Source: an uncultured virus (IMG/VR IMGVR_UViG_3300039099_000002) (lineage: Duplodnaviria > Heunggongvirae > Uroviricota > Caudoviricetes). From it: a stretch of 38,052 bases of DNA. Of the stretch, positions 1-38,052 are shown one piece after another (the stretch's first letter is position 1; every line of letters begins with the position of its first letter). The notes under the pieces are model-generated. The model worked only from the letters and a program-made list of their open reading frames with translations, was not told the DNA's origin and made no database searches. The position numbers and the translations under genes are program-made. The stretch lies in the IMG/VR virus record IMGVR_UViG_3300039099_000002; one strand, given 5' to 3'.

Positions 1-2
1 TA

Positions 3-548
3 GAAAGTTTAAATATGTCCCCAATACTCACTCGTGAGCCAGGAGGAACAGAATTGGGGACAGATTTGCGGAAGTTGTTACTAGAAAAGTCTCACAACAA
101 TCCAATTGGCGAAATTACAGAACTCTTGCTGTATGCGGCAGACAGAGCGCAACACATCGCAGAAAAACTAAAACCAAATTTAGCAGCAAATAAGTTTATT
201 TTATGCGATCGCTACACCGACTCGACAATTGCGTACCAAGGCTACGGCAGAGGTTTAAGCTTTAATTTAATAAATCAACTAAATCAAATTGCTACAGGCG
301 GATTGGAAAGCGATTTAACTATTTGGCTAGATGTAGATGTAGAAGTTGGACTTTCGCGTAAACGTGGGCAATCTGCACCAGACAGAATTGAGCAGGAAAC
401 TATAGAATTTCATCGGCGTGTGCAGCATGGCTATATGGAATTGCACAAACTCAACCCATACAGAATTGTGCGAATAGACGGAAACGCAGATAAAAATATA
501 ATTCAAAAAAAATACAGGAAATGTTACGAAATTTTCTACTTCCAGTAA
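3..548 (+). CDS. tmk: Thymidylate kinase (dTMP kinase); N-terminus is outside the window; possible 1-nt frameshift near the C-terminus
   Basis: Motifs TREPGGT, ELLLYAADRAQH, CDRY.DS.IAYQGYGRG and DRIE...FHRRV...Y. The frame is open back to the window edge. An A8 tract at 505-512 changes the C-terminus relative to the more typical IQKKIQEMLRNF in another frame. Confidence 0.96.
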   Translation, partial: ESLNMSPILTREPGGTELGTDLRKLLLEKSHNNPIGEITELLLYAADRAQHIAEKLKPNLAANKFILCDRYTDSTIAYQGYGRGLSFNLINQLNQIATGGLESDLTIWLDVDVEVGLSRKRGQSAPDRIEQETIEFHRRVQHGYMELHKLNPYRIVRIDGNADKNIIQKKYRKCYEIFYFQ

Positions 549-566
549 AATATCCTGAATTGAAAA

Positions 567-956
567 TTAGATAAGGCTAGTGAACATTATCAACCTTACT
601 TTTTGCATTTTGATGTCCAATTTTTTCTTAATTGCATTTCCAACTATTGAAGCAAAATCTTCAATAAAACTGATTTCTTTTTCGATGATTGAATCATCGG
701 ACATTTCTTCATAATTGCCGATAACATAGCCAACCACATAGTCATCATCATCGTTACCCACACCTGTTTGTATGATTTTGATTTTTGTGTTTTTATCAAA
801 AAACGTACCCACACCTGTTTGTATGATTTTGATTTTTGCGTTTTTATCAAAAAACGTCTCTTCAGTTTCACAATAATTTAAAAAAATATCTTCTGGCATT
901 TCCGAGCAAGGAATTCTAACGCCAAGCATTAAGTATGTCTTCATCGTTTGACTCAT
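567..956 (-). CDS. Hypothetical phage-like protein with an internal 17-aa tandem duplication
   Basis: 129-aa ORF; near-exact 51-bp duplication at ~755-857 (TFFDKN(A/T)KIKIIQTGVG x2). Confidence 0.7.
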   Translation of the reverse strand: MSQTMKTYLMLGVRIPCSEMPEDIFLNYCETEETFFDKNAKIKIIQTGVGTFFDKNTKIKIIQTGVGNDDDDYVVGYVIGNYEEMSDDSIIEKEISFIEDFASIVGNAIKKKLDIKMQKVRLIMFTSLI

Positions 957-969
957 GTTCCTATCCCTT

Positions 970-1575
970 TTAGTTTTCTGTTTTTTCTCTAGAATTTAGC
1001 GACGCTATTATTGTCTGCTGATCAATAATAATATCCATCAGTTGCTCTACTGTTAGCTTTCTGAAGGCTTCAATATCTAATGCGGTAGATTCTCCAATCT
1101 GGTTTTTTATTTTTTCTAATTTTTTATTGTTATTTTTTACCGCTTTTTTTACATCTTCCTGTTCTTTCGCTATTTTCGCCACCCTCTCTTTTTCTTCCCA
1201 ATCTTTTAATATTTCTTGTCCGCGAAGTTTTTGCGCTTCAAACATTGATTTGTCTTGGTCTGACAAAATCAGTGATTCTAAATCCGCAGATTTATTAATA
1301 ATTTTTCCACCAATTATTTTCAAGAAACCAACATTTGTTTCTATACTATGCTGCTTCACTGCTTCAGTAAATCGGTAGAATCCATCTTCTAAATTGTCTA
1401 CCATTATCTTGCTTATGTGACATCCGCCGTGATATGCAATGTCTTTCCCTCTTTCTGAATCATCAAACGATGTGCCGTAATATTGCAAAATTCCGAAGTT
1501 TGGCATACCTACAATCGCTAAATGTGCCTTAATTCCCTCTCTATGGTGTGTTTTTAGGTTAATGAAGTTTTGCAT
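970..1575 (-). CDS. Hypothetical protein with a coiled-coil C-terminus
   Basis: 201-aa ORF directly downstream of a conserved promoter copy (1614-1641) and an A/C-rich leader. Confidence 0.75.
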   Translation of the reverse strand: MQNFINLKTHHREGIKAHLAIVGMPNFGILQYYGTSFDDSERGKDIAYHGGCHISKIMVDNLEDGFYRFTEAVKQHSIETNVGFLKIIGGKIINKSADLESLILSDQDKSMFEAQKLRGQEILKDWEEKERVAKIAKEQEDVKKAVKNNNKKLEKIKNQIGESTALDIEAFRKLTVEQLMDIIIDQQTIIASLNSREKTEN

Positions 1576-1613
1576 TGTTTTCTTTTTTGTTTTTGGTTTT
1601 TGTCTATATATCT

Positions 1614-1641
1614 ATAATACTATGGTCAACAAAAAAGTCAA
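1614..1641 (-). promoter_or_regulatory. Conserved element promoter, copy 1
   Basis: Minus strand TTGACT-N16(tttttgttgaccatag)-TATTAT. Confidence 0.75.
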
Positions 1642-1913
1642 CTAAAATTATTGCATATTAAACCACTCCTAACTTTTTTCTTCAGCTTGGGAGTTGATTC
1701 TACTAGTCGGGAAATGTCACCCATGCTGGCACAGTCGAATAGTTTCTTGTAGTTAGATTCTGCCCATTCTCTGACCTTCAACTCGTCCTCTTCTATGGCG
1801 AATTGAAAATAATTAGACATTACGGTTGGCAGATCATTCTTAATTACCAGTCTGTAGCCTGACACTCCATTTAGAGCGAACATAGGAACTGCAAAGCCAC
1901 CGTCAAGCTGCAT
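1638..1913 (-). CDS. Hypothetical protein, possibly the 3' part of a decayed longer gene
   Basis: 91-aa ORF. The same frame continues to an ATG at 2111 through two in-frame stops, next to an IS605-type end. Confidence 0.45.
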   Translation of the reverse strand: MQLDGGFAVPMFALNGVSGYRLVIKNDLPTVMSNYFQFAIEEDELKVREWAESNYKKLFDCASMGDISRLVESTPKLKKKVRSGLICNNFS

Positions 1914-2129
1914 TAGCTTTATTTCACTTATTTGGAATTCATAAGCAAAATTGTCTGCGTCTTTTCCGTGCTGCTCAAGCAGCTTTCTTGCTCTACTCCA
2001 ACCCCGGTATTGATCCTTTTAGGTTTTAGCTAATGTGGCGATCGCCACTTTGGTTACACAAAAGCTCTAATTAGCACCTTTTGAAGTTGTTCGGATCATT
2101 ATTGTTTGCATCAGGGTGCGAACGAGGAA

Positions 2130-2163
2130 TTGACACTCTCAGTGGCTTTATCCACTGAGTTTT
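2130..2163 (-). mobile_element. IS200/IS605-family right-end-like hairpin remnant
   Basis: Minus strand ctcagtgg-ataaag-ccactgag-agtgTCAA: a subterminal hairpin ending in GAGTGTCAA, the usual form of cyanobacterial IS605/TnpB right ends. No transposase nearby. Confidence 0.5.
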
Positions 2164-2330
2164 ACGCTTACCAAGCTATCGGAATAAAATCTCCACAATT
2201 TCTTTGTTAGATCGCTAAACTATCACCTTCCCACCATCTTTCCTTTCTTTCAACAAATGCGCCTCCGTTGCAATAGCCATAATAAGAGGGTGCTTGTAAT
2301 ACATTTATAATTTCACTGAAAAATAAAGCT

Positions 2331-2414
2331 GGGAAGATGATCACTTTCTTACAGGAAACTACCCTTTTTTCTTTGTATCTTCCCTTGACTTTTGTACCCA
2401 CTTTATGGTATTAT
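2331..2414 (+). promoter_or_regulatory. Repeat-module head, copy A: GGGAAGAT...ATCTTCCC inverted repeat plus promoter
   Basis: GGGAAGATGA at 2331, ATCTTCCC at 2377-2384, then TTGACT-N18-TATTAT; near-identical to 15700-15782 and 23831-23913. Confidence 0.7.
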
Positions 2415-2809
2415 ATGTAATTTGAAAATTTGGTGTCCAACCTTACGATAGAATAGGCATTTCAGTCGTTGTCATTGCCAAAAATCATGTAACACGCTTG
2501 TAGTTTTTTGCCGCCAAAAATCACCGTTTTCAGCGAAGCACAGAACAAATGTATTCTATGCGCCTATATTTACGCCTGTGCATATCTGGCTTTAATAAAA
2601 ATAAGCATGACAATTTGTCCTAAATTCACAGAATTTAGGACGATAAACTAAAGCTAACGATTTTTATTTGTCCAGAAAAAGATAAAAAGATTCTAGCAAC
2701 GACAAAATCGCAGTTTTAAATACCAAAATAATATAAACGCTTAAAATAAGCGCATACACACTTGGCGTTAGGTTTTTGCGGAATAAAAAACAATGAGAAT
2801 AATTATGTC

Positions 2810-3307
2810 TAATACTTAGTGTGCTTTTGTGCGGTGATTTAGTCCACACGGTTGGAAACCCAAGGTTAGATCATAATTTTGTTGCTTGAAAACCAAAAAG
2901 CATGACCGAAGCTTGGTGTGCTTTTGTAATGCACTTTAATCCAGGACAGTTACTGGCTCAAGTTCCCTTCAAAATCTTGTTAGTTTTCACCAACGTGCCT
3001 ATAGCACCTCTATAGGCTCACCAGTTTCTTCAAGGATCTGATGTTTAATCCGTTAGGATCGATGAGGCGAAGGTTCTTATGTTTCTTCAATCTTGGCAGT
3101 AACCATCTGCCTCGCGTCCTGTCAGCTTTTTGAGGTTATCTCGCATCCGAGGTACGAGTTGCCTTCCAGGTATAGGCTTTTTAAAACCGCATACGTATAG
3201 TAACGGGGGAATTTCCCTGGATATCTTGTCTCCTTGCGAACAAGACCCGAACGAGAACAGTTTAAAACCAAAACGCAGTACGCTTGATCTAAGGATTTAC
3301 TCTCGTT
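2810..3307 (-). ncRNA. Candidate large structured non-coding RNA (~500 nt), family unassigned
   Basis: GC-enriched island with no credible ORF, directly behind a TTGCAC-N17-TATTAT promoter. The predicted +1 begins a stem (AACGAGA/UCUCGUU). At least 10 hairpins or long-range helices, with GCAA, GAAA and UAAC tetraloops. The 3' end is approximate. Confidence 0.65.
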
Positions 3308-3313
3308 ATTATA

Positions 3314-3342
3314 ATAATAACATAAAAAGAAAAAATGTGCAA
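3314..3342 (-). promoter_or_regulatory. Sigma70-type promoter of the candidate ncRNA
   Basis: Minus strand TTGCAC-attttttctttttatgt(17)-TATTAT with an extended -10 TG. Confidence 0.65.
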
Positions 3343-3424
3343 GACATTTAGGAAAGAAATATAAATATAGAGGTAGGGTTAGCTGTCTAAATAATCAAAA
3401 TGCAATGAAAACGAAAACAAGGAA

Positions 3425-3772
3425 ATGAGCCTGTATCAACTACAGGAAAAATATGCAGAGATAGAAGACAAGTTAAACGCCCAATTGACAGAGAGTTTCC
3501 TATTAAGCTCGGAGACAGAATATGATTTGCTTGTTAGATCGGTAAGCGTCGAGCCGAGATTACTTGATGGTCGCGGATATTTGGAGATTTTTGCTAATTG
3601 TAAAAAATGGAATCCAAATAAAACAAGCGGATTAGGCAGAGAAAAGGTATTCCTAACGCCATACATGGTTTTCCAGAAAGACGTTTGGAAAGTATGCCCT
3701 ATCCTTGGACGGGATCTTGTGCGCGAAAATGTTACAGGTGTTGAAATATCCGAATCAGGGTGGATTAACTAA
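3425..3772 (+). CDS. Hypothetical protein
   Basis: 115-aa ORF with AAGGA upstream of the ATG, followed by a hairpin at ~3790-3822. Confidence 0.65.
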   Translation: MSLYQLQEKYAEIEDKLNAQLTESFLLSSETEYDLLVRSVSVEPRLLDGRGYLEIFANCKKWNPNKTSGLGREKVFLTPYMVFQKDVWKVCPILGRDLVRENVTGVEISESGWIN

Positions 3773-3849
3773 TATTTGCAATATTAAATAACATACCCAC
3801 AAATAGTGTTTGCGGGTATGTTTGTACTCAATTAAGGAAACAGAATACA

Positions 3850-4278
3850 GTGCTTGAGATTCATTCAGTAAGAAAACCCGCAGCAACTAATCCTAATTCT
3901 GGGGAGTATGGAAAAATATTTGATCGTGTCTGGGGTAAAGACTTCTATCCTGATCAAAAAAGTTTGATGGTTAAGTACGCATTTGATGTGCGTGTCGTTG
4001 TCGCTAAAACAATGTCTCCTAGACATCCAAGCTTTTACCCATTCCTGGAAGTGGGGATGGATTTGATTGAAAGGACGATGGCGTGTATTCCTCTAAATTG
4101 CGAAAAGGCAACATTCTATTTTCCAGAAAGATGGCTTGCCGTCGTTGAGCAGAGAGAGTTTATGTTTAAGTTGGAAACGACCAACATGGGTCTGAACTTA
4201 AAGAAGGTGGACATCTTGACTTCATCGCCAATTATGATTTCAGACTTTTTTCAAGAGCAAATTTTGATTATTGCTTAG
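3850..4278 (+). CDS. Hypothetical protein
   Basis: 142-aa ORF, GTG start, co-oriented with its neighbours. Confidence 0.65.
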   Translation: MLEIHSVRKPAATNPNSGEYGKIFDRVWGKDFYPDQKSLMVKYAFDVRVVVAKTMSPRHPSFYPFLEVGMDLIERTMACIPLNCEKATFYFPERWLAVVEQREFMFKLETTNMGLNLKKVDILTSSPIMISDFFQEQILIIA

Positions 4279-4328
4279 AAACCGAATCATCGCCAAACCA
4301 AAGAAGAAAACATCTAAAAAATACAATC

Positions 4329-4559
4329 ATGCCTAAAAAAATAGTTAGAGTTCCAATTACTGGGTTTGTGAAAATTGCTGTTGATGCGTCTAGCATAAAA
4401 GCTGCGGAATCTCTTGCACATTCGTTAGTAACTACAAGTTTGTCGCCAAGAGACGGAGTTACCGACTTAAATACCCTATTGACTGCTGAAGATTTTTGTC
4501 TTACAACTTACTCTTCTGCTGACAGTGCTTTTGTTGATGAAGATTACATTGATTTTTAG
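4329..4559 (+). CDS. Hypothetical protein
   Basis: 76-aa ORF after an A/C-rich leader. Confidence 0.6.
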   Translation: MPKKIVRVPITGFVKIAVDASSIKAAESLAHSLVTTSLSPRDGVTDLNTLLTAEDFCLTTYSSADSAFVDEDYIDF

Positions 4560-4644
4560 CTATTCACCAAACAGTGGACATTCAAACCCCAAACGAGAGA
4601 GATTTTGGGCTGTAAATACCAAAAATAAAAAATATTAAAAGCCT

Positions 4645-4914
4645 TGTTTTAGCGGTAAAAACATATTGTAATCCCCGCGCGGCAAGGCTTTTGCTTTGAG
4701 GATATTTGCCCCAGTGTCCGCCCCAAAACCGACAAGCGGATGTTTGTTCCCAGCCTTGGACACCGTCCGACAAAACTAAAATCTTGTAACACACTAAAAA
4801 CCCCTATTTTACCGTCAAAAATCGGTGGCGTATTGTACCATAGCGACTGTACCAAAGTCAAGGGAAGATGTGAAAAAATGGGCATTTCCTTTAAGAAAAA
4901 ACAATCATCTTCCC
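4645..4914 (-). repeat. Repeat module, copy B (inverted-repeat box, promoter, lead unit), divergent
   Basis: Minus strand: GGGAAGATG...CATCTTCCC (4914-4862), TTGACT-N18-TACAAT (4861-4832), then gtgttacaagatttt...aagccttgccgcgcggggattacaatatgtttttaccg, homologous to 15785-15960. Confidence 0.8.
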
Positions 4915-4931
4915 AAGTATTTTTTTAGGTT

Positions 4932-5213
4932 TTATAAATCGTCCTGGTTTTCTGTTTCTATGTCAATACTTGTTTTTAACTCAAAGACAACATAACCTGG
5001 TTCTTCTGTTTCTATGTCAATACTTGTTTTTAACTCAAAGACAACATAACCTGGTTCTTCTGTTTCTGGGTCAGGCATAGTTATTTCTAATTTGTCTATG
5101 TCCCACGACTCGCTTCCATCATAAAAATTTAGCTTTAGGTCTAGTACAGATTGGTCTTTCTCACTAGATTGTCTAACCTGTTCGGCAAATTCTAAAAAGT
5201 CTTTAACTAGCAT
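4932..5213 (-). CDS. Acidic hypothetical protein with an 18-aa tandem duplication
   Basis: 93-aa ORF; exact 54-bp duplication (ETEEPGYVVFELKTSIDI x2). Confidence 0.65.
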   Translation of the reverse strand: MLVKDFLEFAEQVRQSSEKDQSVLDLKLNFYDGSESWDIDKLEITMPDPETEEPGYVVFELKTSIDIETEEPGYVVFELKTSIDIETENQDDL

Positions 5214-5298
5214 ATTTTTTGTTGTTGCGATCGCAATTTTGTTGTCTATTGATAGGTGTCGGTATCGCGCTTTGTATTATTTTATTACACCGATTTTT

Positions 5299-5339
5299 AA
5301 CCATTTTGCATTTTATCGGAATCAAAATGCAAAATGGTT
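5299..5339. terminator. Perfect inverted repeat, 16-bp arms
   Basis: aaccattttgcatttt-N9-aaaatgcaaaatggtt just downstream of 5352..5948. Confidence 0.65.
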
Positions 5340-5351
5340 TATTAAATCAGT

Positions 5352-5948
5352 TTACTGCTTTTTTACTTCGCTGTGAAGGCTGCTGAAGCTAAACTTTAGA
5401 GCCGCATTTTTACCCTTTGTGGTAATAGCATTTCGTGCGTTTATATACTCCGCTTCGATTAATGAAGCTTTGGCGTTATCCCATTCTTGAGATGATATTA
5501 AAGCTAAACCATTGCTTTTGCGATAATCTTTAATGCCGGCATAGCTTGATTTGAAAGATAAAAAGCAAGATAGAACAACTTTTTGCTCAAAGGTTAAATC
5601 GTAGTCGCCACTAGCTAAATCCTTGGGCATTTCTTCGGGTCTTACATAAAAAGTTATCCCAGCGTCTTTTCCCATGCTTATTGTGTGGGTAATTATAAAA
5701 TATCCTTTTGGAATCTCGAAGCTTTTATGAGCGACTACATTAAATGGGTTTTTTGTATCATCGCTAGGTGCGTGAAATTCGCCATTTTCTCTATTTACGA
5801 GAACGCATCTTTCTTTGCTGCCACCTTCCCAATAATTGTTGAGACAATAGTTAAGTTGTGGCACTACTTTATATTTTCTACCGCTGTAATTAAATACTTT
5901 TGCAGCGAGTTCTTTCATTGTCTTGTTGTTGTTTATGAAAATTGTCAT
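5352..5948 (-). CDS. Hypothetical phage-like protein
   Basis: 198-aa ORF behind the conserved promoter copy at 5984-6012. Confidence 0.75.
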   Translation of the reverse strand: MTIFINNNKTMKELAAKVFNYSGRKYKVVPQLNYCLNNYWEGGSKERCVLVNRENGEFHAPSDDTKNPFNVVAHKSFEIPKGYFIITHTISMGKDAGITFYVRPEEMPKDLASGDYDLTFEQKVVLSCFLSFKSSYAGIKDYRKSNGLALISSQEWDNAKASLIEAEYINARNAITTKGKNAALKFSFSSLHSEVKKQ

Positions 5949-5983
5949 TGTTTTTTGTGTTTGTGGTTTTTGTCTATATATCT

Positions 5984-6012
5984 ATATTACATTGGTTAAC
6001 CACAAAAGTCAA
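5984..6012 (-). promoter_or_regulatory. Conserved element promoter, copy 2
   Basis: Minus strand TTGACT-tttgtggttaaccaatg-TAATAT; leader ATAGACAAAAACC shared with copy 1. Confidence 0.75.
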
Positions 6013-6407
6013 CCAGTTTTTGATTTTATTGTGGAAGTTTTATTCCAAGATTTCCTCGCCACACCAAGACTTCTTTTTTTAGAAGTTTAATTCTTGTATT
6101 CACATTATTGCGAACCAGCGACACACTGACAACATAAAAATCGTCGCATTGATAGAGGCAATATATTGGAATATTGCATTCTGCTATCATTACTAAAACA
6201 AGCTCATAAGGTTGCGGGAGCTTGTCCTCTGGTTTTACCCATTCGCTTGAATGTAAAATTGCCTCAACTTCTGGGCTTTGTTTCTTCGGTATTTATTTTT
6301 TCTGTACCTAACTGCATGGCTTTAAATTTCTTGATACTTGTTAACACATTTTACCACAAACAATGTTAATATAGCATCAATATTGCAATAACATTTTAAG
6401 CTAAATC

Positions 6408-6956
6408 ATGAAAGTATTTATCGGGGTTGATCCAGGATCTAAGGGTGCTATTGTCGCTATAAACGAAAACAAGGAGTTAATTATATGCGCCGATATGCCG
6501 TTTGTAGATGGGCAAATCTCAATGAGGGGTGTTGCTAAAATATTTAGTGATTTTGACCCTAACAATAGTTTTGCGGCCATAGAAGTTGCGAAAGCCATGA
6601 GCCAAAAAGACGAGAAAAAAGGCGGAGAAAAAAGAAGTCAGAGTGTTGCATCAATGCTTAAATATGGGCGTGGTCTTGGGGCTTTGCAGATGTGCATTTT
6701 TATGAAGCAGATATCATGCACAGAGGTTCAATCCGTTCAATGGATGTCACTTTTGGGTGTTAACGGCAAAACAAGCGGTCAATACAATGGCGATAAAGTC
6801 GCTGTGGAATTAATACCACAAATAAAAGACTTGGTATATGAAAAAAATTCAAAATACAAAAATGGTGTAAAAATTTGTGATGGGCGTGCAGATGCTGCCT
6901 TGATTGCTGAGTGGAAACTAAGAAAATATCTGTCTGCAAGAAATACAAAAATTTAA
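6408..6956 (+). CDS. Phage-type RuvC-like Holliday junction resolvase
   Basis: N-terminal FIGVDPGSKGAI (catalytic D), AIE (catalytic E), C-terminal DGRADAALIA (two catalytic D). Confidence 0.85.
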   Translation: MKVFIGVDPGSKGAIVAINENKELIICADMPFVDGQISMRGVAKIFSDFDPNNSFAAIEVAKAMSQKDEKKGGEKRSQSVASMLKYGRGLGALQMCIFMKQISCTEVQSVQWMSLLGVNGKTSGQYNGDKVAVELIPQIKDLVYEKNSKYKNGVKICDGRADAALIAEWKLRKYLSARNTKI

Positions 6957-7151
6957 TGTTTGCAAGTCAAAATGGTGGACAAGCATCTGTTTTGTGCCGT
7001 AAACGGGAAATAGACATTGAACAGATTTATGATCCGCGCTTTGGTTGCGTCGGGCTGTACCCTGAATCAGTTTTGATTGAAGTTTTCAAGTAGCTAATTT
7101 ACGCGGTCGCCTCTTTTAGGGCGATCGCACTCACAATCACCAAGGAAGATC

Positions 7152-7346
7152 ATGCAATATACTGGATACCTTTTGATTAACAATGAGAAAATAAAAGTGC
7201 TTGTCAGGGAAGGGAAAACATATCGCTCTTTAAAAATTAGACAATCTGGAGTAGACGGTAATTTTCTCTCTGACGAAAGTGATTATCTAGCAAGTTATCC
7301 ATCCCTGATTAGAGAGCTAAAGAATGGATCACAGATTTCAGTTTGA
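7152..7346 (+). CDS. Small hypothetical protein
   Basis: 64-aa ORF with AAGGA upstream, flanked by HIP1-containing hairpins. Confidence 0.5.
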   Translation: MQYTGYLLINNEKIKVLVREGKTYRSLKIRQSGVDGNFLSDESDYLASYPSLIRELKNGSQISV

Positions 7347-7588
7347 ATTAACAAGCGGTCGTCTCTTTTTGTTGGGCGATCGCATTTAATCACATAACAG
7401 TCACATAAAGATCGCTCTTTTGATGGGCGATCGCGCTACAACTCTAACAATTTGAATTATGGATACTTTATCATTTAACCGGAAACATAAAAAGACAAAA
7501 GCGACGTAAGCGATATCAATTAAAACAGCGGCTAAGAGAACTAGACAGTATTGCTGAAAACCAAATCCATAGAAACTACAATCTTTTT

Positions 7589-7780
7589 ATGGCTTCCTGG
7601 GGTGGTACTCGTTGCCCTGGTTGTGGAATAGACATAAGACCGTACCAACTACTTGGTGCTGATTTTAGTGGAACTTTAGTAGATGAATATGGTAATTGGA
7701 CTGGACATATTTCAGGGTATTTACTACCCTGCAAAAAGGTTAAAAAATGCCCTAGCGAAAGAAATTGGTTTTGCCAATAA
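7589..7780 (+). CDS. Small Cys-containing hypothetical protein
   Basis: 63-aa ORF with CPGC, followed by the hairpin agcccc-tgttac-ggggct. Confidence 0.45.
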   Translation: MASWGGTRCPGCGIDIRPYQLLGADFSGTLVDEYGNWTGHISGYLLPCKKVKKCPSERNWFCQ

Positions 7781-7785
7781 AAAAA

Positions 7786-7802
7786 GCCCCTGTTACGGGG
7801 CT
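7786..7802. terminator. Probable intrinsic terminator between convergent genes
   Basis: aaaaaagcccctgttacggggctaaattt. Confidence 0.6.
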
Positions 7803-7806
7803 AAAT

Positions 7807-8316
7807 TTACTTTTCCACTGGTTTTATTGCACCACTTTTGAACTGCGAAGCCATTGCGACTCTAGTGATTTTGGGATTAGTGTCATCTACCCACGTGAAG
7901 ATAACTATTTTTCCCTCAAAGTCCTTCAAAGCCTCTTTTAAAACTTTATCTTCCATTAATTCTTGATCGTAGTCGTGTCCAAATCTCCATCTATTATTAA
8001 AATAGTCTTTGTCTTGCTCAGGCTTTGCATTCCATGATTCGTTAAAAGTTTTAACTGCAAAGCTGTAATTCTGTGCGGTTAAAGGCAATTTTAACATTAT
8101 TTCTTGGTATAAACTTAATGACTGTGGGCGCAGTACAAGTTCGCCACCGTCAATCAAATTTAACTTAGCAGACAAAAGGGAGTAATAGAGATTAAATTTC
8201 TCCAAACTGTCAGTTAGCACGTAAAACTGCATAAATTTGCCAGGAGAAATGTCAATCAAGACGCTCCAATTTTCAATTATTCGCTCTACAGATTTTCCTT
8301 GGATGTCGCAATACAT
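7807..8316 (-). CDS. Hypothetical protein
   Basis: The likely start is the ATG at 8316 (MYCDIQ...), just after the stop of 8319..8654, rather than 8427. Confidence 0.65.
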   Translation of the reverse strand: MYCDIQGKSVERIIENWSVLIDISPGKFMQFYVLTDSLEKFNLYYSLLSAKLNLIDGGELVLRPQSLSLYQEIMLKLPLTAQNYSFAVKTFNESWNAKPEQDKDYFNNRWRFGHDYDQELMEDKVLKEALKDFEGKIVIFTWVDDTNPKITRVAMASQFKSGAIKPVEK

Positions 8317-8318
8317 AA

Positions 8319-8654
8319 CTAACTCCCTAAAATGAAACTTTGTATTGGTAAGACATCTTTTAATAGCTTCCATCTTGGAGCTATTTTTCTTTGAACTTTG
8401 TAATGCTCCAATTCCAACGTCGTACAAATTCTTTCCAAAATTTGTAGTGTGTCCATTCCTGACGGTGGTTGCAATTGAATTAACCGCCTCACAGTAAACT
8501 CATATATTGTTGAAAAGCCTTTTGACTCCAACTCCTCCTGAACACTTTTTTGAAGAGTTGGATCAGAAAATTCTAAATAAAAAGATACACTATTTTCTGA
8601 CATCCAGGCTAATACATCGTATTGTGGCTTAATAGTCTCAAAGTTAAACATCAA
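8319..8654 (-). CDS. Hypothetical protein
   Basis: 111-aa ORF with an AAGGAG Shine-Dalgarno upstream. Confidence 0.65.
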   Translation of the reverse strand: MMFNFETIKPQYDVLAWMSENSVSFYLEFSDPTLQKSVQEELESKGFSTIYEFTVRRLIQLQPPSGMDTLQILERICTTLELEHYKVQRKIAPRWKLLKDVLPIQSFILGS

Positions 8655-8827
8655 ATCAACTCCTTATGTAAATTTACGAGGAAGCTTTCTGCCGTTAATT
8701 GGTGGCATTTTCACCAATCCACTGCCCATAGCCCTGGTACACGACTCGATATTGCATTAAAACTCCTTTTCGGTTGTCAATATTGATTAGATATTAAAAC
8801 TAATAATATTAATATTAGCACAATATT

Positions 8828-9952
8828 TTAATTGTCCCTAGCCAAAATAGCTTTTTTAATGGAATTGCAGATTGCCTCCGATACAGGTGGACAGACACTG
8901 TTACCCAGACCATGCACATCTATTTTCTTGTTGCCACTCCATTTATAATCTTTGTCAAATCCCTGTAACCTTGCCAAAGCGTCTGTATTTAAATTTTTAG
9001 TATCGCAATCATCAATTAGTACGTCAATGACTTTATTTCTTGTGCCACCTTTGCCATCGTCACACAGCGAAGAAACCAAAGTCCAACACGGCTGTAGCGA
9101 ATCTTTTATTTTTGGAATTTTAAAATACCCAATTCTCTGCACCAAAAACGCATTCTTAGGTAATAGCACCTTCGGGATTACATTATGTTCTCCTATTGAG
9201 GCTGTAATAGCGAAAGATGGGGTTTCAGAGTCCCTTGTTGCATAACTTTTTTGTTGCAACTGGACAAACTCTATTTGTTTATTAGTCAATTTTGATGGCT
9301 CTAGCTTGTCAATAATATCGGCGATCGCCTCATACCAGCCAACCCACCGGTTTTTAAATAAATGGAGTTGATCGCCTAGACATTCAGTGTGCGTTGTTTC
9401 TATTGTTGGCAGATTATAGTTTGGCGCAGCAGCAATCATGAACAACCGGGTTCTTGTTTGAGGTACGCCAAAATCTGCGGCGTTTAAAATATGCTCTTCG
9501 ATTTTGTAGCCAAGGGTTGAGAGAAAGAGCTTAAAGTTTTTATAAACTCCACTTTTTCTGTAAAGCTTGACGTTCTCAAGCACAACGTACTCCGGCATAA
9601 ATATTTTGTAAAAATCGTGAGTATTGCCCAATATGTTAGCTCGTGATGATTTTGCATCTCTTTTTTTGTTTAGTGTGGTGTGATCTTGACATGGTGGGGA
9701 TGTTTGGTGAACTAAAACTAATCCATTCTGTTTCCTTTCTGTGGGGAGTGGAATGTTTAGCTCATTAAAATCAACCTCTGTAATATTTTTATAGATCAGA
9801 TGATCTCTGTTGACGTTTGTTCTATATAGTTCTGCTATTTCTGGGCGTTTTTCATCCCACTCAATGCCACTGATAACATCAAATCCAGCTTTTTTTGCCC
9901 CAGATGCAAATCCACCACACCCACTAAAATGTGAACTAAATTTAATATCCAT
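8828..9952 (-). CDS. Orphan C5 cytosine DNA methyltransferase
   Basis: Motif I FSGCGG, IV SPPCQ, VI LENV, VIII PQTRTRLF, IX RLQGF, X LGNSV; no restriction enzyme recognisable nearby. Confidence 0.95.
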   Translation of the reverse strand: MDIKFSSHFSGCGGFASGAKKAGFDVISGIEWDEKRPEIAELYRTNVNRDHLIYKNITEVDFNELNIPLPTERKQNGLVLVHQTSPPCQDHTTLNKKRDAKSSRANILGNTHDFYKIFMPEYVVLENVKLYRKSGVYKNFKLFLSTLGYKIEEHILNAADFGVPQTRTRLFMIAAAPNYNLPTIETTHTECLGDQLHLFKNRWVGWYEAIADIIDKLEPSKLTNKQIEFVQLQQKSYATRDSETPSFAITASIGEHNVIPKVLLPKNAFLVQRIGYFKIPKIKDSLQPCWTLVSSLCDDGKGGTRNKVIDVLIDDCDTKNLNTDALARLQGFDKDYKWSGNKKIDVHGLGNSVCPPVSEAICNSIKKAILARDN

Positions 9953-9982
9953 TGTTTTTAATTGTGCTACACATATTAATAT

Positions 9983-10012
9983 ATAATACTACAGCTAACA
10001 CATAGATGTCAA
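9983..10012 (-). promoter_or_regulatory. Conserved element promoter, copy 3 (methyltransferase)
   Basis: Minus strand TTGACA-tctatgtgttagctgtag-TATTAT. Confidence 0.7.
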
Positions 10013-10107
10013 GAATCTTTTGTAACAAGTTTCTGCGAAATATGGTATTATGAAATGTTGACATAAGGAATGGGTTTGTTACCTGAGATTATTCTATGTA
10101 ATTTTAC

Positions 10108-10148
10108 CTAAGTGCGACAGATTTTACAATAAAATCTGTCGCACTTAG
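10108..10148. terminator. Perfect inverted repeat, 19-bp arms
   Basis: ctaagtgcgacagatttta-caa-taaaatctgtcgcacttag abutting the stop of 10149..10520. Confidence 0.7.
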
Positions 10149-10520
10149 TTATTGTTGTGTATTGACATCAAATGGTAATTTTCTGAGTTTTTCATCTACC
10201 TGTTTTGCGTCAACGTATAGACCGTCCCATCTTCCTATTGTTAGCGAACAAGCAGCCCAATAACCCGTAGGATGATCTTGCTTGTTCGCTAACAAATCAT
10301 GGACATAATAGGATTCAAATCCAGTTACACCATTTAAAAACTTGATAGAGTAACCATGCGCCCCTTCTTCTATTAAATAGTAGACTTTCACCGGAGTTCT
10401 TTCGTCGGTTATGCAATCAACTCTGTATCCACTAACCCAATCATAGAATGTTGTGGGAATCAAACATCTGCCTTTCTTGTCCTCCAACTCTCTTGTCAAA
10501 GCATTAAAATCAATAGCCAT
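10149..10520 (-). CDS. Hypothetical protein
   Basis: 123-aa ORF between the promoter copy at 10549-10577 and a hairpin. Confidence 0.75.
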   Translation of the reverse strand: MAIDFNALTRELEDKKGRCLIPTTFYDWVSGYRVDCITDERTPVKVYYLIEEGAHGYSIKFLNGVTGFESYYVHDLLANKQDHPTGYWAACSLTIGRWDGLYVDAKQVDEKLRKLPFDVNTQQ

Positions 10521-10548
10521 AGTCTTTTTAAATTACTGAATTAAATAT

Positions 10549-10577
10549 ATAATACTATGGCTAACAGACAAAGTCAA
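10549..10577 (-). promoter_or_regulatory. Conserved element promoter, copy 4
   Basis: Minus strand TTGACT-ttgtctgttagccatag-TATTAT. Confidence 0.75.
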
Positions 10578-10757
10578 CTAATTCTGCTGTTTATAGTTTT
10601 GCAAACTGATTATTTCTAGCAAATCTGATTTAATGCGACTATTAATTAACGCTAAATCAACAAAATCAATAAAAGTTATTAATTTTGATTCAATCAGTCT
10701 ATTCCCGTCAAATTTTGGCACTAAGTGTTGATTTTTATTTAAAATAATGCGAGGTTT

Positions 10758-11021
10758 TTATTTAATTTGTTTTCTGTATCGTTTTGCACGAATATGCCCG
10801 CGTATTGGCAATCTTTTTGCTGTTAATTCTTGCTGCACACCATCCGTTGGGCTTGCATCTTTTTGTTGCTGCTGTGCCATTTTAAAACTTGTTACCGCAT
10901 TAGCAAGCAGCGCAAAACTAAGCGTCCCAGCTAGGAAACATAAGATTGGCATTGATAGTCCGCCCACTTCTTTGGGGACAATTAAAATTCGTGGCGAGTC
11001 GTTCTCTGTTGCGTGTGACAT
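10758..11021 (-). CDS. Small single-pass membrane protein
   Basis: 87 aa with the hydrophobic segment LSMPILCFLAGTLSFALLA. Confidence 0.55.
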   Translation of the reverse strand: MSHATENDSPRILIVPKEVGGLSMPILCFLAGTLSFALLANAVTSFKMAQQQQKDASPTDGVQQELTAKRLPIRGHIRAKRYRKQIK

Positions 11022-11054
11022 AAATTTTGTTCTCTATAAAACCGAGAATTGCTT

Positions 11055-11333
11055 TTAACGTCTGTGATTATCCATAAAAGTCGCAATACCCAAAGCAAGC
11101 GAAACACAAGATACTACTGGCAAAACCATTGGACTACCAACGGCAACACCAAACAGTATCGCACCAGCAAAAAACCCAGCGGCATAGAGGTTCTTGCCTG
11201 TTTCTATCGGAGCATTTTCAAAGTTTTCTAGTAAAGCTGCAATCATAGGTATCATCTCCTTTTTTCTTTGTTCTTCTGCCTGTAAAAACGCGACAGTTAC
11301 ATAAACCAAGGCACTGAGGTATAATTCTTGCAC
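11055..11333 (-). CDS. Small membrane protein
   Basis: 92 aa with 2-3 hydrophobic segments. Confidence 0.55.
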   Translation of the reverse strand: MQELYLSALVYVTVAFLQAEEQRKKEMIPMIAALLENFENAPIETGKNLYAAGFFAGAILFGVAVGSPMVLPVVSCVSLALGIATFMDNHRR

Positions 11334-11386
11334 TCGGCTTTTTTCTTCTTGTGCAAGAATTTCTATCGCGTCAACCAGTACCTTCT

Positions 11387-12073
11387 CTATTTTCCCTCGG
11401 CCGACTGGGGCGCAGAATTGTTTAGTCCCGCCAATCTTTCAAATATGCTGGCAACCATACCTTCTGTAGACTTTTGGCTTGCTTTTGATACTTTATTCGC
11501 TTCAATGCTTCTTGAATAGCTTTCTTGTATTTTAGTTAACAAACCGTCAGCCAATGATAATGCTTTTGTTTTTTGGTCTTCGTGCATTGCTTTATTGACA
11601 TTCGTCAAAATTTCTCGAATCTGCACTTGAGTTCTAAACTTGCCGTCAAGTTTGGCAAGTTCTAAAACTATCCCCTCTGTTACCCCAGACGTTGTTGCTT
11701 CCGAAATTTGTTGATCAAGCTGAATTTCACTAAGTTGTTGGATTCCTGCGTTTTGAACAGCGATCGCAGATTGAATAGTATCTTCTATCTTTTCAATTGC
11801 ACCGGGCTGGACACTATTTATGGGTTCATCATTTATGTGATCGGTCGTAGACTGAACGCTCCATGATGACAGTGCTGCCCTAAAATCTTTCTCTGTTACG
11901 CCCGATTTTGTCAAGGCTACAAAAACCTTGGATCTGAAATCTTCTACATTTAGAGGTAATTCAGTCGTATCTGACCATCCATCAACTTTGAAGCCTGTCC
12001 CAGCCATTTCAGTCAAAAAATTTTCAACATTTCCGCCGAAGAATTTGTCGGCTATAGCTTTTACTTTTGTCAT
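11387..12073 (-). CDS. Hypothetical coiled-coil protein
   Basis: Long ORF; likely start MTKVK at 12073; Q/E/K-rich helical C-terminal half. Confidence 0.65.
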   Translation of the reverse strand: MTKVKAIADKFFGGNVENFLTEMAGTGFKVDGWSDTTELPLNVEDFRSKVFVALTKSGVTEKDFRAALSSWSVQSTTDHINDEPINSVQPGAIEKIEDTIQSAIAVQNAGIQQLSEIQLDQQISEATTSGVTEGIVLELAKLDGKFRTQVQIREILTNVNKAMHEDQKTKALSLADGLLTKIQESYSRSIEANKVSKASQKSTEGMVASIFERLAGLNNSAPQSAEGK

Positions 12074-12226
12074 AATTGCCTTGTTGTTGTTTAATATAGA
12101 TACGATATTAACACGATATTTTAATATTTTCAACAATATTGACATAATATTTTTAATAATTTTGGCTTTCTTTGGATAGAGAAAGCCAAACAGGTGTAAC
12201 AAAATCCGAATGCTCCATACGTAAAA

Positions 12227-13222
12227 CTAGGTAATTATCAAATTTGATAAAAGCTCTCTATTTGGGAACGATGGAATACCTTGATCGTCAAACTCTTGTC
12301 TATCTATCCAGTTGATTAAATCAGAGTCTCGTCCTGCTGGCGATCTTGCTAAAAGTCCATTCATCTGTGCTAGTTTTGTAATCATTGGCATTGCTGCAAA
12401 AACAATACCTCTGTTGTCGGATTTATACTCAATTACTGACTTTGACATACCCTTGAGAGTATTGGAGAGTTTATTTGTTAGCCACTCCCTAATATTGGAC
12501 AGCACCTTTTTATTGGGGGAGCTTAAATTAATTGCTCGCCCATCAATATTCATAGATATTTCTGCCTGTAATGATGATTTTTTTCTTGTTCGCATATTTT
12601 TATCACATACATAGTAAACGCGCTTAAATACAGTGCCGATAGGTTTGTTCTCTAAAGTGATTTTATATTTTTGATACAAAAATTGTTCACCTACAAGGCT
12701 AAATTCGCATAATTTTTCTTGTTCGTGTTTTTCATCAATTTCTGCATCTGATTCAATTTCATCAAAATTTACAGGGACATCATGAGTCACAGTTTTGTAC
12801 AAGGCTTTGTATGCCCTAATTGGTGAACACAATTTAACGGTATGGGATAAATACTCGCCATTCCGTTGCTTGGCTTTTTTTGAGAACTCTTCACCAAAAG
12901 CCAATAGGTGTAACTTACGAATTATCTGTGTGGAGAGGGGATTCTCTACTTTTTTGATTTTGTATCTTTCGCACATCTCGTTATACATTTCAAGAGCGCG
13001 ATCGCTTGATCTCAAAACAACCTCATTAATTCCATCGCCAGGGAGATAACCATATTTTATCCCAGACTTTTCGTATACAGATGCCGAAACCAGAACGGCA
13101 GCCTCCTTGTAGGAAATTACTCTAAATATGTCATCTACAACATTAAAAATATTTTCTCTTATCGTTTCATTCTCTGAATTGTCACCACAAGAATTACTCG
13201 AAGTTTCCGCAATCGTAAGCAT
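12227..13222 (-). CDS. Hypothetical protein
   Basis: 331-aa ORF with GAGG upstream; no recognised motif. Confidence 0.75.
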   Translation of the reverse strand: MLTIAETSSNSCGDNSENETIRENIFNVVDDIFRVISYKEAAVLVSASVYEKSGIKYGYLPGDGINEVVLRSSDRALEMYNEMCERYKIKKVENPLSTQIIRKLHLLAFGEEFSKKAKQRNGEYLSHTVKLCSPIRAYKALYKTVTHDVPVNFDEIESDAEIDEKHEQEKLCEFSLVGEQFLYQKYKITLENKPIGTVFKRVYYVCDKNMRTRKKSSLQAEISMNIDGRAINLSSPNKKVLSNIREWLTNKLSNTLKGMSKSVIEYKSDNRGIVFAAMPMITKLAQMNGLLARSPAGRDSDLINWIDRQEFDDQGIPSFPNRELLSNLIIT

Positions 13223-13300
13223 TTTATCCTCTCATATTTTGTTACAATATTATAGCAATATTTTTAAATAAAAAACAATATTGCTATAATATTTTGAATT

Positions 13301-13597
13301 TTAAGCTGGTGTGCCGTATCTTCTTTTTGTCTGTTTTTGCTTTTTAAATAAGCCCCTGGCATTTCTGAATACAGAAAAATACTGATCTATAATATACTGC
13401 TCTGCCATCCTATACGTATCTTTTGGCACAGAGTCAGATCCGTTAATTACTTTTGCAGCGTAGCTACCATCGTCCAGTTTTGTAAATTCACCAACAATAT
13501 TGCCGTTTATAATTACAACGGTTATGTTTGTGTGCGTATTATTACAAGAAACTGTGTATTCTATACCTTGTTTTTCAATAACGAAGTGTGATGACAT
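13301..13597 (-). CDS. Hypothetical protein
   Basis: Likely ATG start at 13597 (MSSHF...). Confidence 0.55.
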   Translation of the reverse strand: MSSHFVIEKQGIEYTVSCNNTHTNITVVIINGNIVGEFTKLDDGSYAAKVINGSDSVPKDTYRMAEQYIIDQYFSVFRNARGLFKKQKQTKRRYGTPA

Positions 13598-13771
13598 AGC
13601 TGTAATGTTCTTTGTGTTTGGGTACAAATTAATTATAACACAATATAAACTCAATATTATTGTGCAATATTGATATTTAGTTTAAGCTTGGTGCGACTAT
13701 CTACAGACAACAAACACTTGACAGATGTTTACCAAGTAATATATAATATTATTTTGCTAGTAATAACAAAA

Positions 13772-14407
13772 ATGAAAGATGAATTTGAACAACAACAAGA
13801 TATTGTTGTGTCGGCACAACAAGTTAATTCAGCTTTGGTGCAAGGGTTAAAATCGGCAACTAAAAATTTGGTTACCAATGATTTGTATTTGCCAAGGAAA
13901 GAGTACAAATCACCAGAAGTTAGGCAAATTTTTGACTACGGAATAATTGAGAAAGAGGCGGAAACCTCAACACAAAGAAACTGGAGGAATTTTTCTGTAA
14001 TTTCTTCGGCATTTGGAACTTGGTACTTGACTTCTGGAATTATAAAAGTTTCAGTTTTGACTACTGCATCATTAGGTGCAGGGTTTGTGCTACCTGGGAT
14101 TGGAATTGTGTACTGTGGAGTAAAATCAGTATCGCACTTTTTAAACAAAGAATACAATGATTCAATGGGATGCTCACTGGTTGGCGGTATTATAATTACG
14201 TCTACTGCAAGCACCATTATTCCTCTGTGGCAATCACAAGGAAGAACAGAAAGAGATCTGGGAAAATATAAACTTGAAAGGGATCAATATCAACAGTATT
14301 CAGAGGGGTATAAACCGACATTTAATCTTGATGGATTTGCTCCATTACTAATAATATGGGGTATAGCTATTGGAATTAAAATATTAACGACGAGGAGTGA
14401 AAAGTGA
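13772..14407 (+). CDS. Multi-pass membrane protein
   Basis: Likely start MKDEF at 13772; about 4 hydrophobic segments. Confidence 0.7.
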   Translation: MKDEFEQQQDIVVSAQQVNSALVQGLKSATKNLVTNDLYLPRKEYKSPEVRQIFDYGIIEKEAETSTQRNWRNFSVISSAFGTWYLTSGIIKVSVLTTASLGAGFVLPGIGIVYCGVKSVSHFLNKEYNDSMGCSLVGGIIITSTASTIIPLWQSQGRTERDLGKYKLERDQYQQYSEGYKPTFNLDGFAPLLIIWGIAIGIKILTTRSEK

Positions 14408-15123
14408 AAATACAAAAAAATCTTGTTTTCAAGGCTGACGGCAAAACATGGAAAACAGTAGAGCTAAATAAAAGATCATGGAAGTGTGTAAATACAAATG
14501 ATCCACTTGAGGTTGTTATATTTTCATCTATAAAAATATCTTCAAGCGTAAAAGACAGCACAGATGATACTAGTCAAAAATCTATAGAAAATATTGCCAA
14601 AGAAATAGAAATTGGAATGGGATTTTTTGATGAATTTGGTAACATTTTGTCAATTGCAGAAAAATTGCCAGACGGATTTTGGGTGTGCCAACTTAATAAA
14701 AAAGATAAAAGTGAGAAAGAGGATATAACAATATATTATTCACGATATATCGCTATATCTATCCATCATTTTGGGAAAGCAATATTTTTTAATGATGCAG
14801 AAGAAAACGAAGACATAAAAAGAGCCAAACAATCTAATTCTTCTAGAAAATATCTTGCAACTGAAAAAGGTAAAGAAGCATTAAGGAAGTATAGAATGAG
14901 CAAAAAAGGTAGAGATGCTACAAACAAAGCAATTAAAAAATATTTTGCAACTGAGAAAGGAAAAGAAGCGAAAAAAAGGTACATGAAAAAATACAAAGCT
15001 AGACCTGAAGTGCAGGAAAGGCAGCGCGAGAGAGATAGAGCAAGAGATAGGACTGAATATATGAGGAATTATATGCGAGAAAGAAGAAAAAAGAAATCCA
15101 CGGAAAAAAGCGCACAAACATAA
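14404..15123 (+). CDS. Hypothetical protein with a very basic C-terminal tail of KY.ATEKGK repeats (putative nucleic-acid binding)
   Basis: GTGA overlap with the upstream gene; repeats KYLATEKGKEA, KYRMSKKGRDA, KYFATEKGKEA. Confidence 0.7.
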   Translation: MKIQKNLVFKADGKTWKTVELNKRSWKCVNTNDPLEVVIFSSIKISSSVKDSTDDTSQKSIENIAKEIEIGMGFFDEFGNILSIAEKLPDGFWVCQLNKKDKSEKEDITIYYSRYIAISIHHFGKAIFFNDAEENEDIKRAKQSNSSRKYLATEKGKEALRKYRMSKKGRDATNKAIKKYFATEKGKEAKKRYMKKYKARPEVQERQRERDRARDRTEYMRNYMRERRKKKSTEKSAQT

Positions 15124-15137
15124 AATTTTTAACAATG

Positions 15138-15178
15138 AATAATAAACCGACAAGATTTAATCTTGTCGGTTTATTATT
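15138..15178. terminator. Perfect inverted repeat, 20-bp arms, between convergent genes
   Basis: aataataaaccgacaagatt-t-aatcttgtcggtttattatt. Confidence 0.7.
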
Positions 15179-15199
15179 TGCCAAAATTAAAAATTATTA

Positions 15200-15532
15200 C
15201 TAAGGCTCAAGTCCGTCAATTTTTTTAAGTATGGGAAGATAAAAAACACTGCTACACCCAAGGGTGTCTCTTCCTGGTTTTCTCAATTCTCTTAAATCCT
15301 TCTTGTCAATTTCTATTTCTTTCTCGTTAGCGTAATCTTCAAGGTCGCTTACAAAATCTTGATATTGTTCGCTTCCTGGTGCTACTATCGCGTAGCAAAA
15401 CTGCCCAAACATATTTCTCCCTGAATAAGTAATAAGAGTTATATAACTTTCTTCTTCCCAAATTGTTATGTTGGCATGGTCAATAAACTCTTTTATCAGG
15501 GTTACAATTTTTTCTACTTTTGTAGCATCCAT
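15200..15532 (-). CDS. Hypothetical phage-like protein
   Basis: Start MDATK at 15532 lies behind the promoter copy at 15570-15598; contains YSGRNMFG...C and D.LG...VFY. Confidence 0.7.
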   Translation of the reverse strand: MDATKVEKIVTLIKEFIDHANITIWEEESYITLITYSGRNMFGQFCYAIVAPGSEQYQDFVSDLEDYANEKEIEIDKKDLRELRKPGRDTLGCSSVFYLPILKKIDGLEP

Positions 15533-15569
15533 GTTTTTCTTCGCTTTTTTGTTTTTCTTTACTGAATAT

Positions 15570-15598
15570 ATATTGCTATGGTTAACAAATAAAGTCAA
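15570..15598 (-). promoter_or_regulatory. Conserved element promoter, copy 5
   Basis: Minus strand TTGACT-ttatttgttaaccatag-CAATAT. Confidence 0.7.
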
Positions 15599-15699
15599 CC
15601 CTGCTTTCAAAATCATTTTTATATTACAAACGTATTACAAGAATTTTAGACATAGGTGCGTACTTGCATAATTTTTTGATTTTAATCAAAAATAAAATT

Positions 15700-16730
15700 G
15701 GGAAGATGATCACTTTCTTATAGGAAATTGCCCTTTTTTCTTTGTATCTTCCCTTTACTTTTGACACACCTTATGTTATAATCCGCCACAGATTTTTTAA
15801 CGAGAGAATGCGGGTTTGAGGCGTGTTACAAGATTTTGATTTTATCGGCGTTAGTCCAGGCTGGGAATGAATGTCTGTTTTGCCGGTTTGGAGACGGCTG
15901 CGGGGGAAATACCGACAAAGCTGGAAGCCTTACTGCGCGGGGATTGCAATATGTTTTGTCACCAAAGTTGGTGCAGATTTTAGGTTTTTTAGCCGGTGGC
16001 ACGGGTGTTAGTGAGGTGTTGGTACAAATGGGACGGCTGCGGGGGAATATTGCCAAAAACACAAAGTCCTTGCTACATAGGGATTGCAATATGTTTTTAC
16101 CGACAAAGCTAGGGCAGATTTTGGGTTTTTAGCCGGTGGCACGGGTGTTAGTGGGGTGTTGGTACAAATGTTTGGTTCGTGGATTTTGGGGACGGCTGCG
16201 GGGGAATATTGCCAAAAACACGAAACCCTTGCTGTGCGGGGATTGCAATATGTTTTTTGTCGCCAAGGCTGGACAGATTTTAGGTTTTTAAGCCGGTGGC
16301 ACGGGCGTTGTTAGGGCGTTGGTGCAAATGGTTGGTTTGCGGCTTGGGGGGAACGGCTGCGGGGGAATATTGCCAAAAACACGAAACCCTTGCTGTGCGG
16401 GGATTGCAATATGTTTTTACCGACAAGACTGGGCAGATTTTAGGTTTTTAGCTGGTGGCACGGGCGTTGTTAGGGCGTTGGTGCAAATGGTTGGTTTGCG
16501 GCTTGGGGGAACGGCTGCGGGGGAATATTGCCAAAAACACGAAACCCTTGCTGTGCGGGGATTGCAATATGTTTTTACCGACAAGACTGGGCAGATTTTA
16601 GGTTTTTAGCCGGTGGCACGGGCGTTGTTAGGGCGTTGGTGCAAATGGTTGGTTTGCGGCTTGGGGGGAACGGCTGCGGGGAATATTGCCAAAAACACGA
16701 AACCCTTGTTGTGTGGGGATTGCAATATGT
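15700..16730 (+). repeat. Repeat module, copy C: inverted-repeat box, promoter, lead unit and five tandem G-rich ~159-bp units
   Basis: GGATTGCAATATGTT recurs at 15941, 16081, 16240, 16401, 16559 and 16717 (periods 140, 159, 161, 158, 158). Upstream are GGGAAGAT..ATCTTCCC (15700-15753) and TTTACT-N17-TATAAT (15754-15782). Confidence 0.92.
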
Positions 16731-16791
16731 TATTTAATATAAAAACAGGGATGCTAGTGTGTATTGGCATCCCTGTTTTTATATTAAATAA
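16730..16791. terminator. Perfect inverted repeat, 25-bp arms, closing the array
   Basis: ttatttaatataaaaacagggatgc-N12-gcatccctgtttttatattaaataa. Confidence 0.75.
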
Positions 16792-16800
16792 GCGAAAGTA

Positions 16801-17340
16801 TCAATTAGTGGCGTAAGCCGACAGGTTTTGCAGCGAGTAATATTTTCTTTCTTCTCCAGTGTTGTTTTTGAGGGTAGCACCAATTGTTCCGTTTCCTAAC
16901 ATCTCTATTTTAGAGACAGTCATCAATCCGCCGTTGTAAGCTGGGCTTGGGTGCGACACTTGCGCCCCTATCAGTGTTCCCAGGTTTTTAACTGCGATCG
17001 CAATTTGAGTAAATGCAGCAAGCATATCACTTGGACACCGTTTTGCATCTACTGCATCTCCGCCAACTTCAATAATTGGAATTGGTGCAATTTGTTTTTT
17101 TAGTTCTGCCACTATTTGTTGACAAGGCTTATCGTTTTTGTGACAGTCGTCCAACCAAATGTGACGGTGGATAATAACGAGATTAGATTGAAGACAAATT
17201 TTCGTCATTGACTGTAAAAAATTTTTATTCGGTGCAATAAAGTATTTTGGTTTTATGATTTGTGGATTTGCGGATACAAATTCTTTAATCTGACCAAAGC
17301 AGTCATGTTCGTCAATTACAGTTATTTTGGGCGTAGACAT
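16801..17340 (-). CDS. Hypothetical protein
   Basis: 179-aa ORF behind the promoter copy at 17370-17398. Confidence 0.75.
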   Translation of the reverse strand: MSTPKITVIDEHDCFGQIKEFVSANPQIIKPKYFIAPNKNFLQSMTKICLQSNLVIIHRHIWLDDCHKNDKPCQQIVAELKKQIAPIPIIEVGGDAVDAKRCPSDMLAAFTQIAIAVKNLGTLIGAQVSHPSPAYNGGLMTVSKIEMLGNGTIGATLKNNTGEERKYYSLQNLSAYATN

Positions 17341-17369
17341 TGTTGCCTTTTTTTATTGGTTTTTTAAAC

Positions 17370-17398
17370 ATATTACTGTAGCTAACAAAAAAAGTCAA
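17370..17398 (-). promoter_or_regulatory. Conserved element promoter, copy 6
   Basis: Minus strand TTGACT-ttttttgttagctacag-TAATAT. Confidence 0.7.
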
Positions 17399-17530
17399 GC
17401 ATATAAAAAGCTACCCTTACAAATGTTTAGATAGCTTTTTTATATGTTCTATGTACTAATTTGCCATTGCCTGTAAAGCCTCTGAGGATTGTAAAAGTCT
17501 TAGTCGTGGTTTTTTGTTTTCTGTATTTTA

Positions 17531-17559
17531 ATATTACTACGGCTAACAAACAAGGTCAA
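17531..17559 (-). promoter_or_regulatory. Conserved element promoter, copy 7 (no intact ORF downstream)
   Basis: Minus strand TTGACC-ttgtttgttagccgtag-TAATAT. Confidence 0.65.
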
Positions 17560-17584
17560 GCGTTACTTTTGCAGAATAAACGCC

Positions 17585-18052
17585 TCAATTGTCGAACACT
17601 TTAGTGTATTCTTCGCCATCAACGTCACTTTCGCAGAACCAGACGCTTTCCACCCAATCAAACAAGTTGTGGCTGTTGCAGATAAGGGTGCAAATTTTTT
17701 TAAGGCATTCTAGTTCTCCGCCTTCAGAATAATTGTGGTGTAAAGTAAAAAATATCTTCGGGTAATTATCACCGTTAATCTCGTCCTCGTCAGAATGAAA
17801 CTGAATCATAAGGTTCTTTGTAAGCCCCAAATAGTTAAAAATGACATTTACCATTTTTAGAGATGGCGTTATCTCGAACCTTGGAAATCCAGGCAACTGA
17901 TTATAAAATGATTGATCTGCAAGAATTAAATGTCTTATACATTTTTCCAGTGCTGCGATCACTGGAAAAACTTCTTTTGTTTGTGTAACTATGTAGAATT
18001 TTGATGCGGTAGTCACAGTATCTTCCTTGTTGTTGATTGAATTTAAACACAT
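17585..18052 (-). CDS. Hypothetical protein
   Basis: 155-aa ORF; the start may be a downstream GTG. Confidence 0.65.
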   Translation of the reverse strand: MCLNSINNKEDTVTTASKFYIVTQTKEVFPVIAALEKCIRHLILADQSFYNQLPGFPRFEITPSLKMVNVIFNYLGLTKNLMIQFHSDEDEINGDNYPKIFFTLHHNYSEGGELECLKKICTLICNSHNLFDWVESVWFCESDVDGEEYTKVFDN

Positions 18053-18171
18053 TGTGCTAACTATAAAATTATAGTTTTAATCGCCGTCAACTTATTAATT
18101 CGCCTAAGTGTATTTTAGCTAGATCTATTCCTTTTTCTTTGGTGATCATTAATTAATTGTGCTAAATTATT

Positions 18172-18212
18172 AATATTTTGTAGTGACTTAAATTAAGTCA
18201 CTACAAAATATT
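18172..18212. terminator. Perfect inverted repeat, 19-bp arms
   Basis: aatattttgtagtgactta-aat-taagtcactacaaaatatt. Confidence 0.6.
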
Positions 18213-18961
18213 TTAACAAAGAGTCATTATTTCATACTTAAGCATTCTTTTGTAAAGCTTTAATATTTTTGCGCTGTGCTTATTCATTAGCATTTCTTCA
18301 TCTGGATTTAATTTTCTAGAGCACACATTATCTAGCCTATGAAGAATCTTTTCTCTCTGCTCTATTAGTTTTGTGTATTTGTCAATCCTGATGGCAGCCT
18401 TACACCAATCATCAAAGTTTAGTGGCTCTTTTAAAAGTTTTTTACGTCTTCTATATTAAGCCCAAAAGTTGATAAATATTTAATGTCTAACTCCCAGTTA
18501 TTAATTGCAGCCCGTGAATATTTTTCCCACTCTGCTAAATACTCTTCTTGGTAGAATTGTTTTGTCAAAAAATCTAAAGTCATTGTTTTTGATTCCTGTG
18601 TTTTTCTTCTGTAACCAGCATACCACGCCTTCAATATTAATGCAATATTAATGTTGAAATATTTTAAGTAATTTGTGGAATGATTTTAAGTTGCCTATTG
18701 TCAATAAGCATAGTTCCATCATTTTCGCTCACAACAACGACTGCATTATTGGCTCTTGACTGCAATAAATAGATAATTTCGTCCCCCACAAAAGACTCTG
18801 GGTTTATATTTATTCCCATTTTGTTCTGTTTTGATTAAATGAAGTAAATTTTGCTCTCATAGTTTATTTCTTTCGGTGTTAATGCTGAAATATGGAAATA
18901 GTTTTTGTTCGGGCGATAACACTTAAAGTCAAACACTATTTTTGATGATAAAATTATCTCA

Positions 18962-21900
18962 ATGAAGGTATTAAAATATATGACTTTTTACGAATTTACA
19001 TCTAAAATAGCTCGCGTAAGAATAGGTGACGATGTTTGGCAATCTGGAGATGGTATATTGACAGCAGATATAAACGTAAATCTTAGCGAAAACAAAGCAT
19101 CAAGCACCGGAAGCTTTACTTTATACGATCCTGGGTTAAAAATTGCTGCAAAGTACAGAGCGTTGAGTATAAAGTTTGGCGGAATTATAGTAGATAGTGA
19201 ATTACTTAATTCAAAAGTAATTAATGATCAGAAACCGGACAATGTACCAAACACATCAATAGATGGGACAACACCAACAGTATCACCAACAGCATCGTCA
19301 ATACCTAATGGAACAAAATTAACTTGGAAAGACAATGAAATGCTTTTAGTCCGTGAAGCACTAAAAGCAGGATGGAACAAGAATCAAATAATCTTTTTAT
19401 TGGCGACCGCATCACACGAAACAGGTGATGCGGCCACAAAATATCCAGTTGGTGATACCCGCTTTTTAGCGGAACAAGGATCAGATAGTTATCTTGCACG
19501 ATACGCCAATGTTTCGGGTATCGGCAACAACGGCAGAAGAGACTGGGCAGTGAAATACAAGGGACGCGGATATCTACAAATAACTGGGCGCGGAGTTTAT
19601 GAAACCACAGGGAAAGCTGTGGGACTAGACCTAGTTAATAATCCAGAATTGGCGCAAAACCCAGACACTGCGGCTAAAATTGCGGTCTATCTTCTAAAGA
19701 GTAGACCACCAACTGGATACAAAAACATTAATCAATTTGGACTTTTGACGGATAAACCGGATTTTCGCAATGCCAGAAGAATGGTTAATGGCATCAGAGA
19801 AGATCAAATGAAACAGTACATGGAAGCTGTCAGGATTTATAGAGCCGGAGGAGGTTTTGAGAAGATTCGCGGACAGCAATTAAGCAATGTTGATGAACTG
19901 ATCAAGTCTGCATCAAGTGAAGGTGGGGGAGTAAAAGCAGCGGCAAAAAATGCCTCACCCAAAACTACAGTAAATCAATCCAAGGTTGGTGATTGGCCAT
20001 ATCCAAAAGTTGCAGCAACAAAGAAAATAATTGTCACATCTGGGCATCGGCTTGATATTAATAGCGGAACAAGCGGAACAACCAACACCTCGGTAAATTA
20101 TGGTGGCGAAACCAGAACAAAGGAGTCTGTTGCCACTGAGATTGCAGCACAGGTGGTAAGCTCCGAATTAACAAAAGCCGGATTTACAGTAATCGCACCA
20201 CCACCATTACCGTCAGCAAGAGGCGATAATGCCAGGAAAGCATACACCACAAGTGTGCAACAACTAAAAGAATCAACAGGCGCATATTCTCTTGAGTTGC
20301 ATTTTGACCAGCCAGGTGGTGGGAAACCAGGCGTTATTGCTGGCTCAAAATACGATGTAAGTGGTAAAAGTTTGAGCGAGATGGATGTAGCCCTAGCCAA
20401 AGAATTCGGTTTTTTTAGTTTTTATTGGGGACTGGCAGGGAAAGATATCCGCAGATTTCCAGACGAGAAACTTGGCTCTATTGCAAAAGGTTTAACAATT
20501 TTAGAAATTGATGCACTGAATAGCAATCTCACAAACTTAGTTGTAAGCGGTGTGGCGAATAATAATTTTACAGCATTAAAACAGGCTTTATTGCCCTATG
20601 CACAAAGGATTGTCAAAGCATTAAGCTCAATAACACCAATAACACCAAATGCCGAAAATAAATCAAAATCGGGATTAAAGCAGTTTGCGAAAACTATGCA
20701 GGGGACTAAAAACTCTGACGATACAAAAAGACTGAAAACTTCGGCACAGCCAGAGGAAGATACCAGAAAAGGGACTGAATTAATTATTGAAATGATGGTC
20801 GGCTCTAATAGTTTTACGCAGTTAATTGCTTTTCATTTTATCCACACAGAAGCCAGTTGCTCCAAGGAGTATGGTGTTGAAAAAACGTCGTTCTCTGGCA
20901 AGTCAGTGCGATGGAAATTATCAAGAATACCCCAAACACAAAGCTTTCAAAATATAACCCTTAGAGAATTTGCACAAAGAGTTGCAGAAGAATATAACCT
21001 TAAATTAGTTATGGAAGGGCAAGGTTTGTCATACCATTATTTACCGCAAGATGGTCAGACTGTATATCAAGTTTTAGAAAGAGAAGCGCGAAGAATTGGA
21101 TTCAAAATCAGCGATAGCCCAAGGTCAAATGAGCTAATTATTGAACCTTATGCCAGACCAAAGTTTACCGGATTTGTTGTAGATGAAGAGCTTTTTATAA
21201 GCTGCAATTTTTCAGATAAGGCAACAGCGTCACCAAGATATATCCCAGGCGTTTTGGAGTCGCAATTAGAGCAGAATGGAGCAAGTAACAAGGTTTCAAT
21301 AAATAGACAAACAGGTGTTGTTGATCAACATAATGTAGAAAACAAGACTGGAGCAATGTCAAACGGTGTTACAGGTAAGTCTGCACCACCTTCTGGTGGG
21401 ATAATAAAACCAAACAAATCAGCACCTAAAGTTGGTATTGTTAAATTAAATCAATTAAGTCAAGCACTAGACAAGCAGAAGAAAGCCCCAAGAGAGTCAA
21501 AAATTGTTGAGCCAGAAAAAGTTACATCAAAAACATTTACAAGACCAAATAATACAACTGTTAATGTTGAAAACAGAACTCAACGCACAAAAGAGTATCT
21601 GAAAATAACAGATGTTGAGACAAAAACGACAACAATCACAATGGGGACTGCAATAGAAAAAACTATTAAGAAAACTACAACAACTTACACAGATGGAATA
21701 ACAATAATTGAAACAGAAGAAACAGATAAAAATGGTGCTACATTTTCAGAAAAAATCCAAAACCAAAAAACAAACAATGAGATATTTACAACAAGAAATC
21801 TATCTTCAAGCATAAATATAGGAACTTTAAATGCAGGAATAGATATAAATGATGCGACCGGATTACCCAAAGTAGCCCCCGGAGCAATTGATTTAATTGA

Positions 21901-22711
21901 CGGTGGTGCAGAACAAGATGTTTTATTAAATGAAAACTCTAGAATTAAGGGATATGAAGGAAGCTTAACTTTGCGAACAGTGAAAGACACATTGTTGTTA
22001 GTTCCTGGAGAGATAATTGCCCTATCACCAAGAATATTTAATCAAGAGTTTGCAACTGAATTAAGAATCGAGGAGATAAGCCACAGCTTTAAAGATGGTC
22101 GGACAAAGATCCGATTCTATATCCCATTAATGAATGAACCAGAAACGCCCAATCTTGTACAGAATACAAAAATTACTGATATACAAGGACAAACACTAGG
22201 TGATGCCATTAATCCTAAAGCCACGCCTAAAGCCACGCCTAAAGCTTCGTCTGCTGGCAATAATTCACTGATTTTGCCAGCAGACGGACCAACAACTAGC
22301 GGGATAGGCGACAGGGTACATCCAGTTACAGGCGTTAGAAGGATGCACAAAGGTGTAGACATTGGTGCTAGAAATGGTTCACCGATAGTTGCACCAGGCA
22401 ATGCGACTGTGATTTACACCAAGTTTATTGGCGGATATGGAAATCAGGTGGCGATCGCTCTAAAACTCCCAAACACAGGTGAAACTGTATTTATGACATT
22501 TAGTCATGGGCAGAATGGAAGCTTCAAGGTCAAGGCTGGACAGCAAGTAACCAAAGGGCAAACTTTAATGCTGGTTGGCAGCACAGGACTTTCAACTGGA
22601 CCACATTTGCACTGGGAAACATATAAAGGGGGGTTGGGGCAAACCCTAATAAAACCCAGCGATATTGGGTACAGGCTGCCCAGACCACCTAAAGCACCTT
22701 TCGGTGTGTGA
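18962..22711 (+). CDS. Baseplate-hub/late-control-D-like tail protein with GH19 lysozyme, amidase_3-like and M23 peptidase domains
   Basis: GH19: LATASHETG...YKGRGYLQITGR..Y...LDLVNNPELA...ARRMVNG. Amidase: IIVTSGH..E..SLELHFD..ILEI. M23: HKGVDIG..GGYGNQV..VGSTGLSTGPHLHWE. Hub-like segments: ASSTGSFTLYDP, SFQNITL.E.A..VA, Q.GQT.Y..L.REARRIG, LRIEEISHSF. Confidence 0.85.
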   Translation: MKVLKYMTFYEFTSKIARVRIGDDVWQSGDGILTADINVNLSENKASSTGSFTLYDPGLKIAAKYRALSIKFGGIIVDSELLNSKVINDQKPDNVPNTSIDGTTPTVSPTASSIPNGTKLTWKDNEMLLVREALKAGWNKNQIIFLLATASHETGDAATKYPVGDTRFLAEQGSDSYLARYANVSGIGNNGRRDWAVKYKGRGYLQITGRGVYETTGKAVGLDLVNNPELAQNPDTAAKIAVYLLKSRPPTGYKNINQFGLLTDKPDFRNARRMVNGIREDQMKQYMEAVRIYRAGGGFEKIRGQQLSNVDELIKSASSEGGGVKAAAKNASPKTTVNQSKVGDWPYPKVAATKKIIVTSGHRLDINSGTSGTTNTSVNYGGETRTKESVATEIAAQVVSSELTKAGFTVIAPPPLPSARGDNARKAYTTSVQQLKESTGAYSLELHFDQPGGGKPGVIAGSKYDVSGKSLSEMDVALAKEFGFFSFYWGLAGKDIRRFPDEKLGSIAKGLTILEIDALNSNLTNLVVSGVANNNFTALKQALLPYAQRIVKALSSITPITPNAENKSKSGLKQFAKTMQGTKNSDDTKRLKTSAQPEEDTRKGTELIIEMMVGSNSFTQLIAFHFIHTEASCSKEYGVEKTSFSGKSVRWKLSRIPQTQSFQNITLREFAQRVAEEYNLKLVMEGQGLSYHYLPQDGQTVYQVLEREARRIGFKISDSPRSNELIIEPYARPKFTGFVVDEELFISCNFSDKATASPRYIPGVLESQLEQNGASNKVSINRQTGVVDQHNVENKTGAMSNGVTGKSAPPSGGIIKPNKSAPKVGIVKLNQLSQALDKQKKAPRESKIVEPEKVTSKTFTRPNNTTVNVENRTQRTKEYLKITDVETKTTTITMGTAIEKTIKKTTTTYTDGITIIETEETDKNGATFSEKIQNQKTNNEIFTTRNLSSSINIGTLNAGIDINDATGLPKVAPGAIDLIDGGAEQDVLLNENSRIKGYEGSLTLRTVKDTLLLVPGEIIALSPRIFNQEFATELRIEEISHSFKDGRTKIRFYIPLMNEPETPNLVQNTKITDIQGQTLGDAINPKATPKATPKASSAGNNSLILPADGPTTSGIGDRVHPVTGVRRMHKGVDIGARNGSPIVAPGNATVIYTKFIGGYGNQVAIALKLPNTGETVFMTFSHGQNGSFKVKAGQQVTKGQTLMLVGSTGLSTGPHLHWETYKGGLGQTLIKPSDIGYRLPRPPKAPFGV

Positions 22712-22814
22712 GCAAATTATTTTTCGTATTACACCTGTATTAAAAAATCCCGTAATACAGGTGTGTATTTGCACAATATATTTTATTTAATAAAAAATAA
22801 AGGGAGGTTGATTT

Positions 22815-22935
22815 TACCGATGGTGCGAGGCGTTGATAGGGTGCTGGGACAAATATTTGGTTTATGGTGGGGAGACGGCTGCGGGGAGCGATCGCTAAAA
22901 CACAAAAGCCTTACTGCGCGAGGATTACAATATTT
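22815..22935 (+). repeat. Internally deleted copy of the repeat module
   Basis: ...tttggtttatggtggggagacggctgcggggagcgatcgctaaaacacaaaagccttactgcgcgaggattacaatat matches the 159-bp unit. Confidence 0.75.
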
Positions 22936-22943
22936 GTTTAATC

Positions 22944-23507
22944 CTAAAATTTTATTTTTGAGCAATTAATTGGATCTGGAGTCAAGTCTTTCAAGTTATT
23001 CTTTTTGTAAAAATACGAGTCGCTTGGCGTTTCTTCTAGTCTCCGAGCCGAATCCCAAGCATCGAAATTAATTGTAGCATCGATAAATTTTACCTTTTTT
23101 CTTGTTTTGTCAATAACAAATTTTTTATAGTTAAAGTTTAATTGATCTGACTGAATGCTTGGCTTAAAAGTGTTCCTAGAGAATAATTCTTCGTACTCAG
23201 CCTCTTCATATCCAGTCCCGACTAAAATGTTTGAATATTTTTTAGAGATTTGACCGTAAAAACAGGTACTGTAATTAAAATTCCCAGGCATAAAGAATAA
23301 ACCAACTACATTGTTTTTGGTTTTATTAAACACAAAACAGCTAGAAAAATCACGGTCAGGCTCACAATAAAGTATTTTTCTACCGTCTCTAACTGCGTTT
23401 AAATTTAATATTGGATCTAATCCTGATGGTACTGCAAAACTTTCTTGTGTAACTTCACCAAAACAAGAGCTTAAAACTAAGAGCGAAACCAGCAATTTAT
23501 TGTTCAT
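22944..23507 (-). CDS. Putative exported protein or lipoprotein
   Basis: Likely start MNNKLLVSLLVLSSC: signal peptide with a lipobox-like LSSC. Confidence 0.65.
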   Translation of the reverse strand: MNNKLLVSLLVLSSCFGEVTQESFAVPSGLDPILNLNAVRDGRKILYCEPDRDFSSCFVFNKTKNNVVGLFFMPGNFNYSTCFYGQISKKYSNILVGTGYEEAEYEELFSRNTFKPSIQSDQLNFNYKKFVIDKTRKKVKFIDATINFDAWDSARRLEETPSDSYFYKKNNLKDLTPDPINCSKIKF

Positions 23508-23569
23508 ACCCAGCACTCCACGAAAATACATCAAATTTATATTTTACTACAAAACTTTGGAGTTTCATT

Positions 23570-23738
23570 GGCAACCAGGTGGCGATCGCTCTCTCGTGCT
23601 GGTTGGCAGCACAGGATTTTCAACTGGACCGCATTTGCACTGGGAAACATATAAAGGGAGTTGGGGCAAACCCTAATAAAACCCAGCGACATTGGGTAGA
23701 GTTTGCCCAGACCAACTGTACCAGCTTACGGCGTGTGA
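23570..23738 (+). pseudogene. Degenerate duplicate of the 3' end of the M23 domain of 18962..22711
   Basis: Aligns to ~22440-22711 with a ~105-bp deletion after the HIP1 site, a 1-nt deletion and a TAC>TAG change; partial second copy at 24197-24305. Confidence 0.85.
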
Positions 23739-23830
23739 ACAAATTATTTTTATATTACAACCGTGTTACAAGAATTTTAGATATAGGTGCGTACTTGCAT
23801 AATATATTAATTAAAATCAAAAATAAAGTT

Positions 23831-24757
23831 GGGAAGATGATCACTTTCTTATAGGAAACTGCCCTTTTTTCTTTGCATCTTCCCTTTACTTTTGGCGCAC
23901 CTTATGTTATACTCCACCGCAGATTTTTTAACGAGAGAATGCGGGTTTGAGGCGTGTTACAAGATTGGGATTTTGGCGACATTGGTCCAGGTTGGGAACG
24001 AATGTCTGTTTTGCTGGTTTGGGGACGGCTGCTGGGGAATATTGCCAAAAACACAAAACCCTTGCTGTGCGGAGATTGCAATATGTTTTTGCCACCAAAG
24101 TTAGAGCAGACTTTGGGCTTTTAGCCGGTGGCATGGGCGTTAACGAGGTGTTGGTACAAATGTTTGGTTTATAGTTTTTGGGGACGGCTGTGGGGAGCGA
24201 TCGCTCTCTCGTGCTGGTTGGCAGCACAGGATTTTCAACTGGACCGCATTTGCACTGGGAAACATATAAAGGGAGTTGGGGCAAACCCTAATAAAACCCA
24301 GCGACTTATGTTATACTCCCCCGCAGATTTTTTAACGAGAGAATGCGGGTTTGAGGCGTGTTACAAGATTTTGATTTTGGCGACATTGGTCCAGGTTGGG
24401 AACGAATGTCTGTTTTGCTGGTTTGGGGACGGCTGCTGGGGAATATTGCCAAAAACACAAAACCCTTGCTGTGCAGAGATTGCAATATGTTTTTGCCACC
24501 AAAGTTAGAGCAGACTTTGGGCTTTTAGCCGGTGGCATGGGCGTTAACGAGGTGTTGGTACAAATGTTTGGTTTATAGTTTTTGGGGACGGCTGTGGGGA
24601 GCNNNNNNNNNNNNNNNNNNNNNNNNNNNNNNNNNNNNNNNNNNNNNNNNNNNNNNNNNNNNNNNNNNNNNNNNNNNNNNNNNNNNNNNNNNNNNNNNNN
24701 NNGATCGCTAAAAACACAGAACCCTTGCTGTGCGGGGATTGCAATATGTTTTTACCG
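23831..24757 (+). repeat. Repeat module, copies D and E (spanning an assembly gap)
   Basis: Inverted-repeat box 23831-23884, TTTACT-N17-TATACT, lead unit and repeat unit. 23902-24198 recurs almost exactly at 24306-24602. A unit end follows the gap at 24703-24757. Confidence 0.85.
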
Positions 24758-24784
24758 TGAGAAAATATAGATTTAAAGACGGGC

Positions 24785-24813
24785 TTGACTTTTGCGGTTA
24801 TCCATAGTAATAT
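24785..24813 (+). promoter_or_regulatory. Conserved element promoter, copy 8
   Basis: TTGACT-tttgcggttatccatag-TAATAT. Confidence 0.75.
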
Positions 24814-24844
24814 AAATATAGAAAAACAGTATAACAACAAAACA

Positions 24845-25075
24845 ATGGCTAACGGAATATTCGACAAAAAGAGCATAAATTTTGAACTGATTGATGGACT
24901 TCCTGACCATCACGGCACTTATTTGTTCTTACTTGAAGATGGAACAATAAGAGAGGGATATTATAGCTCTTTCCCCCATCCAGATTGTGAGAAGGGAACG
25001 GTTAAATGGTGCGACCAAGAAAACGAGTGGTTTTATTACGAAATCGCTGTGGGTTGGTTCAAGCGTATTGAATAA
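24845..25075 (+). CDS. Small hypothetical phage-like protein
   Basis: Start MANGIF at 24845 after the promoter and an A/C-rich leader; its last 28 bp are tandemly duplicated. Confidence 0.65.
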   Translation: MANGIFDKKSINFELIDGLPDHHGTYLFLLEDGTIREGYYSSFPHPDCEKGTVKWCDQENEWFYYEIAVGWFKRIE

Positions 25076-25254
25076 AGTGGGTTGGTTTAAGCGTATTGAA
25101 TAAATTCAAGATAGTTGTTACTCGCAAAAAAGTGTTATGAAGCAGAGCCTAACAGAAGAAGAAGCATTAAATATTTCAATATTTGGTCAATTAATGACTC
25201 TATTCTCAATAGACAATCGATTTTACCTTAATAAGAGATAAATACAAGCAAAGA

Positions 25255-25908
25255 ATGGAGGGGAAGAGTGTGAAACAGATAAAAACCAAAACAAACTACA
25301 AGAAATGGACTCAAGAAGAGGACAATTATTTATTAACTTCCGGGAATAATTTAACCTATTCAGAATTGCAAAAAGCCCTCGGAGCATCTCGCACCCAGGT
25401 AGACCATAGGTGCAAAATTCTTGGCGTTTCTCCGAAGAAACTGAAGCAGCATAAAACCCTCGCAGAAGGGGAAAAAGAGGTTTGTCTACAAGGATGTCCT
25501 CGCCAAGCAGCGGAAAAGCTGGGAGTTTCCATCTCAACTGCTAGACGACGTAGAAGAGAGCTACTGAAAATTGATTATCGGTATTTTAACGCACGGACTT
25601 CAGTGCCATTACCGCCATCACCGGCATCTACAGGAACTAAATCGCTGATAAATTTTGTTAGTTTCAATGCTAAACAACCCGTAGAACCAACATGGACCCC
25701 TGGAAACGACGTTTTGAAGGGGAAAAAAGCCAAGATTGGGATTAATGAAATTTTGTCACAATTTCAAGGACTGTCCGCCGGACAAATTCACCAGATGAAA
25801 CTTATTTATTCTCACAGCCCTAAATCGGCTGTGAGATATTGCGAAGCAATCAGAGAATATGCAAAAGACAAAACCACATATTCGCCAGCAAGAATTAGGA
25901 GCAGATGA
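25255..25908 (+). CDS. HTH/Myb-like DNA-binding protein
   Basis: KWTQEEDNYLL...TYSELQKALGASRTQV and a second HTH QAAEKLGVSISTARRRRREL. Confidence 0.7.
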   Translation: MEGKSVKQIKTKTNYKKWTQEEDNYLLTSGNNLTYSELQKALGASRTQVDHRCKILGVSPKKLKQHKTLAEGEKEVCLQGCPRQAAEKLGVSISTARRRRRELLKIDYRYFNARTSVPLPPSPASTGTKSLINFVSFNAKQPVEPTWTPGNDVLKGKKAKIGINEILSQFQGLSAGQIHQMKLIYSHSPKSAVRYCEAIREYAKDKTTYSPARIRSR

Positions 25909-26001
25909 ACCGAGTGACTTTAGATTTCCCCGTACCAGAATCAAAACCAACCACGAAGCACCATGATTTTGGTAGGTACGATTCACCCCATTGGTTTGTC
26001 A

Positions 26002-26250
26002 CTCATACACCTCACGGTAAGTGGGAAACTCAGCGTCTTTAGACCTGAGAGGGAAGCGGCGCGAGCGGTTTTAACCGCTGTGGTATTTTCTGTATTATCC
26101 GTGATGCGGATCTTCAATATATTTCCTCACCGATTCACCACTAACATTCCCTGCGGTGCTTACAAAATAACTACTTGTCCAAAGAGACGGTAGTTTTTTT
26201 AATTGGGGAAATTCTTTTCTGAGGTAGAAACTAGAACGCCCTTTAAATGC
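26002..26250 (-). mobile_element. tnpA: IS200/IS605 remnant: C-terminal fragment of Y1 transposase TnpA (26095-26250) plus element end
   Basis: Minus-strand translation AFKGRSSFYLRKEFPQLKKLPSLWTSSYFVSTAGNVSGESVRKYIEDPHHG*, followed by gcggttaaaaccgc and ctcaggtctaaagacgctgag end hairpins. Confidence 0.85.
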
Positions 26251-26289
26251 CCAAAAAATAGGCGCACACAACGGAATCTCAAAAATACT

Positions 26290-27186
26290 CTAACATACAT
26301 TAAGATGTTTTTTGAGTATTGGTTTTTGTGGTGATGTATACGCTTTTTTTCGTGGCTTTATTGGAGGCGCAAAAACAACATCTGTTTTTGCGGTATCTGT
26401 GCTAGTTTCGCGTTTTTTCTCAAGCCTTGCTTTTGCTGCCACAGCCTTTTCCTCTTTCTGGAGTTTTATATATTTGGGACTTTTAGTGCTTGGTGGACAC
26501 AAAAGCTCAACAAACGTAAATCCATCATTTTGTGGATCAAACCTTACTTTTGTTGATACGAAAAATGGGCTATAGACATTTTGTTTTTCTCCTTCTCTTG
26601 GCTTTATAAAACGATAGGCTTTAGGTAAAAAACTCAAATTGCTGCCATATACATTTACTGGTACATGATTTGTTTTTGTTAACAAAGCCTTCTCTATTGC
26701 TGTGCATTTACCAAGAGTGGCGACAAGGTTATCTGTGAAATTTCTAAAAACAGAAATACATGGGGTTTTGCACACAGGTATATATTGCCAAATCCCACAG
26801 ATTTTAAACTCCAGATCGTCTAGTCTCTTGTCTAAATCAGTTGTGTTGCTGTTTTCCTTAGAGCCTCTAAATCCAATAACATCAAAGCTTATTTTGTGCG
26901 CTGTCTGTCCTGGGAAATGTGTCAATATTGGGTAGACAACCAATCTCTTGATGTTATTGGATTTTGCTGCTTTTTTAAGTTGCTGGAACATTCCAACTTT
27001 ACTGAAACATAATTTATATTTATTATTCCCTATTTTTATAGAGGCACTAGTGGACTCAAATTGAACGTCCCCAGATATAACACCAACGGCTTGAAAAAAA
27101 TTGTTCTGACCTAAATCTTTGTTGCCCAAGACTGACATAATAAGCTCCATCAATATACTTGCCTTATTAAAAATTATAATACACAA
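26290..27186 (-). CDS. Hypothetical protein of a type seen on cyanobacterial mobile elements
   Basis: 298-aa ORF (true start possibly 27138 or 27150); FQAVGVI.GDV, RLVVYP..HFP, GIWQYIPVCKTPCISVFRN; basic Pro-rich tail. Confidence 0.7.
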   Translation of the reverse strand: MCIIIFNKASILMELIMSVLGNKDLGQNNFFQAVGVISGDVQFESTSASIKIGNNKYKLCFSKVGMFQQLKKAAKSNNIKRLVVYPILTHFPGQTAHKISFDVIGFRGSKENSNTTDLDKRLDDLEFKICGIWQYIPVCKTPCISVFRNFTDNLVATLGKCTAIEKALLTKTNHVPVNVYGSNLSFLPKAYRFIKPREGEKQNVYSPFFVSTKVRFDPQNDGFTFVELLCPPSTKSPKYIKLQKEEKAVAAKARLEKKRETSTDTAKTDVVFAPPIKPRKKAYTSPQKPILKKHLNVC

Positions 27187-27241
27187 ATTAAAAAAATATC
27201 AAGACAATTTATGTGATATTGTCTTGATATTTTTTTAATTT
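27185..27241. terminator. Perfect inverted repeat, ~24-bp arms
   Basis: aaattaaaaaaatatcaagacaat-N9-attgtcttgatatttttttaattt. Confidence 0.6.
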
Positions 27242-27364
27242 AATTGCTATATAGTGCAATGATTCCAGATATTTTTGCTGTCGCCCCTACCAAGAAAAAG
27301 AGAGTCAAAACAAACAAGACAAAGAAAAACAGTGCGTTTATTGTTTTTTGGTTTATTTCTTCTA

Positions 27365-27553
27365 TCATTTTGTTCTAGGGCGAGTCACCAACATAAAAAT
27401 AACTATCGCACAAAAAATTATAATTATGAAACCATCAAGACCTATTCCTTGTTGTACAAGCATAAGTATTATTATCGCCAAGACAATAAGTGCTGACATA
27501 AATGACATAAAGACAACGATTCCATTTAGTTTTAATTTCTGCGGCAAAGACAT
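27365..27553 (-). CDS. Small two-TM membrane protein
   Basis: 62 aa, two hydrophobic helices, AGGAG upstream. Confidence 0.55.
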   Translation of the reverse strand: MSLPQKLKLNGIVVFMSFMSALIVLAIIILMLVQQGIGLDGFIIIIFCAIVIFMLVTRPRTK

Positions 27554-27620
27554 TGTAATGCTCCTATGTTGTTGTTTTTGTGTGACAAGTATTTTTATTT
27601 AAATAAAGATACTATACTTA

Positions 27621-28121
27621 TTATCGTCTGCTTCCGGTGTTGCCGGCGTTATTTTTTGCAGCGGAAGACAATACGGCAGATGTCCAAAAGAATACTTCCG
27701 ATATTAAAACCATTACTACTGCCAATATCTGAGAGTCAATGGTTTTTCCCATCCGCATTTGAGCGATATTGATTGTGTAATCATAATAAAAGGTCGCAGC
27801 GGCAAGACAGCTTAAAAATATTACAGACAACACACCCACTAATTTGCTAAATTCGTTTTCTGACTTTGTTTGCGCCATAAAATCATCCAAAACCGAGGGG
27901 TCAAAGATGATTGACATTGCAGCAAATTCAATGGCAATTATTACGGCACTCGCCACAAAACTACCGGCGAATCGGTAAATAATGTTCGCCTTGGAATAAA
28001 CATTCCAGAAGTACATAATTAAACACAGGAAGTTAAAAACTCCCGATGCCCATCCGCATTTCTCAAACTTCTTTGCTAGGCTGACGTTAATCTCTGCTGT
28101 TCTACTAAATAAAGAGGTCAT
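27621..28121 (-). CDS. Four-TM membrane protein
   Basis: 166 aa with four hydrophobic segments. Confidence 0.7.
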   Translation of the reverse strand: MTSLFSRTAEINVSLAKKFEKCGWASGVFNFLCLIMYFWNVYSKANIIYRFAGSFVASAVIIAIEFAAMSIIFDPSVLDDFMAQTKSENEFSKLVGVLSVIFLSCLAAATFYYDYTINIAQMRMGKTIDSQILAVVMVLISEVFFWTSAVLSSAAKNNAGNTGSRR

Positions 28122-28221
28122 TTTTGTGTGTTTTTTGTGTTATTATGTATATGTTTTGCTCTGTATTTAGTATACGATATAAATACAATATTGTCAACGA
28201 CATAATTAATATTGTGAAAAT

Positions 28222-29139
28222 ATGCCAGAAAATGTTGTTTCTTTGAGTTATTTGCCATACGGCTACAATAAAACTGCTTGGGATAGTTTGCCCGACGTAC
28301 CCAAGAATGAGGCAGAAGAGGAGATAGAGGCAGTATTGCTTGATTACAATACCGTAGGGGCAGAAGAGAGCGTTGTCTATACTTTTTTAATGAATCCTTG
28401 CCAAGTTGATTTTGGTCCATACGCAGCAGATTACACAGAAATTCCTACATTATCAAACAAGACACCGAATCAAGTCTTCAATCACAGTAACGATGGGACT
28501 CTGGTAATTAGTGATATGACTCTCTCTTCGTATTATTTTGGTAAATCGCTGCGACCGATTATCGAAGGGGCGATCGCGCTAACAAAAGCAGAGACAGAGA
28601 ACAATATCTATGCGCCAAAAATTCTATCATTCAGAATGGGTTCAGAAAGATTTGAACCTTGTGTTATGCAGCAAGTAAAATATAACCGCGACACATCCTT
28701 GGGTGGCGAGGCAGCAAAGATCACGATGTCGATGACTTTATTAAAAGTGCCGAAACCAGTTACCAAATTTCAACAAGAACAATCTGACCAAAAGAGAAGA
28801 AATGATGTTGTGAGTAGCAATATCAAAAAAGGAAGTCCCCCGCTACCATTATCCGTTAGAGAACAAAACGATATTATGAAAGCAGCGAAGGAATATATTG
28901 TAAAAATGCTCCCAAGGCTTGATCAATCTTCGATTGTTTCCCCATTTAAAAACGGAAATTATGAAATTAAAGTAGACAAAAATACTGGTGTCGCAAGTTT
29001 TTATTCAAATGGAGCAAACCTAGGGTCAATTGTTCAGAGCAATGGCAAAAAAATCGTTGGTGGAACTGGGATAACATCTTTAAAATTGAAGCCTGGGCAA
29101 GATTATTTAAACTATAGTCAAACTCCACTAGGGAATTGA
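28222..29139 (+). CDS. Contractile-tail tube-initiator/baseplate-like protein (CIS tube-like N-terminal domain)
   Basis: YTFLMNP...Y......Q.F...L, PKILSFRMGS..FEPCVMQQV.Y......GG.A....MSMTL pattern, recognised by eye. Confidence 0.6.
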   Translation: MPENVVSLSYLPYGYNKTAWDSLPDVPKNEAEEEIEAVLLDYNTVGAEESVVYTFLMNPCQVDFGPYAADYTEIPTLSNKTPNQVFNHSNDGTLVISDMTLSSYYFGKSLRPIIEGAIALTKAETENNIYAPKILSFRMGSERFEPCVMQQVKYNRDTSLGGEAAKITMSMTLLKVPKPVTKFQQEQSDQKRRNDVVSSNIKKGSPPLPLSVREQNDIMKAAKEYIVKMLPRLDQSSIVSPFKNGNYEIKVDKNTGVASFYSNGANLGSIVQSNGKKIVGGTGITSLKLKPGQDYLNYSQTPLGN

Positions 29140-29414
29140 TGACTATTTTTTCACGAAATAAGAAATTATTTGTGTGCATACACCACAAGCAAATAAGGCG
29201 TTTGGGAGTGGGATAAAATCTAAAGCTCCCAATGTTGCAAAAATCAAAGAGACAGTTCCAACAACAGTTGTTGCTAAATCTTGGTTAATTTTCATAAGAC
29301 CTCACAATATTTAAATGGTTGTGACACCTAGTGCCAACAACTAGATAATTGTACTATACAATAGCAACAGAAGTGTGATAAAGTTTATATGGACAAAAAT
29401 TTTGTTATTGAAAT

Positions 29415-29807
29415 ATGCAAGTATGGTTAGAAATAAACATATCGAACGCACAGAAAAGCGTACTTGATATAACGGACAAATCAATAATTACAATAGGCAG
29501 CAGAAAAGACAGGGACGTTGTTTTGCCTATTCCAACCATAAGCAGAAAACAATGCGATATTCGCAGGTATAGATCGCACAAAAGTGTAATATTCGATTGG
29601 ATCATTTTAGATGGGTATTTTGGCACAGACGGGAAAATAATATTGCCAAAATACCCGACAATGATCAATGGACAAACTTATTTAGATTTTCGTGATGCAA
29701 AGCTATCCAATGGAGACTGCATTATATTTTCTCATCAGGAGTATCCAAACATAATTTTTAACAATAGCTTTGAGGCAAAAGAAAATGACACGAGCCGGCA
29801 TATTTAA
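29415..29807 (+). CDS. Stand-alone FHA-like domain protein (degenerate)
   Basis: ITIGSRKDRDVVL..PTISRKQCDI...WIILDG...TMINGQ...LSNGDCIIF. Confidence 0.75.
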   Translation: MQVWLEINISNAQKSVLDITDKSIITIGSRKDRDVVLPIPTISRKQCDIRRYRSHKSVIFDWIILDGYFGTDGKIILPKYPTMINGQTYLDFRDAKLSNGDCIIFSHQEYPNIIFNNSFEAKENDTSRHI

Positions 29808-30387
29808 GAATAATCGCAGCACTCTTAAAAAAATAAGTAAAAGCAGAAAGCAAAAAAACAATGGTGATCTTTTGCTTTCTTTGTTATTAATTGTTGGGTT
29901 GGTTGAAGCATCTTTATTTGTTCCGTTTTTGTTGTCGTCAATTTTTAACGATCGCACAGGGTCATTTATTACAACAGCATTTTTTTCGATGTCTTCACTT
30001 GCGATAATTTTTTGGAGTTGGATGCAGACAATTAAAAACACAAGAATAAAGGGGGCAGAAGAGATAGAAATGCAGCTAAATCAAGCCATAAATACTGCAA
30101 GGCTTGACATGAATGGGATTAATAATTCCCAAGACAAAGAAATAAAGGAGCTACGAGAGAAAGTTAAAGATGTTGACGGACTAACATCTTTAATAGATGT
30201 CAGAGTTCAAGAGTTGAATAAAACCTACACCATTTGCATCAAGCTAATAAAAATAGTTGAGTTTATTGAATACTTGGATGAAGAGATAGAGGAATTAATA
30301 AGAATCATAGAATTGAGCTCTTTGTCGAGAAATTTTACTCGCAGAAGAAAGCCAGACAGAATAGACACAAGTGATTTAAACTGGTAA
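29770..30387 (+). CDS. Two-TM protein with a C-terminal coiled coil
   Basis: Basic N-terminus, two hydrophobic helices, heptad-like tail; start may be the ATG at 29785. Confidence 0.65.
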   Translation: MRQKKMTRAGIFKNNRSTLKKISKSRKQKNNGDLLLSLLLIVGLVEASLFVPFLLSSIFNDRTGSFITTAFFSMSSLAIIFWSWMQTIKNTRIKGAEEIEMQLNQAINTARLDMNGINNSQDKEIKELREKVKDVDGLTSLIDVRVQELNKTYTICIKLIKIVEFIEYLDEEIEELIRIIELSSLSRNFTRRRKPDRIDTSDLNW

Positions 30388-30409
30388 TCTATAAATTTGT
30401 AAAATTTAG

Positions 30410-30438
30410 TTGATTTTTTGTGTTATCCGATGTACTAT
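30410..30438 (+). promoter_or_regulatory. Conserved element promoter, copy 9
   Basis: TTGATT-ttttgtgttatccgatg-TACTAT. Confidence 0.65.
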
Positions 30439-30464
30439 ATAATAAGCAAAAATAACACAAAGAC

Positions 30465-30594
30465 ATGGATTACAAAACGGCATTTAGGGTTCTTGGTGTG
30501 AATGCGCCAATAGAGAGAAGATCTAAAAAAGGAGTATAAAGCCTTAGCGAAAGTGCATCACCCTGATATTCAGGGTGGCAACAAAATAATTTGA
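30465..30594 (+). pseudogene. Frameshifted, truncated DnaJ J-domain gene
   Basis: MDYKTAFRVLGVNAPIE / frameshift at gagagaaga / EDLKKEYKALAKVHHPDIQGGNKII*; HPD motif present. Confidence 0.75.
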
Positions 30595-30602
30595 AAACAG
30601 AG

Positions 30603-30631
30603 TTGACTTTGTTCGTTAACCGCAGTATTAT
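30603..30631 (+). promoter_or_regulatory. Conserved element promoter, copy 10
   Basis: TTGACT-ttgttcgttaaccgcag-TATTAT followed by an ATAGACAAAAAC leader. Confidence 0.75.
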
Positions 30632-30662
30632 AGACACATAGACAAAAACGCAAAAAACAGAT

Positions 30663-31052
30663 ATGCCACAAGTAAAATTAAACATTGGATTTTGGAACGG
30701 ATTTGTTCCGTCTGCCCCAGAGAGATCGGTTATTGAAGTTGAGAGAAAACTTCACTATTTTCCTCAGAGTATTTATGTATGTATGGAAGTCCAAGAGTGG
30801 AAGCATCCGCCAGGAGTTGGGGCTTACATTCACACACTGGACGACGAAGGAAAAATGCTTGACTGTCAACATGGAAACTGCGCTCCTGGCTCTTTTGCGG
30901 GATTACGAGGAGAATCATACAATACCCTAATAGATTGTATTCCTGAAATTAAGGATAGAGTGGACAGCATCCTCTCTCAAATGGAAGGGAGATACTTCGA
31001 TACTTACAAAGACCACTACTGGACAGGAAAAGATTATCACAACCAAAAATAA
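30663..31052 (+). CDS. Hypothetical protein
   Basis: 129-aa ORF between a promoter and an inverted repeat at ~31046-31098. Confidence 0.7.
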   Translation: MPQVKLNIGFWNGFVPSAPERSVIEVERKLHYFPQSIYVCMEVQEWKHPPGVGAYIHTLDDEGKMLDCQHGNCAPGSFAGLRGESYNTLIDCIPEIKDRVDSILSQMEGRYFDTYKDHYWTGKDYHNQK

Positions 31053-31126
31053 TCTTCGGTGATAGCTCTATTCTCGACCTATCACCGAAGATTATTTTGT
31101 TATCGGAATTTACAAGGATTTAAAAA

Positions 31127-31354
31127 ATGAACAAAACACAAAACACAATCAAAGCAGCACTTATAAATATTGAGGAAGTTCCGATATGGGACTCTTGACA
31201 TACTCACCGACCTTCATTAAGCGCCATTGAGGATAAATTAGCTGATATTCCGATTGTGAGAAGTCCACGCAACGGGTATATTAAAAAGGTAAAACCTTGG
31301 GTTGGTAAAGATGGAAAATATACAACGAGTATTACTATTGTTTCTAAGAAGTAA
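31127..31354 (+). pseudogene. Small gene with an in-frame TGA
   Basis: 76-codon frame from ATG 31127 (AAGGA upstream) to TAA 31354, with one TGA at 31196-31198. Confidence 0.5.
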
Positions 31355-31359
31355 AAATC

Positions 31360-31590
31360 ATGAAGCAACAAAATCAGTTTGAATTTGAAGGTGAAAATAA
31401 ACCAACTAAAATCAGAACCATTACCGGAACATTCAAATATTGTAATTCTGGTACTGAAGAAGTTAAAACCGTTACTTGTTTATTCGATGAAAGATCAGAA
31501 AAATATGAACTAACAAAAATTTATGTAGTAGAGTTTGGTTGTAAATTAGTCTTTTCTAAGTCTGATAATGAATTTTTAGTTAATGATTAA
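31360..31590 (+). CDS. Hypothetical protein
   Basis: 76-aa ORF. Confidence 0.6.
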   Translation: MKQQNQFEFEGENKPTKIRTITGTFKYCNSGTEEVKTVTCLFDERSEKYELTKIYVVEFGCKLVFSKSDNEFLVND

Positions 31591-31661
31591 TTAATTCTGC
31601 CTAAAAACAGAGTGATCACACAAAAAAAATAAAATGAGATCGCTCCGTTTTTTAATCCAAT

Positions 31662-31955
31662 TTAATAGATTAGCCCTCGCTGTAAAACCATTTCTCTCTT
31701 CGCTACCCCTACTACGGTAAAACGAAAATTAAAGTCTTCAATGACTTTTTTAAAATTTTCTATATCATCGCCAAAAACACGAACCTGACCCTTTGATCGC
31801 GTTCTTGGAGAAACTATTATAAACCCATTTTTAATGTTTATTTGTGTTTCATCTTTTTCTTTGTCCCATACGTTGGCTTTTTTGAATCCAGATGCAATTA
31901 ACATATCTGAAAGAACGTGCGCTGCTTCCCTGTGGGTCAAAATATTCTTACTCAT
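31662..31955 (-). CDS. Hypothetical protein
   Basis: Likely start MSKNIL with AAGGA upstream. Confidence 0.6.
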   Translation of the reverse strand: MSKNILTHREAAHVLSDMLIASGFKKANVWDKEKDETQINIKNGFIIVSPRTRSKGQVRVFGDDIENFKKVIEDFNFRFTVVGVAKREMVLQRGLIY

Positions 31956-32086
31956 TGTTTTTCCTTGATTTATTACAAACAACATCTTTTGTGAAGCTAA
32001 AAATGTCTAACTTGCTCATATTTTCGACTGCACTTTTAAAATGATAGTATAGTCGTTAGCTATACTATCATTGCTGTGTGACACAA

Positions 32087-32425
32087 TTAATGTTTTAATT
32101 CATTTTTGACTATTGCCTCAAACCTTCTCACAAAAATTCTTAGAGTTAGGTAGTACCTAGGGTGAAGAATTTTTAGTCGAGGAATAAAACTCTTGTGTTC
32201 TTCTTTAGGAATCTGTTTTATGTACTCCTCGTTTAAGTCTTTGATGTTTTTGTTTTCCTCGCCAGTTATGTCATAACCATCGAATGGACAATTCCAGATT
32301 ACATCCAAGACTTTATCTCTAAAGTCTTGGTCATCAACTCCTACAACTTCTTTTATGAAGCCAGAAACGTCTTTTTTTAGCTGCGATCTTGTATCCATTT
32401 TGCTTCTTTTTTGACTTGTATCCAT
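32087..32425 (-). CDS. Hypothetical protein; its start region is tandemly duplicated (27 bp)
   Basis: 112-aa ORF behind TTGACT-N17-TATTAT (32472-32500). Confidence 0.65.
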   Translation of the reverse strand: MDTSQKRSKMDTRSQLKKDVSGFIKEVVGVDDQDFRDKVLDVIWNCPFDGYDITGEENKNIKDLNEEYIKQIPKEEHKSFIPRLKILHPRYYLTLRIFVRRFEAIVKNELKH

Positions 32426-32518
32426 TTTGCTTCTTTTTTGATTGAATTTGGTGTTTTATTTTTCTGTATATATAATACCCAAAAACATATAAAAAGTCAA
32501 TATTTTTGGTGAAACTTT

Positions 32519-34552
32519 TTATATGTTTTCTACAGAAAAACCCCAATTATTTGATTTTGAAAACCCTTGTTTTTCTATTTCAACTATGCAGTCTTTCAGT
32601 AAATTGCTATATTTCTCCATCAAACATTTAGCATTTCCTGGCGGATAATCACTTAAATTTCCCCACAATTTAATTACCAAAAGAACATGGTTTTGCTCCT
32701 CTAGTAAAGCCAGCCTGATGACAACTAAAACCTCTTCCTCCGTTTGCGCTTGTGTAACTGTTAAAAGTCCCTCACCTATTCGAGATTTATTTGTCATAGC
32801 CGCTTTAGTTCTGGCAATAATATCATTTGAGTTATACACTTTTTCTCTGTCTATTTTTTCGGCAATTTTTGTTCTTGAAAAAATATTTTTATTGGGGTAT
32901 TTTTCAGAAAGTCCAGCAACAATTTCCTTAACTTTGTTGATATCACCAACAAAAAGTGACTGCAACCGAACATATCCATCCTCTGGGGAATCGTAAATCA
33001 AGTCGCCACGCCCAAGCAAATAATTCGCAGCACATTCCCGACCCATAATAATTGCACCATCGGCGGCTGTTTTTGTTCTGAGGGCTATCCTTCCGGGCAG
33101 GTTTGATCTAATCAATGGGGTCACAACATCCTTATCTGGGCGTTGAGTTGAGAATACTAAATGAATCCCTGCTGCTGATGCGATCGCTGCAATCCTGGGC
33201 AACACCTTCTCAAGTGTCGCTTTGTTTTCCTTGTCGCCAACATGGTCGGCGTACTCGTCATAAATCACAACCAGCCGAGGCATTTTATATCCCATATCTT
33301 GATATTCTGCCAAATTTCGTGCGCCGACTTTGGCAAATTTTGAATATCTGTCTTGAGATTCTTCGAGTAAGTCATTCAAAACTTCTATTGCATCTTCGGC
33401 AAAGCACTTATATTCTTTTACCCACGCCAAATTTTCAAAGATTCTAAAATCTACTTGCTTGGGGTCAATAATTATAAATTGAACTTGCTCTGGTGTAAAT
33501 CGATCCATCACGGATATTACAAAGCTCATAACAAGCTGAGATTTTCCACATCTTGGTGTTCCGCCAATCAAAAAACTTGGACAAACACTGTCTGGCGAAG
33601 ACATATCAACCTCGACAAGCTTGCATTCAATATCTACCCCAATCGCAAATGTTAGCCTTTCTCTGTCCATTTTCAGAGAATAATCTTCGTAGTGAATTAT
33701 TCGTCTATCTGCTGAAGATTTAGCAATATCTATGGCCACATAGCCAGTCTGGGCAGAAATTAACGGATCAATCCGCAATGCACAGGCAATTTTAATATCC
33801 TTAGATAGCTTGTCAAGAACGCTATATTTTGTGCCATTTCCAATGCCAATTTTAATGCGATTGAAGCTTGGTGCATTTACAGAACCATAGTATTGAGCAT
33901 CAAGTTTTCTGTTTGAAAATAAACTAAATAGTCTTCTGATCACCTCTTCGCTGCTTAAGTTGACTTGCTCTGAAACTGGTGGCAAAACATTCTGCGAGTT
34001 CGCGCTACCGGTAAATACTTCCTGGGTGAGTGCTTGTGATTTTTCTTTGACTTGAATGGCAGCAACACCGCGAGACAATTCATAGTCTCGCATTTCACCA
34101 ATTCGTCTGTGAGGGTCTGTAATTCTTCTGTCCTCAGCTATGCTATTCGATAGCACAGCAACGCCAGCGAACATTAGTCCCGAACCAAGGGTAATCCAGC
34201 CCTGTAGCGGGGACGTGGCTGGGGTATCTTCAATTATTTTCGCTCCCTTTGGAAGTTTTGCCGATGTTAATTCAGCGTTAAAAACATAAGGCTTTTTCCA
34301 TTTGTCGCAGAAAGTTTTAATTTCTCTATTTTTTTTGTTAACAATCTGCTTACCACAAAATATATAGTTTGTGGTAGAAACAGCAGTTCCTTTATGAGAC
34401 ATAATTGCCCCAACAAGACTTAATGTTGATAATCCAACTATGATGGAAAATTTTAAATCATAGGGCATCAAAGACATCGCTTTGAGCGCGTTGCTTTCGC
34501 TGCCAGAAATTCTGTCCTCTATGGATACCTTGACCATTGCACTTCTCTCCAA
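32519..34552 (-). CDS. Membrane-anchored FtsK/SpoIIIE-family DNA translocase
   Basis: Two N-terminal TM segments, FtsK-alpha-like region, Walker A GGTPRCGKS, IIDPKQVDF, Walker B VVIYDEYAD, STQRP, A.YLLGRGD; no evident gamma wHTH. Confidence 0.92.
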   Translation of the reverse strand: MERSAMVKVSIEDRISGSESNALKAMSLMPYDLKFSIIVGLSTLSLVGAIMSHKGTAVSTTNYIFCGKQIVNKKNREIKTFCDKWKKPYVFNAELTSAKLPKGAKIIEDTPATSPLQGWITLGSGLMFAGVAVLSNSIAEDRRITDPHRRIGEMRDYELSRGVAAIQVKEKSQALTQEVFTGSANSQNVLPPVSEQVNLSSEEVIRRLFSLFSNRKLDAQYYGSVNAPSFNRIKIGIGNGTKYSVLDKLSKDIKIACALRIDPLISAQTGYVAIDIAKSSADRRIIHYEDYSLKMDRERLTFAIGVDIECKLVEVDMSSPDSVCPSFLIGGTPRCGKSQLVMSFVISVMDRFTPEQVQFIIIDPKQVDFRIFENLAWVKEYKCFAEDAIEVLNDLLEESQDRYSKFAKVGARNLAEYQDMGYKMPRLVVIYDEYADHVGDKENKATLEKVLPRIAAIASAAGIHLVFSTQRPDKDVVTPLIRSNLPGRIALRTKTAADGAIIMGRECAANYLLGRGDLIYDSPEDGYVRLQSLFVGDINKVKEIVAGLSEKYPNKNIFSRTKIAEKIDREKVYNSNDIIARTKAAMTNKSRIGEGLLTVTQAQTEEEVLVVIRLALLEEQNHVLLVIKLWGNLSDYPPGNAKCLMEKYSNLLKDCIVEIEKQGFSKSNNWGFSVENI

Positions 34553-34644
34553 AATACTTACAATATACTCTCAATATTAATGTTATTATATACGATTTTT
34601 GGTGATATTGTGCAAAAAACATGATATTTCCAAAAATAAATACA

Positions 34645-34689
34645 AAAAATATTGACGATAAAAATCTGATTTTTATCGTCAATATTTTT
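34645..34689. terminator. Inverted repeat just downstream of the tRNA
   Basis: aaaaatattgacgataaaaat-ctg-atttttatcgtcaatattttt. Confidence 0.6.
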
Positions 34690-34694
34690 AGAAA

Positions 34695-34767
34695 TACAGG
34701 ATACAGGAATCGAACCTGTCTACCACAAATTATGAGTTTGTTGCCTTAACCTCTCGGCCAATCCTGC
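34695..34767 (-). tRNA. tRNA with CAU anticodon, most likely tRNA-Ile2 (lysidine type)
   Basis: GCAGGATTGGCCGAGAGGTTAAGGCAACAAACTCATAATTTGTGGTAGACAGGTTCGATTCCTGTATCCTGTA folds into a full cloverleaf and resembles cyanobacterial trnI-CAU; CCA not encoded. Confidence 0.9.
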
Positions 34768-35424
34768 TTAAAATAGAGTAACGCCAAGTGGTATTACTCT
34801 TGGTATCCATAACATCTATATCTTAGCACAGATATTGTGTTTTTAGTGGCAAAAAATACAAAATGATTATCTTATATTTTTGCTCTCTTCCCACTCTTTT
34901 TTACTTAGCAATTCTTCTTCATGGCAACTAATATAGTAATCCACGCCAGCATCATCCGGCGTAACAGTTTCACCACGCTTTTTAGCCTCTGCCAAAATCT
35001 TTAGTTTCTTATTTCTGGCGTTAAGAAGATCCTCGCGTTCCTCCTTTAATTTGATCAAATTCTCCTGATACCTGTTATCAATCTCGTATTCAAGCTGAAT
35101 TTAATCGAGATTGACAGCCAGGATGTGGAGAAAAGTGTTGAGGGGAAAAGCCCGCACAACCTCTATTCTCTAAAATGCCCATGCCCATTACCCGGTGAAA
35201 CAGATATTAACTTTTGCCTAATAACCATTGGATCAATCCAATGGTTATTTTGTTATGTGGAGCTAAACCGCAAATCAACAGGGATTTTCGCGGCAACAAA
35301 CACATAAGCCGATAAAATTGCTATAATAGAATTATCACAGATACACTCTTAACTTTAGTGATCGCAACATCGCTGGCGATCACTTTTACCTAACCTTAAA
35401 TCCTACTTATCCGTTTCAATTTCT

Positions 35425-36123
35425 ATGGACAACCAAAGAACGGATCAACCTTCACCACTCCAAAGTTTACAGCGACATATTTACGAACAAGGGTTAGAGG
35501 TTGTCGTAGACTTGCTGTTTCCAGTTGTAGCTACAATCTTGTTTGCTTATATTAATCATGTCGTAAAGAATGGCATTATACCTTACTTAAAGCAGATAGC
35601 TGAAAAAATACAATCGGATAGAAAGAATCGCCCAACATTTAACCCAGATCAAGAGGCTAAAATCAAGGAATATATGCGGGCTATGCTTGCTGAATCCGAT
35701 ATTGATAGGGTTAGTTTGTTTTTCCTAGATAATCCGCATTTTCACAATGAACTCATTAAAGCGGATTCCTTCACATTGTGGATTGCAGCTGAAAAAAATA
35801 TTGGAAGCGTTAACGAATCCAACAATGAATTAAGTTTTGCCTTTGTCTCAGAAGAAATTAATCGTCTTGCTCAAAGGATGGAGAAGATTGCTTCATACAA
35901 CAAAATTCAAGACGGGAAAGTATGTTTGGTCTTTCTAGAGAAGCGCGGAACTACAGGATACTCATTTTATTGTACAAACGAGTACGGTTTTTTGCTTATT
36001 GAGAAAACGGGAAATGGATTTAGATTATTCAATAATATTAAATATTTCATAGGCGGAAAAAGCTTTGATTATTTAGATTATTGTAATAAAATTGATCAGA
36101 TAATTGGAGAATCCGCAACATAA
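35425..36123 (+). CDS. Single-TM protein with a GAF-like C-terminal domain (holin candidate)
   Basis: N-terminal TM (VVVDLLFPVVATILFAYI), then I.EYM..ML.ESDIDRVSLFFL; function is inferred. Confidence 0.6.
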   Translation: MDNQRTDQPSPLQSLQRHIYEQGLEVVVDLLFPVVATILFAYINHVVKNGIIPYLKQIAEKIQSDRKNRPTFNPDQEAKIKEYMRAMLAESDIDRVSLFFLDNPHFHNELIKADSFTLWIAAEKNIGSVNESNNELSFAFVSEEINRLAQRMEKIASYNKIQDGKVCLVFLEKRGTTGYSFYCTNEYGFLLIEKTGNGFRLFNNIKYFIGGKSFDYLDYCNKIDQIIGESAT

Positions 36124-36291
36124 TCACTACTCGATATCACTACTCGATGTTTTGTCTATAATTGGTGACTGTGAGAAAATATTTGTTTCCTGCTTAATAG
36201 CAACATCGTCGCCAATACCGAATTTTGGTGTAGTGATCGTATTCCTGAGTTTTGAAATTTGCCCAAACTAGGAACTGAGAAATTTATAGAA

Positions 36292-36879
36292 TCAGTAGAT
36301 GTTTGTTGATCTATTGTTGCAAGCATTTGTGTCTCCTTGTGCTGTTATGAACCAAAATTTTACTGGGACTTTAATTAGAATCCCTCTGTTGCTTGTTAAT
36401 CGCAAACAAAATATCCTGTCATGCGGCTTCTGAAATTCAAGCCTAGAAAAGCCTACATTACCGTCATTCAGTCTTTTACCAATAATATATTTTTTAGTCG
36501 AGTCAACTAAAGTTACGTTTATTTCCCCGTCTTTCAGATATATTTCTGGAAACGTTAAAGACTCCAGGAAAACAAATTCATCGCCAAGATGGCATTTTAA
36601 TAATAAAACGCACCCATCTTCCCTTTCAGATGGCGACAAAGATTTATCCATTATTAAGTCGCCAACCCTTAATTTATTAGTCCCAAACGTATTTTCTACT
36701 TGGGCAGCAATAATTTCATTAACGTCTTTGACTACATCTTCTGTTACCAAGTCGGCGATGTCATTATCTAAGCACTTATTCTCTTGTATTAGCGTCTCCA
36801 GAGAATAATATTTAGTAACATATACTGGTTTTGGACACCATTTCGATTTTTTGTTTTTTTGCACTTTCCCCTCACACAA
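36292..36879 (-). CDS. Hypothetical protein
   Basis: 195-aa ORF. Confidence 0.65.
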   Translation of the reverse strand: MCEGKVQKNKKSKWCPKPVYVTKYYSLETLIQENKCLDNDIADLVTEDVVKDVNEIIAAQVENTFGTNKLRVGDLIMDKSLSPSEREDGCVLLLKCHLGDEFVFLESLTFPEIYLKDGEINVTLVDSTKKYIIGKRLNDGNVGFSRLEFQKPHDRIFCLRLTSNRGILIKVPVKFWFITAQGDTNACNNRSTNIY

Positions 36880-37312
36880 TATTTATTTAGATATACAAAT
36901 ATTATCACAATATTATCTGGGGCGCAATCTACATCGTAAAAATATTTAGATAAAAGTTACTACTTTGGCTAAATATTTTTACGACACCTTTATCAATCGG
37001 TTTTTAGCAGCATCAGCGACAACTTTAGCCGACGCTATATTTTCAATCCTTTTTTGCTAAAATATGATTTTACTTTTTGCAAAGACAAGACAATATGGTT
37101 ATCTTCTTTGACATCTAAACCTTAGCTGACTCCATAAAGTTTCTGCTGCACAACATATTCAGTTCGTAGCTTTCTCCCGCTGTGTTATGTAAAACTAAAA
37201 ACCCACCTTACACACACAAGGAGTCTTTCAAAGATTGGTATACCGTATTTTCTTCTGTGGTTAAACTCATGTTTTTACCTTCCATTATTTAGTGTTGTTG
37301 TTTGGTGAAAGC

Positions 37313-37495
37313 TTATTGATCAATAGTTGTGGCGATCGCTATATCATTGGATCTAGCTTGTTCCAGGAGGGCTGCGATCGCAATTGTTTGATCAAGTGAT
37401 ATCCCATGTTGATTACTCAATCTCTTTAAAAGTAAAATAGTGTCACTAACATCATCAACTGTTACGCGACCATACTGCTTCTCTTCGGTTTCCAT
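37313..37495 (-). CDS. Small hypothetical protein
   Basis: 60-aa ORF containing two HIP1 sites. Confidence 0.5.
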   Translation of the reverse strand: METEEKQYGRVTVDDVSDTILLLKRLSNQHGISLDQTIAIAALLEQARSNDIAIATTIDQ

Positions 37496-37572
37496 TTTAT
37501 TCTCTATGTAAATGAATGATTGTGTGATATAATAATAGCACTATCTTGGCTAAATATTATTAAAAAGCGCGA

Positions 37573-38052
37573 TTATTGTTTTTCTTGCAGCTTGTTTATC
37601 ACCTGTTGTGCTGCATATTCGCCTTGGCTATTTAATTGTCTTTGCCAAGCTTCGTGATAATCAGGTTTAAATTCCACAGCTTTGTCGTAGGAAGATATGG
37701 CTTCTTCATACCTGCCTAAATTGTCTAGGGAAATGCCCCGGTTGTACCAAGCTTCGTGATAATCAGGTTTAAATTCCACAGCTTTGTCGTAGGAAGATAT
37801 GGCTTCTTCATACCTGCCTAAATTGTCTAGGGAAATGCCCCGGTTGTACCAAGCTTCGTGATAATCAGGTTTANNNNNNNNNNNNNNNNNNNNNNNNNNN
37901 NNNNNNNNNNNNNNNNNNNNNNNNNNNNNNNNNNNNNNNNNNNNNNNNNNNNNNNNNNNNNNNNNNNNNNNNNAATTCCACAGCTTTGTCGTAGGAAGAT
38001 ATGGCTTCTTCATAATTTTTTCTAACTCTTTGCAAATAACCTAATTCAAAAA
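37573..38052 (-). CDS. Tetratricopeptide-repeat protein, 3' part (spans an N gap; starts outside the window)
   Basis: Identical 102-bp/34-aa repeats KPDYHEAWYNRGISLDNLGRYEEAISSYDKAVEF; beyond the gap the frame reads FELGYLQRVRKNYEEAISSYDKAVE. Confidence 0.9.

Follow-up and report, generated by a model that had tools for sequence, protein, structure and literature searches.

Large phage non-coding RNAs are among the least understood gene products, and very few of them are, to our knowledge, known from cyanophages. Phages and prophages are a frequent source of the large ornate RNAs GOLLD and ROOL, and IscB-type transposons are the ancestors of Cas9. Oligomeric cages have been described for GOLLD and ROOL (PMC12286853). 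Protein-less derivatives of the IS200/605-ISC kind have also been described (PMC4810608; bioRxiv 10.1101/2023.03.14.532601), and the second of these sources describes the Rfam family RF02033 (HEARO) as lacking downstream structural elements. Phage RNAs that mimic CRISPR repeats and guides (PMC10651486; also 2026 preprints) are the nearest precedent for the mechanism proposed at the end of this work.

The DNA analysed here, called the window in what follows, is a stretch of 38,052 nt from an uncultured virus of the Caudoviricetes (IMG/VR record IMGVR_UViG_3300039099_000002). Its minus strand from ~3307 to ~2610 is probably the gene of a stand-alone, strongly expressed ~0.7 kb non-coding RNA of an uncultured cyanophage, with a sigma-70-type promoter of its own and outside the described RNA families. 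Its central ~100-150 nt (2895-3051) share ancestry with, or were borrowed from, a structured RNA domain that follows the HEARO (IscB omega-RNA) core of ORF-less, multicopy elements of the IS200/605 type in filamentous cyanobacteria with large genomes. The locus is a real feature and a candidate for a new class among the large non-coding RNAs of phages; the evidence for expression is solid and that for structure partial, and we infer the exact ends of the RNA, its strand and all of its function. An earlier note, made from the letters of the DNA, had described an “ornate” RNA of ~500 nt at this place, in a cyanobacterial phage-like element. Its observation was partly confirmed and its interpretation partly supported: the sequence features that it listed were there, its 3' limit and its length did not hold, the word “ornate” is not supported, and folding gave modest support.

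The cyanobacterial phage setting was borne out by 18 HIP1 octamers (GCGATCGC) in the whole window, vs. 0.14 expected by chance. The window encodes a thymidylate kinase, a C5 methyltransferase, a resolvase-like protein, an FtsK-like ATPase and a 1249-aa protein with lysozyme-like and M23 domains, while most other ORFs have no family; a tRNA-Met (CAT) gene is located at 34695-34767 on the minus strand (61 bits). The nearest records were two viral contigs from IMG/VR (138 and 62 kb). A broken IS200-like transposase remnant, which comprises 64 aa from the C-terminal part of a Y1 transposase (26098-26289, minus strand; PF01797, E 4.9e-12), was 89-93% identical to TnpA of genome G093, and was followed by a matching IS200/605-type element end (26002-26096, minus strand; nhmmer E 7.5e-18). 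This remnant (26002-26289) points to the host group and to a traffic of such elements into the phage.

Expression was seen in public sequencing runs. The stretch 2700-3345 was present in 20 runs from 13 studies, and the fraction of its sampled words found was 1.00 in 14 of 14 DNA runs vs. 0.75-0.87 in all six RNA-library runs with the stretch, the RNA runs analysed having been selected for containing it. In line with the earlier note, the stretch was present in RNA libraries, as four contigs of four studies: over 1500-4500, each of the four RNA runs examined (4/4) gave exactly one long contig (629-671 nt), namely 2641-3293 in run X15 (671 nt, word depth 124), 2638-3293 in X16 (657 nt, word depth 33), 2670-3298 in X18 (629 nt, word depth 133) and 2625-3276 in X19 (652 nt, word depth 8.6). 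Contig ends cluster at 3276-3298 and 2625-2670, and contigs cannot prove the ends, strand or level of an RNA. The same four runs gave no contig cover at 1702-2610 and 3318-4500, an absence that does not count as evidence. Pieces of 31-50 nt from RNA runs at 1567-1605 carried 3-5 mismatches and were set aside as unrelated.

The transcript would run from 3307 to 2610 on the minus strand (~0.67-0.70 kb). The contigs show ~2638-3298 of it; it probably continues for ~10 nt at its start and for ~30 nt at its end, where it would pass through a hairpin at 2641-2617. At the high-coordinate side, the contigs stop 2-14 nt short of the start that the promoter predicts (3300-3307), and in two studies the contig stops at one shared base, 3293, free of a loose end there, although the DNA records extend further (weakly suggestive of a true end). 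At the low-coordinate side, contigs end at or inside an 11-bp hairpin read from the sequence (2617-2641, minus strand; ends of three of the four contigs at 2641, 2638 and 2625), which has no adjoining U run and is the probable 3' terminal structure. A terminator scan placed another terminator-like hairpin, followed by a T-rich run, at 2737-2753 (minus strand), and the RNA-library contigs read through it. Because the low contig ends lie at 2625-2670, the RNA extends ~170-200 nt past 2810 and through the 2753-2737 hairpin; the limit of 2810 in the earlier note was therefore wrong, and its ~500 nt, against contigs that cover ~2638-3298, an underestimate.

The minus-strand promoter that the earlier note had read just upstream was present: a -35 hexamer TTGCAC (3337-3342), a 17-nt spacer and a -10 hexamer TATTAT (3314-3319) preceded by TG-n, with a second, overlapping hexamer TATAAT at 3313-3308. 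The promoter scan places the site one base shifted, with 9/12 matches and the TG. The promoter is kept in the phage record G001 as TTGCAT-17-TGnTATAAT, despite unrelated DNA upstream of ~3402, and the RNA body of G001 differs from that of the window at two positions in ~700 nt (3138 and 2963). The position ~3402 is a mosaic junction, below which the window and G001 (locus L001) are 98-100% identical and above which they are unrelated, G001 having a co-directional gene and a terminator-like hairpin there and the window a divergent 115-aa ORF.

Folding support is moderate and uneven along the RNA. The minus strand of 2638-3307 had a minimum free energy (MFE) of -177.9 kcal/mol (z -3.72, 0/20 shuffles as good), and folded better than the plus strand (-161.0 kcal/mol, z -0.93), in line with the strand given in the earlier note. 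For 2810-3307, the part to which that note had confined the RNA, the minus strand was modestly better than shuffled sequence (z -2.31, 2/100 shuffles as good; plus strand z -1.29). By thirds of the minus strand, z was -1.31 in the 5' part (3000-3307, 11/100 as good), -2.63 in the middle (2850-3060, 1/100 as good) and -4.31 in the 3' part (2610-2860, 0/100 as good). Most of the helices listed earlier lie in the 5' 308 nt, and since this part has a z of only -1.31, its small helices are not, on their own, beyond chance.

The sequence features themselves were as described earlier. All the listed motifs and helix arms were found on the minus strand in the places given for them, including hairpins capped by GCAA, GAAA and TAAC, and the GC-enriched island is real (G+C 0.43-0.45 in 2851-3300 vs. 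0.37 in the whole window). The 5' region (3052-3307, minus strand) has local hairpins, a closing stem AACGAGA/TCTCGTT and the GCAA-capped hairpin, and no homologue of it was found. The internal repeats TTGAAGAAAC and ACAAAAGCACAC occur twice each, all inside the RNA and nowhere else in the 38 kb; the copies of TTGAAGAAAC are at 3081-3090 and 3024-3033, and a related motif, TTGAAGGGAAC, is at 2962-2972 (all minus strand).

The minus strand is favoured on four independent grounds: it folds better than the plus strand, its promoter is of better quality than the plus-strand candidate, this promoter is conserved, and the homologous domain described below has that sense. A plus-strand transcript, starting near 2638-2641 and ending near 3300, would have a 9/12 promoter-like site (ATGACA-16-CAGAAT, 2607-2634) that ends 4-7 nt before the contig ends 2638 and 2641. 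The contig of X15 also carries the sole loose end, adapter letters and GGG before 2641, which is readable for either strand depending on library chemistry: as the start of read 1 on an antisense cDNA it would, with the widely used dUTP chemistry, indicate a minus-strand RNA, and as a template-switch junction a plus-strand RNA. In template-switch libraries, adapter and GGG at 2641 would mark an RNA 5' end, but of the three “GGG” letters two also stand in the genome (2638-2639), and the adapter may just abut 2638. Because its reading hinges on the chemistry used, the loose end was counted for neither strand. The plus strand folds like shuffled sequence and has no terminator near 3300, the minus promoter is far closer to the consensus and is conserved, and on the plus strand the homologous domain would be antisense to its host counterpart, with its G-U pairs turned into A-C mismatches. 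A plus-strand transcript is accordingly quite improbable.

The absence of a credible ORF, also claimed earlier, was confirmed, with no ATG-started ORF of at least 20 aa on the minus strand inside the RNA. The sole ORF of at least 70 aa in 1913-3425 is a TTG-started 73-aa frame on the plus strand. Pfam searches of seven frames within the RNA, on both strands, gave no meaningful match; the only one reported, PF19712, was at chance level (E 0.066, 13 bits vs. a cut-off of 27 bits). Recoding of TAG, TGA or TAA, tried as alternative genetic codes, opened no long frame at the locus. The transcript might instead be an mRNA for one or more very small proteins, as its minus strand has ORFs of 49 and 61 aa with GTG or TTG starts and the 61-aa product has a hydrophobic tail. 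Neither the 61-aa nor the 73-aa ORF, however, had a counterpart, not even itself, among 5.8 billion predicted proteins, no gene caller had reported either of them on any contig carrying this DNA, and this absence, with that of ATG-started frames and of Pfam matches, makes a coding role highly improbable.

Downstream of the RNA, minus-strand genes are located at 2207-2401, 1638-1913, 970-1575 and 567-956. The interval 1913-2610 comprises ~700 nt more without an ORF of at least 70 aa, and contains, on the minus strand, an 11/12 promoter-like site (2439-2410) and a terminator-like hairpin (2536-2521). The RNA might be the terminated or processed 5' part of a transcript of these genes (2401-567), a long leader or attenuator controlling read-through, considering that its orientation is that of the genes and that two terminator-like hairpins lie inside it or at its end. 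Such a role is unlikely: the promoter-like site at 2439-2410 separates the RNA from the genes, no riboswitch or leader family matched, and a leader of 0.7 kb would be unusually long.

Searches against known families placed the RNA in none of them. The Rfam 15 scan of the whole window at gathering thresholds gave only the tRNA-Met, and a scan of 2400-3700 at E<=10 gave two chance-level matches and none to GOLLD, ROOL, HEARO, OLE, introns, RNase P or tmRNA. Group I and II introns, RNase P, tmRNA, 6S RNA and riboswitches had no covariance-model match, ARAGORN added nothing, and there was no match to the family models of GOLLD, ROOL, OLE, raiA and the other large ornate RNAs of Rfam. The scan that the earlier note had asked for thus found no family for the RNA, and of the two options it had offered, a GOLLD/ROOL-like RNA or a new class, the first is contradicted even at E<=10 and the second stands as a candidate. 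The likeness to GOLLD and ROOL is that of a large phage non-coding RNA of unknown function which is highly represented in environmental RNA; unlike them, the phage RNA matches neither Rfam model and has no comparative support for an elaborate fold.

Full-length copies of the RNA were found in G001, G002 and locus L010 only, at 98-99% identity. No relative of the RNA was found by blastn against 50,697 phage records, and no new one in IMG/VR by two DNA patterns or by four baits made of neighbouring and phage proteins; the same protein baits gave nothing new in JGI metagenomes and no match in species-representative genomes. A protein relative, P0002, is 79% identical to the neighbouring 201-aa protein. 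When the RNA was compared by BLAST with 401 genomes of Cyanobacteriota and 301 genomes of the family of G093, never more than ~53 nt matched. Because the collections searched held no diverged full-length homologue, covariation is limited to the central ~100-150 nt and no structure outside 2895-3051 has comparative support; the term “ornate” is therefore not supported. The homologue search proposed earlier succeeded for the central domain, with cyanobacterial matches and covariation, and for the full length returned near-identical copies only.

The central matches led to host elements. Twenty-two of the 401 sampled genomes of Cyanobacteriota (5-8 Mb) had a BLAST match to window 2911-2961, at 77-96% identity over 25-55 nt and often with two scored copies per genome. 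In the eight loci inspected, the match lay inside an element of ~450 nt with sharp borders and unrelated neighbouring genes, and in seven of them a complete RF02033 match (125-155 bits) ended ~60 nt before the shared stretch. Searches with the 3' half of the element gave at least 42 matches in G093 (from 40 of 157 candidates scored), 39 scored matches in G171 and 10 in G395. IscB had 12-32 matches in each of five genomes searched, and IS605-type tnpA/tnpB copies were present in the three genomes searched for them, with a tnpA-side end that matches the 3' end of the element. From the HEARO core, the IscB copies and the matching tnpA-side ends, the host elements are taken to be protein-less (PATE-like) derivatives of the IS200/605-ISC group. 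Loci L135-L142 and L149-L160 (in G093, G171, G395 and others) show the ~450-nt ORF-less element as a HEARO core, a 3' domain and an IS605-type end, the 3' domain being ~110 nt long, strongly covarying and outside the coverage of RF02033.

The consensus of fifteen host copies was nested, with two hairpins inside three stacked helices. In an alignment fitted to the model (21 distinct rows), 98% of cells were paired and 19 of 29 pairs had double changes, figures that the fit to the model biases upward; values as high were not seen in any of 500 shuffles, and in slid controls 35-45% of cells were paired. The helices are rich in G-U (UG in 13 of 21 rows for one pair), and because these pairs are frequent the strand of the domain is read as that of the HEARO RNA.

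The domain was not found next to six full iscB genes. Where iscB is autonomous, the match is confined to the initial ~50 positions of the model and breaks off at the start codon of iscB, a codon located within the 5' strand of the domain's outer helix. As the iscB ORF occupies its place in autonomous loci, the domain is not part of the canonical omega-RNA scaffold. Of ten tnpA loci scanned, nine likewise lacked the domain upstream of the gene; the tenth (L171, in G171) has a HEARO-plus-domain copy ~1.7 kb upstream of a sense tnpA, with an antisense tnpB between them, and is read either as an IS605 inserted into an ORF-less element, the reading preferred, or as an autonomous form ancestral to the ORF-less elements. 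A resemblance of the domain to the 3' coding end of iscB, noticed by eye, had no statistical support and was not relied on. In L144 (G093), the iscB frame breaks just before the conserved C-terminal motif, and the sequence at the break starts, by eye, like a group II intron (a candidate).

In the phage RNA, the counterpart of this domain spans 2895-3051 on the minus strand (covariance model R1, 42.1 bits, E ~4e-8). The match covers model positions 1-141, and both its sequence and its nested helices place it in the host 3' domain, of which it is a distant member, given its 42.1 bits vs. 106-169 bits for host copies. With nhmmer, a profile of 17 whole host elements matched window 2999-2910 (E 2.1e-11); only element positions 247-339 matched the locus, with no end hairpins. 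Five of the 29 model pairs are non-canonical in the phage copy, three of them in one helix: the middle helix loses three pairs, and the inner helix and hairpins A and B are kept. Hairpin A (2941-2956, minus strand) has a stem CCAG/CTGG and a conserved 8-nt loop, TAACTGTC; its stem covaries among host copies and its loop is constant, and the phage has a stem sequence of its own under the invariant loop. Hairpin B (2918-2934, minus strand) comprises GTGC, a 9-nt loop and GCAC, one of its stem pairs being GC in 12, AU in 5 and GU in 4 of the 21 distinct rows. G001 and G002 have a single strong copy of the domain. A second R1 match in the window (12071-12194, 19.7 bits, AT-rich), the next best, was treated as chance.

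This domain, shared with cyanobacterial HEARO-bearing transposon derivatives and absent from the earlier note, is the sole link of the RNA to known biology. With the ORF-less HEARO elements, the phage RNA has in common the sequence, structure and strand sense of the 3' domain over its central 100-150 nt, including hairpins A and B and the enclosing helix. Unlike them, the phage locus has neither a HEARO core nor transposon end hairpins, is single-copy with a promoter of its own, and gives a transcript ~250 nt longer than the ~450-nt host element; moreover, no IscB or TnpB is encoded in the phage records. HEARO itself (RF02033, threshold 83 bits) had no match in 2400-3700, G001 or G002 even at E<=10, IscB (NF040563) had none in G001 and G002 at E<=1, and TnpB is absent from both (G001 being 83% complete). 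The locus does not have the context of a HEARO RNA, directly upstream of iscB or isrB or with IS200/605-type end hairpins.

Rather than a working part, the shared domain may be a passively carried leftover of a transposon that inserted long ago. As a rival explanation, the whole RNA would be what remains, still transcribed, of an ORF-less element of IscB or IS200/605 type that entered the phage genome in the past, and would have no function for the phage. The only homology of the RNA to anything is with such elements, the phage was demonstrably struck by the same element family, as the broken tnpA and the element end at 26002-26289 show, and the central domain is imperfect in the pairs lost. 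The matching part is, however, ~15% of the transcript, it corresponds to one internal segment of the element, and neither a HEARO core nor end hairpins flank the locus. The promoter of G001 keeps or improves the consensus over an RNA body that hardly varies, and since runs of 13 studies hold the stretch, it appears to be stably kept. We regard a relic as a doubtful explanation. In the reading that we prefer, the RNA is functional for the phage and the central domain is a working part of it, both of which we infer.

As to what that work may be, our tentative preference, from this analysis, is for an RNA that would bind proteins as a scaffold or decoy. On its transposon-type domain, a host factor would meet the surface that it also finds on the RNAs of the host's own elements, and would thereby be titrated or recruited during infection; the chance that the whole mechanism is right is low, though not negligible. 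The analysis linked the domain to no particular protein. The decoy hypothesis was drawn from the parallel with the RNA anti-CRISPRs (Racrs). Like Racrs and the guide-RNA mimics, the RNA would be a phage non-coding RNA copying part of a host nuclease-associated RNA (PMC10651486). Racrs, by contrast, are small and mimic the protein-binding repeat itself, whereas the part copied in the phage RNA lies outside the canonical IscB-binding core, any inhibition by the phage RNA being conjecture. In a more specific form, which is unlikely, the abundant phage RNA would mimic the guide-RNA domain of host transposons and so interfere with, or borrow, the IscB/TnpB-TnpA (OMEGA) machinery of the host. Our literature search found no description of an interplay between IscB-type transposon elements and phages.

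The RNA was seen in libraries from four or more independent freshwater studies and its DNA in runs from 13 studies, which suggests a major product of an uncultured, widespread phage whose hosts are bloom-type cyanobacteria, and its one recognisable domain connects it with the RNA parts of IscB-type transposons. The covariation-supported domain 3' of the RF02033 core, with at least 39 copies in two of the three genomes examined, may also help those who model omega-RNAs. If the mimicry of guide-RNA domains were true, it would be an interaction at the RNA level between a virus and transposon-encoded RNA-guided nucleases, like that of the RNA anti-CRISPRs but directed against the evolutionary ancestors of their targets.
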